64,000 nt of DNA from an uncultured Actinomycetota bacterium (GTDB taxonomy: Bacteria > Actinomycetota > Acidimicrobiia > Acidimicrobiales > Bog-793): contig CAVWVO010000001.1 in NCBI GenBank assembly GCA_963758515.1, forward strand, positions 529,110 to 593,109, read 5' to 3'. This document shows positions 1 through 64,000 of this stretch, in pieces. Every line of letters starts with the position of its first letter. The first letter of the stretch is position 1. The translations under genes were made by a program, and so were the position numbers. The notes beneath the pieces are model-generated. The model was not told where the DNA came from. It did not search any database and worked only from the letters and a program-made list of their open reading frames with translations.

Positions 1-23
1 CGGACAGTACCCGGCCCGGGCGC

Positions 24-1200
24 TCATCCGCCTACTTCTCGCAATGCCCGCTCCAACCGGCGCGCCAGCACCGAGTAGTCGAACTGCTCCTCGGCACGTC
101 GGCGAGCACGCCTCCCCGAGCCGGCGGCGCTCGACGTCGTCCTCGAGCAGGCGTCGCAGGGAAGCGGCGGCAGACTGGACATCGAGCGGATCCTCGAGGA
201 TGAGGCCTGTCTCACCGTGAATGACGGCCTCGCCGACGCCGCCGCTCAGTCCGGCCACCTGGGCGACTCCCGCCGCCGCCGCTTCGAGGAAGACGATCCC
301 GAAGCCTTCCTGCTCGAGGCCGAACCATCTGTTGCGACAGAGCATCGCCCACACGTCCGCCACACCGTCGAGGACCGGGAGGTCGTCGTCGCCCACTCGG
401 CCGAGGAACCGCACGGCCGACTCCGAGCCGCTGGCACGACCTGCCGGGGCCACATCCTCGACCACGCGCCTCGCCACGGCCTCCAGCCGCCGGCGGTCGC
501 GCCCGGTGCCGCCGATGGCGAGGGAGAGATCCGGCATCGGCTCGAGCAGCCGGCCGACGGCCCTGATGAGGACATCCATCCCTTTGCGGGGCACGAGCCG
601 GCTGACGCTCACGACGAGACGGCCCTCGACGGGCAGGCCCAGTCGCCGGCGGCCGGCGGCCCGCTCGGCATCGTCGAGCGGGCGGAACCGGTCGACGTCG
701 ATCCCTGGTGGGATGACGGAGACTGGCGGGATCCGCCTGCCGGCCACCCTCCTTGCTTCGGCCGCCGGGTAGCCACCGGCCGCCACGACGAGCGAGGCGC
801 CCCCGATCACCGAGGCGAGCAACTGCCTGGACCCCGGCAGCCGGCTCGGCACTGTGACCTCGGCGCCGTGAAGGACGAGGGCGTACGGGACACCGACGCC
901 AGGTCCGAGGATGCCGAGCGGGAGAGCCGGATCGAGCACGACGAGCCCTGCGCCGGCGGCCGCGACGAGGCTTCGCACCTCTCGTCCCAGAGCTGACGTC
1001 GGAAGGAGCAACTTCTGGGGAAGCCGCTCGATCCTGAAGGGCTGCGCGTGGTCGAACTCGGCTGTGCCCGGGCGGCCTCGCCCGCCGGTCAGCACGACGA
1101 ACTGATCAGACGGGAGACGCTTCCACAGCTCGTACAGATAGGTCTGGATCCCGCCCACCTTCGGCGGGAAGTCGTTCGTCACGAGGACGTGCGGACACAT
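24..1200 (-). CDS. GT4-family glycosyltransferase (PimB-like mannosyltransferase type); frame break near the C-terminus
   Basis: Hand translation of the minus strand from ATG 1200 gives MCPHVLVTNDFPPKVGGIQTYLYELWKRLP..., then ...RLVPRKGMDVLIRAV... and ...GIVFLEAAAAGVAQVAG..., which are GT4 hallmarks. That frame stays open to the window edge. The conserved C-terminus RRARRRAEEQFDYSVLARRLERALREVGG* is in the adjacent frame, stopping at 24. The shift maps to the C4 run at 114-117. Confidence 0.8.
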
Positions 1201-1206
1201 CGGCCC

Positions 1207-1416
1207 TCAGCCGACCCGCCGTTCGAAACGAAGGGAAGGCACGAGGCCCGCCCTCTGGAGCATCCTCACCGCCCTCACCTCGGCGGCGTCCACGATCTCG
1301 GCTGAAGCGGTCGGCCGCCGGCTCTCCGAGGACAGGAGGAACGTCACCACGCAGTCGTCACATGCCGCCGTGCCCTCGAGGCGGCACTCGTCGCAACTGA
1401 CAGTCACCTTGTCCAT
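1207..1416 (-). CDS. small Cys-rich conserved hypothetical protein
   Basis: 69-aa ORF (MDKVTVSCDECRLEGTAACDDCVVTF...) that ends 7 nt upstream of the GT4 start. Same-strand tight packing suggests an operon. Confidence 0.5.
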   Translation of the reverse strand: MDKVTVSCDECRLEGTAACDDCVVTFLLSSESRRPTASAEIVDAAEVRAVRMLQRAGLVPSLRFERRVG

Positions 1417-1543
1417 GTTCGCTCACGTCCCTTCGTCGGCGGATCCGTGCTCCGAGCAATGCGGAGATGATCGCAGCAGGGTGTGTCAATCACCGTCGGC
1501 GCCTCGGGCCTTTAGTGGCCGGCGCGGCGTCATGCGACCGGAG

Positions 1544-2887
1544 CTACACCGCGGCTTGCGTCGCCCGGCCCACCAGCTCCTGGAAGACGGCATAGCGGCA
1601 CGAAGCATGCTCCTGCCATTCCGGGTCCGGCTCCACGCTCCGCCCGACGGCGGCCCATCGGCTCGCCTCGCCGAGATCGGTCTCGAGGCCGGCCGCCAAC
1701 CGGGCGACGAAGGCTGCTCCAAGGGCTCCGCACTCCGGTACGGCCGCCACGTCGACCGGCAACCCCGTGCAGTCGGCGAGCGCTTGGATCCACTCCGGCC
1801 TGCCGGTCCCACCTCCTGTCGCGACGATGCGCCTGGCGTCGATCCCGGCAAGATCAATGTGCTGGCGGACGACGAACCCGGCCGCCTCGAAGGCCGCCCG
1901 CCGGACCGAGGCTCTGTCGTGGGTGATCTCGAGGCCGATCAGCGACGCCCGCCGGGAAAAGTCGTGCAGCGGCGTCCTTTCCCCGCGGGGATAGGGGGCC
2001 CAGACCGGCACGCTCGAAGGGTCGAGATGTTGCCCGGCAAGACCCGTGAGGCCGGTCGCCCAGTCGAGAAAAAGGCCGCCGGCGTTGCTGGCACCCCCGA
2101 TCAGGGTGCGCCCCGGCACGGTGTGGGGAACTGTCCAAAGGCCGGGCACCTCTTTCCAGGCGCCGGTGACGCTCCACACGACGAGGGTCGTGCCGCAGAT
2201 CACGAGGACGTCGCCCACCTCACTTGCACCCGCCACGATCTGCTCCGCGAGCGTGTCCACGATCCCGGAGGCCACGACCGTCTCCCCCACCTTCCCGATG
2301 GGCTCGCCGAGGCCGGCGATCTCAGGAAGCTGGGTAGCCGAGGCGCCGACGGCCGCCACGACGCGCTCGTCCCAGCCGTTCCCGTCAAAGAGGGGGGTCA
2401 TGGCGATTGCGGTCGTCACGTCGATCACTCCTGCGCCGGTAAGTGCGTAGTTCGCCACGGCCTGGACGGGCCAGTAGCCAGCCGCGTTCGGCGTTGAGGT
2501 GGCGAGGTGGCGGAGCAGCTCGGGCGCTCGGCCGATCGGCAGGGCGAGGAATTCCGGCGCCACCGAGCCGCGGGTGTCGCCGTAGAGCAGGCCGGCGGAA
2601 CGGGGGCGCCCCTGCTTGTCCACGGCTGCCATTGACGGCACGAGCGCCGCCACACAGACGGCCCTCGGCGTCGGCGTCCCGCCGGCCACGAGGGCGGCGA
2701 GAGCCTGCTGGGGTGCCTGGCGCCATGCTCGTCGTGCGTCGTGCTCCATCCGCTCAGAGGAGGGAAGCCCGAGGCGGTTGGGGAGCCGCACGCGAGCGTG
2801 CACAGTGCCCTCACCGTCGACGGCAACTGCCTTCAAAGCGCTCGACCCGATGTCGATCCCCACGCTGACCTCGAGGCGCCTCGTCAT
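1544..2887 (-). CDS. FGGY-family carbohydrate kinase (xylulokinase/glycerol kinase-like)
   Basis: Intact 447-aa ORF. N-terminal VGIDIGSSALKAVAVD and C-terminal ATGGG motifs are typical of FGGY kinases. Confidence 0.85.
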   Translation of the reverse strand: MTRRLEVSVGIDIGSSALKAVAVDGEGTVHARVRLPNRLGLPSSERMEHDARRAWRQAPQQALAALVAGGTPTPRAVCVAALVPSMAAVDKQGRPRSAGLLYGDTRGSVAPEFLALPIGRAPELLRHLATSTPNAAGYWPVQAVANYALTGAGVIDVTTAIAMTPLFDGNGWDERVVAAVGASATQLPEIAGLGEPIGKVGETVVASGIVDTLAEQIVAGASEVGDVLVICGTTLVVWSVTGAWKEVPGLWTVPHTVPGRTLIGGASNAGGLFLDWATGLTGLAGQHLDPSSVPVWAPYPRGERTPLHDFSRRASLIGLEITHDRASVRRAAFEAAGFVVRQHIDLAGIDARRIVATGGGTGRPEWIQALADCTGLPVDVAAVPECGALGAAFVARLAAGLETDLGEASRWAAVGRSVEPDPEWQEHASCRYAVFQELVGRATQAAV

Positions 2888-3010
2888 CTCGCTCGTGACG
2901 CTACCGGCTGTGACCGGGAAAGGCCATGGCGTCGCCCGCCGGCGACCGCGAGGAGGGGCGGCCCGGGCGCGCCCTCAGCTCTCAGACGACGGTGGGGAGC
3001 TGACCGCTCT

Positions 3011-3613
3011 TCAATGCTGTCCTGACAGCTGTGCCGCAAGAGCCCTGAAAGCACGGCCGCGGTGCGATATTGCTTCCTTCTCACCGGTAGTCATCTCACT
3101 GAAGGTCCTGCCGTCCCCGCCGTCAGGCTCGAAGACGGGGTCGTAGCCGAAGCCTGCCCCTCCCCTCCGGGCGAAGGCGATCCGGCCGACGACGGCGCCC
3201 TCGGCGACAAGCTCAGATCCGTCGGGGAACCGGGCGAGGGCAACGGTGACAAAACGAGCCCGACGACGCTCGATCGGAACCCCGGCGAGAGCCTCCAGCA
3301 ACTTGGCGACGTTGTCGCCGTAGGAGGCACCCTCCCCCGCATAGCGCGCCGTCCGCACTCCAGGCGCCCCGCCGAGGGCTTCGACCTCGAGGCCCGTGTC
3401 ATCGGCGATGGCAGCCTCGCCGGTCAAGGCGACGAGGGCTAGAGCCTTGATCCGGGCGTTCTCGGTCAGGCTCTCCCCCGTCTCTGCAACCTCCGGCAGG
3501 TCTGGGGGCCGAGGCAACAAGTCGACTTCGGGAAGCGCCGCCGCCAGCATCGCGACGATCTCAGCGGCCTTGTCAGGATTCGCCGTCGCGAGGAAGAAGC
3601 GCCCGCCTGTCAC
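3011..3613 (-). CDS. rdgB: non-canonical purine NTP pyrophosphatase RdgB/HAM1
   Basis: Sequence from the GTG at 3613 reads [19 protein letters not shown]...FGYDPVF...SHRGRAF. The start overlaps the rph stop as GTGA (3610-3613). The rph-rdgB order matches Mycobacterium. Confidence 0.9.
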
Positions 3614-4373
3614 TCCGGCGGGTGCAAAGCGGGCGCGACCGAGAGCAACTCCTCCTCGAGCCGGTCCAACTGGCGGATCCCGGCTTCTGCTGTAGCGAGC
3701 AGCGCGTCGAGCTCGGCACGACTGAATGGCAGCCCTTCGGCGGTTCCCTGCACCTCGACGAACCGCCCTGAGCTCGGTCATGACCACGTTCATGTCCACT
3801 TGGGCCCGCGAATCCTCGGAATAGTCGAGATCGAGCATCGGCACGCCGTCGACGATTCCCACCGAGACAGCCGCCAGGTGCTCCCGCAGCGGGTGGGACT
3901 CGATGAGCGCCAGCCGAAAGCAGTCGGCTGCAGGCATCGTGGAGAGCCAGGTAGGCCCCGCAGACTGCCGCCGTCCGCGTGCCACCGTCGGCCTGCAGCA
4001 CATCGCAATCGAGGACCACCTGGCGCTCGCCGAGCGCCACGAGGTCGCAGACGGCTCTGAGCGACCGGCCGATCAGCCGCTGGATCTCCTGGGTTCTACC
4101 GGTCTGCTTGCCGCGGGCCGCTTCCCTGCTGATCCGCTCACGGGAAGAGCCAGGTAGAAGCGAGTACTCGGCCGTCACCCAGCCGCGGCCCGTGCCCCGC
4201 ATCCAGCGGGGCACCTCCGGCTCGACCGAAGCCGTGCAGAGGACGCGGGTCCGCCCCATCGAGACGAGAGCCGAGCCGGCGGCGAACTCGGTGAAGTCCC
4301 GGTCGAACTGGATCGGGCGCATCTCGTCGGCGACCCGGCCGTCGCGTCGCCGCATTGTCTCGCTCACCGTCAT
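3610..4373 (-). pseudogene. rph: ribonuclease PH, interrupted by two +/-1 frame breaks (about 3910 and 3770)
   Basis: The N-terminal part [17 protein letters not shown]...VLCTASVE...[21 protein letters not shown] is in one frame. [45 protein letters not shown] is in a second frame. [26 protein letters not shown]...HPPE* (hand translated) is in the third. Confidence 0.85.
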
Positions 4374-4438
4374 CGTCCGAAGGCTTACCGCCTCCACGGC
4401 GCCTGCAGCAAGAGCGATCCGGCCACGGTTGTCAGCGC

Positions 4439-5237
4439 TCAGAACGACAATTGCTCTGCGACGGAGAGCTCCGGCCCGAGCAAACGCCGGCCCATGGCGG
4501 CGAACCAGGCGATGTCACCCGAGGAGATGAACCGGTGGCGGCCTGATCCGCAAGCCGCTCCGGAGCGGCCGGCCGAGGAGGATAAGGCTTCGGACGTCGA
4601 AGGCGGTCTCCTCGGCCGAAGAGACGAGCACGACCTCACGACCCATCACGTCGGCGATCGTCCGGGCGAGGAACGGGTAGTGGGTGCAGCCGAGCAACAA
4701 CGTGTCGACCTCTGCTTCCATGAGTGGGGCGAGCAGCCGCTCTGCGAGCACGTGCACCTGGTCGCTGTCGGTCTCGCCCCGCTCGACGAACTCGACGAAG
4801 CCCGGGCAGGCAGCACAAGTGACTGTCACCTCGGGAGCGATCTCTGCGGCAAGGTCCTGGTAGGCACCCGATCCGATCGTCCCCACGGTCCCGATGACGC
4901 CGATGCGCCCGGTGCGTGTCGCCTGGGCGGCCGCCCGCATGCCGGGCTCGAGGACACCCACCACCGGGACGGGCAGGTCCGACACGAGGTCGCCCGAAGG
5001 CCACCGAGGCGGCTGTGTTGCACGCCACGACGACGAGCTTGGCATCGAACTCCTTCACGAGGTGGCGACCGATCTCGAGCGCGAACGAACGTACCTCCTC
5101 CGCCGGCCGTGGTCCGTACGGATAGCGTCCCGTGTCACCGATGTAGACGATCTGCTCGCCTGGCAAGAGGTCGATCAGGGCTCGTACTACCGTCAAGCCT
5201 CCAAAGCCGCTGTCGAAGATGCCGATCGGCCGGTCAT
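4439..5237 (-). pseudogene. murI: glutamate racemase, at least 3 frame breaks (about 5228, 4995, 4570)
   Basis: [39 protein letters not shown]...VVACNTA is in one frame. [12 protein letters not shown]...[10 protein letters not shown]...[11 protein letters not shown] is in another. The C-terminal [21 protein letters not shown] is in a third. The only ATG (5237) is out of frame with the PIGIFDSG segment. Confidence 0.85.
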
Positions 5238-5319
5238 CGGCTGCTGGTCGGCTGGCGCTGCGAACGGCACAGGTTGCAACCGTAACCGGCCGCCTTCACG
5301 CCCGGCCGGTGCTCGCCCC

Positions 5320-6269
<950 letters not shown>

Positions 6270-6289
6270 GGCCCCAGCAGCTCCGGCGG

Positions 6290-6565
6290 TCAGGCGCCCC
6301 CGGCGACGGCCGGGAGGATCGAGACGACGTCGTCCGGGCCGACGGGGGTGTCGAGCTGACGCAGGTAGCGGACGTCGTCGTCGTTCACATAGACGTTCAC
6401 GAAGCGGTGCAGCCCACCTTCGCTTGTCAGCACTTGGCCCGCCATCGCCGGGTACGTCTCCTGGAGGGCCTCGAGCAGCTGCCGGATGGTGCTCCCCTCG
6501 ACATTCACGACCGACTGGCCACTCGCCGCCGGACGGAGCACGGTGGGAAGGCGAATTGAGCTCAC
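6290..6565 (-). CDS. cysO: MoaD/ThiS-family sulfur carrier protein CysO
   Basis: 91-aa ORF ending ...ILPAVAGGA, a Gly-Gly plus one residue. It lies between the JAMM protease and the cysteine synthase, as in M. tuberculosis Rv1334-1336. Confidence 0.8.
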   Translation of the reverse strand: MSSIRLPTVLRPAASGQSVVNVEGSTIRQLLEALQETYPAMAGQVLTSEGGLHRFVNVYVNDDDVRYLRQLDTPVGPDDVVSILPAVAGGA

Positions 6566-6601
6566 GACTGCCTCCAGAAAGTTGACCCCTCAGGTCATAT
6601 T

Positions 6602-7030
6602 CTACCTGTGGACCACAACCACAGGCTCCTCGGAGATGTTCCCGTCGACGATCCGGAAGGACCGCGTGGAAGGGAGCTCGTGGCGGAGCGAGATCACGAC
6701 GTAGTGCCAGCCAGGGTCCGGCGCCTGCCCGACATCGGTCGGCGATGGCCACGGGTCGGTGTGGGTGTGGGAGTGGAACACTCCGATTATCTCGACGCCG
6801 TTCGCCTCTGCGGCCAGGTCCACCCTCAGGTGCTCACCCGGGTCGACCGTGTACACCTGGGCGGACGCGGCCGCGTTGCGGGTGGCGTGGACCGACACGA
6901 CGTCGCCGAGGGCGGGGTCGCCGGTGAGGAGGCCGCAGCCTTCTTCGGGAAAGCAGCGCAGGCAGTGCGCCACCATCTCGGCGAGCTGGGCCGAGCTCAC
7001 CCGCAGGGCTGAAGGCATCGTGTCGACCAT
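6602..7030 (-). CDS. mec: JAMM/MPN+ metalloprotease Mec (CysO C-terminal processing)
   Basis: EEGCGLL... and [17 protein letters not shown] (the JAMM HxHx7Sx2D motif) are present. Candidate ATGs are at 7030 and 7018. Confidence 0.8.
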
Positions 7031-7119
7031 CCTGCCATCGTGCGCGCTGATCCGTGCCCGGGTAGCGTCTCGTGGCGTGCCCCGACGTGCTGCTTCTCGC
7101 AAGGCGGACAGCCGTGCCG

Positions 7120-7591
7120 ATGCCGCCCTCGGGATCCAACGAGTGGCCCAGAACCGGCGGGCTCGCCACGAGTACGACATCCTCGAGACCTACGAGTGCG
7201 GCATCGCTCTCACCGGAGCCGAGGTCAAGTCGCTCCGAGCAGGCAGATCTCTCTCCAGGACGCCTATGCACGCATCGACCGCGGCGAGGCGTGGCTCGTG
7301 GGCGCCCACGTGGCTCCGTACGAGTACGCGAGCGGGTTCGGCCGCTTCGACCCCGACCGGCCCCGCAAGCTCCTCCTCCACCGCGAGCAGATCGACGAGC
7401 TGGCCGGCGTCGTGGCCCAGAAGTCGCTCACGCTCGTCCCGCTCTCGGTCTACTTCAAGGACGGCCGGGCGAAGGTCGAGATCGGCCTCGCGAGGGGAAG
7501 GCGCCTCTACGACAAGCGGCGGGCTCTCGCCGAGCGCGACGCCTCCCGTGAGGCGGCCCGGGTCATAAAAGAGCACCAAGGCCGCCGCTGA
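7120..7591 (+). pseudogene. smpB: SsrA-binding protein SmpB, frame break at about 7245 and possibly about 7140
   Basis: [34 protein letters not shown] is in one frame. [23 protein letters not shown]...[12 protein letters not shown]...[21 protein letters not shown] continues in another. An alternative in-frame start for the first segment is GTG 7143. The tmRNA gene follows. Confidence 0.85.
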
Positions 7592-7761
7592 GTGAAGTCA
7601 CCGGCCGGCGGCGGTTCTCCACGGTCGTACGTCTGCTCGGCAGCAGTCGAGTGGTGCCGTCGTGATCAAGCGCCGGGGACGCCCTGTACGATGGAACGGC
7701 ACGACCTACCGTGGCGCCAGGTGGCCGTGCGCCTGCCGGCGGCGTCGATGATTACAACCAC

Positions 7762-8111
7762 GGGGGTGACAGGCTTCGACTCCGGTCGTCGAGATGGGAG
7801 AAGCGAGCCGTGGTCTCCGGAGCCACGTTAAAGAGCCGGAAACCAATACAAACGCCGAGCCTCAGCTCGCGCTTGCCGCCTAAATAACGGCAACGTCTGC
7901 CCGGTCCCAGCCCCGCGGATCGGTCGCAGGCGTCATCTAGCGGGGATCACCCGGACGACGATGCTGACACGTCGCCCGGGGACACTTTGGTCAGCTGGGG
8001 GCTCGCCTTCCTGCCGGTGGTAGGGCGAGCCCCGAGACTCAACCGCCGGCTGCGCTCGGAGAAGTCCCATCAAGAAGCTGGAGGACGCGGGTTCGACTCC
8101 CGCCACCTCCA
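7762..8111 (+). ncRNA. ssrA: tmRNA (transfer-messenger RNA)
   Basis: The 5' GGGGGUG pairs with the 3' CACCUCC plus discriminator A, including the G3:U pair. A T-arm GGACGCGGGUUCGACUCCCGCC lies at the 3' end. The internal tag ORF gcc gag cct cag ctc gcg ctt gcc gcc taa (7854-7883) encodes AEPQLALAA*. It lies immediately downstream of smpB. Confidence 0.85.
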
Positions 8112-8172
8112 CTCGAAGATCAGCCAGAGATACAGGGCCGCTCCTGACGAGGGTCCGCCGCCCGCAGGAACC

Positions 8173-9732
8173 TCACCGGCGAACCTGGATCCGCACGTTG
8201 GTGATCGGCGTGATGTACGCCTCGCCCAGCTGGGCACGGCGGGGAGAGATGTCCACCGGGATCGCCGCGCGGGGCCGGCCGGCCGGAAACGCCTTCACCA
8301 CGAGCTCTTGGACCTGCACAGGCTCAACCGGCGTCAGGTGGATCATGCACAACAGCTCCCCGTTCTGGCCCGGGATGGACCAGGTGATGTCGGCAGGTGT
8401 CACGGCGGAGACGATCTCGGGCCGGACGCCGGGATCGAGGAGCGGGCCTACCTCGTCGACGAGGCGCTCGATGTCGGCACGGCGCTCCGAGAGCGGGCGG
8501 TCGAAGTCGACGTTGGAGGCAAGGACGTCCGTCGCCAGCTCGTCGTCCCATCCCCGGATCAGCTCCTCTACCCGGGCCTGCAGCTCCACGGTCTCCGGCC
8601 AGAGGGCGACCGTCGACGCGGGAGCCGCGTGCCGGGACAGAGCTCGCCCGAGCGCCTCCTTGCAGAGGGCGATCGGGTCGCCGCGGTGGCTGTTGGTGAG
8701 GACGATCGCGCCATGACCCGAGACGGGGTGCCACGTCATGAACAGCTTGAACCCCGGTAAGCCCCCGGCGTGCGAGAGAAACGTCCCCCGGTGCAGATCC
8801 GTGCTCACCCGAAGTCCGAGTGCGTATCCTCCGTGCGCCGCCTGGATCGAGCCGTTGGTGCCGACGACGAGCTCCGGCGGGTCCGCGACATGGATCCGCT
8901 GGAGATCCCGGCGTGACGTCCGACTCAAGATGGCGTTCGGGTCGTCGCCTCGCGGCGGGCGGAGCGCCGATCCAAGCCACGTGATCCATGTCGCGAGGTC
9001 GCGGACGGTGCTCACGATGCCCCCGGCGGCGGCGAAGGCGTCCGACGTCTGGGGCGGGAACGGGACCCAGTTCCCGTTCGCGTCGAGGGAGTACCCGGTC
9101 GCGCGGTCGAGGCCCGCCGGGACGGCACTGTCGAAGAACGTGGAGGTGAGGCCGAGCGGGCGCAGCAGGACGTCCGTCACGTAGTCCTCGAGGGGGCGGC
9201 CGACGGCACGGCCGACGGCGAGGCCGGCGAGCGCGAACCCGAGATTGGAGTACTCGAACTGAGCGCCGGGATAGTGGCTGAAGCGGATGCCCCGGCTGAT
9301 CTGGGCCAGCAGCACCTCGGTCGGGAGGTTGATGAACGGGTCGACCCACGAGTTGTCCTCTGTGAGGCCGCCGCACATGCTGAACAGCATCTCTATCGTC
9401 GGCGGGCTCTCGACGGCGACGCCTTCGCCGCTCATGACGAACTCGGGCACGTGGGCGGTGATCGGGTCGTTCAGGGAGAGGTAGCCATCGTCGCGCGCCA
9501 CGAGAGCGGCACAGGCGACGAAGCTCTTGGACATGGAGGCGATGGGGAACACCGTGTCGGCGTCCGGGACGAGGCCGTCCTCGTTGGCTGCGCCGAACCC
9601 GCTGCAGTGGACGAGCCCCTCTTCATTCGTGAGGCCGTAGACCAATCCACGCGCCTGGTCCGCTGCTGTGTACTGAGCGAAGAACGCGTCGAGCTCGGCC
9701 TCCAAGGGGACGGGGATGGTCTCTTCGGACAT
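8173..9732 (-). CDS. serine hydrolase, beta-lactamase/transpeptidase-like (S12-type) family
   Basis: Intact ORF with the SxxK motif (PIASMSKSF) and a YSN motif (FEYSNLGF). There is no obvious signal peptide. The ATG at 9732 is preferred over the TTG at 9744. Confidence 0.85.
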   Translation of the reverse strand: MSEETIPVPLEAELDAFFAQYTAADQARGLVYGLTNEEGLVHCSGFGAANEDGLVPDADTVFPIASMSKSFVACAALVARDDGYLSLNDPITAHVPEFVMSGEGVAVESPPTIEMLFSMCGGLTEDNSWVDPFINLPTEVLLAQISRGIRFSHYPGAQFEYSNLGFALAGLAVGRAVGRPLEDYVTDVLLRPLGLTSTFFDSAVPAGLDRATGYSLDANGNWVPFPPQTSDAFAAAGGIVSTVRDLATWITWLGSALRPPRGDDPNAILSRTSRRDLQRIHVADPPELVVGTNGSIQAAHGGYALGLRVSTDLHRGTFLSHAGGLPGFKLFMTWHPVSGHGAIVLTNSHRGDPIALCKEALGRALSRHAAPASTVALWPETVELQARVEELIRGWDDELATDVLASNVDFDRPLSERRADIERLVDEVGPLLDPGVRPEIVSAVTPADITWSIPGQNGELLCMIHLTPVEPVQVQELVVKAFPAGRPRAAIPVDISPRRAQLGEAYITPITNVRIQVRR

Positions 9733-10065
9733 GGGTCCTCCCAAGGCTGTGCGTCAAGTGCCGTGTCCGGCGTGGTCGCGCCAACGCTAGGTCGCGGTCG
9801 GGTGCACCGACGCTGTGCGAAAGGACAGATCTCGGCGAGCGGGTTCGGCCGATGCTTCGAGGGAAGGTGCCCGGGCACCGATAGGAGCCGCTGATGTCGC
9901 TGCGGCCGCGGCGGGTGACCGACAGCGCAGGGCCCCGACAAGACGGACTAACTGCACAAGCCATGTCCACGCCATTGCCGGGCGGGCATCAGCCCTTTCA
10001 GAGCGCTTCCCGGACTGAGCTAAACTAACCACGGTCAGTGATCTTGTAAGTGCGAGGAGTGATAA

Positions 10066-10509
10066 ATGTTTGGAAGTCGACGAGCACAACAGCGCCCACT
10101 CAGCATTGGTGGACGTCACCGCCAGTGGCTTGTAAAGGCAGGCGTGTCTGCCGTCCTCTTCTCTGGGATCGGGTTGGTATCAGCTGCAACCGCCCTCGCA
10201 GCTCCGAGCGCAGTCGGTGCGGCTACCTCGGCCGTGTCCGCGGCAGGGGCAACAAACCTCGCCGGCGAGGCTTGGAACGGCGAGGCTTGGAACGGCGAGG
10301 CTTGGAACGGCGAGGCCTGGAACGGCGAGGCCTGGAACGGCGAGGCCTGGAACGGCGAGGCCTGGAACGGCGAGGCGTGGAACGGCGAGGCCTGGAACGG
10401 CGAGGCCTGGAACGGCGAGACGGCCGGCGAGGCGTGGAACGGCAAGACGGCCGGTGAGGCATGGAATGGAGGGGTCGCCGCCACCTCGAACGGTGAGGCT
10501 TGGAACTGA
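10066..10509 (+). CDS. secreted-type tandem pentapeptide (GEAWN)n repeat protein, function unknown
   Basis: SD-like GAGGAG lies 7 nt upstream of the ATG. The N-terminus has a basic n-region, a hydrophobic h-region (AGVSAVLFSGIGLVSAATALA) and an AxA site. The rest is 13 GEAWN units, and the protein ends exactly on a unit. All inter-unit DNA differences are synonymous in this frame only. Confidence 0.7.
   Translation: MFGSRRAQQRPLSIGGRHRQWLVKAGVSAVLFSGIGLVSAATALAAPSAVGAATSAVSAAGATNLAGEAWNGEAWNGEAWNGEAWNGEAWNGEAWNGEAWNGEAWNGEAWNGEAWNGETAGEAWNGKTAGEAWNGGVAATSNGEAWN
10264..10506 (+). repeat. 15-bp tandem repeat ggcgaggcNtggaac: 10 contiguous copies plus 3 interspersed copies
   Basis: Direct reading shows units at 10264-10413 (10 copies; the variable base is gct x3, gcc x4, gcg, gcc x2). 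Further units lie at 10426-10440, 10453-10467 and 10492-10506, separated by 12-24 nt spacers (GETA, GKTA, GGVAATSN). Confidence 0.95.
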
Positions 10510-10637
10510 TCGCCTAGCGGAAATGGCGTGCGAGACAGCAACCTTTTAAGCGAAGACGGCCAACAGCCCACGAAAAGGGCAGACGCTCCATTTGGTAAGC
10601 TGCAGAAGGGCCTCGTTGAACAACAAGCGGGCTTGGC

Positions 10638-13412
10638 GTGGAGCCGCGTGGCGCTCCGAGGGGGGCCATCTTGATCAGCCGATATAAAGGTGAGCTTCCG
10701 CGCCCGGCCCGGCTGTGCGTCACCGGTGTCGTGTTTGCCGGGATCGCCTCCACGTCGCTCACGCTTGCGTTCTACGGGCGCCTCGGCTTTGGCCCGAGCC
10801 TCACGCTTGTGGTCATGTCGTCGCTCGTGCTGGCGGGCTGGATCTGGCCGATCCTCATGTACTCGCGGGGATCGTCGCGAGCCTTTCATCTCGACGAGGG
10901 TTATCTGATCGTCATGGCCCTCGTCCTTCCGCCGGCCGGAGCCCTCCTCGCGTTCGTGGTCTCAACCACCGTGGCTCAGGCGGTCAGGCGTCGGACGGGA
11001 GTGAAGTCGCTCTTCAACGTGTCACAGATCACCGTCTCGGCTGCCGCCGGCCTTTTGACCGCCCACCTCCTGGCCGCGCCCGCAGGACGGCTGTCGGCAG
11101 GCGCGCTGGCGGCAGCCGTTGCCGGTGCGTGTGTCTACTTCCTCGTGAACGCGGTCGCACTCGCTGCGATCCTTACAGCGAGCGGAGCGGAAAGATTCTT
11201 CGGCACCCTCACCGACGGAATCGAGAGCCGCCTGCTCCTGCTCGCCGGCGCGGTCGCCCTCGGGCTCGTCTCGGCGATGGCCGTCAGTCACGACCCGGCG
11301 ATGACCCCCCTCGTCATTCTTCCCTTTGTTGCATTCCGCCAGGCGCTGGCCGGACACTTCCAGGCGCGTCACGACCGGAACCGCCTCCTCGGCCTGTTCG
11401 ATGCGACGCTCGAGGTCCACCGGACGATGGGCTCGGAGGAGGTCACGTCGGCTCTGTCACAAGCAGCCTCAGACTTGCTGCGTTCTCCTGACGCCGAGGT
11501 GCGCACAGCCCCGCCCGGGCAACGTCCCGGGATGATGTCGGCTGCGATGACGGGCGGCCCATCGCAACGATGGCTCGTCGCGAGCGGCCGGAGCCGGAGC
11601 GAGCCCTTCGACGCTGCCGATCACGCACTACTCGACGCCCTCGCGGCGCTCGGTTCGGGAGCACTCGAGAACTCCATGCTCTACGAGGACCGCCGCCGCG
11701 AGAAGGAGCGTCTGCTGGCGATCACCTCGAGCCTCGGCGAAGGTGTCCTCGCCTTTGACCGCGAGGCCAAGCTGACCTTCGCCAATCCCGCCGCCGTCGA
11801 GCTCCTCGGCTGGAGCGAATCCGACCTCCTCCTCCGCAGCGCCGCCGCCTCGGGCGACCCGGTGCTTTCGTCGACCGCCCTCCGTTCGATCGACAGAGGG
11901 CTGGCGATCCGCGACGAGCGAGCGCTCTTCCAGCGGCGCGGCCGGGATCCCTTCCCCGTCGAGTTCACCTGCTCGCCGATCGTCTCCGGCACCGGGGACA
12001 CCGCCGGCGCGGTCCTCGCCTTCCGGGACATATCCGAACGCCTCGCGACCGAGGAGCAGCTGGAGTACCAGGCGTTCCACGACGTGCTGACAGGATTGCC
12101 GAACCGCAGGATCTTCCTCGACCGCCTGCAGCAGGCGCTCAAGCGTTCAGCGAGGAGCGACGAGCTCCACACGGTGCTCTTCGTCGATGTGGACCGTTTC
12201 AAGATGACCAACGACAGTCTCGGTCACCTGGCCGGCGACGAGCTGTTGAAGTCAATCGCCGAGCGCCTGAAGGGCCTGGCGCGGGACGAGGACACCCTTG
12301 CCCGCTTCGGTGGTGACGAGTTCATTCTGCTGCTCGAGAACATCGGCACGCTCGAAGGCGCCGAACGGATGGCGGTGAGGATCCTCGAGGCTGTTCGGGT
12401 GCCGATCACGCTGAGCAACGGAAGGATCATCCTCGCCAGCGTGAGCATCGGCATCGCCTTGGCCTCCGCCGGCTGCTCGTCCGATGACGTCCTCCACGAT
12501 GCCGACGTCGCGATGTACGAGGCAAAGTCCCGCGGAATCGGGCGGTACGCGATATTCGACGCCGCCGCCATGGGCAAGCGCTCAGAGGAATGGCTCGATC
12601 TCGAGCTCGGGCTGAAGCGAGCGATCGAGGTCGGAGAGATCTCCGTCGTCTACCAGCCGGTCGTCGCAACGACGTCAGGGCGGATAGTGGGTTCGGAGGC
12701 GCTCGTCAGGTGGGACCATCCCGACAGGGGCCTGCTCTCGCCGGCGACGTTCATCAGCGTCGCCGAGGAGACAGGGCTGATCCTGCCGCTCGGCCGGGTG
12801 GTGCTCGAGGAGGCATGCCGTCAGGCAGCCCGCTGGGCGGTCGGTGCTCCGAACGTGAGCGTTGCCGTCAACCTGTCGGCTCGCCAGTTCCAGCAGCAGG
12901 ACCTCGTGCAAGAGATCGGTTCGGTGCTGTCCGGCACCGGTCTTGCTCCCTTCCTGCTCTGCCTCGAGATCACCGAGACGGTCGCGATGGAGGACATCGA
13001 GCGCACGATCAGGGTGCTCAACGAGCTGAAGGCGCTCGGCGTGAGACTGGCCATCGACGACTTCGGCACTGGCTACTCGTCGCTCAACTACCTGAAGCGA
13101 CTTCCGGTCGACGTGGTCAAGCTGGACCGCAGCTTCATTCAAGAGCTCGACATCAACGCCGTCGACTCGGCGATCGTCTCTGCGGTCATCAATCTTGCCG
13201 ACGCGATCGGGATGATGGCGATCGCAGAGGGAGTCGAGACCGCCGACCAGCTCGAGCGACTCACGAGCCTCGGCTGCCCGATGGTGCAGGGGTACCTGCT
13301 GGCCCGGCCGATGTCGGCCGAGGCGTTCAATGGTCTTCTCGGCCGGCAGGACGCAGGCGGACTGGTTGTCCTCTCGAGGGACGGCACCGGCAGGTCCCTC
13401 GCCATCGCCTGA
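10638..13412 (+). CDS. multi-TM sensor protein with PAS, GGDEF and EAL domains (c-di-GMP cyclase/phosphodiesterase)
   Basis: Intact 924-aa ORF. About 230 aa of hydrophobic helices lie at the N-terminus, followed by a PAS-like segment. GGDEF is literally present (LARFGGDEFILLL). The EAL region shows ...GSEALVRW... and ...DDFGTGYSSLNYL. The exact start is uncertain. Confidence 0.9.
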   Translation: MEPRGAPRGAILISRYKGELPRPARLCVTGVVFAGIASTSLTLAFYGRLGFGPSLTLVVMSSLVLAGWIWPILMYSRGSSRAFHLDEGYLIVMALVLPPAGALLAFVVSTTVAQAVRRRTGVKSLFNVSQITVSAAAGLLTAHLLAAPAGRLSAGALAAAVAGACVYFLVNAVALAAILTASGAERFFGTLTDGIESRLLLLAGAVALGLVSAMAVSHDPAMTPLVILPFVAFRQALAGHFQARHDRNRLLGLFDATLEVHRTMGSEEVTSALSQAASDLLRSPDAEVRTAPPGQRPGMMSAAMTGGPSQRWLVASGRSRSEPFDAADHALLDALAALGSGALENSMLYEDRRREKERLLAITSSLGEGVLAFDREAKLTFANPAAVELLGWSESDLLLRSAAASGDPVLSSTALRSIDRGLAIRDERALFQRRGRDPFPVEFTCSPIVSGTGDTAGAVLAFRDISERLATEEQLEYQAFHDVLTGLPNRRIFLDRLQQALKRSARSDELHTVLFVDVDRFKMTNDSLGHLAGDELLKSIAERLKGLARDEDTLARFGGDEFILLLENIGTLEGAERMAVRILEAVRVPITLSNGRIILASVSIGIALASAGCSSDDVLHDADVAMYEAKSRGIGRYAIFDAAAMGKRSEEWLDLELGLKRAIEVGEISVVYQPVVATTSGRIVGSEALVRWDHPDRGLLSPATFISVAEETGLILPLGRVVLEEACRQAARWAVGAPNVSVAVNLSARQFQQQDLVQEIGSVLSGTGLAPFLLCLEITETVAMEDIERTIRVLNELKALGVRLAIDDFGTGYSSLNYLKRLPVDVVKLDRSFIQELDINAVDSAIVSAVINLADAIGMMAIAEGVETADQLERLTSLGCPMVQGYLLARPMSAEAFNGLLGRQDAGGLVVLSRDGTGRSLAIA

Positions 13413-13469
13413 GAGTCGAGCCCCGTAGGCGCCCCGTCATCTGTGAGACGGCGAGGTCAAAGCCGATGA

Positions 13470-13931
13470 TCAGGTCGGGGCAGGCGGGCGCCCCTCTAGC
13501 CAGCCGACGATCTCGCCGAGGCTGTGCTCGAGGTCACGAGCGGCCGCGCTGTCCCCGTGCGCCCTCAGCGTCGCCGCCTTGCAACGAACTATCGCCACCT
13601 CAGTGTCGAAGGCCGTCCGGGTGCCGGCTCCCTCGCTGCGGTACCTGTCGAAGGTCTCGCAGAGGTCGCGCCCCAACCTGTACATGCGGAGAGGGTCGAT
13701 CCACTCGTGCGCGGCCACGAAAGCCTCGAAGTCGGAGCTCGCCACTGCCGCCTGCTGACCGGTCCCCCCCTCGCGCGCCCACGCCGCCACGAGTGCACAT
13801 ATCCCGTCCAGGCCGTTCGTCTCAAGCCTCAGCAGCTCGTCGTGCTCGAAGCAGCCGCTCCACTCGCATGTGCATCGGGTGCGGGTCGTGATCTTGGTCG
13901 ATGACGTCCGGGTCTGCGTGCTGTTGCTCAC
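13470..13931 (-). CDS. hypothetical protein (no recognised domain)
   Basis: ORF with a GAAGGAGG Shine-Dalgarno 7 nt upstream of the GTG at 13931. Composition looks coding. I recognise no motif. Confidence 0.5.
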   Translation of the reverse strand: MSNSTQTRTSSTKITTRTRCTCEWSGCFEHDELLRLETNGLDGICALVAAWAREGGTGQQAAVASSDFEAFVAAHEWIDPLRMYRLGRDLCETFDRYRSEGAGTRTAFDTEVAIVRCKAATLRAHGDSAAARDLEHSLGEIVGWLEGRPPAPT

Positions 13932-14250
13932 GTCAGTGCCTCCTTCAATGAGGTGGCCGGCGTGCGGGGTCTCGGCAGCAGGCATTCCTTAAGGCCGCTC
14001 GGCTGCCAGTGCGACACAGGCAGCTGTCGGGCTTGATCAATCGGCATCTTAACCATGAGCGGCGGGCGCAGGGCGCTCATAACCCCGACGGATCCAGCTC
14101 GATCGTACCGACGGCCGCCCCCTCGTTTTTACTCAGCTGTTCACCTGGGTTAGCTTCGCCACCAGTGACTCCCCTCGGTGCCGACGGTCTGCAGCTTCGG
14201 GCTGACCGAGGGCGGTACGTTGAGGCTCACGCTGATCTACCAGGAGGTGG

Positions 14251-14900
14251 ATGATGTCCCTTCGCACTCCCGCTATGTCCGAACCGCTCGAGGGGGGGAG
14301 GGACGCCGTCCGGTAGTTCAGGCGGTGGCTGACCCCGCACCCCTCGGGCTTGCTGCATTTGCCATGACGACGTTCGCCCTCAGCGTCTCAAACGCGAAGA
14401 TCTGGGTACCGGGAGCCGACACCGCCCTCGGCCTCGCCCTCGTGTACGGCGGCTTCGCCCAGCTGCTGGCCGGCATGTGGGAGTTCGCCCGGAAGAACAC
14501 CTTCGGCGCCACCGCCTTCACATCCTTTGGGTCTTTCTGGATCACCTATTACGTCCTCGTCAAGTTCGTCCTACCCGGGGTCGTGAAGGCGACGCCTCTC
14601 GACGTTCCCGTGGTCGTCGGAGTGTTCCTCCTCGGCTGGACCATCTTCACGGCCTACATGATCATCCCGTCCTTCCGGGTGTCCGGCGCCGTCGCGCTGG
14701 TCTTCGTGTTGCTGACAGTCACTTTCGTGCTGCTCACGATCGGGGCGTTCCAAGGCCAGGCCACGGTCAACAAGATCGGCGGCTGGACCGGGATCGCCAC
14801 GGCAGCCGCCGCCTGGTATGCATCGCTCGCCGGAGTGACGAACGAGACATTCAAGAAGACGGTGCTCCCGGTCCTCCCGCTCGGCCCGAGAGTCCCCTGA
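14251..14900 (+). CDS. satP: GPR1/FUN34/YaaH-family acetate (succinate-acetate) transporter; apparent 1-nt gap in the G7 run at 14292-14298
   Basis: ADPAPLGLAAFAMTTFALS...YGGFAQLLAGMWEF..NTFGATAFTSFGSFW matches the YaaH/SatP family. AGGAGG (14242-14247) precedes ATG 14251/14254, which is in the +1 frame relative to the main ORF. An alternative in-frame start is GTG 14325. It lies upstream of acs. Confidence 0.8.
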
Positions 14901-14901
14901 C

Positions 14902-14922
14902 GCTCCCCGCCGCGGCGGGAGC
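14902..14922 (+). terminator. GC-rich stem-loop between satP and acs (possible attenuator or processing hairpin)
   Basis: gctccccgccgcggcgggagc forms about 8 bp with one bulge and a 4-nt loop, directly after the satP stop. There is no U-tract. Confidence 0.3.
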
Positions 14923-14955
14923 AGCCTGAAGTCGAAGACAAGGTAAAGGAGCGCT

Positions 14956-16953
14956 ATGAGCGACACGGTGCAGTCAGGTGGCGAGCAGACCCTCTCCGCC
15001 CTCCTCCACGAGATCAGGCACTTCGACCCTCCGGCCGAGTTCGCTGCACAGGCCAATGCACAGCCTGGCATCTACGAGGAGGCGGCGAAGGACCCGCTCG
15101 CATGGTGGGCAGCACAGGCTGAGAGCCTGCAGTGGGACCAGACCTTCGACGAGGTGCTCGAGTGGGACCTCCCGTTCGCGAAGTGGTTCGTCGGTGGCAG
15201 ATTGAACGCCTCGGTGAACTGTGTCGATCGGCACGTCGCCGCCGGGCGAGGCGACAAGGTCGCTTATCACTGGGTAGGCGAGCCCGACGGCGACAAGCGC
15301 ACGATCACATATGCCGACCTGCTCGAGATGGTCTGTCAAGCGGCAAACGCCCTCGTGGAATTGGGGGTGAAGGCAGGCGACCGGGTCGCCATCTACATGC
15401 CCATGATCCCCGAGACCGTCGTCGCCATGCTGGCGTGTGCGCGTCTCGGGGCGCCTCATTCGGTGATATTCGGGGGTTTCTCCGCGGAGGCGCTCGCCGG
15501 GCGCATTCTCGATGCCGACGCCCGTGTCGTCATAACTGCTGACGGCGGTTATCGCCGCGGGTCGGCGGCCGCCCTCAAGGTGAACGTCGACCAGGCATTA
15601 GAGCAGTGCCCCGAGGTCCGGGCCGTCCTCGTGGTCCGGCGGACCGGCCAGGACGTCGGCTGGGAGGAGGGCAGGGACCACTGGTGGCACGACCTCGTAG
15701 AGACCCAGTCGCCCGAGCACACGCCGGAGTCCTTCGACGCCGAGCAGCCCCTCTACATCATGTACACGAGCGGGACGACGGCAAAGCCGAAGGGGATCCT
15801 CCACACCACCGGCGGCTATCTCGTGCACACCTCCACCACCCACCGGTTCATCTTCGACATCAAGCCGGAGACGGACGTCTTCTGGACTGCAGCCGACGTC
15901 GGGTGGGTGACCGGTCACAGCTACATCGTCTACGGGCCGCTCGCGAACGGCACCACCTCGGTCATGTACGAGGGCACTCCTGATGCGGGAGGCCGCGACC
16001 GGTGGTGGAGGATCGTCGAGGACTACAAGGTCTCGATCCTCTACACGGCTCCGACGACCATCCGCACGCTCATGAAGTGGGGAGAGGAGCACCCCGCCTC
16101 CCACGACCTCTCCAGTTTGAGGCTACTCGGATCGGTCGGCGAGCCGATAAACCCCGAAGCCTGGATGTGGTACCGCAAGAACGTCGGCCGTGACAGGTGC
16201 CCGGTCGTCGACACGTGGTGGCAGACCGAGACGGGCGGCATCCTCATTTCTCCCCTCCCGGGAATAACCTCCACCAAGCCTGGTGCGGCCATGTGCCCCT
16301 TTCCCGCCGTCGGCGCCGACGTCGTCGACAACGACGGCCGTTCGGTCGGCAACGGCGAGGGCGGCTACCTCGTGATCACCGAGCCCTGGCCGGGGATGCT
16401 CCGCGGCATCTGGGGTGACCCGGAGCGCTACCGGGAGACCTACTGGTCCCGCTTTCCGGGAAGGTACTTCGCCGGCGACGGGGCGAAGAAGGACGACGAC
16501 GGCGACCTGTGGCTCTTGGGACGAGTCGACGACGTGATGAACATCTCCGGTCACCGGATCTCGACCACCGAGGTAGAGCACGCTCTCGTCGGGGACTCGA
16601 GGGTGGCCGAGGCGGCGGTCGTGGGTGCGTCGGACAGCACGACCGGCCAGGCGATCGTCGCCTTCGTCACCGTGAAGGGCGAAGCGGCTCAGACCCCGGA
16701 GGAGGGTGCGGCGCTCATCGAGGAGCTGCGCAACGTGGTGGCGAAGTCGATCGGCCCCATTGCCAAGCCGCGGCAGATCCTGCTCACTCCCGAGCTGCCG
16801 AAGACGCGGAGCGGAAAGATCATGCGCCGGTTGCTGCGCGACGTGGCCGAGAACCGCGAGCTCGGCGACGTCACCACGTTGATGGACCCGACCGTCGTCA
16901 ATGCCATCAACGAGAAGATGCGCAGCGGCACCGCCGCCGACGACGAGAGCTGA
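14956..16953 (+). CDS. acs: acetyl-CoA synthetase (AMP-forming)
   Basis: Intact 665-aa ORF with the hallmark YTSGTTAKPKGI AMP-binding motif and WWQTETGG. AAGGAG lies upstream of the ATG. Confidence 0.95.
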   Translation: MSDTVQSGGEQTLSALLHEIRHFDPPAEFAAQANAQPGIYEEAAKDPLAWWAAQAESLQWDQTFDEVLEWDLPFAKWFVGGRLNASVNCVDRHVAAGRGDKVAYHWVGEPDGDKRTITYADLLEMVCQAANALVELGVKAGDRVAIYMPMIPETVVAMLACARLGAPHSVIFGGFSAEALAGRILDADARVVITADGGYRRGSAAALKVNVDQALEQCPEVRAVLVVRRTGQDVGWEEGRDHWWHDLVETQSPEHTPESFDAEQPLYIMYTSGTTAKPKGILHTTGGYLVHTSTTHRFIFDIKPETDVFWTAADVGWVTGHSYIVYGPLANGTTSVMYEGTPDAGGRDRWWRIVEDYKVSILYTAPTTIRTLMKWGEEHPASHDLSSLRLLGSVGEPINPEAWMWYRKNVGRDRCPVVDTWWQTETGGILISPLPGITSTKPGAAMCPFPAVGADVVDNDGRSVGNGEGGYLVITEPWPGMLRGIWGDPERYRETYWSRFPGRYFAGDGAKKDDDGDLWLLGRVDDVMNISGHRISTTEVEHALVGDSRVAEAAVVGASDSTTGQAIVAFVTVKGEAAQTPEEGAALIEELRNVVAKSIGPIAKPRQILLTPELPKTRSGKIMRRLLRDVAENRELGDVTTLMDPTVVNAINEKMRSGTAADDES

Positions 16954-17156
16954 GGCTCAGGAACGGCCTTCCTCACGTACCGGCGACAAATGAGTGCGGG
17001 ACCCTGACGTTGTATGATTCTTCCACGGCCGGCTCAGGTCTGAGCCGTGGTACGCGTGACCCGGTCCCTGTCGGGCGTCGACCGCCCCGCACGGACAAGG
17101 AGGCCTCTGTGCCCGCACGCGCTGCACGTCGAGACCGGACTCGGCGTCCCTGAACA

Positions 17157-17888
17157 ATGGCCGGCGAGCGCCTCGGGCGCATTCTTCGGGAGTTGCGGCG
17201 CGCCGGCGCAGTCGGGTCGGAGTCGAGCCGCCTGTGCGCCGTCTGCGCCAGGGTCTCGGCCATGACGGGCGCAGGCATAATGCTCATGTCAGAGGATGTG
17301 CCCTTCGGCTCGGTCTGCACGACTGACGGCGTCGCCGCTCTCATCGAAGAGCTTCAGTTCACCCTCGGCGAGGGTCCCGGCGTCGACGCCTACCTCCAGG
17401 ATCGGCCGGTGCTCGAGCCTGATCTTGCAGACCCGGGGACGGCCCGCTGGTTGGCGTTCTCACCTCCCGTCGTGGCGGCCGGTGCCCGCGCCGCCTTTTC
17501 CTTCCCCCTCCAGGTCGGCTCGGTGCGCCTCGGATCGCTCAACTTCTACAGGGACCGGCCGGGATCGCTCAGCGATGACCAACACGCCGACGCCCTCGTG
17601 CTGGCAGGCGTGGCGGCCCGCGGCGTCCTCACCATGCAGGCGAATGGGCCACCAGGGGCGCTCGCCATCGAGCTCGAGGAGGGCGCCGACTTCCGGCTCG
17701 TCGTGCACCAGGCAGCCGGCATGGTGGCGGCGCAGCTCGACGTGAGCGTCCGGGAAGCCCTGGTCCGGCTGCGCTCGTTCGCCTTTACGAGCGACCGCCC
17801 GGTCTCTGAGGTGGCAGCGGACGTCGTCTTGCACCGGGTGCATCTTGACGACGGCGACGGCAGCCCGCCCGCCTATGCGAGTGGATGA
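17157..17888 (+). CDS. GAF domain plus ANTAR domain RNA-binding regulator
   Basis: The N-terminal GAF-like region contains EELQFTLGEGPGVDA. The C-terminal ANTAR-like helix is VVHQAAGMVAAQLDVSVREALVRLRSFAF. Confidence 0.8.
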   Translation: MAGERLGRILRELRRAGAVGSESSRLCAVCARVSAMTGAGIMLMSEDVPFGSVCTTDGVAALIEELQFTLGEGPGVDAYLQDRPVLEPDLADPGTARWLAFSPPVVAAGARAAFSFPLQVGSVRLGSLNFYRDRPGSLSDDQHADALVLAGVAARGVLTMQANGPPGALAIELEEGADFRLVVHQAAGMVAAQLDVSVREALVRLRSFAFTSDRPVSEVAADVVLHRVHLDDGDGSPPAYASG

Positions 17889-17992
17889 GAACGGAGGTCC
17901 CTGCCGGCCGTACCCGGAAAGCTGCCGCCCGAGAGCCTAGAGTCATGGGAGCCGGCGTCTCGGGCCACGGGAGGAGAGAACATGAGGACACG

Positions 17993-18790
17993 ATGGTGAC
18001 GCGAGAACTGTCGCTCACCCAGACGATGGTTGAGCTCGCCGACACTCTCGTCGACGACTTCGATGTCGTCGACCTGTTCAGCCTTTTGACGGATCGGTGC
18101 GTGCATCTGTTCGGGATCTCGGCTGCCGGCCTGATGCTCATATCCGCCGAGGGGGACCTCCGTGTAGTGGCATCCTCATCCGAGAAGATGCGTCTCCTCG
18201 AGCTGTTCGAGGAGCAAGCCGAAGAAGGTCCCTGCCTCGACTGTTACCGGACGGGCCAGCAGGTCGTGAACCAGGACCTCACCGCGAGCGGCAGCCGCTG
18301 GCCCCGGTTCGCCCCGAAGGCGCTCATGGCAGGGTTCCGATCCGCCCATGCGATGCCGATGCGGCTCCGGCGAGTGGTCATCGGCGCCCTCAACCTGTTC
18401 GGGACGGATCCGGCAGGAATGACGGACGCGGACATCCTTGCCGCCCAGGCGCTGGCCGACCTGGCGACGATCGCCATACTTCAGAAGCGTGCGGCCGCCG
18501 ACGCCCAGATATTGAGCGATCAGCTGAGCCGCGCCCTCAACAGCCGCATCCTCATCGAGCAGGCCAAGGGAATGCTTGCCGAACGAGCGGGGATGGAGAT
18601 GGACCTGGCGTTTTCAGCCCTGAGGGAGCATGCCCGCCGGCACAACCGGCTGCTCGCCGATGTCGCCCGGGACTTCATCACCGGAGCCATTCCGACAACC
18701 GAATTGGCGGTGCGCAACCGAGCCGGGGGGCGAGCACGCCTCCCGCCGGCCAACTCCATTCCTGAGGTAATCCTGCGCCGGAACGAGTAA
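17993..18790 (+). CDS. GAF domain plus ANTAR domain RNA-binding regulator (paralog of the preceding gene)
   Basis: MVELADTLVDDFDVVDLFSLL...EEGPCLDCY is the GAF-like part. ILIEQAKGMLAERAGMEMDLAFSALREHARRHNRLL is the ANTAR consensus. The start is chosen at the ATG following a GGGAGGAGAG stretch. Confidence 0.8.
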   Translation: MVTRELSLTQTMVELADTLVDDFDVVDLFSLLTDRCVHLFGISAAGLMLISAEGDLRVVASSSEKMRLLELFEEQAEEGPCLDCYRTGQQVVNQDLTASGSRWPRFAPKALMAGFRSAHAMPMRLRRVVIGALNLFGTDPAGMTDADILAAQALADLATIAILQKRAAADAQILSDQLSRALNSRILIEQAKGMLAERAGMEMDLAFSALREHARRHNRLLADVARDFITGAIPTTELAVRNRAGGRARLPPANSIPEVILRRNE

Positions 18791-18878
18791 AGTCGTCACA
18801 GAGCAGCTTTGGAGAGGCTCGTCGAGACCCCGCGAGCGCACCGCCGGCACCGGTGGCGCGAAGGCAGGGAAAGGCTGG

Positions 18879-20636
18879 ATGGACGGCTCTTCGATCGCCC
18901 CCGACGTGCCGGAGGGCACTGGCGAAGGCGGCTATCCCTCACTGGCTCTTTTCTCGCCCGACCTCAACACGGTGGCCACGAAGGAGGGCGTGCTGCGCTA
19001 CGTCTCCCCGGCCTGCTATGACCTGTTCGGCTGGAAGCCGGACGAGCTAGAAGGTCGGACAGAGGACGAGTTCATCCACCCGGACGATCTGGCGGCGCTC
19101 CGTGATTGCCGTGAGGCCCTCGAGTCGGCCGAAGTGGCGACGGTGAGCTACCGGTTCATCTGCCAGGACGGCTCGAGCCGCTGGACCGAGGCGACGTCTC
19201 GACGGGTCGATGAGAACGGTGAGCTGCTGGTCGTCTCGGCCATCCGTGACGTCACGAACCGGCAGATGCACATCGCCCGGCTGGAGCATCAGGCGTTCTC
19301 CGATCCACTCACCGGAGTGGCCAACCGAACGGTGCTGCTGGACCGGCTGCGTCACGGTCTCCGCCGGCTGGGCCGTTCGTCGGGGGTCCTCGCCGTGCTC
19401 TATCTCGATCTCGACAGGTTCAAGGTAGTGAACGACTCGCTCGGGCTCCGTGTCGGGGACTCGGTTCTCCTGCAGATGGCGGAGCGTCTCGTCCAGCACC
19501 TTCGCCCGGCGGACACGCTCGGGCGCCTCGGGGGCGACGAGTTCGTGATCGTCGCCGATGCCCTCGTCGACGAACAGTCGGCTATCGGCATGGCCAAGCG
19601 GATCGCAGCCGCCGGGCGGCAGCCATTTCACGTGGGCGGCGAGGACCTCGTCTGCACGATGAGCATCGGCGTCGCATGCACGAAGGACTCCGAACGGAGC
19701 GCTGACGACCTGCTCGGCGAAGCCGACCTCGCCCTCCACAGGGCGAAGGAGCGGGGCCGTGACCGGGTGGAGGCTTTCGACGAACAGCTTCGTACGAAAG
19801 CCGTCGGGCGCCTCGTCACCGAGAGGATGCTGCGGCGGGCTCTCGAAGAGCAGCGCCTCGTCGTCGAGTACCAGCCCATCGTGGACCTCCGCTCCCGCCG
19901 TCTCGTCGGCGCCGAAGCCCTCATGCGCATCATGGACCCCGATCGCGGGCTTCTCCTACCGGATTCGTTCATCGGGGTGGCTGAAGAGACGGGTCTCCTC
20001 ATCGAGATGGACGAAGAGGTCTTGAATGACGCGGTGAGACAGGCAAGCAGGTGGCACAGCCGCATGCCCGGGAGCGACTTCACCGAAGTGGCGATAAACG
20101 TCACCGCCCGGCATCTCGCAGACTCGGGGTTCCATCGGGGCGTCATAGACCAGCTCGACGCCCATGAGGTGCCTCACGGCAACCTGCAGGTCGAAGTGAC
20201 CGAACGCGTCCTCCTCGAAGCCTCCAACTCCTCGATGACAGGCCTCTGGGCACTCCGGGAGGCCGGCGTCAAGATCGGCCTCGACGACTTCGGAACCGGC
20301 TACTCGTCACTCGCCTACCTGCACCAATTCCCACTCGACTTCGTGAAGATCGACAAGTCGTTCATCCACGGGCTCAACTGGGTCAACGGCGCCGGCAGGA
20401 GCGGGCGCGCCATCGTCGCTGCCATAATCGACCTCTCGCACGCCCTCGAGCTGACGGTGGTCGCGGAGGGCGTCGAGACCGAGGAGCAGCTTCGGATACT
20501 CGAGGCTCTCGACTGCGACCGCGGGCAAGGCTTTCTCTTTTCGCCCTCCGCCCCGCCCGCGTTGCTCGACGGGCTTGTCACCGCAGGACTGCAGCATGAC
20601 GGCGCTGTCCTGACCTCTGGCGCGGCGGCCTCGTAG
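18879..20636 (+). CDS. PAS-GGDEF-EAL c-di-GMP signalling protein
   Basis: Intact 585-aa ORF with an N-terminal PAS-like segment. GGDEF is present (LGRLGGDEFVIVA). The EAL region shows GAEALMRI and DDFGTGYSSLAYL. Confidence 0.9.
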   Translation: MDGSSIAPDVPEGTGEGGYPSLALFSPDLNTVATKEGVLRYVSPACYDLFGWKPDELEGRTEDEFIHPDDLAALRDCREALESAEVATVSYRFICQDGSSRWTEATSRRVDENGELLVVSAIRDVTNRQMHIARLEHQAFSDPLTGVANRTVLLDRLRHGLRRLGRSSGVLAVLYLDLDRFKVVNDSLGLRVGDSVLLQMAERLVQHLRPADTLGRLGGDEFVIVADALVDEQSAIGMAKRIAAAGRQPFHVGGEDLVCTMSIGVACTKDSERSADDLLGEADLALHRAKERGRDRVEAFDEQLRTKAVGRLVTERMLRRALEEQRLVVEYQPIVDLRSRRLVGAEALMRIMDPDRGLLLPDSFIGVAEETGLLIEMDEEVLNDAVRQASRWHSRMPGSDFTEVAINVTARHLADSGFHRGVIDQLDAHEVPHGNLQVEVTERVLLEASNSSMTGLWALREAGVKIGLDDFGTGYSSLAYLHQFPLDFVKIDKSFIHGLNWVNGAGRSGRAIVAAIIDLSHALELTVVAEGVETEEQLRILEALDCDRGQGFLFSPSAPPALLDGLVTAGLQHDGAVLTSGAAAS

Positions 20637-20693
20637 GCAGAGCTGTGCCGAAAGGATTCTTGCAACAACGCCGCTGACGTTTACTCTGTCGGC

Positions 20694-20957
20694 ATGACCG
20701 GACGCAATGTCATCGCAGTGATCCTCATCGTGATAGCCGTGCTGGCGATTGCGGCGGGTGTCGTATACCTGATCGAACCCATCCATTCGCTGCCATCGTT
20801 CTTCCCCGGCCACACGAAGGGAACCGGTGGGCATCTTGACGAGAAACACACCAAGCGGGGTCTGGCGGCACTTGCCTTCGGCGTCGTCTGCCTCGTCGTG
20901 GGGATTGTGTTGACCCTTTCTGGCAGGAGGGAAAGAGCGGCGTCGTACCGCTATTAG
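20694..20957 (+). CDS. small two-TM membrane protein, hypothetical
   Basis: 87-aa ORF with two hydrophobic helices (VIAVILIVIAVLAIAAGVVYL and LAALAFGVVCLVVGIVLTL). Confidence 0.45.
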   Translation: MTGRNVIAVILIVIAVLAIAAGVVYLIEPIHSLPSFFPGHTKGTGGHLDEKHTKRGLAALAFGVVCLVVGIVLTLSGRRERAASYRY

Positions 20958-20976
20958 CGCCGGACGCCGGGCGCAG

Positions 20977-22502
20977 GTGACGATCACGACCGAGGGCGCG
21001 ATCGAGCAGTTGCGGAAGATCGTCGGGCCGTCACACCTACTGACCGACGAAGCCGTCACCGCCTCGTACGAGTCCGACTGGACGGGTCGTTTCGGAGGAC
21101 GCTGCCTCGCGGTCGCCCGACCTGGGAGCACCCGAGAGGTGGCCGCCCTCCTCTCGTGCTGCCGTGATGCCGGCATCGCGGTGATTCCACAGGGCGGCAA
21201 CACCGGCCTCGTCGGCGGTTCGGTGCCTCGTGGCGGTCCCACCCGGCGCCGGTGCGGGAGGGCGACCCCGTTCCCCGGGCTGACCGAGCCCGGACGGCCG
21301 ATCCGGAAGCGACGCCGACCGTTGCTGCGCCCGTCGTGCTCTCGACTCGCCGGCTCGAGGGGATCACCCGCTGCGATGCCACGTCCGGCCTGCTGGAAGC
21401 CGGAGCCGGCACCACCCTCGCGAGCGCACAACGCGCCGCCGGAGCGATCGGCTACGAGCTCGGCATCGACCTCGCTGCCCGGGAGTCGGCGACCCTCGGC
21501 GGAATGGTCGCCACGAATGCGGGCGGCATCCATGTCCTGCGTCACGGGTCGATGCGGGCGCGCGTCGCCGGCCTCGAGGCGGTCCTCGCCGACGGCTCGG
21601 TCGTACGCCGGATGGACGGGCTGTGGAAGGACAACGTCGGCTGGGACCTCGTCTCACTTCTCGCCGGCAGCGAAGGCACCCTCGCAGTGCTGACCGCAGT
21701 CGCGATGCGTCTCGTCGACCGCCCTCTCCACCGGGTGACGGCGCTCGTCGCGATCCGCGCCGGTGGGTCGTCGACGGATCTCGGCACCGGGAGCCGTCAC
21801 GGCGACGGCGCTCGAGGTGGCAGCGGCTCTCCGGCGCCGGGTGGACGGCCTCGAGGCGGTCGAGATCACCTACCCGGCCGGCATGGAGCTCGTCGCCGGC
21901 CATGCCGGTCTGCCAGATCCGCCTTCTTCGCGCTCAGCTGACGCCTGGTTGACGATCGAGGCCGCCGGCGCCTCGGACCCGGCGCCGGCGCTGGCTGCTG
22001 CACTCGCCGACCAGCCCGACGTCCTTGGTGCCGCCGTGGCCACCGATCCCGGGCGGCGTGAGCGGTTGTGGGCCTACCGGGAACGCCACGCCGAGGCGAT
22101 AGCCACACTCGGCATTCCTCACAAGCTCGACGTCTCCCTCCCCCTCAACCGCCTGGCGGAGTTCGCCGAGGTTGTCGAGGCGGTGGTAGTGCAGTGCTCG
22201 CCGGCGGCAACGGACGATCTGCTTCGGCCATGTGGGCGACGGCAACCTGCACGTGAACGTCCTCGGGCCGCCCGCCGGCGACCAATCGGTCGACGAGGCC
22301 GTGCTTGCCCTCACCCTCCAGCTCGGAGGCTCTATCAGTGCCGAGCACGGGATCGGGGTGGCCAAGGTGGGCCTCGTGACCCGGGCCCGTTCGCAGCGCC
22401 GAGATCGCCGTCATGAGGGCCGTCAAGAAGGCCCTCGATCCGGCCGGCATCTTGAACCCCGGCGTGCTCATCCCGCCCGGCGGCTGCCCGGGCGCGCCCT
22501 AG
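20977..22502 (+). pseudogene. FAD-binding oxidase (GlcD / D-lactate dehydrogenase-like), at least 4 frame breaks (about 21245, 21760, 22200, 22385)
   Basis: Segments in alternating frames: ...VARPGSTREVAALLSCCRDAGIAVIPQGGNTGLVGGSVP | ...LGGMVATNAGGIHVLRHGSMRARVAGLEAVLADGS...GWDLVSLLAGSEGTLAVLT | ...LWAYRERHAEAI... | GDGNLHVNVLGP...GGSISAEHGIGVAK | ...MRAVKKALDPAGILNPGVL. Confidence 0.8.
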
Positions 22503-23451
22503 GCGAAGCTGGCGGTGATCTCGTCGATCCGGCGCAGCTCGTCCGGGCTCGGCTCCCACTCACCGGCGCGGGCGTTCGACCTCACCTGCTCGACCGAGGT
22601 GGCGCCGGCGATGACCGATCCGACGGCGGGCTTGGCGGCGAGGCCGCCGATGGCGACCGAGAGCAGGTCGACGCCGGCCTCCGCCGCGAAGGACCGCAGG
22701 GCCTCGACGGCCTCGAAAGCCGCCTTGGTGGCATTGTCCCGTCGCCCACCCATCCGCCAGCCGGCTGCCCGCCGGTGGCGGCTCGCCGTGGCGCCATTTG
22801 CCGGTCAGGAGGCCGTTCGCGAGCGGGAAGTACGGGATGACGCCGACCTCGTGGGCGAGGCAGGCCGGAACGAGCTCCCGTTCCACGCCGCGCTCGAGGA
22901 GCGAGTAGTGGTTCTGTGCCGAGACGAAGCGGGTGATCGCCTTCGTCGACGACACCCAATCCGCTTCGACGACCTGCCATGGCGCCAGGTTGGACGAGCC
23001 GGCGTAGCGCACCTTGCCCGTCGTGAACGAGATCGTCGAGCGCCTCGAGCGTCTCGGAGAGCGGCGTGAGCCCGTCTGGACGGTGGAGCTGGTACAAGTC
23101 GATCCAGTCGGTGCGAAGCCGCCGCAAGGACGCCTCCACCGCCCGGACGATGTAACGCCTGCTTGCCCGCGCTCCCCAGTCCGGGCCGTTCGAGCCGCCC
23201 ATGTCGGAGCCGAACTTCGTGGCGAGCACGACCGAGTCGCGGCGCTTCTCGAGGATGGCGCCGAGCACCTCCTCAGAGCCGCCCATGCTGCCGTAGCTGT
23301 CGGAGGTGTCGATGAGGTTGATCCCGGCGTCGAGCGCCGCCTCGACGACCGGGCGCGACCTCTCGAGGTCGAGCCGACCGCCGAAGTTGTTCGCGCCGAG
23401 GCCGACGACCGAGACCGTGAGGCCGGAACGGCCGAGCTGGCGATATCGCAT
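22499..23451 (-). pseudogene. aldo/keto reductase, two frame breaks (about 23010 and 22750)
   Basis: MRYRQLGRSGLTVSVVGLGANNFG...INLIDTSDSYG...IDLYQLHRPD is in one frame. GKVRYAGSSNLAPWQV...IPYFPLANGLLTGK is in a second. The C-terminus ...SVIAGATSVEQVRSNA... is in a third. Confidence 0.85.
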
Positions 23452-23641
23452 GCCGGAGGGTACCGGCGCGTCCCGTCCGGACGTCCCCGGACACGAGCGC
23501 CGCCTGAAGCACGCCCGCCCGCTGCCTCTGCCCCGGCGAGGACGAAGGGCGTAACGCGGCCGCCGGCGGGGGGACTGAGCTTCGCGCAATCCCTGCAGGG
23601 CCAAAGTGCGTAAGACTCTGGTGAAGGGAGTCGGAGATCCG

Positions 23642-24406
23642 ATGAGCAAAAAGAGCGCACGGCACGGCGAGGGCGGCCCCCGCCAGATCGAACCGCTCGC
23701 TCCGAGCGGCCGGGTCTCGAGCCGAGCCGGCGACGTGACTCATGTCGGGCGCCGAACCCTCCTCGGGCTCGGCGCCCTCGGCGTCGGAGGGATCGCCTTT
23801 GGAGCCAAGTTCGAATCGGTCGCCGGCGGAGCGCTCACCCACGTCAGCAACGCCTTTGGGGGTCTCGGCGCCCTCGTTCCGGGAGCCGACGAGTTTCGCA
23901 TCTACACCGTCACCGGCTCGATCCCGATGATCTCGCCCGACGCCTACCGGCTCCAGGTGGGCGGCCTCGTCGAGCGGCCCGTCACGTTCTCCCTCGAGGA
24001 TCTGCGGGCGATGCCCCGCACGAGGCTCGTGCACTACTTCCAGTGCGTCACCGGCTGGCGGGTGCCGAACGTCCACTGGGAGGGCGTCCGCCTCTCCGTC
24101 GTGTTGGACCGCGCCGGCGTCCGCGGCGGCGCGACGGCGCTGCGGATGTTCTCGGGCGACGGCGTCTACACGGAGAGCCTCACCCTCCCCCAGGCCCGCC
24201 TGTCCGACGTCATCGTCGCCGACAGGATGATCGGCAACGACGTCACGCCCGAGCACGGCGGACCGGTCCGCCTCTACGTCCCGCCGATGTACGGCTACAA
24301 GTCGATCAAGTGGCTCGACCGTATCGAGCTGCTCGACCACGTCGTGCCCGGCTACTGGGAGAATTACGGCTACGCGGTCAACGGATGGATCGGCGGGTCG
24401 CAGTGA
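23642..24406 (+). CDS. molybdopterin-dependent oxidoreductase (sulfite oxidase / MsrP-YedY-like catalytic subunit) with a Tat-like signal
   Basis: GRRTLLGLGALGVGG is a twin-arginine-like leader. The core contains ...HYFQCVTGWRVPNVHWEGVRL... and ...GGPVRLYVPPMYGYKSIKWL, typical of the Oxidored_molyb fold. Confidence 0.8.
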   Translation: MSKKSARHGEGGPRQIEPLAPSGRVSSRAGDVTHVGRRTLLGLGALGVGGIAFGAKFESVAGGALTHVSNAFGGLGALVPGADEFRIYTVTGSIPMISPDAYRLQVGGLVERPVTFSLEDLRAMPRTRLVHYFQCVTGWRVPNVHWEGVRLSVVLDRAGVRGGATALRMFSGDGVYTESLTLPQARLSDVIVADRMIGNDVTPEHGGPVRLYVPPMYGYKSIKWLDRIELLDHVVPGYWENYGYAVNGWIGGSQ

Positions 24407-25152
24407 CGTCCGGCACGGCCGCTCGGAGGGCGCCGGCGGACGCCGCGAGCTTTCGAGCAGGCGCCGGCCGGTCAACCGGCGGCCGCCTGACGAGGGAGCT
24501 CGCCCGCTTCGACGGCGTCGAGCGCGCCGTCCACTGGTCGACGGCGGTCCTCATGCTCGTCCTTCTCTTCACCGGGTCGGTCCTCTACGTCCCGACGCTC
24601 GCCCTCCTCGTCGGCCACCGCGCCATCGTCGAGAACGTCCACGTCGTCTCAGGACTCGCTCTCCTCGTCCCGTTGCTCATCGGCGTCCTCGGGCCATGGC
24701 GCAGGCGCCTCGTGGCCGACCTCCGCCGCTTCGACAGGTGGGGGCGGGAGGACTTCGACTGGTTCCGCCGCCCGTCGAGGCGGCTCGACCTGCCGCGGGG
24801 GAAATTCAACGGCGGCCAGAAGGCAGAGGCCGCCTTCCTCGGCGGCGGGATGGTCGTCATGCTGGCGACCGGAGTCATCATGCGCTTCGCCCCGTCGCGG
24901 CTCGTCACCCTCGCCACGGGGGCCACCCTCGTGCACGACGTCGGCTACATCGCCATCTTCGTCGCCGTCGCGCTCCACATCTTCGTCGCCCTCGGCCGGA
25001 CCGAGCAGCTGAAGTCGATGTTCACCGGCAGGATCACCCGCGCCTGGGCGAGCCGCAACGCCCAGCTCTGGCTGGAGGAGATGGAAGCAGACACCCTTCC
25101 GGACGCGAGCGAGCATCTCGGCCAGGGCGGGGCGGCCTCAGCGGCCGACTGA
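24403..25152 (+). CDS. cytochrome b561 / FdnI-like membrane di-haem subunit
   Basis: The GTG overlaps the upstream TGA (GTGA at 24403-24406). ERAVHWSTAVLMLVLLFTG is followed by four hydrophobic helices with conserved His residues (HRAIVENVHVVSG, LVHDVGYIAIFVAVALHIF). Confidence 0.7.
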   Translation: MTSGTAARRAPADAASFRAGAGRSTGGRLTRELARFDGVERAVHWSTAVLMLVLLFTGSVLYVPTLALLVGHRAIVENVHVVSGLALLVPLLIGVLGPWRRRLVADLRRFDRWGREDFDWFRRPSRRLDLPRGKFNGGQKAEAAFLGGGMVVMLATGVIMRFAPSRLVTLATGATLVHDVGYIAIFVAVALHIFVALGRTEQLKSMFTGRITRAWASRNAQLWLEEMEADTLPDASEHLGQGGAASAAD

Positions 25153-25164
25153 CGCGCTCGCCCC

Positions 25165-26343
25165 TCAGGCAAGGCCCAGCTCCTCCTCCACCTCGGCGGT
25201 GTGCTCGCCGAGGTGGGGCGGTGCGTGCCGGTAGGTGACGGGCGTCCTCGAGAAACCCATCGGATCCCGCACCTGAGCCTCCTCGCCTGGCTTGCCGGCA
25301 GCGCCGGGAGAGACCTCGCCGTCCCGCGTCAAGGCCACGACAGGGTCGAGCCCGAGACGGTCGGCGAGGGCGAACGCCTCGCCGATGTCGTTCACCACGC
25401 CCGACGGGATGCCAACGGCCTGCAGCAGCTCGATCCACTCGGCCGCCGGGCGCCGGCCGAGCTCGGTCTCGAGCAGCTCGACCATCTGGTCCCTGTGGGC
25501 GACGCGGCCGGCGTTCTTCGCGAAGCGCTCGTCGGCCGCCATCCACGGGGCGCCGACGACGGCAGCGAACGAGGCGAACTGGGCGTCGTTGCCGACGGCG
25601 ACGACAAGGGGACGGTCGGCCGCCTGCAAGGTCTCGTATGGTGCGATGCTCGGGTGGCGGTTCCCCATCGCGCCGGGGATCGCCCCGGTCGTGAGGTAGG
25701 TCGAGGCCTGGTTGATGAGCGACGCCAAGAGGCACGAGAGGAGGTCGACCTCTACGTGCTGCCCGCGGCCGGACTTCGACCGTTCGAGGAGAGCAGACAG
25801 GATGGCGGTCGTCCCGTAGAGAGCGGTCAGGACGTCGACAACGGCGACTCCCACCTTGCGCGGCTCGCCGCCGGCGTCCCCGGTGATCGACATGAGGCCG
25901 CCGACGCCCTGGACGAGGAAGTCGTAGCCGGCAAGGGCGGCGCCCGCTCCGCTCGTACCGAAGCCCGAGACCGAGCAGTAGACCACCCGCGGATTGGTGG
26001 CCGACACGGCCGGGTAGCCGATCCCGAGACGATCGGCGGTGCCCGCCTTGAAGTTCTCGATGACGACGTCGGCGCCCTTCGCGAGCCGCAGTGCCTTCGC
26101 CCGGCCCTCTCCTGTGGTGAGATCCCACGCCACTGAGCGCTTGTTCCGGTTTATCGAGAGGTAGTACGAGCTCTCCCCGCCGACAAAGGGTGGTCCGAAG
26201 CCTCTCGTGTCGTCACCGGCGCCGGGCCGCTCGACCTTTATCACCCTTGCGCCGAGGTCACCGAGCAACATCGTCGCGAACGGCCCGGCAACCACACGGG
26301 AGAAGTCGGCGACCACGATGCCGTCGAGAGGACCTGCCGTCAC
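25165..26343 (-). CDS. CoA transferase family III (CaiB/BaiF-type)
   Basis: PLDGIVVADFSRVVAGPFATMLLGDLGARVIKVERPG..DDTR is the family signature. The GTG start overlaps the pncA stop (GTGA). Confidence 0.85.
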   Translation of the reverse strand: MTAGPLDGIVVADFSRVVAGPFATMLLGDLGARVIKVERPGAGDDTRGFGPPFVGGESSYYLSINRNKRSVAWDLTTGEGRAKALRLAKGADVVIENFKAGTADRLGIGYPAVSATNPRVVYCSVSGFGTSGAGAALAGYDFLVQGVGGLMSITGDAGGEPRKVGVAVVDVLTALYGTTAILSALLERSKSGRGQHVEVDLLSCLLASLINQASTYLTTGAIPGAMGNRHPSIAPYETLQAADRPLVVAVGNDAQFASFAAVVGAPWMAADERFAKNAGRVAHRDQMVELLETELGRRPAAEWIELLQAVGIPSGVVNDIGEAFALADRLGLDPVVALTRDGEVSPGAAGKPGEEAQVRDPMGFSRTPVTYRHAPPHLGEHTAEVEEELGLA

Positions 26344-27028
26344 CGCTCGTCGTGCGCGAAGCGCGCTGCGAGCGACGTCCCGGCGACGTCGTCGCCGGCG
26401 AGCTCGGCGCCCGCCTCGGCCATCGCCTGCAGGGCGTCCTCGGTCGTGGCAGCGCTCACTCCGGCCGTGAGGCCGACGAGGACCCGGGCTGCAAAGCCGG
26501 CGTAGACGGCGTCGAGCACCGTCGAGCGGACGCAATAGTCCGTCGCGAGGCCGCAGATGTCGACGCGGTCGATGCCCCGGTCGAGCAACCACCTGGACAG
26601 CGACAGCCCGCCCGCCTCGCTGCCTTCGAAGGCCGAGTAGGCGGCCTCGTTGGCGCCCTTCTCGAAGACGGCGTCGAAAGGGACCCCTTGCAGGAGGGGG
26701 TGCATCTCGGCGCCATCGCTTCCGGCGACGCAGTGGACGGGCCACGACGTCTCGAAGTCGGGGACTTCGCCGGCCCCGGCAAAGTGGGTGCCCGGGTTGA
26801 CGTGGCAGTCGCGGCTTGCCACGACGGCCCCATAGTCAGCTCTCGATCCGCTCACGAGGGCGGCGATCCGCTCGGCGACGTCATTGCCGCCGTGGATCGG
26901 GAGCGAGCCGCCCTCGCAGAAGTCACGCTGAACGTCGACGACGAGGAGGGCTCGCGTCCCTGACGCGCCGCCCGTCGGAGCCTCTCGGTGCCCGTGGCCG
27001 GCGGCGGCACCCTCCGCCCGGCGGCCAT
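26340..27028 (-). CDS. pncA: nicotinamidase/pyrazinamidase (isochorismatase family); N-terminus unresolved
   Basis: ALLVVDVQRDFCEGGSL...SRDCH...VDICGLATDYCV shows the catalytic D/K/C pattern. There is no in-frame start near ALLVVD. The nearest ATG (27028) is in another frame, so a break near 26955 is suspected. Confidence 0.7.
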
Positions 27029-28497
27029 CGCCTGCAGGCCCGGCACCGTTCGGGAGCGCCTCTCCCGGCGAGGAGGCCGCCCCGCCGGCGCCCGGCGAGC
27101 GGGACGGCGGCAGAGCGCCGCCCGGGCCGGGGCGCCTTCGCGTAACGGGTGGGGATGAGCGGCTCGCCGGCGCGGAGGTCGAAGGCGGCGCTGCCGAGCT
27201 CGCGGACAGCCCACCTGTGGTGTTCCCTCGACTCCTCGAGTGTGGGCACATCGGTCACAAAGATGCCTTTGTGAGCGATCCGGCGCTGAAGCTCGCGAGG
27301 CGCCCATCCCTCTGGCATCTCCTCGGGTGCCGGCGCCGCATCGCTGGCGTCCGCCCCGTCGCCGAGCGCCTGGATGAACTCGACACGGGCGACACCCTCG
27401 TCGTCGATCCATCGCGACGCCAGCTTGCGTGCGCCGAGACTGTGCTTGGCCGGCGAGCGCTTCTCGACAGGGCGCAAGGGGGCAGAAAGCCCGCTCTCGG
27501 AGGCGACGGCGACGAGCTTGTAGACAAAGCCTGCCGTCGGGGCACCCGAACCTGTGACGATCCTCGTGCCGACTCCGTAGGAGTCAGCCGGGGCGTCCGC
27601 GAGCGCCGCGATGGCGTACTCGTCGAGGTCGGAGGTAATGACGATGCGGGTCTCGTTTGCTCCGAGGGAGTCGAGCAGCCGCCGGGCGCGCATGCTCTCG
27701 CCGACGAGGTCCCCTGAGTCGAGCCGGACAGCTCCCGGTCCGCTCGCCCCCCTCTCCTGCGCCAACTCGACAGCTGTACTGATGGCCGCCGGGACGTCGT
27801 AGGTGTCGACGAGGAGCGTCGTGCCGGTCCCCATGGCGGCGAGCTGAGCAGCAAAGGCGCTCCGCTCGTCGCTGTGGGCGAGGATGAAGGCGTGAGAGGC
27901 CGTTCCGGCCGTCGGGATGGCGTAACGCCGGCCAGCCTCGAGATTGGAGGTCGACGAGGCGCCGGCGAGGTAGGCGGCTCGTGCGGCCGCCACTGCCGCC
28001 AGCTCGTGGGTGCGGCGGGAGCCCATCTCGATCACGGGGCGGCCCGCCGCCGCGCCGACCATGCGCGAGGCGGCGCCGGCGACGGCGGAGTCGAAGTTGA
28101 GGACCGCGAGCACGAGGGTCTCGAGCAGCACCGCCTCGCCGAAGGTGGACTCGATCGTGAGCACGGGGCTGCCGGGGAAGTAGCACTCACCCTCCGCATA
28201 GGCGTCAAGGTCGCCCGAGAAGCGGAACGACCGCAGCCACTCTGCGGTCTCCTCCCCCACAACGTCCTCGTCGAGGAGATATGTGATCTCGTCAGGCCCG
28301 AAGCAGAAGGCCTCGATCGCCTCGACGAGCCGCCCGAGGCCGGCGAAGACCCCGTAACGCCGGCCGAGCGGGAGAGACCTGGCGAAGACCTCGAAGACAG
28401 CCCTGCGGCCGGCCGCACCTGATCCGACCGCCGCATCGAGCATCGTCAGCTCGTAGCGATCGGTGAGCAGCGCCGTCGAAAACGGCAGAACAGGCAC
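26923..28497 (-). CDS. pncB: nicotinate phosphoribosyltransferase; conserved core ends near 27140 and the true stop is uncertain
   Basis: MPVLPFSTALLTDRYELTMLDAA...IEMGSRRTH...TASHAFIL...GVGT is NAPRTase-like to about residue 452 (..GEPLIPTRY). About 70 aa of Arg/Pro/Gly-rich tail then overlaps pncA. Confidence 0.85.
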   Translation of the reverse strand: MPVLPFSTALLTDRYELTMLDAAVGSGAAGRRAVFEVFARSLPLGRRYGVFAGLGRLVEAIEAFCFGPDEITYLLDEDVVGEETAEWLRSFRFSGDLDAYAEGECYFPGSPVLTIESTFGEAVLLETLVLAVLNFDSAVAGAASRMVGAAAGRPVIEMGSRRTHELAAVAAARAAYLAGASSTSNLEAGRRYAIPTAGTASHAFILAHSDERSAFAAQLAAMGTGTTLLVDTYDVPAAISTAVELAQERGASGPGAVRLDSGDLVGESMRARRLLDSLGANETRIVITSDLDEYAIAALADAPADSYGVGTRIVTGSGAPTAGFVYKLVAVASESGLSAPLRPVEKRSPAKHSLGARKLASRWIDDEGVARVEFIQALGDGADASDAAPAPEEMPEGWAPRELQRRIAHKGIFVTDVPTLEESREHHRWAVRELGSAAFDLRAGEPLIPTRYAKAPRPGRRSAAVPLAGRRRGGLLAGRGAPERCRACRRWPPGGGCRRRPRAPRGSDGRRVRDASPPRRRRSA

Positions 28498-28542
28498 GTC
28501 TCCACGCTAGGCCACCTTGGTCGGGGCGCACACGCCGGCGGT

Positions 28543-29385
28543 TCAGGGGCACTCGCCGGAGTACCGGGCGAGCTGCCGGCTCGTGGCGACGAGGGTGCCG
28601 TCGGAGCTCCACAACTCGCCCTCCTCGTCGACGTAGCCACCGGCGAGGAGCCGCGTCTCGAAGGAGGCGTGATGCCAATCGGCCCGAACACGGTTCCGCC
28701 AGTGAACCGTCAGCTCGAGGGTGGGAGCGCCAACCTCGTCCGGTCGCATCGTTCGGGCGAAGACGGCCGGCGGCCAGCAGTCGAGGAAGAGCGGGACGCA
28801 GAGGGCGTCTGCCGGCCTGCCGTCGGCGAGCCTCGTCCATCCGCCACCGCGGGCCTCCCCGGGCTTGCTCCGCAGGAAGAAGAGATCCTCCGGTGAGGCG
28901 ATGCGGAGCTCGAGACGGTCCCACAGGCTGACTGAGCCTCCGGCCATCGAGAGCTTCCCGACCGGGCTCGACTCCTCCGGCCCTGCCACTTCTGGCGGGG
29001 AGGGGGCGAAGTCGAGCGGGCCGGCGTCTCTGAGCCGCCCCGTGAGGACGAGCCCTGTCACCCGCGCCTCCTCGGTCCCGTCGCCGCCCTTCTGCACGAG
29101 GTCGAAGGCGAAGGTGGCATGCCCGCGCCCGACCCGCAGCCTCTCCACGCGGACCTCTGCCGGGCCGGGCTCGGGTCGCGACAGGTAGTGGAGCGTCATC
29201 GAGAGCGGGTCGGGAAGGTCGCTCTCCGCGAGGACGCCGCGCAGGCAGACAACGCCTAGATAGCCGCCGTTCATGCCGCCGCCGACATCGAAGCGGGACG
29301 TCAACCGGCCGGCATGGCGTCCCGGCGCCGTCGGTTGAAGCGCCGTGTCGAGGTCGAGCTCGAAAGCGGCGCTCACCGCCGCCAC
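28543..29385 (-). CDS. acyl-CoA thioesterase (TesB-like double hotdog) family protein
   Basis: 280-aa ORF with features resembling thioesterase-II family proteins: GGMNGGYL near the N-terminus and a C-terminal ...EEGELWSSDGTLVATSRQLA. Confidence 0.65.
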   Translation of the reverse strand: MAAVSAAFELDLDTALQPTAPGRHAGRLTSRFDVGGGMNGGYLGVVCLRGVLAESDLPDPLSMTLHYLSRPEPGPAEVRVERLRVGRGHATFAFDLVQKGGDGTEEARVTGLVLTGRLRDAGPLDFAPSPPEVAGPEESSPVGKLSMAGGSVSLWDRLELRIASPEDLFFLRSKPGEARGGGWTRLADGRPADALCVPLFLDCWPPAVFARTMRPDEVGAPTLELTVHWRNRVRADWHHASFETRLLAGGYVDEEGELWSSDGTLVATSRQLARYSGECP

Positions 29386-30515
29386 CCGCCGAGTGGGATG
29401 GCCGCCTCGATCCTGAGCGCTGCCGCGCAGAGCAGCTCTTCTGAGCCGGGACGGCCGACGAGCTGGAGGCTCGCAGGCGGGCGCCCGGGCGCCGGGACGG
29501 GCTGGGCGCTCGCAGGGTAGCCGGCCAGGTTGACCGGAGCGGTGAGAAGGTTGAACTCCCGCCCGAACCGATCGGGAAAGGGAGGGCGGGTCGAGAGGGT
29601 TGGCAGCGCCAGCACCTCGTAGCGCTGAAGGAGCGCCGCCAGGCTCTCGGTCCAGGTCCGCTTGACGGCGCCGGCTGCCACCAGTTCGGCGCTCGTGAGG
29701 CGGCCGGCTGCCGCCAACCGCTCGAAGATCGAGGGGCCGACGCCCTCAGGGTGATCCTCGACGAGACTGTGAAGGACCTCTCGTGCCTCAGCGACAAGGA
29801 GCCGCTGCTGGGCGGCCCAGGCGTTCCGCCAGCCCTCGAGCGGAACAGGCTCGAGCCTGAATCCCGCAGCTCGCAGCGCGGCGTCGATGGCCGCGTCGAT
29901 CACCGGGTCCACCTCGGCGCCGCTCGTAGCCGGGTCGGGCAGCAGGCGGCCGATCACGTCGGGGGTCTCGGCGGCGGCCTCGAAACCCGGCTCCATGAGC
30001 GCCATACCTGTCACGACGTCGCCCACGGCGGCACCGAGGACACCGACGGTGTCGAAGCTCGGAGCAAGAGGCCAGACGCCGTCGAGCGGCAGGCGGCCGT
30101 AAGTCGTCTTCAACCCCGCGACGGCGCAGCATGCCGCCGGGATCCTGACCGAGCCCCCCGTGTCGGACCCGAGCGCCACATCCGCCTCACCGGTCGCAAC
30201 GGCGACCGCCGACCCGGACGACGATCCTCCGGGCACCCGGCCGGGGTCGGCCGGGTTGACGGGCGTCCCGAACCACGGGTTGACCCCGCTCGTCCCGAAG
30301 GCCAGCTCGTGGAGGTTCACCTTGCCGACGAGGCGCCCCCCGGCCCGCCGGACTGCGGTTATGCACTGTGCGTCACGGGTGGCGACGACGCCGAGATCGG
30401 CGACGGCCCGGCACCCCGCCGTCGTGACGGAGCCGACGACGTCGATGAGGTCCTTCACGGCCACACTCGGTCCGTCGCCGGCCGGTGCGTCCCATTGCTC
30501 GATCCAGGTAGCCAT
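29373..30515 (-). CDS. amidase (amidase-signature family)
   Basis: Intact ORF with GGSSSGSAVAVA and the Ser-cisSer-Lys signature context (GSDTGGSVRIPA). Confidence 0.85.
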   Translation of the reverse strand: MATWIEQWDAPAGDGPSVAVKDLIDVVGSVTTAGCRAVADLGVVATRDAQCITAVRRAGGRLVGKVNLHELAFGTSGVNPWFGTPVNPADPGRVPGGSSSGSAVAVATGEADVALGSDTGGSVRIPAACCAVAGLKTTYGRLPLDGVWPLAPSFDTVGVLGAAVGDVVTGMALMEPGFEAAAETPDVIGRLLPDPATSGAEVDPVIDAAIDAALRAAGFRLEPVPLEGWRNAWAAQQRLLVAEAREVLHSLVEDHPEGVGPSIFERLAAAGRLTSAELVAAGAVKRTWTESLAALLQRYEVLALPTLSTRPPFPDRFGREFNLLTAPVNLAGYPASAQPVPAPGRPPASLQLVGRPGSEELLCAAALRIEAAIPLGGWRR

Positions 30516-30542
30516 TCCGGCGAAATGTAGGCCGTCGCGCCG

Positions 30543-31169
30543 TCAGCCCGCGCGCCCGCCTCGTCGGAAGCGGTCCGCCCCGGTCCGGTCGGCCGCTGCA
30601 ACCTGCGGGAGGTCCGGCCGGCCCGCCCGGCTGGGGCCCTCCGGGCCGATTGCCTCTCGCATCGCCCGGTTCAGCTCCGCCGGCCGCATCACGGTCATCT
30701 CGATGCGCGGGTTGGTCCACGGCAGCGGCACGCTGTCGCCGGACTTGTAGAAGCGCTCGCCATCCACCCAGCGCACGCCGAGCCCGGGCAGGACGGCGAC
30801 CCGGGCGCCCCTCGCAACCCACTGCAGCTTCGGATGCAGCGTGCCGGCGGCTTTGGACGCCTTGGCGATCCGCCGCGAGATGAAGGGGCGGCTGGGAGGA
30901 AGAACATCCTCGAGTGGCCTCGGTCGCCATACGCAGACGAAGATCGCTCCCGGCAGCTCACGATGGACAGCACGCAGGTCTGCCTCGCTCACGTCCCCCC
31001 TTCCCACGAGGTCGAACCGGCCCGCTTCGACGACATACCAGTCCGCGCCGGCGACGAGCTGCACGGCGCGGGGGCGCCGTTGCCCGTCGAGGAGCCCACC
31101 CGGAGCGGGCGTCACCGCTTCTCTGCCGATCTCCGTCGCCCTGTCACCACACCGACAGCATCCCAGCAC
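30543..31169 (-). CDS. hypothetical protein
   Basis: 208-aa ORF with no recognised motif. Start uncertain. Confidence 0.4.
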   Translation of the reverse strand: MLGCCRCGDRATEIGREAVTPAPGGLLDGQRRPRAVQLVAGADWYVVEAGRFDLVGRGDVSEADLRAVHRELPGAIFVCVWRPRPLEDVLPPSRPFISRRIAKASKAAGTLHPKLQWVARGARVAVLPGLGVRWVDGERFYKSGDSVPLPWTNPRIEMTVMRPAELNRAMREAIGPEGPSRAGRPDLPQVAAADRTGADRFRRGGRAG

Positions 31170-31231
31170 AGCCCGCTTTCAGCCTCTCCGGTATCCCCCA
31201 TCCCGGGAGACCGGTCGGTTACCTTCGAGCC

Positions 31232-32437
31232 GTGAGCGATCCCCGCCGAAGAGCACCGAGACCGCCGGGGAGCAGAGGACGCCCCCAGCCCGTGCCGTGG
31301 CATGCCCGGCCGGGCCTGTGGCTGCGCCGCCTCGACACCAAGCAGCGACTGGCGGCCGGGGCTGGTGTTGCCACCGCCGTCGCCCTCGTAATCGTCCTCA
31401 GCGTCGTGACGGCCTCCGGAGATCCGAGTCACCACCGCGGCGGGTCGACGTCGTCGTCGTCATCGAGCAGCAGTTCCTCGAGCACGTCGACCTCCCCCCG
31501 TCCCCATCTCGCCTCGGATCTCTGCCCGTTGACAGGTGTCCGGGCAAGAGGGGGCCACGTACCGGCGCGACCCGCCCTCGGCGTCAAGATCGGGAACGAT
31601 CCCTCCTCCCGCCCCCAGAGCGGCCTGCCGAACGCCGACATCGTCTACGAGGAGATGGCCGAGGGCGGCATCACCCGTTACCTGGCGATCTTCCAATGCA
31701 ACGCGGCGGCCGCACTCGGGCCCGCCCGATCGGTCCGCTGGGACGACTGGCACATCCTTGCCTCCTATGGCCACCCCATCCTCGCATTCTCCGGCGGCAT
31801 CAACCAGTGGGACGCCGTCGTGGCCAGCCTCAAGTGGCTCCACGATGCCAACGGCTCGATCTACCCGACTTCCAACGCCTACTACCGCACCACCGATCGG
31901 GTGCCTCCCTGGAACTACTACTCCTCGACGAAGGCCCTCTACGCCCTCTTCGCCCACGCAAAGGACGCTCCCCCGCCGCAGTTCGGCTACTCGAGCTCAC
32001 CGCCGGCCGCAGCAACGACTGCCGCCGGGGTGACGATCGGTGGCTTTGCAACAGGGGAGAACGTCGTCTGGAGATGGGACGGCGCGAGGAAGGCATTCAT
32101 GCGCTACTACGAAGCCGATGGTGTGAGCACGGCCGACCGGGACGCCGGCGGTCAGCAGCTGAGTGCCGCGAACGTGGTCGTAGAGACCGTCGCCACGAGG
32201 CGGGGGCCGTACGCCGAGAGCGGAACGGTGCCCGACGTGGAGAGCATCACCGAGGGTCACGGCAACGCCTACATCTTTCGCAACGGCAAAGTGGAAAGCG
32301 GCACCTGGAGCTGCCCCAAGTACGGCGACGTCACGAAGTACCGCTTCTCGAACGGCTCGGCGATGACGCTCTCTCCTGGCCACACCTGGGTCGAGCTCGT
32401 CCCAATCCACGGCTATCCGATCTCGATCCAGCACTGA
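31232..32437 (+). CDS. DUF3048-like secreted/membrane-anchored protein with a poly-Ser linker
   Basis: The GTG start is followed by a basic N-terminus, a TM helix (AGAGVATAVALVIVLSVV) and an S-rich linker. The core (PALGVKIGN...NADIVYEEMAEGGITRYLAIF...) resembles the YerB/DUF3048 family as I recall it. Confidence 0.65.
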   Translation: MSDPRRRAPRPPGSRGRPQPVPWHARPGLWLRRLDTKQRLAAGAGVATAVALVIVLSVVTASGDPSHHRGGSTSSSSSSSSSSSTSTSPRPHLASDLCPLTGVRARGGHVPARPALGVKIGNDPSSRPQSGLPNADIVYEEMAEGGITRYLAIFQCNAAAALGPARSVRWDDWHILASYGHPILAFSGGINQWDAVVASLKWLHDANGSIYPTSNAYYRTTDRVPPWNYYSSTKALYALFAHAKDAPPPQFGYSSSPPAAATTAAGVTIGGFATGENVVWRWDGARKAFMRYYEADGVSTADRDAGGQQLSAANVVVETVATRRGPYAESGTVPDVESITEGHGNAYIFRNGKVESGTWSCPKYGDVTKYRFSNGSAMTLSPGHTWVELVPIHGYPISIQH

Positions 32438-32538
32438 CCTCGAGAAGTATCGAGCCTCAGGGCGACGAGCTAGCCTGATCCGGCTGATCCGCCACGGGGA
32501 CCGGCCCCGGGTTCTCCCGGCAAGTGAGGTGGTGCTCA

Positions 32539-33765
32539 GTGAGGGTTCTGCTCGTCGGTGCCGGCGGTGTCGGGGAGGCGGCAGCTGTGTTGGCGGGAGA
32601 GAGGGGTTTCTTGGAGCGACTCGTCGTCGGCGACATCGCCGGCCATCGGGCCGCTCAGGTCGCCGAGCGGGCCCGCGGGGCTGGCACGGCCGCCGAGGGC
32701 GTCACCCTCGACGCCGGGGACTCAGCAGCCGTCGCCGAGCTCGCGCTGCAAGAGAAGGTCGACGTGATCTTCAACGCCTGCGACCCGAGATTCGTCCCCG
32801 CCATCTTCGATGCCGCCATGGCGGCGGGCACCGATTACCTCGACATGGCGATGTCCCTCTCGATACCGGATAGTGAGCGCCCATACGAGCAGGTCGGTCA
32901 GATCCTCGGCGCGCAGCAGTTCGCCGCCCATGAGATCTTCGCCGAGCGGGGCCGGCTCGCATTGGTGGGTTGCGGCGTAGAGCCCGGGCTGTCGGACGTC
33001 TTCGCCCGGTATGCATCCGACCACCTCTTCTCCTCGATGGACGAGGTCGGTGTCCGCGACGGGGCAAGCCTCGTGGTCGAGGGATACGACTTCGCCCCGA
33101 CCTTCAGCATCTGGACGACGATCGAGGAGTGCCTCAACCCCCCTGTCGTCTACGAGCGGGACCGGGGCTGGTACACGACCGAGCCCTTCTCCGAACCGGA
33201 GGTCTTCGACTTTCCCGACGGCATCGGGGAGACGACGTGTGTCAACGTCGAGCACGAGGAGGTGCTCCTCATCCCGCGCTTTCTCGACGTCGGGCGGGCG
33301 ACGTTCAAGTACGGCCTCGGCGACGAGTTCATCGGCGTGCTGCAGACCCTCCACAAGCTGGGCCTCGACTCGACAAGGCCGGTGAAGGTACGGGGCAAGG
33401 AAGTGGCGCCCCGCGATGTCGTGGCAGCCTGCCTGCCCGATCCGGCCACGCTCGGCGAGCGGATGGGAGGAAAGACATGCGCCGGCACCGCCGTCCGGGG
33501 GACGGACAAGGACGGCAACCCCCGCCAGGTGTACCTCTACCACGTCTCGGACAATGGCGAGACGATGGCTCGGCACGGCTGCCAAGCCGTCGTCTGGCAG
33601 ACCGCCATCGCCCCGGTCGCCGCCCTCGAGCTACGGGCGAACGGAGAGTGGCAGGGTGCCGGCGTGCTCGGCTGCGAAGCGTTCGACGCCGTCCCGCTCC
33701 TCGACATGATCACGTCCTATGGCGAGCAGTGGCACCTCCGAGAGGAGACCCCCGCGCCCGCCTGA
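32539..33765 (+). CDS. saccharopine dehydrogenase family NAD(P)-binding protein
   Basis: MRVLLVGAGGVGEAAA is a Rossmann motif. The length and ...LVGCGVEPGLSDV... are typical of the saccharopine / carboxynorspermidine dehydrogenase family. Confidence 0.75.
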   Translation: MRVLLVGAGGVGEAAAVLAGERGFLERLVVGDIAGHRAAQVAERARGAGTAAEGVTLDAGDSAAVAELALQEKVDVIFNACDPRFVPAIFDAAMAAGTDYLDMAMSLSIPDSERPYEQVGQILGAQQFAAHEIFAERGRLALVGCGVEPGLSDVFARYASDHLFSSMDEVGVRDGASLVVEGYDFAPTFSIWTTIEECLNPPVVYERDRGWYTTEPFSEPEVFDFPDGIGETTCVNVEHEEVLLIPRFLDVGRATFKYGLGDEFIGVLQTLHKLGLDSTRPVKVRGKEVAPRDVVAACLPDPATLGERMGGKTCAGTAVRGTDKDGNPRQVYLYHVSDNGETMARHGCQAVVWQTAIAPVAALELRANGEWQGAGVLGCEAFDAVPLLDMITSYGEQWHLREETPAPA

Positions 33766-33835
33766 GGCCGGCGGCCGATACGGTCCCGCTACGGCGGGCA
33801 CGGGCGGGCGAGAAGCGAGCCGCTCGTGGTCGTTC

Positions 33836-35344
33836 TCAGTCGATGGCGCTCATCACGTGCTTGACCCGGGTGTAGTCGTCAAAGCCGTACATCGACAGGT
33901 CCTTGCCGTAGCCCGAGTGCTTGAAGCCGCCGTGGGGCATCTCGGCGACGAGCGGGATGTGGGTGTTGATCCACACGCAGCCGAAGTCGAGGCCCTTCGC
34001 CATCCGCATCGCCCGGCCGTGGTCCCTCGTCCAAACGCTCGAGGCGAGGCCGTACTGCACGCCGTTCGCCCAGCTGAGCGCCTGTTGCTCGTCCGAGAAG
34101 CTCTGCACGGTGATGACCGGGCCGAAGATCTCGTTCTGGATCATCTCGTCGTCCTGGTGCAGCCCGGCCACGACTGTGGGCTCGAAGAGATAGCCGCGCT
34201 CGCCGATGTGGTGACCGCCGGCACGAACCTCGGCATGGGACGGGGTGCGCTCGAGGAAGCCGCTGACGCGAGCCAGCTGGTTGGCGTTGTTGAGCGGGCC
34301 GAAGTCGGCGTCCTCGACGTCGGTGCCTCCGGGTTTGGTCCCCTTGGCCCGCTCGACGAGCTCGGAGACGAAGTCGCCGTAGACGCCGGGGCCGGCGATC
34401 ACCCGCGTCGAGGCCGTGCAGTCCTGGCCGGCATTGAAGTAACCGGCACCGGCGATCGTCTCGGCTGCCTTCTCGAGGTCTGCGTCGTCGAAGATGATGA
34501 CCGGCGCCTTCCCGCCGAGCTCGAGGTGGACACGCTTCAGGTCGTGGGCGGCCGACTCGGCCACCTCCATCCCGGCACGGACCGAGCCGGTAACCGACAC
34601 CATCTGGGGAACGGGGTGGGCGACAAGGGCGCGGCCGGTGTCACGGTCGCCGCACACGACGTTGATCACCCCCGCCGGGAGATGCTCCGACATGATCTCT
34701 GCCATGAGAAGGGTCGAGACAGGTGTCGTGTCGGACGGCTTCAGCACGACGGTGTTGCCGGCGGCGATCGCCGGCGCCCACTTCCATACCGCCATCATCA
34801 TCGGGTAGTTCCACGGCGTCACCTGGGCGCAGACGCCGATCGGCTCACGGCGGATGAACGACGTGTGGCCCGACATGTACTCAGCAGCCGAGCGTCCCTC
34901 GAGATGACGCGCCGCTCCGGCGAAGAAGCGGATCTGGTCCACCATCGGCGGTACTTCTTCGGACATCGTGAGAGCGAACGGCTTGCCCGTGTTCTCGGAC
35001 TCGGCACCGACGAGCTCCTCCGCGTGGGCCTCGAGAGCATCGGCGATCCGGATGAGGGCCAGGCTTCTCTCTGAGGGGGTCTTCTCCCGCCAGATCTCGA
35101 AGGCTGCCGCCGCCGCCTCAAAGGCGGCATTGACATCGTCCTCACGCGAGAGCGGTGCCTCGGCGAAGGCCTCACCCGTGCTCGGGTTGATGAGCTCGCT
35201 CGTCTCACCGCTCTTGGTGTCGACGAACTGGCCGCCTATGAAGTTCTGCAGCCGGCGAAGGCTCGGACTCGTTCCCGTTCTCGCTTCCCACAGCTGACCT
35301 CCGAAGGCTGTCGTGGCTCTTTTCGTGACGATGCCAGGAGGCAT
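33836..35344 (-). CDS. NAD-dependent aldehyde dehydrogenase (aminobutyraldehyde dehydrogenase-like)
   Basis: Intact ORF with NFIGGQFVD..., VTPWNYP, the catalytic ELGGKAP and FNAGQDCTA motifs. The start is chosen at the internal ATG, giving about 500 aa. Confidence 0.9.
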
Positions 35345-35570
35345 CCTTGCTCGCTGCCCGGGCGCAGTGATGCACCGGCGGCGGGCCTGGCCTGATCCTC
35401 GCAGAGATGGACCGGCGATGACAAGGGCGCCGGTGCGCCACGACAAGGGCTCGCTGGACCGGTGACAAGGGCGCCGTGCGCCGACGAGCGGCGCCGCGTG
35501 CGCGCCGTGCCGCGCGACGCTACCGGGTCACGGCACGTGCGGCGGTCGCTCTGCATTAGCGTCGCCGCCC

Positions 35571-37053
35571 ATGGCTGCCTCGACCTCGACCTCGAGCCCG
35601 CCTCTGACGCCGGCGCCGGCGATCTCGGATCCGACACGGTGGAGCGGGACGTCGTTCTGGTTCGACAGCCTTCCCGAGCCTGTGGCTGCCCGCGACCGCC
35701 TCACGCTCGGACATCGAGGTCGACGTGGCGATCGTCGGGGCCGGGTACACGGGCCTATGGACGGCCTATTACCTGTCCCGCGTCGACCCGCACCTCCGGA
35801 TCGCCGTGCTGGAACAGGAGGTGGCCGGCTTCGGCGCCTCGGGACGAAACGGCGGGTGGTGCTCGGCCCTCTTCGCCGCCTCGCCCGAGCGCATCGCCCG
35901 CCTCGAGGGAGCAGAGGCGATGCACCGTATGCGGCGGGCTATGCAGGACACCGTCGACGAGGTCGGCTCCGTCGCCTCTGTCGAGGGGATCGACTGCCAC
36001 TACCGAAAGGGAGGAACCCTCAGCCTCGCCCGCTCCCGCGCCCAGGCGGCCCGGGCCGAAGCCGAGATCGCCGCTCTGCGGGAACTCGGCATCGGCGAGG
36101 AGGACGTGCGCTGGTGTGGGCCGGCAGAGGCGACCTCGCTCATAGAGGCGACCGACGTCCTCGGCGGGGTCTACACGCCCCATTGCGCCGCCCTCCATCC
36201 GGCCCGCCTCGTCCGCGGGCATCGCCGCAGCCGCCGAGCGGCGCGGCGTGCAGATCTTCGAGCAGTCGCCCGTCCGGCGAGATCTCGCCAGCCGGCCCCC
36301 GCGGCAGCCTGAGGCGCCTCGAGACACCGGGCGGCCGCGTACGCGCCGAGATCGCCGTGCTGGCGACGGAGGGCTACACCTCCCTCCTCCCCGGGCACAA
36401 GCGCGAAGCGTCCCCCTCTACTCCCTCATGGTGGCGACCGAGCCACTCGGCGAAGAGGGCGTCGCGGCGCTCGGAGCAGCTTCTGGGGAGGCGCTCCGCC
36501 GGGGTCTCACCTTCACCGACGGGCGCCACCTGCTCATCTACGGCCAGCTGACGGCGGACGGGCGGCTCGCATTCGGCGGCAGGGGCGCCCCGTACCACTT
36601 CGGCTCGAGGGTCGCCGACTGCCTTCGACCAGGTGCCGGCCGTGCACAATGGCCTCCGCGAGACGCTCGGCGCAGCTGTTCCCCGTCACTCGGCGAGGTG
36701 CGCCTCACTCACACCTGGGGCGGCCCCCTCGGCGTCCACCGGGACTGGCACCCGTCGGTCGTCCTTCGACCGGCGGGCCGGCCTGGCGGCCGCCGGCGGC
36801 TACGTCGGAGACGGCGTCGGCACGAGCAACCTCGCCGGGCGGACGCTCGCCGACCTCATCTGCGGGCGGGAGACCGACCTCACCCGGCTCTGCTGGGTGG
36901 GCCACCGGTCGCCTGACATGGGAGCCGGAGCCGATGCGGTGGCTCGGGGTCAACGCCGGCCTCGCCCTCATGCACCGCGCCGACATGAGAGAGCACGCAA
37001 CCGGCCGCCCATCCCGGCTGGCGGCCGCCGTCGACCGCCTCACCGGGCACTGA
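35571..37053 (+). pseudogene. FAD-dependent oxidoreductase (DAO family, gamma-glutamylputrescine oxidase-like), about 9 frame breaks
   Basis: Conserved pieces alternate among all three frames: VAIVGAGYTGLWTAYYL...GASGRNGGW...; VQIFEQSPV; VRAEIAVLATEGYTSLLPG; PLYSLMVATEPL...DGRLAFGGRGAPYHFGS; VRLTHTWGGPLGVHRDW; AAAGGYVGDGVGTSNLAGRTLADLI; WEPEPMRWLGVNAGL...LTGH*. Confidence 0.75.
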
Positions 37054-37082
37054 GGCGCCACGGCTACGGTCGCACCGATTGC

Positions 37083-38448
37083 TCAGAGCGAGCGGAGTGC
37101 CTTCTCGAGCACCTCGAGGCCCTCGTTCAGTAGCTCGTCGGAGATGACGAGCGGTGGCAGGATCCGCACGACGTTGTCGTAGGTCCCCGCCCGGAGAACG
37201 ATGACGCCCTCCGAGTGGCAACGGGCGAGCACGGCGGAGGCAGCAGAGGGGTCCGGGGTCTTGGCGGCCCGGTCGGAAACGAGCTCGACGGCCGCCATCG
37301 CCGCCGATCACGCGGACGTCCCCGACCGCCTCGACCTCACCGCGCGAGCGGGCGCAGGCGACGCTCGAAGATCCCTCCGATCTCGCTCGCGCACGCTGGA
37401 GAAGCCCGAGCCGCTCCACCTCCTCGATCGCCGCCAGGGCGGCCGCGCACGAGATCGGGTTGCCGCCGAATGTGCCGCCGAGGCCGCCACCGTGGACGCG
37501 CGGCCAAGATGTCCGCCCGGCCGGTGACGCCGCCGATCGGCAGTCCACCGCCGAGGCCCTTTGCAGTCGTGATGATGTCGGGCACGATCGAGAAGTGCTC
37601 AGAGGAGAACCACCGACCCGTCCGGGCGAAACCGGCCTGCACCTCGTCGGCGACGAAGATGATCCCGTTCTCATGGCAGTACTCGGACAGTTGCGGAAGG
37701 AAACCGTCACCGGGGATGACGACTCCCCCTCCCCGAGGACCGGCTCGATCACGAGAGCGGCGATGCGGTCGCCGCCGATCTGGCGGTTCATCGCCGTGAT
37801 GGCAGCCTCGGCACAGGCCGGCCCGCACTCCTCGTAGGAAGCCCCGGCGGCGCACCGGTAGGGATAGCTGTAGGGCATCCGGTAGATCTCTGGCGCCAGC
37901 GGCCCAAAGCCGGCCTTGTAGGGCATCGCCTTCGCCGTCATGCTCATCGTGAGGAGCGTCCGGCCGTGGAAGGCGTGGTCGAAGACGACGACCGCCTGGC
38001 GCCCGGTGGCGGCGCGGGCAACCTTGACAGCGTTCTCGAGGGCCTCGGCGCCGGAGTTGACGAAGTACGTCCGACGGGCCACGTCGCCCGGCACCAGCTC
38101 GTTCAGGCGCTCCGCCAGCGCGACATAGCCCTCATAAGGGGTCACCTGGAAGCACGTGTGGGTGAAACGGGCGGCCTGCTCGGACACAGCTGCCGAGACC
38201 AGCTCCGAGGCCGAGCCGACCGTGAGAACGGCGATGCCGGCGCCGAGGTCGATGAACGAGTTGCCGTCCACGTCCAGCACCACCCCCCCGCCGGCCCGCT
38301 CGGCGAAGACGGGCATCGTCCCTCCCACGGCGTCGGGGACGGCAGCCCGGCGGCGTTCCATCAGGGCCAACGAGCGCGGGCCGGGAATCTCGGTCACAAG
38401 GGAGCGGCGTTGTGGGAGATCGGAGGGAGCCACTTCTTCACCTTTCAA
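37083..38448 (-). pseudogene. gabT: class-III aminotransferase (4-aminobutyrate aminotransferase-like), at least 4 frame breaks
   Basis: ...GNSFIDLGAGIAVLTVG...FFVNSGAEALENAVK...AFHGRT...ALVIEPVLGEG is in one frame. GVVIPGDGFLPQLSEYCHENGIIFVADEVQAGFARTGRWF...ITTAKGLGGGLPIGG is in another. GGTFGGNP is back in the first. The C-terminus MAAVELVSD...RILPPLVISDELL...* is in a third. Confidence 0.85.
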
Positions 38449-38524
38449 CAGGTCGTGCTGAATCAGTTGCTGCCGAGCTTAGTGACAACGGATTCCATTG
38501 ACAATCGTCGCCTTCGATGGAACA

Positions 38525-39065
38525 ATGAGCGCCATGGCGTCCCGAGTGTCTACCCGGGCAGGCGGGACCGGGACAGCCCGCCTCGGCGAACGGTCACGTC
38601 CGCCGTCAGGAAAAGCCTACGGTCCTCGACGAGATCTCGAAGAGCCTCGTAGAGGAGCTCCAACGCGACGGGCGCCGCTCGTATGCCGCTCTCGCCAAGA
38701 CGGTCGGCCTCTCGGAGGCGGCCGTGCGCCAGCGGGTCCGGCGGCTCCTTGACGACGGGGTGATGCAGATCGTCGCGGTGACCGATCCGCTGACTGTGGG
38801 CTTCTCCAGACAGGCGCTCGTCGGGATCAAGACCGACGGAGACCTCCGGGCAATCGCAGCCAAGCTTTCGAGCCTGCCGGAGCTCGAGTACGTCGTCGTG
38901 TGCGCCGGCTCGTTCGACCTGCTCGTCGAGCTCGTGTGCGAGGACGACGAGCACCTCCTCACGTTGCTCGACGAGTCCATCCGATCCATCGACGGGGTCC
39001 GCGAGACGGAGACCTTCGTCTACCTTCGCCTCGTCAAGCAGACCTATGCGTGGGGGACCCGGTAG
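38525..39065 (+). CDS. Lrp/AsnC-family transcriptional regulator; start codon appears to be out of frame
   Basis: VLDEISKSLVEELQRDGRRSYAALAKTVGLSEAAVRQRVRRLLDDGVMQIVAVTDP... is the HTH plus RAM domain. The open frame has no ATG/GTG/TTG between the stop at 38526 and the HTH. ATGs at 38525/38534 are in another frame. It is divergent from the aminotransferase. Confidence 0.75.
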
Positions 39066-39137
39066 GCCGAGGCTCGGCGGCATCCGACACCATCTACACC
39101 TACAGACCCGAGAGACACGAGAGACACGAGAGACGAC

Positions 39138-40574
39138 ATGAGCGACCGAATGACTTCCGAAGCGACCGAGGGAGAGATCCTCGACGAGCCCGTCGACCAC
39201 GGCGCCGGCTCTCGTCACGACGAGATGCAGGCAACGGCCCAGGAGCATCTCTGGCTCCACTTCAGCCGCATGGGCGCCTACAGCGACGAGAACCGCATCC
39301 CGATCATCGAGCGGGGCGAGGGGCCGTACGTCTACGACAATCACGGCAAGCGCTACCTCGACGGCTTGGCGGGCCTCTTCGTCGTCCAGCTCGGCCACGG
39401 GCGGAAGGATCTTGCCGAGGCGGCACGGGCCCAGGCCGAGAAGCTGGCCTACTTCCCGCTCTGGTCCTACGCCCACCCGGCGAGCGTCGAGCTCGCCGGC
39501 AGGCTGGCCGACTACACGCCGGGCGACCTGAACCGGGTGTTCTTCACGACCGGAGGCAGCGAGGCAGTGGAGACCGCCTGGAAGCTCGCCCGGCAGTACT
39601 TCAAGGCGATCGGGCAGCCCAGCCGGTACAAGGTGATCAGCCGCAACATCGCCTACCACGGGACGACGATGGGGGCGCTCTCGATCACCGGGATCCCGTC
39701 GGCCCGCCAGCCCTTCGAGCCTCTCGTGCCGGGGGCGCGTAAGGCGATGAACACCAACCGGTACCGATGCACCGACTGCTCGCACCTCGACAGCTGCACC
39801 CTCAGGTGCGCCGACTCCATCGAGCAGGTGATCGAGTTCGAGGGACCCGAGACGGTCGCCGCCGTCTTCATCGAGCCGGTGCAGAATTCCGGCGGCTGCT
39901 TCCCCCCGCCGGAGGGTTACCTGCAGAAGGTGCGCGAGATATGCGACCGCCACGGCGTGCTTCTCGTCTCGGACGAGGTCATCTGCGCCTTCGGGCGCCT
40001 CGGCGAGATGTTCGCCTGCAACCGCTATGACTACGTTCCCGACATCATCACGTGCGCCAAGGGCATGACGAGCGGCTATTCACCGATCGGAGCGATGATC
40101 GCGAGCGAGCGGCTGATGGAGCCGTTCCTCGCCCATGAGGCGAGCTTCGCCCACGGGATCACCTTCGGCGGCCATCCCGTCTCCTCGGCAGTCGCCCTCG
40201 CCAACCTCGCCGCCTTCGAGCGCGAAGGCATCATCGAGCACGTGCGCAAGCACGAGGGCGACTTCCGCGCCACCCTCGACCGGCTGAGCGAGCTGCCGAT
40301 CGTGGGTGAGATACGCGGGGCTGGCTTCTTCTACGGCATCGAGCTCGTGAAGGACAAGGCCACGAAAGAGACCTTCTCCCACGAGGAAGCCGAGTCCTTG
40401 CTACGGGGCTACATGTCACCTGCGCTCTTCGACGCCGGACTCATCTGCCGGGCGGACGACCGGGGCGACCCGGTCATCCAGCTCTCGCCGCCGCTCATCT
40501 GCGAGCAGGAGCAGTTCGACGAGATCGAGGGGATCCTCCACACCGTGCTCGAGGAGGCCGGAACGCGGCTCTAG
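39138..40574 (+). CDS. class-III (omega) aminotransferase, intact
   Basis: 478-aa ORF with ...FFTTGGSEAVETAWKLAR..., ..YHGTTMGALS.., ..LLVSDEVICAFGRLG.., and ITCAKGMTSGY carrying the PLP lysine. Confidence 0.85.
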   Translation: MSDRMTSEATEGEILDEPVDHGAGSRHDEMQATAQEHLWLHFSRMGAYSDENRIPIIERGEGPYVYDNHGKRYLDGLAGLFVVQLGHGRKDLAEAARAQAEKLAYFPLWSYAHPASVELAGRLADYTPGDLNRVFFTTGGSEAVETAWKLARQYFKAIGQPSRYKVISRNIAYHGTTMGALSITGIPSARQPFEPLVPGARKAMNTNRYRCTDCSHLDSCTLRCADSIEQVIEFEGPETVAAVFIEPVQNSGGCFPPPEGYLQKVREICDRHGVLLVSDEVICAFGRLGEMFACNRYDYVPDIITCAKGMTSGYSPIGAMIASERLMEPFLAHEASFAHGITFGGHPVSSAVALANLAAFEREGIIEHVRKHEGDFRATLDRLSELPIVGEIRGAGFFYGIELVKDKATKETFSHEEAESLLRGYMSPALFDAGLICRADDRGDPVIQLSPPLICEQEQFDEIEGILHTVLEEAGTRL

Positions 40575-40627
40575 GAGCACCAGAGGCCCCCCAGCGGCTG
40601 CCCGCGCCTGAGTAGGATCCCTTCTTC

Positions 40628-41629
40628 ATGCAGCCGCTGCTCGTTCATGGCGCCGCGCCCGGGATTGCCGAATGGGCATATGGGCAAGTCGTCTCTGGAC
40701 ATCGAGCGGCGTTGGCGCTCGCCGGCGCCCATGGCTCCAAGACCGCCGCCGTCTATCACGGATCGATCTCCTATTGGCAGGCGATCGTCCTCGGCGTGAT
40801 CCAGGGCATCACCGAGTTGTTCCCGGTCTCGAGCCTCGGCCATACCGTCATCCTCCCCGAGCTGTTCGGCTGGAAGCACGTCGTCATCGCCGAGAGCCGG
40901 CCGGAGTCGTTCTGGCTGCCCTTCGTGGTCGGCCTGCACGTCGGGACGGCCGTCGCGCTGTTCGTCTACTTCTTCCGAACCTGGATCGAGATCATCGGCG
41001 AGTTCTTCAAGTCGATCTACCGCCGCCGGATCGAGAACAGCACCCAGCGCCTGGCGTGGCTCCTCGTCGTGGCGACGATCCCGGCAGGCCTCTTCGGTCT
41101 CCTCCTCGAGCACCCGCTCCGCGTCATCTTCACAAAGCCCCTCGCCGCTTCCATCTTCCTCATCGTGAACGGGTTCATCCTCTTCTTCGGCGAGGGTGTC
41201 CGCCGGGGGGCGGCCAGGCGGGAGGAGCGCGGCATCAAGCCGAAGCGCCAGCTCGACAACCTCAACTTTCGCGAAGCAGTCGTCGTCGGGCTCTGCCAGA
41301 TCGCCTCTCTCTTCGCCGGCATCTCCCGGTCCGGGATCACGATGGTCGCCGGCCTCGTCCGCGGGCTGAACCACGAGGACAGCGCCCGCTTCGCTTTTCT
41401 TCTCGCCACTCCGATCATCCTCGCGGCGGGCGTGCTGAAGCTTCCCGACCTGACCGGCCCGCTCGGCAGCGGCATCCGGGGCCAGACAGTCGTCGGGGCG
41501 GCGTTCGCCTTCGTGGCGGCGCTCATCTCGGTGCGCTTCCTGTCGAAGTACTTCGAGACGAAGACTCTCTGGCCATTCGCCGCCTACTGCCTGCTCGCGG
41601 GGGTCGCCTTCACCAGCTATTTCGCCTGA
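40628..41629 (+). CDS. uppP: undecaprenyl-diphosphate phosphatase
   Basis: AIVLGVIQGITELFPVSSLGHTVI and ...GISRSGITMVAGL... are BacA/UppP signatures. The N-terminal start is uncertain. Confidence 0.85.
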   Translation: MQPLLVHGAAPGIAEWAYGQVVSGHRAALALAGAHGSKTAAVYHGSISYWQAIVLGVIQGITELFPVSSLGHTVILPELFGWKHVVIAESRPESFWLPFVVGLHVGTAVALFVYFFRTWIEIIGEFFKSIYRRRIENSTQRLAWLLVVATIPAGLFGLLLEHPLRVIFTKPLAASIFLIVNGFILFFGEGVRRGAARREERGIKPKRQLDNLNFREAVVVGLCQIASLFAGISRSGITMVAGLVRGLNHEDSARFAFLLATPIILAAGVLKLPDLTGPLGSGIRGQTVVGAAFAFVAALISVRFLSKYFETKTLWPFAAYCLLAGVAFTSYFA

Positions 41630-41724
41630 GCCGACACAGAAGACAGCCGGGCGAACGAAGCTCGCCTCACGCGCCGGATGCCCCGTCGCCCCTTCAGCGG
41701 CGCCGGGCGCCGTACGCTTGCAGG

Positions 41725-42216
41725 ATGGCGATCTACGAACACTCCATCAAATCCCTCGATGGTGAGCCGCTCGACCTTCACGGCTTCGACGACAAGGCGG
41801 TCCTTGTTGTGAATGTCGCCTCCCGCTGCGGGCTGACGCCGCAGTACGAGGGGTTGGAGCGCTTGCAGGAGGAGTACGCCGGCCGGGGCTTCAGCGTCCT
41901 CGGCATCCCGTGCAACCAGTTCGGCGAGCAGGAGCCGGGCTCAGCAGACGAGATCCGGACGTTCTGCTCGACCACCTACGGGGTGACATTCCCGATGACC
42001 GAGAAGGTCGAGGTGAACGGGGCCGATCGCCACCCGCTCTACGGTGAGCTCACCCAGGTCGAGGACGCCGAGGGGGCCGCCGGCGACATCCAGTGGAATT
42101 TCGAGAAGTTCCTCGTCGCTCCGGGAGGAGGGAGCATCCGTCGCTTCCGTCCGGCGACCGAGCCGGAATCGCCCGAGCTCGTAAGCGCCATCGAGGCGGT
42201 CCTTCCTGACCGATGA
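41725..42216 (+). CDS. glutathione peroxidase family protein
   Basis: LVVNVASRCGLTPQYEGL...LGIPCNQFGEQEPG...WNFEKFLV are canonical GPx motifs with Cys in place of Sec. Confidence 0.9.
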   Translation: MAIYEHSIKSLDGEPLDLHGFDDKAVLVVNVASRCGLTPQYEGLERLQEEYAGRGFSVLGIPCNQFGEQEPGSADEIRTFCSTTYGVTFPMTEKVEVNGADRHPLYGELTQVEDAEGAAGDIQWNFEKFLVAPGGGSIRRFRPATEPESPELVSAIEAVLPDR

Positions 42217-42240
42217 CGACCTCGTGCCCGTGACGTTCGC

Positions 42241-42657
42241 GTGACGGGCGACCTACAGGTTCCGGGCGGCCCGCTCATCCCGGCCCGCGAGCTGCGGTGG
42301 CGCTACTCGGGGAGCGGCGGGCCGGGGGGCCAGCACGCCAACACGTCGAACACCCGGGCGGAGGTCTTCTTTGACGCCGCCTCTTCGGAGGCACTCTCAC
42401 AGCTCGAGCGGCAGCTCGTCACCGAGGGGCTCGGGCCGATTGTGCGCGTCGTCGCGAGCGACGAGCGCTCCCAGCTCCAGAACCGCAAGCTCGCGATGGA
42501 GCGGCTCGGGAACCGTCTCGCCGAGGCACTCGACGTCCCCCTCGACCGGCGCCCGACGGCGCCGTCACGACGGGAGATGAGCCGGCGGCGCCAGAGCCGC
42601 CGGCACGCCCAGAGGCAACGCCAGCTGAGAAGATGGACCTACCGGGGCGACGAATGA
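42241..42657 (+). CDS. arfB: alternative ribosome-rescue factor ArfB (peptidyl-tRNA hydrolase, GGQ domain)
   Basis: 138-aa ORF with a SGSGGPGGQHANTSNT GGQ motif, ERSQLQNRKLA, and a highly basic C-terminal tail. Confidence 0.8.
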   Translation: MTGDLQVPGGPLIPARELRWRYSGSGGPGGQHANTSNTRAEVFFDAASSEALSQLERQLVTEGLGPIVRVVASDERSQLQNRKLAMERLGNRLAEALDVPLDRRPTAPSRREMSRRRQSRRHAQRQRQLRRWTYRGDE

Positions 42658-42837
42658 CGGCTCCGGGGCGACGGATCGCCTTGCCGGGCAAGAGTGTCAC
42701 CCGCCGCCTGGGAGGGTATCTGTCAGCCAGATCGGGAGTGGAGGCGGGCGCGAGGCAGGCCCTCTCGGCGAGAGGTTCTCCTCCCGGCTCCCGCGCCCTG
42801 CACGGCGACGGCAGCAGGTAAAGGACGCTCGAGCGAA

Positions 42838-44478
42838 GTGGAACAGGATCGCAGTCTCGGCAGGCTCAGTCCCGGTCGGGTCCTCGCCGGTCGCTACGTC
42901 GTCGCGGAGCTGATCGGCCGAGGAGGGATGGCCGAGGTGTACCGGGGGCGTGACCAGCGACTGGCGCGCCCGGTCGCCCTCAAGGTCCTGCGAGCCCAAT
43001 TCGCCCACGACCCGGCATTGCGCCTCCGCTTCGAGGAGGAGGCCAAGGCAGCCGCTCTCGTCTCGCACCCGAACGTCGTGGGCGTCTATGACGCCGGCGA
43101 GGACACCGACCCCGCTGCCGCCGACGCGAGCGAGCACTACGCCTTCATCGTGATGGAGCTCGTCGTAGGTGAATCCCTCGCGGAGCGGATCGCCCGCGGG
43201 CCCCTCGAGTCGGCCGAGGTCCGTCGCATAGGCGGACAGATCCTCGATGCCCTTGCCGCCGCCCACGCAAGAGGCGTTCTCCACCGGGACATCAAGCCGG
43301 CGAACGTGCTCGTCACCGACGACGGGACGGCCAAGGTGGCCGACTTCGGCATCGCGAAAGCCGTTCATCCCTCGCCGGAGAACGACGAGCCCACCGCGAT
43401 GAACATCGTCCTCGGGACGCCCGGCTACCTCGCCCCCGAGCGGGCACAGGGGAATCCGGCCACCGTCCGCTCCGACCTGTGGTCGGTCGGGGTCCTTCTG
43501 TACGAGGCGATGAGCGGAGTACGGCCATTCGCCGGCGACAACCCGATCGCCGTCACCCTTGCGGCTCAGGAAGGCCGCTACGTGCCGCTCCTCGAGCGCC
43601 GGCCTGACGCTGATCGCGCCGTGGCGGCCATCGTGACAAGGGCGCTCGACCCGGACCCCGACAACCGCTTCGCATCGGCAGCCGAGATGGGCCGGGCGCT
43701 CAAGATGCCGGACGTTCATACCGTCCCCCTCGCCAGTCCCTTGCTGACCGAGACCGCCATCAGCACGGCCGAGTTCGGGCCCGAGGGTGCGGCAGGCCGT
43801 GGTGGAGCGGGTGCGGCCGGCGCAGGTGTGGCCGGGCTGGCCGGTGCAGCCGGCTTGGCCGGCGCCGCCTACCTCGCCGGGGAGGGCGGTGGTGCCGGCG
43901 CCGGCGGCGCCACGCCCCTCGGGGGGGGCGGGGCCGCCGGCTCTTTGCCCTCTCCCGGGCCGTTCACCCGCGAGGACCTTCTCGATCTTCCCTACGAGCC
44001 AGCTTCTGGCAAGCGGCGCCGACGGGGCACAGCGGTGCTGGCGGCAGCGGCCATCGTGTTGCTCCTCGCGGGCATCACGGCGATCATCCTCACCGCCGGG
44101 CGCCACCCGCAACAGCCGGCGCCGGGTGGGACGACCTCTTCCACGCGAGCGGGATCCTCCACGACATCGAGCTCACCCTCCACCTCGACGTCCGGGCCGC
44201 CGACGTCCACGTCGCCAACCACATCGACCAGCCCGACCACGAGCAGCTCGTCGTCCACGACGACCTCGACCCTCTCGACGAGCACTACGAGCACAACCCC
44301 GTCGTCGAGTACGACGACGACGACGGGGCCCGGTACGACGACCACGTCGGATCCGGTCACAACGACCACGACCGATCCACCCACGACGACCACTACGACC
44401 TCAACGGCACCGGGCGGCCCGACGACGACGACTGCGCCGACACCCCCGGCCCAGTCCGTAGAGGCGGCGGCCGGCTAG
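42838..44478 (+). CDS. Ser/Thr protein kinase with a single TM helix and a Thr/Ser/Pro-rich extracytoplasmic tail
   Basis: Hanks kinase motifs are present: GRGGMAEVY, VALKVL, HRDIKPANVL, DFGIA, and GTPGYLAPE. A TM helix (AVLAAAAIVLLLAGITAIIL) is followed by a low-complexity T/S/P region. Confidence 0.85.
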   Translation: MEQDRSLGRLSPGRVLAGRYVVAELIGRGGMAEVYRGRDQRLARPVALKVLRAQFAHDPALRLRFEEEAKAAALVSHPNVVGVYDAGEDTDPAAADASEHYAFIVMELVVGESLAERIARGPLESAEVRRIGGQILDALAAAHARGVLHRDIKPANVLVTDDGTAKVADFGIAKAVHPSPENDEPTAMNIVLGTPGYLAPERAQGNPATVRSDLWSVGVLLYEAMSGVRPFAGDNPIAVTLAAQEGRYVPLLERRPDADRAVAAIVTRALDPDPDNRFASAAEMGRALKMPDVHTVPLASPLLTETAISTAEFGPEGAAGRGGAGAAGAGVAGLAGAAGLAGAAYLAGEGGGAGAGGATPLGGGGAAGSLPSPGPFTREDLLDLPYEPASGKRRRRGTAVLAAAAIVLLLAGITAIILTAGRHPQQPAPGGTTSSTRAGSSTTSSSPSTSTSGPPTSTSPTTSTSPTTSSSSSTTTSTLSTSTTSTTPSSSTTTTTGPGTTTTSDPVTTTTTDPPTTTTTTSTAPGGPTTTTAPTPPAQSVEAAAG

Positions 44479-44497
44479 CAGATTCAGCCGACGACAA

Positions 44498-44527
44498 GGC
44501 CCGGGCGCCAGTATGGCGGCCCGGGCC
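44498..44527 (+). terminator. strong GC stem-loop downstream of the kinase gene (putative intrinsic terminator, no U-tract)
   Basis: ggcccgggcgcc-agtat-ggcggcccgggcc forms 12 bp with one bulged G, starting 20 nt after the stop codon. Confidence 0.45.
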
Positions 44528-44713
44528 TAATCGCATCCCCCCGTCGGATAGCTCAGTTATCGGCCGGGCCGGGGGAGAACTTGAGCGCGGTTCTCAGACA
44601 ACATCCGATCTCCATCCTCGTCGTGCACGCCACCGCCCGGTCGGCTACACAGTGGCCGTGCAACGCCCATGACGGCGGCGGCCCACCTCGGGTCAGGACG
44701 CAAGGGGGTCTCG

Positions 44714-45823
44714 ATGGAATCCGAAGCAGCGGTCCTGTGGGAAGCAGGCGGAGCCTGGGAGGTCGGCCCCATCGAGCTCGACCCGCCGAAGAGCGGCGAG
44801 GTGCTCGTCCGCCTGCTCGCCTCGGGGATGTGCCACTCAGACGAACACCTCGTGACGGGCGACTTACCGGCGCCTTACCCGGTCATCGGGGGGCACGAGG
44901 GCGCCGGCGTGGTGGAGGAGACCGGTCCCGGCGTCACCTCGCTCGAGGTTGGCGATCATGTCGTGTTCGGCTTCATCCCGGCCTGTGGGCAGTGTCCGTC
45001 GTGTGCGACCGGCCACTCAAACCTGTGTGACACGGGAGCGTCGTTGATGTCTGGGCTGCAGCTCGACGGGACGTCCCGGCACCATGCCCGGGGCCAGGAC
45101 CTGAAGTCGTTTCTCGGCCTCGGCACCTTCGCCCGCCACACCGTCGTGAGCATCGCTTCCTGCGTGCGGATCGGCGACGAGATCCCCGCCGAGCACGCAT
45201 GCCTCGTCGGGTGCGGCGTGACGACCGGATGGGGATCAGCCGTCTACGCCGCCGAGGCAGGCCCTGGGCAGAACGTCGCCGTCATCGGCGCCGGCGGAAT
45301 CGGCTCGGCCGCCATCCAGGGTGCGCGGCGGGCCGGCGTCGAGCGGATCTTCGCCATCGACCCGGTCGAGTTCAAGCGGGAGCAGGCGGTCCGGTTCGGC
45401 GCGACACACACGGCGGCCTCCGTCGAGGAGGCCTTCCCGCTCATCGAGGAGGTGACATGGGGCCGGATGTGTGATGGCGTCATCTGCTGCATGGGTGTCG
45501 GCCGGGGCCGGCTGATGTCGTCCATCATGAGACTGTGCGCAAAGAGGGGGCGGGTCGTCGTGACGAACATCCACCCGCTCGAGGAGATGGACGTCTCGCT
45601 CAGCTTGTGCGACCTGACGCTTCAGGAGAAGCAGCTCGTCGGGACCATCTTCGGGTCGGCCAACATCCGCTACGACATCCCGAAGCTCCTCGAGCTCTAC
45701 CGGGAGGGCCAGCTCGACCTGGCCGGGATGATCACGAACACCTACAAGCTCGGCGACGTGAACCAGGGCTACCAGGACATGAGGGACGGGAAGAACATTC
45801 GCGGCGTGCTCGTCCTCGAATGA
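44714..45823 (+). CDS. zinc-dependent alcohol dehydrogenase (class III / NDMA- or mycothiol-dependent formaldehyde dehydrogenase-like)
   Basis: MESEAAVLWEAG...GMCHSDEH...GHEGAGVVEETG..., the structural-zinc Cys cluster CGQCPSCATGHSNLC, and GAGGIGSAA are present. Confidence 0.85.
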   Translation: MESEAAVLWEAGGAWEVGPIELDPPKSGEVLVRLLASGMCHSDEHLVTGDLPAPYPVIGGHEGAGVVEETGPGVTSLEVGDHVVFGFIPACGQCPSCATGHSNLCDTGASLMSGLQLDGTSRHHARGQDLKSFLGLGTFARHTVVSIASCVRIGDEIPAEHACLVGCGVTTGWGSAVYAAEAGPGQNVAVIGAGGIGSAAIQGARRAGVERIFAIDPVEFKREQAVRFGATHTAASVEEAFPLIEEVTWGRMCDGVICCMGVGRGRLMSSIMRLCAKRGRVVVTNIHPLEEMDVSLSLCDLTLQEKQLVGTIFGSANIRYDIPKLLELYREGQLDLAGMITNTYKLGDVNQGYQDMRDGKNIRGVLVLE

Positions 45824-45974
45824 GCCCAGCCAAGGGCGGCACCGGGGGGCTGCCGCCGGCACCCCTGCCAGTAGACCGGTAGTACGCGCTCCGACGAGCG
45901 ATCGCCGCCGGCGAGGCGACCGGCGCGATCTGCAGATATCGGCAGCATGTCGAAGCCAACGAGCTGTCGACGCC

Positions 45975-46006
45975 AAGTACCTGTAGAAGCAAGGTACCTG
46001 TAGAAG
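45975..46006 (+). promoter_or_regulatory. direct repeat (gtacctgtagaag x2, 17-bp register) overlapping the RBS region of the next gene
   Basis: aaGTACCTGTAGAAGc aagGTACCTGTAGAAGgagg lies in a locally AT-richer stretch. The second copy runs into the GAAGGAGG Shine-Dalgarno. Confidence 0.35.
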
Positions 46007-46016
46007 GAGGACCGTC

Positions 46017-46763
46017 TTGTTGTACCGAAACATGACAGCCGGAGAGATACGCCTTACCGGTGACGGCGATGACGAGATCGCCGCCTACTTCGCCGGCCCC
46101 ACCGAAGGTGGCCCCTTCCCGGGCGTGATCGTCATCCATCACATGCCCGGCTGGGACGAGGCGACGATGGAGATCACCCGCAAGTTCGCCGCCCACGGCT
46201 ACCTCGGCGTCTGCCCGCACCTCCACTACCGGGAAGGCCCTGAGCAGTCGCCCGACGATGCCGCCGCCGCCGCCCGTGCCGGCGGGGGCGTGCCGGACGA
46301 CCGCTTCCTCGGCGACATGCGGGGGGCGATCTCCTATCTCAAGTCCCGTGACGACCACAACGGGAAGGTCGCCGTCATCGGCTACTGCTCGGGCGGCCGG
46401 CAGGCCTTCCTTGCCGCCTGTTCGCTGGAGCTCGACGCGGCGGTCGACTGTTACGGCGCCTTCGTGGTCGGAGAGCCCCCCGAAGGGATGCCCCTCAAGG
46501 TCGGCCCGATCATCCACCTCGCCGAGAAGCTCTCCTGCCCGTTGCTCGGTTTGTTCGGCGAGGAGGACCAGCACCCGTCCCCGAAGGAGGTCGACGAGCT
46601 CGAGGCGGAGCTGAAGAGGCTCGGAAAGCAGTACGAGTTCCACCGCTTCGAAGGGGCCGGGCATGGCTTCTTCGCCGTCGACCGCACGATGTACCGGCCG
46701 GAGGCGGCCGTCGAGGGCTGGGAGCTGATCTTCTCGTTCTTCGACCGTCACCTCGCCGGTTGA
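46017..46763 (+). CDS. dienelactone hydrolase family protein
   Basis: VIVIHHMPGWD..., the nucleophile context VAVIGYCSGGRQA, and C-terminal GAGHGF are present. Confidence 0.8.
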   Translation: MLYRNMTAGEIRLTGDGDDEIAAYFAGPTEGGPFPGVIVIHHMPGWDEATMEITRKFAAHGYLGVCPHLHYREGPEQSPDDAAAAARAGGGVPDDRFLGDMRGAISYLKSRDDHNGKVAVIGYCSGGRQAFLAACSLELDAAVDCYGAFVVGEPPEGMPLKVGPIIHLAEKLSCPLLGLFGEEDQHPSPKEVDELEAELKRLGKQYEFHRFEGAGHGFFAVDRTMYRPEAAVEGWELIFSFFDRHLAG

Positions 46764-46790
46764 CGGCCGGACCTCGAGAAGGAGATTCCG

Positions 46791-47054
46791 ATGTGCTCTT
46801 ATCAGACCGAGAAAACGGCCGTCTCGGGGAGCGGCAAGGGGGCCAACGGCTGGTTCCGGCTGAGCCACGCCGTCACCTACTTCGACCACCCCTACCACTC
46901 CCCGTACGCCCACACGCTCAACATCGATTTTGTGAACGAGGCCGAAGGCCCGGGCGCGCGGGTGGCAGTCGAGCTGACCGAGGAGTCTGCCCGGGCGCTC
47001 ATCGGCTCGATCGAGGCGGCGCTCAGCGCCATCGGCGCGCCTTTTTCGGGGTGA
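46791..47054 (+). CDS. small conserved hypothetical protein
   Basis: 87-aa ORF with a GAAGGAGA Shine-Dalgarno 6 nt upstream of the ATG. Composition looks coding (MCSYQTEKTAVSGSGKGANGWFRLSHAVTYFDHPYH...). Confidence 0.5.
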   Translation: MCSYQTEKTAVSGSGKGANGWFRLSHAVTYFDHPYHSPYAHTLNIDFVNEAEGPGARVAVELTEESARALIGSIEAALSAIGAPFSG

Positions 47055-47171
47055 GGCGCCCTCAGGTGCCCACCCCGGTAATGAGACGAGTTGCGGGCCC
47101 GAGGTGGAGCATGATCAGCTTTGCCGACATCATCACCTTGGCACGGTCCGGCATCAGATCAGGGGGGGCAG

Positions 47172-47795
47172 ATGGACAGCTGGAGCATGACGGCAGCCGA
47201 GCGGGCTGCTCTTGTCGAGCGCCTCGCTGCCCTCGATGACGAGCAGTGGGCCGCTCAGTCGCTCTGCGCCGGCTGGACGGTGCGCGATGTGACGGGCCAC
47301 ATCCTCGCCATCTCGTCAATGTCGACAGGCAGGTTCCTCGCCGGAATGACCCGCAACGGCTTCAGGTTCGAGCGCCTGCAGGAGGACGGGGTGAAGGAGC
47401 AGACGAGTAACAGGACGAACTCCGACCTCGTCCAGGCGCTCCGGGCAAGGATCGGCTCCCGCGCCAAGCCGCCCGGTCCGGCGACGACGGTCCTCGGCGA
47501 GACGCTCGTCCACGGTGAGGACATCTTCCGGGCGCTCGGCGCCGAGCCGCTTTCGCACCCGATCGAGCATGTGACGACGTGCGCCGACTTCTACAAGAAG
47601 AACCGCTTCCCGCTCAAGGTGAAGCAGCGCATCGCCGGCGTGACGCTGCGGATGACGGATGCCGACTGGTCGTACGGCTCGGGGCCCGAGGTCTCCGGCC
47701 CCGGTGTCAGCGTCCTCATGGTGATGGCCGGGCGCAAGGCTGCACTTCCCGAGCTGCAGGGCGACGGGGTGACGATTCTTGCAAGCCGTCCCTGA
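47172..47795 (+). CDS. maleylpyruvate isomerase-family mycothiol-dependent (DinB-fold) protein
   Basis: The N-terminal ...ERAALVERLAALDDEQWAAQSLCAGWTVRDVTGHI... matches the TIGR03083-type signature as I recall it. Confidence 0.7.
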   Translation: MDSWSMTAAERAALVERLAALDDEQWAAQSLCAGWTVRDVTGHILAISSMSTGRFLAGMTRNGFRFERLQEDGVKEQTSNRTNSDLVQALRARIGSRAKPPGPATTVLGETLVHGEDIFRALGAEPLSHPIEHVTTCADFYKKNRFPLKVKQRIAGVTLRMTDADWSYGSGPEVSGPGVSVLMVMAGRKAALPELQGDGVTILASRP

Positions 47796-47836
47796 GTTGC
47801 ACGCTGACCTCCTCCCCCGGGCCGGAACGCTCTGAG

Positions 47837-49121
47837 ATGACGACCGCACGAGCGGCGGGACCGAGCTCCGCGGTGAGCTCCCGCCCGACCGGCCTGCTTG
47901 ACCGGCTGCTCGACCGCCAGTTGCGCGCCTCTCGGATGGTGAGCGTCGCCGACGCGAGACGAATGGCCAAGGCGACGCTGCCGGGCGTCGTCTTCGACTA
48001 CATCGACGGCGGGGCGGACGCCGAGAACACCATGCGTGAGAACGAGGCGGCGTTCGCGCAGGTCGTCTTCCGGCCGAGGATGGCGATGGGCGCCCGGGAG
48101 CCTGATATCGCCACCAGCGTGCTCGGGACGAGCCTTGCGATGCCGCTCATGCTCGCGCCCGACAGGCCTCGTACGTCTCATGCACCCTGACGGACCGGCC
48201 GGCGCGGCGCGAGCGGCAGCGAGTCGCGGGACGCTCTCGGTCCTCAGCCGGCTTGCCGGCACACCGGTCGGGGAGGTGGTCCCGGCCGCACCCGGAAGAG
48301 TCTGGTTCCAGCTGTACGCCGCGGGCGGCCGCCCGGACGCCGACAATGTCCTCAGCAAAGTCGAGGAGGCGGGCGTCGAGGTCCTCGTCGTGACGATCGA
48401 CACGCCGGCACTCGGCAACCGAGAACGGGACCGGCGTCATGGAGTGACCCCCCCGCTTCGTCTCGATGCCCGCAACGCCATCCATCTCGGCCCCCAAGTC
48501 CTGCTGAGGCCTCGATGGGCGGCGCGCATGGCCCGGGACGGCATCCGCATGTTCGGGCGGGCGGGCGCCCCTCCCGGCCCGGCCGCCGCCTCCCTCCCTG
48601 AGGCGGGAGATGCCGTCGCTGATCCCGGCGGCAGCGAGGTGGCGCCGTCCGGATTCGGCATGCTGTCGATGGCGGCCTCCCCCTTCACGTGGTCCGACAT
48701 CGACTGGCTGCGGAAGAGGTGGGCGGGAAAGCTCGTCACGAAGGGCGTCCTCGGGGCGGCCGACGCCCGGCGCTCTGTAGAGGCCGGATCGGACGCCATC
48801 GTGATCTCGAATCACGGCGGCCGCCAGCTCGACGGCGCCCCGGCCACCTTGCGGGTGCTACCGGAAGTCGTGGACGCCGTCGGAGCCGAGGCAGAGGTCC
48901 TGCTCGACGGAGGCGTCCGGAGAGGGAGCGACGTCGTGAAGGCTGTCGCGCTCGGCGCGAGGGCCGTCTTCATCGGGCGGCCGTACCTCTACGCCCTCGC
49001 CGCAGGCGGCCAGCTCGGCGTCGAGCACGTGCTCGACCTCTTCCGCGATGATCTCGTCCGCACGATGGTGTTGCTCGGCTGCCCCTCCATCGGCGACCTC
49101 GGAGCCGACTACCTGTTCTGA
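47837..49121 (+). pseudogene. FMN-dependent alpha-hydroxy acid dehydrogenase/oxidase (LldD-like), single 1-nt insertion at about 48161
   Basis: ...ARRMAKATLPGVVFDYIDGGADAENTMRENEAAF...SLAMPLMLAP is in one frame. TGLVRLMHPDG...WFQLY...IDTPALGNRERD...VISNHGGRQLDGA...GGVRRGSDVVKA continues in the next. Removing g48161 restores ..LAPTGL.. Confidence 0.8.
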
Positions 49122-49173
49122 GCCCCCACCAGCTGCGGGTCGTGCGCCCGGGTCACAGCGAGCCGACGGGCTG

Positions 49174-49608
49174 TCACCGGTAGGGCCGGGGCCCACGGCG
49201 GCGCCGGCCGATCGGCTTTCCCTCGAACCAGATCCGCTCGTAGTCGCGGCTCTGGGGATGAAGGAGGGCGACGACGAGGGCGACCTGGAAGATCAGCGTG
49301 ATGACGTTCGTGCCGACGGCGCGGAAGGCGGCGAACTTCAAGACGGCGCCGAGCACGACTATCGAGAAGATCGAGTAGGCCAACCGCAGGCCGGCGGCGA
49401 CGAGCCCCAAGCGGTAGCCCCACCTCATGGAGTTGGCGATCCCGAAGGCGCCCGCGATCATCCCGATGACGAACACGATGCCGATCAGCCCGTAGCCGCC
49501 GGCGAAAAGGCCCCCGAACAGCCCGAAGATGCCGTTCAGATAAAGGAGCATGACGGCGAGCTGCAGGGTCTGCGGGTGGCCCGAGTTGAACCAGCGGCGC
49601 TCTCGCAT
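49174..49608 (-). CDS. hypothetical integral membrane protein
   Basis: ORF from ATG 49608 with four hydrophobic helices and no recognised family. Confidence 0.5.
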   Translation of the reverse strand: MRERRWFNSGHPQTLQLAVMLLYLNGIFGLFGGLFAGGYGLIGIVFVIGMIAGAFGIANSMRWGYRLGLVAAGLRLAYSIFSIVVLGAVLKFAAFRAVGTNVITLIFQVALVVALLHPQSRDYERIWFEGKPIGRRRRGPRPYR

Positions 49609-49673
49609 CCCGCGAGTCTCGCAGGCTGTCCATCGGTTCGCCCGCCGCCGGGGCGGGGCGCCGAAAAGCGTTC

Positions 49674-50900
49674 TTGATGCCGGTCGCAGCTCCCGGTCCG
49701 CCACGTATGGTTTTCTCGATGCCCGCTCGCCCGCCCGTCCACAGGACCCCGCTCCGCCGTGCGGCTCCGCTAGCCCTTCTCGCTCTCGTCGTCGCCGTCA
49801 CGCTCATCCTCGTCTTTGTCGTCGGCGGCTCCGGCCACGCCGCCGGCGGCCGCCATCACCGACCGGGCGCGGCGACATCGACGGCGGCGTCCTCGCCCGG
49901 CATCTCGTCCACCTCATCGACGGCGCCGCACGCAACGGTGCCTCCCACCGGGAGCGTGACCATCTCGGCGGTCGGCGACACGATGCTCGGCAACACGCCC
50001 AACCTTCCTCCCGATCCCGTCGCCTACCTGGCGCCGATCCGCCACGAGCTCGTCGGCGGTTCCGAGATCGTCTTCGGCAACCTCGAGGGCACGCTCACCA
50101 CCGCCACGACGAGCAAGTGCGGCCCGTCCGGCTCCACCGACTGCTTCGCGTTTCGCGACCCGCCCAGCTATGCCAAGTATCTGAGGGCGGCCGGCTTCAC
50201 CATCTTGAACGATGCCAACAATCATTCCTTCGACTTCGGCCCGGCGGGGCAGGCACAGACGGTGGCGTCCATTCATGCCGCCGGGATGGCACAGACCGGA
50301 CTGCCCGGGGAGATCACCCTCGTGCACGCCGGGTCGATCCCGGTTGCCTTTCTCGCCTTTGCGCCGTACACATACGACGCCAACCTCCTCGACCTCGGCA
50401 TCGCCCGCCACATGATCGAGACCGCTCGCCGCCAGGCCCGCGTCGTCGTCGTCTACATGCACGCCGGGGCAGAGGGGGCAGATGCCGACCACGTCACGGG
50501 CGGGGAGGAGTACTTCCTCGGCGAGGACCGCGGCAACGCCAAGGCATTCGCCCACATGGCGATCGACGCCGGCGCCAGCCTCGTCATCGCGAGCGGGCCG
50601 CACGTGCTCCGCGGCATGCAGTTCTACAAGGGCCATCTCATCGCCTACAGCCTCGGCAACTTCGCCAATTACGGCGACTTCGCCTCGGGCGGTGTCCTCT
50701 CGATGAGCGTCATCCTCCACGTCAAGCTCTCTGCGACGGGCGCCTTCGAGAGCGGGCGGATCGATCCGGTGGAGATAGTCGGGGAGGGACAGCCCGAGCC
50801 GGGTGGTGCTGCAGTCTCCTTCGTAGCCGGCCTGTCCGCGCAGGATTTCAGAGACAGCGCCGCTCATTTCTCGCCCTCCGGAGTCATCACCCCGCCCTGA
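49674..50900 (+). CDS. CapA-family (PGA_cap metallophosphatase-like) protein with an N-terminal membrane anchor
   Basis: VTISAVGDTMLG...VFGNLEGT...ILNDANNHSFDFG...VVVYMHAG.E...IASGPHVLRG..YSLGNF are CapA motifs. The start is uncertain within the first 12 codons. Confidence 0.75.
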   Translation: MMPVAAPGPPRMVFSMPARPPVHRTPLRRAAPLALLALVVAVTLILVFVVGGSGHAAGGRHHRPGAATSTAASSPGISSTSSTAPHATVPPTGSVTISAVGDTMLGNTPNLPPDPVAYLAPIRHELVGGSEIVFGNLEGTLTTATTSKCGPSGSTDCFAFRDPPSYAKYLRAAGFTILNDANNHSFDFGPAGQAQTVASIHAAGMAQTGLPGEITLVHAGSIPVAFLAFAPYTYDANLLDLGIARHMIETARRQARVVVVYMHAGAEGADADHVTGGEEYFLGEDRGNAKAFAHMAIDAGASLVIASGPHVLRGMQFYKGHLIAYSLGNFANYGDFASGGVLSMSVILHVKLSATGAFESGRIDPVEIVGEGQPEPGGAAVSFVAGLSAQDFRDSAAHFSPSGVITPP

Positions 50901-50984
50901 CCCGAGCCCTTGATTGCCCCCGGCGGCGCTGGAACCGGGCGGGGGCCCGCCGGCAGTCCGAGAGCCCGGACTCCCGCGCTCTCC

Positions 50985-52311
50985 TCATCCGGTAGCTGCA
51001 CCAAGGCGGCTTCGTTTCGCCCACTGCCAGCCGAGGAGCACCGAGCGCCCCGACAGCCAGCACGCGAGCGCCAGCCAGACGGCCACGATCCCGAGGCTGT
51101 GGTGGAGGGCGACGGCGGCACCGAGTGGCACGAAGGCCAGCAACGCCACGACCATCGCCCGTTGCAGTGTCTTGTAGTCGGCTGCCCCGAGCAGCAGCCC
51201 GTCAAGCACGAAGGCGAGCGGCGGCGATTGGCTGCATGGCGCCGCAGACAACGAGCGCTCTCGTGGCAGCGGCGTGCACCGAGGGGTCCGCCGAGAAGAC
51301 ACTTGGAAGGATCCAGGCGAGGGCGACGGTGAGAGCGCCCACGACCGCCCCGGCGAGCAGGCCGAAGGCGAGCGTCCGTCGTCCGACCTCCCTTGCCGCC
51401 GACGGCTCGCCCCGTCCGAGCGCCTCGCCGACGAACACCTGGGCCGGGACGGCGAGGGAGTCGAGCCCAAGGGCAAGCGTGGTCCAGATCTGGAGGGCGA
51501 TCTGGTGGCCGGCGAGCACGGACGTGCCGAGCCTGGCGGCGAGGGCCGTAGAGGCGAGAAGCACGACGCCGAGGGCGATCGTGCGGACACTCAGGCGGAC
51601 GCCGTCTATCACGAGCCGTTGCACCTCGGCGCGACGGGGGCGGGCGGGCCGGATGGTCGCACGGCGGGCGACGGCGGCGAACAGCCCGGCCGAGACGACC
51701 TGAGCGGCCACCGTTCCCCATGCCGACCCCGCAATGCCGAGGCGGGCGCCGTAGACGAGGGTGATCTCGAGGATCACGTTGGCGGCGTTGGCGACGAGCG
51801 CGATGAGAAACGGCCTCTTCGTGTCGGCGAGGCCGGTCAGGTGCCCATTGCCGGCGAGCGAGATGAGGAGCGGGACGAGCCCGACAGCCGAGATACGGAG
51901 GTAGAGCACCGCCTCGCGGCCGGTCGGCCCGCGACCGCCGATCAAGGCCGTCACGTAGGGGGCGAGCAGTGCAACGGCCGCCGCCGTTGCGAGTCCCACG
52001 ACGACCGACAAGCCGTAGGCGGCCCCAGCCGCCCTCGCCGCGCCGGCTTCGTCGCCGGCACCACGGCGGTATGCCACCATCGAGACCGTCGCCATCTCGA
52101 CGAAGGCCGCCACCCAGCCGACGATGTTGAGAGCCCCGCCCGCGACGGCAAGGGCGCCGAGAGGGGTCCGTCCGAGGTGGCCGACGATCGCCGAATCGGT
52201 CAAGTTGTAGATCGGCTCGACCAACAGCGTCCCGAGCGCCGGGAGGGCGAGAGCCACGATGCGCCGGTCGAGGGCATCGAAGCGGGTCAGGCAGCGTGCC
52301 CGAGAAGCCAT
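50985..52311 (-). pseudogene. MATE-family efflux transporter (DinF-like), single 1-nt insertion at about 51219
   Basis: ...ALALPALGTLLVEPIYNLTDSAIVGHLG... continues through 10 or more helices in one frame. The last helices (LAFVLDGLLLGAADYKTLQRAMVV...) are in the next frame. Removing one base in gccgccGctcgcc restores continuity. Confidence 0.8.
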
Positions 52312-52436
52312 CGAGGCCCTTTTTAACGGCGGGCGCCGGCGGCTGCCGACCGAGAGACGGTGCAGCGAGCTGTGGCGGGCCTCCTAGGCCGCGCGCCGCG
52401 CGCCGCTCGTCCGTACCGAACTGGGAGAATGGACCG

Positions 52437-53207
52437 ATGTCGTGGACCGCGCCCGCCTACCGAGCCTACGAGCACCGCCTGGTGAAGGCGCTTCCCCCCG
52501 ATCAGAGGCCGGCCCACATCGGCGTGATCCTCGACGGCCATCGCCGCTTCGCCCGCGCAGAGGGGCTCGAGGACTACACCTCGAGCTACCAGAGCGGGAT
52601 GGCCAAGCTGAGGGAGTTCCTCGGCTGGTGCCGCCAGCTGCAGCTTCCGGCAGTCACCGCCTGGGTCCTCTCGACCGACAATCTCCGCCGGCCGTCGGGG
52701 GAGCTCGAACCGTACTTCGACGTCCTCGTCGGGCTGCTGGACGACCTGCCACGGCTGGCCGTTCGCCTCGACTGCTCCGTGCGGGTCATAGGCAGCCTCG
52801 ACCTCCTTCCTGCCGACCTCGCCGCGACGGCCAAGCAGGCAGAAGATGACAGCCCCGCCGGCAGCTGGCACTTCAACCTCGCCCTCGGTTACGGCGGCCG
52901 GCAGGAGATCGTCGATGCCTGCCGCTCACTTGTCGCCGATCTCGTCGGCGAGGGTGTCCCGCCGGCCTCCCTCGCCGAGAGGATCGACGCAGCGGCGCTC
53001 GCCTCCCACCTCTACACCGCCGACCTCCCCGACCCCGACCTGCTCATCCGCACAAGCGGCGAAGCCCGCCTCTCCGGCTTCCTGCTGTGGCAGTCGGCCT
53101 ATGCAGAGTGCGCCTTCGTCGACCCGTACTGGCCGGCGTTCCGCCGGGTCGACTTCCTCCGCGCCCTTAGGGACTTCGCCCGCCGCGAGCGCCGCTTCGG
53201 TCAGTGA
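52437..53207 (+). CDS. uppS: isoprenyl transferase (cis-prenyl diphosphate synthase, resembling the short-chain Z-prenyl synthase Rv1086)
   Basis: HIGVILDGHRRFA..., ..LSTDNLRRP.., ..ALGYGGRQEIVDA.., and DLLIRTSGEARLSGFLLWQSAYAE...WPAFRRVDFLRALRDFARRERRFG are present. Confidence 0.85.
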   Translation: MSWTAPAYRAYEHRLVKALPPDQRPAHIGVILDGHRRFARAEGLEDYTSSYQSGMAKLREFLGWCRQLQLPAVTAWVLSTDNLRRPSGELEPYFDVLVGLLDDLPRLAVRLDCSVRVIGSLDLLPADLAATAKQAEDDSPAGSWHFNLALGYGGRQEIVDACRSLVADLVGEGVPPASLAERIDAAALASHLYTADLPDPDLLIRTSGEARLSGFLLWQSAYAECAFVDPYWPAFRRVDFLRALRDFARRERRFGQ

Positions 53208-53224
53208 TGGCGCGGCCTGCTCTC

Positions 53225-53773
53225 TCAGGCCTCGTGCGGCCGGGCATCGGCGCCGAGAGCCCGGAACCGGCCGCGGTAGTAGGCGAGAGGGGATTCCCCC
53301 GGCCCTAGCTCGATCGCCTCGATGGAGCCGGTGACGAGTTCCCCGTAGCCGACGCTCCGGGCGCCGTTGAAGCGACACGAGATGACGGTGCCGGGGCCGG
53401 CGATGACGGGGCCGTACGGCGTGTCGGTCACCTCGAGGCCTTCATAGGGGTCGGCCGGATACCGTCCTGCAAATGCCGCCGCCAGCCGGCGGTCGCCCTC
53501 GCGAAGGACATGGACGACAAAGCCGCCACCGTCCCCGAGCAGGCGGCGAAGGTCAGAGAGCGGGTCCAGGAGACCGAGGATCTCGGGCGGCTCACCCTCT
53601 GCCACGAGCGCCGACGACACCGTGAGGCCCGCCCTGTCCGGCGGAGCCCCCGCCGTCCACACCGTCACCGGAGCAACGAGGCGTCCGCGGAGCCGCCTGT
53701 CGGCGCGCCTGTCCGCCACCGGAGGGAGGAACGGGTCCTCGAAGCCGAATGCGACACGTGGCTCTTCGCTCAC
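53225..53773 (-). CDS. flavin reductase-like domain protein
   Basis: From the GTG at 53773: ...VAPVTVWTAG...GLTVSSALVAEGEPPEILGLL...FVVHVL... is typical of the flavin reductase (FMN-binding split barrel) family. Confidence 0.65.
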   Translation of the reverse strand: MSEEPRVAFGFEDPFLPPVADRRADRRLRGRLVAPVTVWTAGAPPDRAGLTVSSALVAEGEPPEILGLLDPLSDLRRLLGDGGGFVVHVLREGDRRLAAAFAGRYPADPYEGLEVTDTPYGPVIAGPGTVISCRFNGARSVGYGELVTGSIEAIELGPGESPLAYYRGRFRALGADARPHEA

Positions 53774-53924
53774 GGGGCCGTTTCTAGCGGTTTCAGAGCG
53801 GTGCCCCTTGCCGGTGGTGACGATCCGGCACAATCGGGGGAAGTGAGAAAGGTGAGACGCGCCGCGCCCCCGACCGGCTGCCGAGACGGACCGGGCCGGC
53901 AAGACCGGCGCCGGCCCGGCTGTC

Positions 53925-56351
53925 GTGGCTGCCGAGCCGCGTCCGATGCTCCCCGAGCAACGTGCGCGCCGGGCCCCGGCCGCGCCGGCGGAGGCGGCGG
54001 TCCGCGTGAGACGGCCGGCCGATCTCCTCTGGGTGATCGGCGCCGTCATAGCCATCGCCTTTCTCATTGGAGTCGCTCATACCCTCCCTACCGGCACAAG
54101 AGAGCTCACCGCCAACGTCACGAGGATCACCAGCCACCTTCCCCGTCTCCTCGTCGTGGCTCTTGCCGCCCTGGCGGCGCTCGGGACCATCGTCCTCATC
54201 GTGCTCATGGCGGTCATGCTCGCCAGGCGGCGACGCCTCGACGGCGTCAACGCCGCCGTCGCCGGCATCGCCGCCTCCCTTATCGGGATCGGCGCCGTCA
54301 CCGGCTGGCACGCATGGCACGGAGGGATAGCGGCTGCACTCCTCGACGGCACGGATGGCTCCACGCTCGTGCGCGACATGGCGATCGTGGCCCTCATCAC
54401 CGGGTCCGACACATCCCACCAGCGACCGTGGGGCCGCAACTTCGGCATCGCCGTCGGGGCGCTCATCGTCACGGGGGTGGCCCTCGGCGAGCTGACGCTA
54501 TTCGGCGCCGTCGTATCGGCCTTGGGCGGCTTCGCGATCGGTCTTCTCACGAGGTGGTCACTGCACACGACGGTCCGACGGCCGAGCGTCGCCGCCCTCG
54601 TCCGAGGCCTTCGTAATGCCGGGATAGAAGTCGACAAGCTCGACCGGCCGGCAGCCGAAAGCCGTGAGCTCTGTGGAGCCCTCGCCGACGGCACTCCGAT
54701 CATCCTCAAGGCCGCAGGACGCGAGACACGCGGCACGGGCGTCGTGAGAAGACTGTGGTCGAGCCTGCGGCTGCCCGGCTCGACGACGGGCCGGCAGCCT
54801 CTCAGCCTGCGCGCAGCCCTCGAGACCGAGGCGCTCGCGAGCCTCATGGCCTCGACGACGCGGGTCCTCGTGCCCCGCCTCTTCCTGCTCGCGCACTTCG
54901 AGCCGGACACCCTCGTGCTCGCCCGCGAGCGCCTTGACGGTCCTCCGCTCGGATCGAACGCGACCGGCGAGCACGCCCGCGAGCTCTTCAGCTCTCTCTA
55001 CCGTCTGCACGCGCTCGGCATCGCCCACCGGGACCTACGAAGCGAGAATCTCCTCTGCTGCCCTGCCGGCGGCTGGCCGGGAGACCGCGGCGGCGCCGTC
55101 CCGCCGGCTCAGGGGAGCGGGCCGATCGCCGGCTTTCGCTCACTCGAGCGGGCTGTCGTCGGCGCAGCCGAGCTCGTCCGGCGTCTCGACCTCGCCCAAC
55201 TGCTGACGTCGGTGGCGCAAGCGCTCGGCCCGCCACAGGCGGTCGCGGCGATGCGGGCCGGCTACGAGTCGGTCGACGAGGAGGCAGTGGCGGCGATACT
55301 GCAGCCGATCGCCCTCAGCAGCTGGGGGTGGCCTGCGATGCGGGCGGCCCGGGGCTGTCTCAACGAGGTGCGCCGCGAGCTGCTCGGCGACCGGACAGTG
55401 CAGGCAGCTGAGCCGAGGCTCGAGCGCTTCCGCTGGCGGGCACTTGTCGGCGTGGCCGCAATCACCTTCGCCGCCTACGTGCTTTTCGGCCAGCTGTCCA
55501 AGGTGAACCTCGTGTCGGCTCTCTCCCATGCCAACCTGGGCTGGTTCGGCGTCGCCCTCGTCGGATCGGCGCTCACCTACGTGGGGTCGAGCCTCAATCT
55601 CGTAGCTTTCGTGCCGCAGCGCGTCTCGGTCGTGCGGGGCGCCCTCGTGGAGCTTTCCGGCGCCTTCATCGGCCTCGTCACACCGCCCACCGTCGGCCAT
55701 CTTGCCGTCAACGCCCGATACCTGAGCCGCCAGGGCGTCGACGCCGTCACGACCGGGACGGCAGTCGCCCTCTCGCAGCTCGTCAACTTCCTCACCACGA
55801 TCACGCTGCTCGTCGTGACCGCCCTTCTCACCGGGACCGGAGCAAAGCACCTGAAGATCGTCCCCGGCCCACGGCTCCTCGCCGTCCTCGGCGGTCTCGT
55901 CGTTCTCCTCGTCGTCCTCCTCACTGTCGTGCGGCCTTCACGGGACCTGTTCCTGAAGCGGGTGTGGCCGAGACTGCGCAGTGTCTGGCCACAACTTCTC
56001 GAGGTGGTCTCCCAACCGATACGCCTCGTCGAGGGCGTGGGCGGGAACCTGCTTCTAACCGGGAGCTACGTCGTCGCCCTCATCGCCTCGCTCCACGCAG
56101 TCGGAGCCCATCCGCCGATCATCGCGACGGCAGCCGTCTACATGGCCGGGAACGCAGTCGGTTCGGCCGCCCCGACGCCTGGTGGAATCGGCGCCATCGA
56201 AGCAGTGATGACAGCCGGACTGACAGCGATCGGGGTCCCGGCCCACGAGGCCGTCCCGGGTGTGCTCATCTTCCGGGTAGCCACCTTCTACCTGCCGATC
56301 CTGCCCGGGTGGGGGCTGTCATTGCTGCTCACCCGCCGAGGGATCCTCTGA
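53925..56351 (+). CDS. large membrane protein: N-terminal TM bundle, central kinase-like domain, C-terminal flippase-like (UPF0104 / LPG-synthase TM) domain
   Basis: Intact 808-aa ORF. The central LHALGIAHRDLRSENLL resembles a protein/lipid kinase catalytic loop. The C-terminal 8 or so helices end ...GSAAPTPGGIGAIEAVMTAGL..., characteristic of the flippase-like/TIGR00374 family. Confidence 0.7.
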   Translation: MAAEPRPMLPEQRARRAPAAPAEAAVRVRRPADLLWVIGAVIAIAFLIGVAHTLPTGTRELTANVTRITSHLPRLLVVALAALAALGTIVLIVLMAVMLARRRRLDGVNAAVAGIAASLIGIGAVTGWHAWHGGIAAALLDGTDGSTLVRDMAIVALITGSDTSHQRPWGRNFGIAVGALIVTGVALGELTLFGAVVSALGGFAIGLLTRWSLHTTVRRPSVAALVRGLRNAGIEVDKLDRPAAESRELCGALADGTPIILKAAGRETRGTGVVRRLWSSLRLPGSTTGRQPLSLRAALETEALASLMASTTRVLVPRLFLLAHFEPDTLVLARERLDGPPLGSNATGEHARELFSSLYRLHALGIAHRDLRSENLLCCPAGGWPGDRGGAVPPAQGSGPIAGFRSLERAVVGAAELVRRLDLAQLLTSVAQALGPPQAVAAMRAGYESVDEEAVAAILQPIALSSWGWPAMRAARGCLNEVRRELLGDRTVQAAEPRLERFRWRALVGVAAITFAAYVLFGQLSKVNLVSALSHANLGWFGVALVGSALTYVGSSLNLVAFVPQRVSVVRGALVELSGAFIGLVTPPTVGHLAVNARYLSRQGVDAVTTGTAVALSQLVNFLTTITLLVVTALLTGTGAKHLKIVPGPRLLAVLGGLVVLLVVLLTVVRPSRDLFLKRVWPRLRSVWPQLLEVVSQPIRLVEGVGGNLLLTGSYVVALIASLHAVGAHPPIIATAAVYMAGNAVGSAAPTPGGIGAIEAVMTAGLTAIGVPAHEAVPGVLIFRVATFYLPILPGWGLSLLLTRRGIL

Positions 56352-56559
56352 GTCGAGGCTGTCCTCGAGCTCTCGAGCCCGTTCCACCGACGGCGCTGGA
56401 AGGGCCGCCGGCGAATGACGAATGCCGGCTCCGGCTATGGTTGGGGTACGGCGGCACGTTCTGTGCCCAGCCGTTGCCGGTCATTTTCCGGCTGAGGTCC
56501 CGTTTCGAGTCCAGTTCGAGCCGGCACCTGTCGACCCGAAACGGAGACACAAGACATCA

Positions 56560-57796
56560 ATGGAACACACCTTCTCGTCGCTCGGCGTGCCGGCGCACCT
56601 GGTCGAACGCCTCGCACGGCGCGGAGTCATCACACCAACCCCGATCCAGGCTGCCACCCTCTCGGACGCCCTCGCCGGGCGTGACGTCTGCGGACGGGCG
56701 CCGACCGGAACGGGCAAGACGATCGCTTTCGGCCTGCCGCTCGTGCTCCGGGCAGCCCGGCCGACCGGCCAGAAGGGCCCCCGCGGCCTCGTCCTCGTGC
56801 CGACCCGTGAACTGGCGCTTGCAGGTGCACCACGACCTCGTCGCCCTCGAGCCTTCGGCGAAGGACCGCGTCACCTCCATCTACGGAGGCGTCGGATACG
56901 GTCCGCAGCGACAAGCCCTTCGCCGCGGGGCGGCGATCGTCGTCGCCTGCCCGGGACGCCTCGAGGACCTGATGGAGCGGGGCGATCTTCGCCTCGGCGC
57001 CGTCACGACCGTCGTGGTGGACGAGGCGGACCGGATGGCCGACATGGGTTTCTTGCCGGCCGTCCGCCGGATCCTGGCGGCGTGCGCAACCGAACGCCAG
57101 ACGATGTTGTTCTCCGCCACCCTCGACCCGGCTGTGAGCGCCATCGTGAAGAGCTACATGACCGATCCGGTCATCCACGAGGTGGCGGCGCCGGAGGACA
57201 CGCTGTCCGACGTCGAGCACGTCTTTCGTTCGACCGGGCGTGCAGAGAGAACCGAGGTCACCGCCCGCCTCGTCGCCGAGCACGGGCGGGCCATCGTCTT
57301 CTGCCGCACCCGGCACGGGGCTGACCGCCTCGCCCGCCAGCTCGGCATGGCCGGCGTCGTGGCGGCACCCCTCCACGGCAACAGGAGCCAGGCACAGCGC
57401 GAGCGGGCGTTGCAGGCTTTCGGAGCGGGCCGCGTGAAGGCTCTCGTCGCGACCGACGTTGCCGCAAGGGGGATCCACGTGGCAGACGTCTCCTGTGTGG
57501 TCCACTTCGATCCGGCTGGGAGCCCGACCGACTACGTGCACCGCTCCGGGCGCACGGGCCGTGCCGGTGCCACCGGCACAGTCGTCTCGCTCGTGCTACC
57601 CGAGCAGGAAAAGGAAGCAGCCGCCCTCAAGCGGGCGCTCGGCTTCGAGACGGGCAAGACGCCGCGACGGGCGGACGTGGTGCGCCGTCTGCATCGCGTG
57701 GTGCGCCGTCTGCATCGCGTGGTGCGCCGTCTGCATCGCGTGGTGCGAGGCCGCGGTCATTCGGCCTCCAATCGGGCAGGAACGGGCAACGGCTGA
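56560..57796 (+). pseudogene. DEAD-box ATP-dependent RNA helicase, single 1-nt insertion at about 56821; C-terminal heptad tandem repeat
   Basis: FSSLGVPAHLVERLARRGVITPTPIQ (Q-motif) and APTGTGKT are in one frame. PTRELALQV..., VVDEADRM, SAT, ..HGNRSQAQR.., and HRSGRTGRAG are in the next. Removing g56821 gives PTRELALQV. Confidence 0.85.
57677..57747 (+). repeat. perfect 21-bp tandem repeat gtggtgcgccgtctgcatcgc x3 plus a partial 4th copy
   Basis: Copies at 57677-57697, 57698-57718 and 57719-57739 are identical, and the next 8 nt match. They encode (VVRRLHR)x3 in the helicase tail. Confidence 0.95.
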
Positions 57797-58086
57797 ACCG
57801 GCCGGCGGCCGGACGCGGACGTCCACAGGGACGAGCCCTCCGCCCCCGCTGAGGACCCGCACCGCGTCAACGGCTTCTTCGAGCATCCGCCTTGACAGCT
57901 TGCGGTGCTGTATCCGATGTGGTTACGGGCTTGGGAGCTCTCCTGGAGGAGATGACGACGCCGTCGGTCGCCCAGCCCTGGAGGCGGCCTTCCGGACGAC
58001 GACGGAGACTGGGAAGGCAATGCCAGCGTGCCCGATCGGCGTTCGGGAGGGCTTGCGAGCTGCCCTTGCCATTCGCAGGCGCAGCA

Positions 58087-58740
58087 CTAGCTGCTTCGGG
58101 GGCTCGAGCCGGCGGGGGGTCGGAGAGCGTCACAGACGAGCCCGACCATGCGGACCGCGGGCGGGGCGCCCTGATGGTCCGAACCCATGCATGCGCTCCC
58201 GACGAGTGCGAAGACCTCGTCTATCGAGACGTCGCTCCGGACCGAACCGCACTTCTGGGCCCGCTCGAGGAGGGAGCCGACGGCCGCTTTGAGGTCGCCA
58301 AACGCCTCTTCGGCGACCGCCTTCACGTCGACCCCGGCGTTGGCGAGGGCCTCGGTCAGATCGCGCTTCGTCATCGCCTCGGAAGCGATCCGGCCGAGAA
58401 AGTCGAAGAAGGCCGCCCCCGGCTGCACCCCAGCCGCCTCGCAGCGGGCGAGAGCGGCGAGAGCGGCGACGTGGCGCACGACGATCGCCTCGTAGAGCGC
58501 CTCCTTGGTCGGGAAATGCCGGTAGACGGTTCCGACGCCGACGCCGGCATCCCGGGCGATCACGTCGATGGGCACGGCGAGCCCCTGCTTGGCGAAGACC
58601 GCCTCGGCCGACTGGAGCACCCGCTCCCGGTTCCGGCGGGCGTCGGCTCGTAGGTTCGGTCGGTCCTCGAGGCACGAAGGGGCGCAGGCTGGAGCCGTCT
58701 CAGCCTGCGGGAGACCCTCTGGTTCCGCCATCGTCAACAT
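58087..58740 (-). CDS. TetR/AcrR-family transcriptional regulator
   Basis: RRNRERVLQSAEAVFAKQGLAVPIDVIARDAGVGVGTVYRHFPTKEAL is the TetR HTH signature. It is divergent from the MFS gene. Candidate ATGs are at 58740 and 58731. Confidence 0.8.
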   Translation of the reverse strand: MLTMAEPEGLPQAETAPACAPSCLEDRPNLRADARRNRERVLQSAEAVFAKQGLAVPIDVIARDAGVGVGTVYRHFPTKEALYEAIVVRHVAALAALARCEAAGVQPGAAFFDFLGRIASEAMTKRDLTEALANAGVDVKAVAEEAFGDLKAAVGSLLERAQKCGSVRSDVSIDEVFALVGSACMGSDHQGAPPAVRMVGLVCDALRPPAGSSPRSS

Positions 58741-58764
58741 CCTCGCGCAAAGGAGCGGGTAGGG

Positions 58765-58794
58765 TTGACAAGCGGAACGCACGTTCCGTATAGT
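58765..58794 (+). promoter_or_regulatory. near-consensus sigma-70-type promoter with an embedded palindromic operator (putative TetR site)
   Basis: TTGACA (58765-58770) and TATAGT (58789-58794) are separated by 18 nt. The spacer contains the perfect inverted repeat CGGAACG-CA-CGTTCCG (58773-58788). A further half-site GCGGAAC lies at 58799-58805. The MFS ATG is at 58839. Confidence 0.5.
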
Positions 58795-58838
58795 TCAAGC
58801 GGAACCACGACTCCGATTGTACCTCTGAAGGAGCAGCT

Positions 58839-60365
58839 ATGAGCTCAACATCGCACACCCTCGTGCCTGAACCGCTCCGGGTCTCGACCGGAGCCGGGAC
58901 GCCGGGACGTGAGGCGCTCGCGCCGGACGGGCATGATCCTCGACGATTCAGGGCGCTTGCGGTCATCGCCACCGCCCAGCTCATGATCGTCCTCGACGCC
59001 TCGGTCGTCACGATCGCGCTCCCGTCCGCCCAGCGGGCGCTTCACATCTCGGTGGCGAACAGACAGTGGGTGATCACCGCGTACACCCTCGCCTTCGGCG
59101 GCCTCCTCCTTCTCGGCGGCCGTATCGCCGACTTCCTCGGGCGGAAGCGGGTCTTCGTCATCAGCCTCCTCGGCTTCGCCGGCGCCTCCGCCCTCGGCGG
59201 CCTGGCACAGGACTCGGCGATGCTCTTCGCCGCCCGCGCCCTACAGGGCGCCTTTGCTGCGCTGATGGCGCCGGCGTCGCTCTCGCTGCTCACCGTCACC
59301 TTCACCGAGGCGAAGGAGCGGGCGCGGGCATTCGGTGTCTACGGCGCCATCGCCGGCGGCGGTGCGGCCATAGGCCTCGTGATCGGGGGCGCCCTGACCG
59401 AGTACGCCTCATGGCGTTGGACGCTTCTCATCAACGTCCCCATCGCCATCGTGGCGGCCGTCTTCGCCGTCCGCGAGATCCGCGAGAGCAGGGTCGAGGG
59501 ACGCGCCCGGTACGACCTCCCCGGTGCCGCCACGGTGACCGCCGGGTTGCTCGCACTCGTCTACGGCTTCACCAAGGCCCAGACCGACGGCTGGAGCTCG
59601 AGTGTGACCCTGACACTTCTCGGCCTCGCCGTGATCCTGCTGACATCATTCGTGCTGCTGGAGCGGCGTTCCGCCCATCCGCTCCTGCCGCTGCGGGTGA
59701 TCCTCGACCGCAACCGCGGAGGATCGTTCCTTGCCTCGTTCCTCGTGGGGATCGCCTTGTTCGGCACTTTCCTCTTCCTCACCTACTACCTGCAGGGGAC
59801 GCTTCACTACTCGGCCCTAAAGAGCGGCTTTGCCTTCCTGCCCTTCTCGGCTGGGATCATCATCGCCGCCACCCTCGCCAGTCAGCTGCTTCCACGGATC
59901 GGCCCGCGCGCCCTCATCGCCACCGGTCTCGCGCTTGCCGCCGTCGGGCTCGCCTGGTTCACCCAGATCGGCGTGGACACGGCCTACGTGCTTCACGTGC
60001 TGCCGGCGGAGCTCGTCGTGAGCTTCGGCCTCGGTCTCGCCTTCGTGCCGTTCAGCAGCACGGCCCTCATCGGCGTCGGCGCTGACGATGCCGGCGTCGC
60101 GAGCGCCCTCGTCAACGCAACCCAGCAGGTAGGCGGTTCGCTCGGGACAGCCCTTCTCAACACTGTGGCCGCCTCGGCGGCGGCGAGCTACATCGCCGCC
60201 CATGCCGGACGGTTGTCCCTCGTCCAGACCGGTCTCGTGCACGGCTACACGGTTGCCTTCACGGTGAGCGGCGCACTGCTCGCCCTCGCCGTCTTCACCA
60301 CCCTTGCCCTCGTGAGGGCAAAGGGCCGTGACGTCGCGAGCCTGGAGCCTGCAGTCACCGGCTGA
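58839..60365 (+). CDS. MFS transporter, DHA2 (EmrB/QacA, 14-TMS) drug-efflux type
   Basis: Intact 508-aa ORF with ...LDASVVTIALPS..., ...LLLLGGRIADFLGRKRVF..., and about 14 hydrophobic segments. Confidence 0.85.
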   Translation: MSSTSHTLVPEPLRVSTGAGTPGREALAPDGHDPRRFRALAVIATAQLMIVLDASVVTIALPSAQRALHISVANRQWVITAYTLAFGGLLLLGGRIADFLGRKRVFVISLLGFAGASALGGLAQDSAMLFAARALQGAFAALMAPASLSLLTVTFTEAKERARAFGVYGAIAGGGAAIGLVIGGALTEYASWRWTLLINVPIAIVAAVFAVREIRESRVEGRARYDLPGAATVTAGLLALVYGFTKAQTDGWSSSVTLTLLGLAVILLTSFVLLERRSAHPLLPLRVILDRNRGGSFLASFLVGIALFGTFLFLTYYLQGTLHYSALKSGFAFLPFSAGIIIAATLASQLLPRIGPRALIATGLALAAVGLAWFTQIGVDTAYVLHVLPAELVVSFGLGLAFVPFSSTALIGVGADDAGVASALVNATQQVGGSLGTALLNTVAASAAASYIAAHAGRLSLVQTGLVHGYTVAFTVSGALLALAVFTTLALVRAKGRDVASLEPAVTG

Positions 60366-60498
60366 GGCGCCAGCGCCTCCGCCGGAGCGACGGCCTTCCA
60401 GCACCTCCCGACGTGGGGGCGGAGGTGGGCGTGATCGTGGGAGGACGGCTCCCCTCGGACGTCTCGTTGCCCTTAGAGGGCCGAGGTAGCCTCGTCTC

Positions 60499-61422
60499 GT
60501 GATCAGTCGGTCCCGGCGCCACCGGCACGACCACGCCGTCGCGGACGGTGGCAGGCGGAACCTCCTTTCCGCCCTGGCTCTCATCGTGGCGTTCATGGTC
60601 TGCGAGGTGGTGGCCGCCGTCCTTGCCGGCTCACTGGCCCTGCTGGCAGACGCCGGCCACATGTTGACCGACGCCGGAGCCCTCGCCGGCGCAGTATGGG
60701 CGACGCACCTGGCGGCGCGGCCTCCGACCGACAGGTACAGCTTCGGCTGGAAGCGGGCCGAGATCCTCTCGGCGGCGGTCAACGGGGTCACGCTCCTTGT
60801 CGTGGCAGTCCTCATCGCGTTCGACGCCATCCGCCGCCTGATCGTCCCGCCGCACGTGCACGGCCTCGTGCTTGTCGTAGTGGCCGGCGTCGGCGTCGGT
60901 GTCAACCTGGCGGCGACGATCATCCTCTCGGGCGCCAAGCGGACCTCGCTCAACCTGAAGGGTGCCTTCGCCCACATCCTGACGGACCTCTACGCCTTCC
61001 TCGGCACACTCGCCGCCGGCTTGGCCATAATCGCGACCGGCTATGAGCGGGCGGACCCGATCGCCTCGCTCCTTGTCGTCGCGCTGATGCTCCGCACGGC
61101 CTGGCAACTTCTCGTCGCCTCGGGTCGGGTCCTGCTCGAGGGCACGCCGGAGTCCGTCGATCTCGACGCCGTCCGCCGGCACCTCGGCGAGCTGCCCGAG
61201 GTCCTCGGGGTTCACGACGTGCACGCCTGGACCCTCACCTCGGACCTGCCCGTCCTGTCAGCCCACGTCGTGGTGGCAGACGCATGCCTCGCCGACGGGT
61301 CAGCAGGCGAGGTCATCGACCGGCTGCAGGACTGCCTGGTCGGCCATTTCGACGTGGAGCACTCCACGTTTCAACTCGAACCGGCCACCCACGTCGATCA
61401 CGAACGCCCGGGCCATGCATGA
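60499..61422 (+). CDS. cation diffusion facilitator family transporter (CzcD/ZitB-like)
   Basis: SLALLADAGHMLTDAG and AFAHILTDL are the HxxxD metal-site motifs. Six TM segments and a C-terminal cytoplasmic domain ending in a His-rich ...HVDHERPGHA are present. Confidence 0.9.
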   Translation: MISRSRRHRHDHAVADGGRRNLLSALALIVAFMVCEVVAAVLAGSLALLADAGHMLTDAGALAGAVWATHLAARPPTDRYSFGWKRAEILSAAVNGVTLLVVAVLIAFDAIRRLIVPPHVHGLVLVVVAGVGVGVNLAATIILSGAKRTSLNLKGAFAHILTDLYAFLGTLAAGLAIIATGYERADPIASLLVVALMLRTAWQLLVASGRVLLEGTPESVDLDAVRRHLGELPEVLGVHDVHAWTLTSDLPVLSAHVVVADACLADGSAGEVIDRLQDCLVGHFDVEHSTFQLEPATHVDHERPGHA

Positions 61423-61501
61423 GGGTTCGGCTGCGATACCTCCGGCGGCTGCGGGCGCCCGTCGGGGCTCCGGCAAAGATCACTCTGGCAAGCTGACAGC
61501 C

Positions 61502-62122
61502 ATGGTCGAGGAGCTGACGTCGCTCACGGTCGCCGATGCCGCCGCCTGGCGTCACTGGCTCTGTGAGCATCATCAGGAGCCGGCCGGCGTCTGGCTGACC
61601 CTTGCCAAGAAGGGGACGAGAGAGCCGACAAGCCTCAGCTACGACGAGGCCCTCGACGAGGCCCTCTGCCATGGCTGGATCGACGGCCAGGTCGCCCGCC
61701 GGGACGAGGCAACGTACCGCCAGCGCTTCACACCGAGGCGCTCGCGGAGCGTCTGGTCGAAGAACAACGTCGCGAGGGCGGAGGGTCTGATCGCCGCCGG
61801 TCGCATGCACGAAGCGGGCGCCTCCGAAGTAAAGCGGGCGAAAGCCGACGGCCGATGGGAGGCGGCCTACGCCGGCCAGGCTCAGATCGAGGTCCCCGAC
61901 GACCTCGCTGCCGCCCTTGCCGCCAACCCTGCCGCCAAAGCGATGTTCGACGTCCTCACGCGTCAGAACCGCTACGCCGTCCTTCTCAGGATCGGGGCCG
62001 CCAAGCGCCCCGAGACGCGCGCCCGCCGCATCGAAAGGTTCGTCTCTGAGCTCTCGAGTGGCAAGACGCCCCATCCGCAACGCGTCACCGGTAGCGGCAG
62101 CACAGGTCCTCGCCGGGCATAG
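61502..62122 (+). CDS. YdeI/OmpD-associated family protein
   Basis: ...AAWRHWLCEHHQEPAGVWLTLAKKG...SYDEALDEALCHGWIDGQ...RQRFTPRRSRSVWSK.N is typical of this family. Confidence 0.7.
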   Translation: MVEELTSLTVADAAAWRHWLCEHHQEPAGVWLTLAKKGTREPTSLSYDEALDEALCHGWIDGQVARRDEATYRQRFTPRRSRSVWSKNNVARAEGLIAAGRMHEAGASEVKRAKADGRWEAAYAGQAQIEVPDDLAAALAANPAAKAMFDVLTRQNRYAVLLRIGAAKRPETRARRIERFVSELSSGKTPHPQRVTGSGSTGPRRA

Positions 62123-62148
62123 AGGCGGCCGGCACCGGGGCGCGCCTG

Positions 62149-63162
62149 TCAGCAATGCAGCACGGCGGCACCCCTAACCCGGTCGTGGGCGAGATCCGCC
62201 AACGCCTCGTTTGCCTTCTCGAGCGGATATGGCGTCGTAGTCACACGAACGCCGATCCGCGCCGCCAGCCGGAGGAACTCCTCCCCATCGGCGCGGGTGT
62301 TCGCCGTCACGCTTCTGATCGACCGTTCCCCGAACAGGTGCTTGTCATATTTGAGCAGAGGGATAGCGCTCAGGTGGATGCCGGCGATCGAGAGGGTCCC
62401 GCCGCGGTCGAGGGCTTCGAGGCAGATCGGCACGAGCTCGCCGGCCGGAGCAAAGAGGAGCGCAGCGTCGAGGGGCTCAGGTGGCGCGTCATCCGCGCCG
62501 CCCGCACTGGCAGCGCCGAGCAGGAGAGCAAGAGCGCGTGCCTCGGGCGAACGGGTGAGGACATGGACGGTCGCCCCTTCGGCAAGCGCCACCTGGGCGG
62601 CGAGGTGTGCCGAGGCACCGAAGCCGTAGATCCCGAGCCTCCCGCCCGGCGGCAGCTCCGCACGACGGAGCGCCCTGTAACCGATGATCCCGGCACAGAG
62701 CAAGGGAGCGGCCGTCTCGTCGTCGAAGGCGTCGGGCAGTGAATAGACATACTCCTCCTCGGCAACAGCGAATTCGGCGTATCCGCCGTCCCGGTCCCAT
62801 CCGGTGAAAGCAGGCGCCGTGCAGAGGTTCTCCCGCCCGCTGACGCAGAACCGGCAGACGCCGCAGGTTCTCGCGAGCCACGCCACGCCGACGCGGGCCC
62901 CGACCCCGAAGCGCCCACTGCTTGCCGGCCCGAGGCGGTCGACGGTTCCGACTACCTCATGGCCCGGGATGGTCAGGTGGCCCCTCGGCCGGAGATCTCC
63001 CTCGGCGAGATGAAGGTCGGTCCGGCACACTCCACAGGTACGGACGCGCACCCGCAGCTGGCCCGGCCCCGGGTCGGGGATCGGCCGCTCCACCGGCGCA
63101 AGTGGATGGGAGTCGATCGGCCCGGGATCGTCGACGGCAAATGCGGCCATCGTGGCTGTCAT
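62149..63162 (-). CDS. zinc-binding alcohol dehydrogenase family protein
   Basis: VRTCGVCRTDLHLAEG..IPGHEVVG.., the structural-zinc cluster CGVCRFCVSGRENLC, and GFGASAH are present. The ATG overlaps the upstream stop (ATGA at 63159-63162). Confidence 0.85.
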   Translation of the reverse strand: MTATMAAFAVDDPGPIDSHPLAPVERPIPDPGPGQLRVRVRTCGVCRTDLHLAEGDLRPRGHLTIPGHEVVGTVDRLGPASSGRFGVGARVGVAWLARTCGVCRFCVSGRENLCTAPAFTGWDRDGGYAEFAVAEEEYVYSLPDAFDDETAAPLLCAGIIGYRALRRAELPPGGRLGIYGFGASAHLAAQVALAEGATVHVLTRSPEARALALLLGAASAGGADDAPPEPLDAALLFAPAGELVPICLEALDRGGTLSIAGIHLSAIPLLKYDKHLFGERSIRSVTANTRADGEEFLRLAARIGVRVTTTPYPLEKANEALADLAHDRVRGAAVLHC

Positions 63163-64000
63163 CGTGGCTCCTTTCGGTCCGCCCCGGACGCGATGGCGAG
63201 CACCTCGGGGTTGACGAGCGCCGGCGGCCGCTCCTTGCGAAGGGCCGCAAGGAGGTTCTCGGCTGCAAGCAACCCCATCGCCGTACGGGTGTCGACGGTC
63301 GCACTGCCGAGATGGGGAGAGAGGACGACTCGATCGTCTCTGAGCAGGCGGGGCTCGATGTCGGGCTCCCGCTCGTAGACGTCGAGGCCGGCGGCGAAGA
63401 TCACGCCGTCCTCGAGCGCGTCCGCCAGTGCCTTCTCGTCGACGACAGCGCCGCGGGAGGTGTTGACGAGCACCGCCGTCGGCTTCATCCGGCGGAGCTG
63501 TGGCGCCGAGATGAGGTGGCGGGTCGCGGGCGACAACGGGACATGAAGGCTGACGAAGTCCGACGCCGACAACACGTCGTCGAGGCTTGCCGCCTCGGCA
63601 CCCTCGAGCAGTTGGCCAGACGGGGCAGACCGACTGTGGAAGAGCACCCGCATCCCGAAACCTGACGCCCGGCGGGCGACGGCTCGGCCGATGCGCCCGA
63701 ACCCGATGATCCCGAGCGTCCTCGAGGACACGTCCCGGCCGAGCATGACTTCGGGTCCCCAGGCCCACCTCCGTCCCGAACGCAGCAGCCGGTCACCCTC
63801 CGCCACACGGCGTGCGGCCGCCATCATGAGCGCCCACGCCATGTCTGCTGTTGCCTCCGTCAGCACATCTGGGGTGTTGGTCACGAGTACGCCACGGCGG
63901 GTGCAGGCGACGAGATCGATGTTGTCGACGCCGACGGCGTAGTTGGACACCACGACGAGCTCGCTCCCGGCAGCCTCGAGCAGCTCGTCGTCCACCCTGT
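63159..64000 (-). CDS. D-isomer-specific 2-hydroxyacid dehydrogenase (glyoxylate/hydroxypyruvate reductase-like), N-terminus beyond the window
   Basis: ...VGVDNIDL.., GIIGFGRIGRAVA (NAD-binding), ..LVNTSRGAVVDE.., and ..SPHLGSAT.. are present. The reading frame continues to the window edge. Confidence 0.85.
   Translation of the reverse strand, partial: RVDDELLEAAGSELVVVSNYAVGVDNIDLVACTRRGVLVTNTPDVLTEATADMAWALMMAAARRVAEGDRLLRSGRRWAWGPEVMLGRDVSSRTLGIIGFGRIGRAVARRASGFGMRVLFHSRSAPSGQLLEGAEAASLDDVLSASDFVSLHVPLSPATRHLISAPQLRRMKPTAVLVNTSRGAVVDEKALADALEDGVIFAAGLDVYEREPDIEPRLLRDDRVVLSPHLGSATVDTRTAMGLLAAENLLAALRKERPPALVNPEVLAIASGADRKEPR

What the first reader, a model, noticed from the sequence alone, without database searches (positions are those of the whole stretch)
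10066..10509. Secreted-looking protein made almost entirely of a tandem pentapeptide (GEAWN x13) under peptide-level constraint
After a Sec-type leader (basic n-region, hydrophobic core, ALA-AP site), the ORF is 10 back-to-back GEAWN units. Three more units follow, separated by short spacers (GETA, GKTA, GGVAATSN), and the stop codon comes directly after the last unit. Across the 13 DNA units, every difference I can see is a synonymous third-position change in this frame (gct/gcc/gcg/gca, ggc/ggt, aac/aat). In the other forward frame (RRGLE/RRGVE) and the antisense frame (FQASP/FHASP) the same differences change the amino acid. This argues that the peptide GEAWN is what is conserved, rather than a recent DNA slippage array. 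I do not recognise this repeat as a known family, and it does not fit the A(D/N)LXX pentapeptide-repeat consensus. The layout of a signal peptide plus many copies of a short Trp-containing unit resembles multi-copy exported peptide precursors such as Phr-type pentapeptides or yeast alpha-factor-type precursors. A repetitive surface or cell-wall-binding protein is an equally open option. The flanks (about 9990-10065 and 10510-10640) are visibly less GC-rich than the surroundings. The next gene is a multi-TM GGDEF-EAL sensor.
Basis: partly seen in the sequence, partly recalled or inferred. Interest (0 to 1): 0.8.

Follow-up and report, generated by a model that had tools for sequence, protein, structure and literature searches.

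The report
Stand-alone Trp-pentapeptide tail beside c-di-GMP sensor
This is a real gene for a small exported protein made of GEAWN repeats; in related bacteria the same repeat forms the tail of a secreted protease, and both versions sit directly in front of the same membrane c-di-GMP signalling enzyme, a pairing that appears undescribed.

Summary
Window 10066-10509 encodes a 147-aa protein: a Sec-type leader, then 13 GEAWN units running to the stop codon. All unit-to-unit DNA differences are synonymous.

It is not an orphan. It belongs to an apparently undescribed repeat module, (G-x-x-W-N/S/D/T)n ending W-x-stop. No Pfam, NCBIfam, PDB or literature match was found. In Acidimicrobiia this module forms the C-terminal tail of secreted mycosin-like S8 proteases.

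In about 21-23 of 27 such loci, the next gene on the same strand is an orthologue (43-64% identity) of the window's MASE9-PAS-GGDEF-EAL protein. The window gene occupies that slot but has no protease domain.

Two further "tail-only" orthologues (L125, L128) lie upstream of 80%-identical sensor orthologues. They share the start codon, the ribosome-binding site and a -10-like box. Leader dN/dS is 0.16-0.29.

The function is inferred, not shown. The most likely role is an exported, envelope- or sensor-binding repeat module partnering the c-di-GMP enzyme. A multi-copy peptide-signal precursor remains a live rival. I rate it a new variant of a known kind, of moderately high interest.

The parts
10016..10026 (+). 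Conserved -10-like promoter element (TGAGCTAAACT; TAAACT at 10021-10026)
   Evidence: It aligns with TACACT in L128 and TATAAT in L125, in the same position upstream of the orthologous genes. The sigma-70 consensus scan did not call a full promoter. This is an inference from conservation.
10052..10059 (+). Shine-Dalgarno sequence GCGAGGAG
   Evidence: It is conserved as GCGAGGAG/GCGAGGGG in L128 and L125 and lies 6-9 nt before the shared ATG.
10066..10200 (+). Leader, aa 1-45: basic n-region, 22-residue hydrophobic core, A-L-A site. It is a Sec-type signal peptide or possibly a signal anchor.
   Evidence: Sequence; hydropathy maximum at aa 27-41. It is homologous to the leaders of L128 and L125. 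dN/dS over 31 codons is 0.16-0.29. No SignalP run was possible.
10201..10263 (+). Ala/Ser/Gly-rich linker (aa 46-66)
   Evidence: It is poorly conserved between the three tail-only orthologues.
10264..10413 (+). Ten contiguous GEAWN units
   Evidence: The units use three DNA variants (GCT/GCC/GCG), all synonymous.
10414..10506 (+). Three more GEAWN units (10426-10440, 10453-10467, 10492-10506) separated by GETA, GKTA and GGVAATSN. The last unit ends the protein.
   Evidence: The W-x-stop ending is shared with 22 of 22 closed actinobacterial tails. The W-W spacings of 9, 9 and 13 break the 5-residue register.
10507..10509 (+). Stop codon directly after the last unit
10638..13412 (+). Partner gene: MASE9-PAS-GGDEF-EAL membrane c-di-GMP enzyme. 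The GGDEF motif, the RxxD I-site and the EAL motif are intact. A public record calls a product identical over the shared residues but 913 aa long, i.e. starting 11 codons later.
   Evidence: Pfam and about 7-8 TM segments. Orthologues lie directly downstream of S8-tail or tail-only genes in about 23 loci. Motif survey.

Best explanation
SHOWN.
- Window 10066-10509 is a genuine gene for a small exported protein. It has a Sec-type leader followed by G-E-A-W-N units that run to the stop codon.
- It is the stand-alone ("tail-only") form of a repeat module, (G-x-x-W-N/S/D/T)n ending W-x-stop. In other Acidimicrobiia this module is the C-terminal tail of a secreted, mycosin-like S8 serine protease.
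- Both forms are encoded directly upstream of the same orthologous polytopic membrane enzyme, MASE9-PAS-GGDEF-EAL, on the same strand. The unit is therefore a conserved two-gene module: repeat-bearing exported protein, then c-di-GMP sensor/enzyme.

INFERRED mechanism.
- After export, the array displays a regular row of Trp/Asn-containing units.
- This array binds the cell envelope and/or the downstream sensor.
- In the protease-bearing relatives it would hold the protease at the cell surface next to the sensor. It takes the place of the C-terminal membrane anchor of true mycosins.
- In the window's lineage the protease domain is absent, probably lost. Only the binding array is kept, as the extracytoplasmic partner of the c-di-GMP enzyme.
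For: Real gene:
- The SD, the ATG, a -10-like box and the leader are conserved in two independent orthologues, L128 and L125.
- Leader dN/dS is 0.16-0.29.
- All unit differences are synonymous.

Family:
- A genome scan found S8 proteases with GAAWN, GSSWN, GSAWN, GTAWN, GAGWN, GSTWN and GHSWN tails in Acidimicrobiia and other Actinomycetota MAGs. Pfam confirms Peptidase_S8 and finds no domain on the tail.
- NCBIfam's best match for the protease domain is mycosin, below its cut-off.
- 22 of 22 closed tails end one residue after the last Trp, as does the window protein.
- Identical peptide units are encoded by many DNA versions: 20 units by 10 versions in L041, 23 by 15 in L072, 27 by 12 in L027.

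Synteny:
- The window's GGDEF-EAL protein has full-length orthologues at 43-64% identity immediately downstream of the S8-tail gene in about 20 loci.
- Orthologues at 80% identity are preceded by tail-only genes.

Binding-module reading:
- AlphaFold2 with an alignment of tails gives all-beta structure at pLDDT 70-75 for residues 61-120. The Foldseek hits, although not significant, are all beta-helices.
- Tails in some lineages have heterogeneous x2x3 residues, as structural repeats do (L003, L032, L043, L056, L090).
- W-W spacing is 5 in 476 of 511 steps in S8 tails.
- Similar arrays follow the lipobox of Myxococcota-type lipoproteins. They also accompany a PG_binding_1 domain in Udaeobacter proteins.
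Against: - No experiment bears on the function.
- The AlphaFold model has only moderate confidence (pTM 0.37). The single-sequence run gave coil. AlphaFold is known to over-predict solenoids for repeats.
- No significant fold match was found.
- Spacers of 4 and 8 residues in the window protein break the 5-residue register. This fits a strictly periodic fold poorly.
- Exact identity of x2x3 maintained through synonymous change is more than a fold should need.
- MASE9 has only short external loops. Its describers propose that it binds its ligand within the membrane (bioRxiv 10.1101/2021.11.05.467447).
- Homology of the leader to S8 N-termini is weak (z 1-4), so loss of the protease domain is inferred from position only.
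- Stand-alone repeat proteins L108 and S8 tails of the wider family (L129) lack a GGDEF-EAL neighbour.
Confidence: 0.45

Rival explanations
1. Multi-copy precursor of a diffusible pentapeptide signal. The array is a polyprotein of identical G-x-x-W-N (or N-G-x-x-W) peptides. An S8 protease cuts them out. The protease is fused in cis in most Acidimicrobiia and would have to act in trans in the window's lineage. The Trp-containing peptide is then sensed by the adjacent MASE9 membrane domain and alters c-di-GMP synthesis or breakdown, as a quorum-sensing-like loop.
For: - Units are identical at the peptide level despite many synonymous differences.
- x2x3 differs between species (AA, SS, SA, TA, AG, ST, HS, EA, GA) while G, W and N stay fixed, a pherotype-like pattern.
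- Proteins end exactly at a unit boundary, W-x-stop, in 22 of 22 cases.
- In tail-only proteins the unit is preserved while the spacing is not. The window has 4- and 8-residue spacers; L128 has 5-residue GVTA[SA] spacers.
- The carrier is a protease with an intact D-H-S triad.
- A polytopic membrane sensor is the conserved neighbour.
- MASE9 is proposed to bind its ligand within the membrane.
Against: - No peptide has been detected.
- There are no recognisable processing spacers, and no maturase, exporter or known peptide receptor nearby.
- Tails with heterogeneous units exist, for example L003, L056 and L090.
- The same kind of array occurs on S8 proteases and lipoproteins with no c-di-GMP neighbour.
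- No S8 gene lies in the 64-kb window.
- Copy numbers of 20-37 are unprecedented for bacterial pheromones (my knowledge).
- AlphaFold suggests a folded beta structure.
Confidence: 0.25
2. Specific docking handle for the sensor, a LapG/LapD-like logic. The tail binds the MASE9-PAS-GGDEF-EAL protein itself, so that the c-di-GMP state controls where the protease sits or whether it is active. The tail-only protein is a decoy or competitor, or the remaining subunit of that complex.
For: - The protease gene and the GGDEF-EAL gene are tightly and widely adjacent, with gaps of 11-45 nt.
- The tail plus the sensor are retained after loss of the protease domain.
- One S8 protease with a GISWD tail lies next to an HD-GYP-type protein with a sub-threshold MASE9 match.
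Against: - GGDEF, the I-site and EAL are intact in 111-115 of 120 orthologues. These look like enzymes rather than degenerate receptors such as LapD.
- There is no LapD-type periplasmic domain or HAMP, and the external loops are only 10-19 residues long.
- S8 is unrelated to the LapG protease family (my knowledge).
- The L130 observation is a single case below the Pfam cut-off.
Confidence: 0.12
3. Non-functional leftover. Either it is a decaying remnant of an S8-tail gene after deletion of the protease domain, or it is simply a DNA tandem repeat (VNTR) that happens to be open in this frame.
For: - The leader has a GC3 of only 0.56, against 0.84-0.89 in neighbouring genes.
- Copy number differs widely between relatives: 13, 12, 2 or more than 5.
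- The exact protein is absent from a collection of about 15 billion proteins.
- All six frames are open across the array.
- The assembly carries frameshifts elsewhere.
Against: - Three orthologues keep the start codon, the SD, a -10-like box, the leader and the W-N-stop ending.
- Leader dN/dS is 0.16-0.29.
- Variation between units is synonymous only.
- The reading frame is intact over 444 nt.
- The array has been re-expanded with different architectures in different lineages.
Confidence: 0.06
4. A divergent member of the classical pentapeptide-repeat protein family, with the A(D/N)LXX consensus and a right-handed quadrilateral beta-helix.
For: - The period is 5 residues.
- Two S8 tails of the wider family give sub-threshold Pentapeptide_3 matches.
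- AlphaFold predicts beta-rich structure.
Against: - No Pentapeptide-clan match for the window protein at E <= 1.
- The consensus differs, with Trp in place of the central Leu/Phe and no A(D/N) at the preceding positions.
- No pentapeptide-repeat structure appears among the Foldseek hits.
- Classical members are mostly cytoplasmic, whereas this protein is exported.
Confidence: 0.03

Closest known systems
C-terminal (GxxW[NSDT])n tails of actinobacterial mycosin-like S8 proteases (found here; unannotated in Pfam and NCBIfam)
   Same: Same 5-residue unit with fixed G, W and N. Same W-x-stop ending. Both are exported. Same position directly upstream of the orthologous MASE9-PAS-GGDEF-EAL gene.
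   Different: The window protein has no protease domain. Its unit has Glu at x2. Three spacers break the 5-residue register.
Pentapeptide-repeat proteins (Pfam clan Pentapeptide, A(D/N)LXX; e.g. MfpA, Qnr)
   Same: Tandem 5-residue period and a predicted beta-rich repeat structure.
   Different: No HMM match and a different consensus, with Trp-Asn-Gly instead of (D/N)-(L/F)-x-x. This protein is exported rather than cytoplasmic. No fold match.
Small secreted pentapeptide-repeat proteins of unknown function, e.g. NCBIfam TIGR02953 "pentapeptide MXKDX repeat protein"
   Same: As I recall it (not checked here), the same overall build: a signal peptide followed almost entirely by a tandem pentapeptide.
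   Different: No match to that model. The unit is unrelated, and as I recall it the family is found in a different phylum. The function of that family is also unknown.
Repeat-based cell-envelope binding tails of Gram-positive secreted enzymes (choline-binding repeats, GW modules, LGFP repeats; from general knowledge)
   Same: Terminal arrays of short aromatic-rich repeats on exported enzymes. Arrays are homogenised within a protein and vary in copy number.
   Different: No sequence relationship. The unit is much shorter, and binding has not been tested.
Multi-copy exported peptide precursors (yeast alpha-factor, fungal Kex2-processed repeat proteins, Phr-type peptides)
   Same: A signal peptide plus many identical short units. 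In relatives a subtilisin-type protease is associated.
   Different: No dibasic or other processing spacers. No known receptor type is present. No product has been detected. Some relatives have non-identical units.
LapG-LapD protease / c-di-GMP receptor pair of Pseudomonas (from general knowledge)
   Same: An extracytoplasmic protease gene adjacent to a membrane GGDEF-EAL gene.
   Different: The protease family is different. The GGDEF and EAL motifs are intact here. The sensor has MASE9-PAS instead of the LapD periplasmic domain and HAMP. The window copy lacks the protease altogether.

Membership tests
Pentapeptide-repeat family (Pfam PF00805/PF13576/PF13599) | Significant match to a Pentapeptide-clan HMM | tested here: not met
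   The Pfam scan at E <= 1 returned only GETHR.
Pentapeptide-repeat family (Pfam PF00805/PF13576/PF13599) | Consensus A(D/N)(L/F)XX, with a central Leu/Phe and a small residue two positions before it | tested here: not met
   The unit is G-E-A-W-N. No register gives A-(D/N)-(L/F).
Pentapeptide-repeat family (Pfam PF00805/PF13576/PF13599) | Right-handed quadrilateral beta-helix fold | tested here: inconclusive
   AlphaFold2 with an alignment gives beta structure at pLDDT 70-75. Foldseek finds no significant hit and no pentapeptide-repeat structure.
GETHR pentapeptide repeat (Pfam PF05671) | Score at or above the gathering threshold | tested here: not met
   22.0 bits against a cut-off of 22.4, over one stretch only.
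NCBIfam TIGR02953 pentapeptide MXKDX repeat protein | Match to the model | tested here: not met
   No NCBIfam family at E <= 10.
(GxxW[NSDT])n-COOH tail module of Acidimicrobiia S8 proteases (defined here) | 5-residue period with Gly at position 1, invariant Trp at position 4 and N/S/D/T at position 5 | tested here: met
   13 of 13 units are GEAWN. They align with the tails, with Trp columns invariant or nearly so. phmmer hits to S8 tails reach E = 1.8e-31.
(GxxW[NSDT])n-COOH tail module of Acidimicrobiia S8 proteases (defined here) | Protein ends exactly one residue after the last Trp | tested here: met
   The window protein ends ...GEAWN-stop. 22 of 22 closed actinobacterial tails do the same.
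(GxxW[NSDT])n-COOH tail module of Acidimicrobiia S8 proteases (defined here) | Gene lies directly upstream, on the same strand, of an orthologue of the MASE9-PAS-GGDEF-EAL gene | tested here: met
   The window gap is 128 nt. Orthologous pairs are found in about 21-23 of 27 loci.
(GxxW[NSDT])n-COOH tail module of Acidimicrobiia S8 proteases (defined here) | Carried on a Peptidase_S8 catalytic domain | tested here: not met
   The 147-aa protein has no S8 domain. No S8 domain is present anywhere in the window. The same tail-only form occurs in L125 and L128.
Multi-copy exported peptide precursors (alpha-factor / Phr type) | Signal peptide plus several identical copies of the mature unit | tested here: met
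Multi-copy exported peptide precursors (alpha-factor / Phr type) | Defined processing sites or spacers and a processing protease | tested here: inconclusive
   Ten units have no spacers. The spacers GETA, GKTA and GGVAATSN are not dibasic. An S8 protease is fused in relatives but absent from the window.
Multi-copy exported peptide precursors (alpha-factor / Phr type) | Cognate receptor of a known peptide-sensing type (RRNPP regulator, HPK10-type kinase, GPCR) | tested here: not met
   The neighbours are a serine hydrolase and a MASE9-PAS-GGDEF-EAL protein. No such receptor lies within about 10 kb.
Multi-copy exported peptide precursors (alpha-factor / Phr type) | Released mature peptide detectable outside the cell | not testable with these tools
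   This needs LC-MS of culture or environmental supernatant.
LapG/LapD-type protease-receptor module | Degenerate GGDEF-EAL receptor with a LapD periplasmic domain and HAMP | tested here: not met
   GGDEF, the RxxD I-site and EAL are intact in the window protein (read directly from the translation; domains) and in 111-115 of 120 orthologues. The N-terminus is MASE9 with short loops.

The most novel reading that the evidence does not exclude
The GxxWN arrays are polyprotein precursors of a new class of Trp-containing pentapeptide signals. A subtilisin-type protease releases them. The protease is fused to the precursor in most Acidimicrobiia and separate in this lineage. The peptides are sensed within the membrane by the MASE9 domain of the adjacent GGDEF-EAL enzyme. 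That would be a peptide-to-c-di-GMP cell-cell signalling circuit and the first ligand assigned to a MASE9 sensor.
Probability: 0.2. Interest if true: 0.9.

Novelty: new variant of a known kind. Interest (0 to 1): 0.66.

Why it matters
MASE-type membrane sensor domains are common inputs of c-di-GMP enzymes. For MASE9 the describing preprint names no ligand or partner and only one, poorly expressed, characterised member protein. Here a specific exported protein module is genetically tied to one MASE9 enzyme across many Acidimicrobiia. It stays tied even after its protease domain is lost. This gives a concrete candidate partner or ligand that can be tested with a synthetic peptide or a recombinant repeat protein.

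The finding also defines a widespread, unannotated repeat module on actinobacterial secreted proteases. That should improve annotation of soil and freshwater Actinomycetota MAGs. The module also shows unusually clear peptide-level purifying selection on perfectly repeated units.

Tried and rejected
- Pfam and NCBIfam on the protein gave only a sub-threshold GETHR hit.
- The word-indexed homologue search gave two weak, uninformative hits.
- Exact look-ups of the protein, of acs and of the public-record versions of SmpB and the sensor found nothing. I could not see how this genome is annotated.
- A metagenome scan for GEAWNGEAWN-coding DNA gave 0 hits.
- A second scan, for the conserved leader, found only one contig from the same population as L126.
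- Rfam found only the tmRNA, and no riboswitch upstream.
- The promoter/terminator scan called no promoter and no terminator between the two genes.
- PDB sequence search with the repeat gave no hit.
- Literature searches for motif strings and for protease/pentapeptide terms found nothing relevant.
- Single-sequence AlphaFold gave low-confidence coil.
- Foldseek against the PDB gave no significant match.
- tblastn for an S8 domain in the window found none.
- A search for a tmRNA 3'-end repeat that would mark an integrated island found none.
- Flanking genes other than the sensor are not shared with the S8-tail loci.
- Similarity between the leader and S8 N-termini is weak and inconclusive.
- Most of the 1841 exhaustive-search hits, and many genome-scan hits, are spurious ORFs through satellite DNA. 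Examples are (GGAAT)n read as GMEWN and a eukaryotic GPCR. I discarded them.
Full report
**1. The observation.**
Window 10066-10509 (+) is an ATG-initiated ORF of 147 codons. A GAGGAG Shine-Dalgarno sequence lies 7 nt before the ATG.

The product has a basic N-terminus and a 22-residue hydrophobic core ending in A-L-A|A-P. An Ala/Ser-rich linker follows. Then come ten back-to-back GEAWN units, then GETA-GEAWN-GKTA-GEAWN-GGVAATSN-GEAWN, and the stop codon. Tandem Repeats Finder reports period 15, 12.3 copies, score 292.

The 13 units use five DNA versions that differ only at unit positions 3, 9 and 15. All three are third codon positions, and all changes are synonymous in this frame.

The antisense FQASP frame has the same third positions, so most of these changes are silent there too. 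Only the three GCG/GCA units alter it. On its own, the window's synonymy argument is therefore modest.

The flanks are less GC-rich, 0.55-0.57 against 0.65-0.73. The leader has an unusually low GC3 of 0.56, against 0.84-0.89 in neighbouring genes.

**2. It is a real gene.**
The window comes from an Acidimicrobiales genome, judged from SmpB relatives.

Orthologues of the downstream sensor at 80% identity are preceded by small ORFs with the same build in two independent assemblies.
- L128 683-1213 encodes 176 aa: MFDSRR...RRWLLTAAMSSALLSGVGLIAAGTA..., then 12 GGAWN units separated by GVTA[SA], ending GGAWN-stop.
- L125 5527-5820 encodes 97 aa: a homologous leader, ending ...NGGAWNGGAWN-stop.

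The DNA alignment shows a conserved ATG, a conserved SD (GCGAGGAG) and a -10-like TAnAnT box about 35 nt upstream. Over 31 leader codons dN/dS is 0.16-0.29.

A third contig, L131, breaks inside the array, so copy number in short-read assemblies is unreliable.

**3. What family it belongs to.**
Pfam gives only a sub-threshold GETHR hit. NCBIfam, PDB sequences and full-text literature searches for the motif give nothing.

A scan of GTDB species genomes for WNGxxWNGxxWN-coding DNA returned much junk, mostly (GGAAT)n satellite read as GMEWN. It also returned a coherent set of Acidimicrobiia and other Actinomycetota loci. In these, a secreted Peptidase_S8 protein carries a C-terminal tail of 10-37 units: GAAWN, GSSWN, GSAWN, GTAWN, GAGWN, GSTWN or GHSWN.

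The catalytic domain is closest to mycosin but scores far below that model's cut-off. The tail has no Pfam or NCBIfam model.

The exhaustive profile search shows a wider family with Ser, Asp or Thr at position 5, again mostly on S8 proteases.

Every closed actinobacterial tail, 22 of 22, stops exactly one residue after the last Trp, as the window protein does.

Identical peptide units are encoded by many DNA versions: 20 GSAWN units by 10 versions in L041, 23 GAAWN by 15 in L072, and 27 GAGWN by 12 in L027.

**4. The conserved partner.**
The gene after the S8-tail gene, on the same strand and 11-45 nt away, is an orthologue of the window's MASE9-PAS-GGDEF-EAL protein. Identity is 43-64% over the full length. 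This holds in about 21-23 of 27 loci with enough sequence. No other flanking gene is shared, so the pair itself is the conserved unit.

The window gene sits in the slot of the S8-tail gene but has no protease domain. No S8 domain exists anywhere in the 64-kb window.
- Sensor orthologues at 62-64% identity (L077, L064, L127) still have the full protease.
- Those at 80-100% identity (L125, L128 and the window) have the tail-only form.

This suggests loss of the protease domain in one sub-lineage. Similarity between the leader and S8 N-termini is too weak to prove that.

The sensor keeps GGDEF, the RxxD I-site and EAL in 111-115 of 120 orthologues. It has about 7-8 membrane segments with loops of 10-19 residues. 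The authors who defined MASE9 proposed that it binds its ligand within the membrane and named no ligand (bioRxiv 10.1101/2021.11.05.467447).

**5. How it may work.**
I see two main readings.

(a) A binding or structural module.
- With an alignment of tails, AlphaFold2 predicts continuous beta structure for residues 61-120 at pLDDT 70-75. The non-significant Foldseek hits are all beta-helices.
- S8 tails are strictly 5-periodic, in 476 of 511 W-W steps.
- Some lineages have heterogeneous x2x3 residues, like structural repeats.
- True mycosins end in a membrane anchor, and this tail takes its place (my knowledge of mycosins).
- Similar arrays follow the lipobox of Myxococcota-type lipoproteins. 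They also accompany a peptidoglycan-binding domain in Udaeobacter proteins.

(b) A multi-copy peptide precursor.
- Units are kept identical through synonymous change.
- x2x3 differs between species.
- The protein ends at a unit boundary.
- In tail-only proteins the unit is preserved while the spacing is not: 9, 9 and 13 residues in the window, 10 in L128.
- The carrier is a subtilisin-type protease, and the neighbour is a polytopic membrane sensor.

I give (a) 0.45 and (b) 0.25. A LapG/LapD-like docking variant gets 0.12, a non-functional leftover 0.06, and a classical pentapeptide-repeat protein 0.03. Nothing here is experimental. The AlphaFold evidence is weak: pTM is 0.37 and the single-sequence run gave coil.

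**6. Comparison with known systems.**
It is not a member of the A(D/N)LXX pentapeptide-repeat family, because the HMM, the consensus and the fold match all fail or are inconclusive. It is not a member of GETHR, nor of the MXKDX small secreted repeat proteins.

It resembles repeat-based envelope-binding tails of Gram-positive exoenzymes in position and behaviour. It resembles multi-copy peptide precursors in layout. The gene pair resembles LapG-LapD only in pairing a protease with a membrane GGDEF-EAL protein.

**7. Verdict.**
The finding is real and is not ordinary. The repeat module and its conserved coupling to a MASE9 c-di-GMP enzyme appear to be undescribed. The window holds an informative natural variant in which only the repeat tail is kept. 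I rate it a new variant of a known kind, with interest 0.66. The most novel reading still open is a peptide-to-c-di-GMP signalling circuit, at probability about 0.2.

**Caveats.**
- The assembly shows frameshifts in a nearby cysM-like gene, so indel errors are possible.
- The repeat copy number should be confirmed with long reads.
- The gene lies in a region after smpB-tmRNA whose content differs between close relatives.

Noticed in passing
window 5320-6260 (-): The cysM-like PALP gene is split over three reading frames relative to its orthologue in L121. It lies next to ThiS and JAB genes. It is either a pseudogene or the assembly carries indel errors.
   Followed up: partly
window 7040-8114 and downstream; L121, L122: Gene content immediately after smpB-tmRNA differs between the window and two close relatives (SmpB 91-93% identical). 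The repeat gene and its sensor therefore lie in a variable region. No repeat of the tmRNA 3' end was found in the window.
   Followed up: partly
window 17157-20636 (+): There are two adjacent GAF-ANTAR regulator genes, followed by a second, soluble PAS-GGDEF-EAL gene. This puts more c-di-GMP signalling genes close by.
   Followed up: no
L076 2438-2713 (Kitasatospora sp. KL5 chromosome); also L012, L014, L016, L017, L025, L028, L046, L093, L103: (GGAAT)n human-satellite-like DNA, read as GMEWN in all frames, is present in many bacterial assemblies. Most cases are tiny low-coverage contigs. One lies inside a complete 73% GC chromosome. These look like contamination or mis-assembly.
   Followed up: no
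L130 3405-6920: An S8 protease with a 37-unit GISWD tail has a divergently transcribed neighbour of the HD_5 (HD-GYP type) family. The neighbour's N-terminus gives a sub-threshold MASE9 match (16.3 bits against a cut-off of 24.3). This hints that the link is to MASE9 rather than to GGDEF-EAL.
   Followed up: partly
L035 2736-4031, L112 3970-5634 (Thermoplasmata MAG): Archaeal S8 proteases carry 5-7 GAQWN/GAEWN units between the N-terminal prodomain and the catalytic domain rather than at the C-terminus.
   Followed up: no
L053 1910-4054; proteins P0013, P0114: Large lipoprotein-like proteins have arrays of 9-15 GxxWN units (GIGWN, GLAWN, GQSWN) directly after the signal peptide or lipobox, ahead of a conserved Cys-rich domain. 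L053 comes from a Myxococcales MAG.
   Followed up: no
L018, L019, L118 (Udaeobacter / Verrucomicrobiota): Small secreted proteins combine G[RH]NWN pentapeptide arrays, a Trp/Gly/Tyr-rich stretch and a C-terminal PG_binding_1 domain.
   Followed up: partly
L131 1-360 and L126 1-92 (same JGI sample); L125 5527-5820: Two contigs end inside the GGAWN array of the tail-only orthologue, while another assembly shows only two units. The array breaks or collapses short-read assemblies, so copy numbers are uncertain.
   Followed up: partly
L080 4119-6188: The N-terminal pre-region of this S8-tail protease contains about ten copies of an RSVAWM motif. This is a second, different Trp-containing repeat.
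   Followed up: no
L108 2205-2684; L124 8001-8317 (protein P0130): Other stand-alone proteins consist of a signal peptide plus G[KR]AWN or GAAWN units. L108 has no GGDEF-EAL neighbour. L124 ends at the contig edge. The tail-only form may therefore have arisen more than once.
   Followed up: partly
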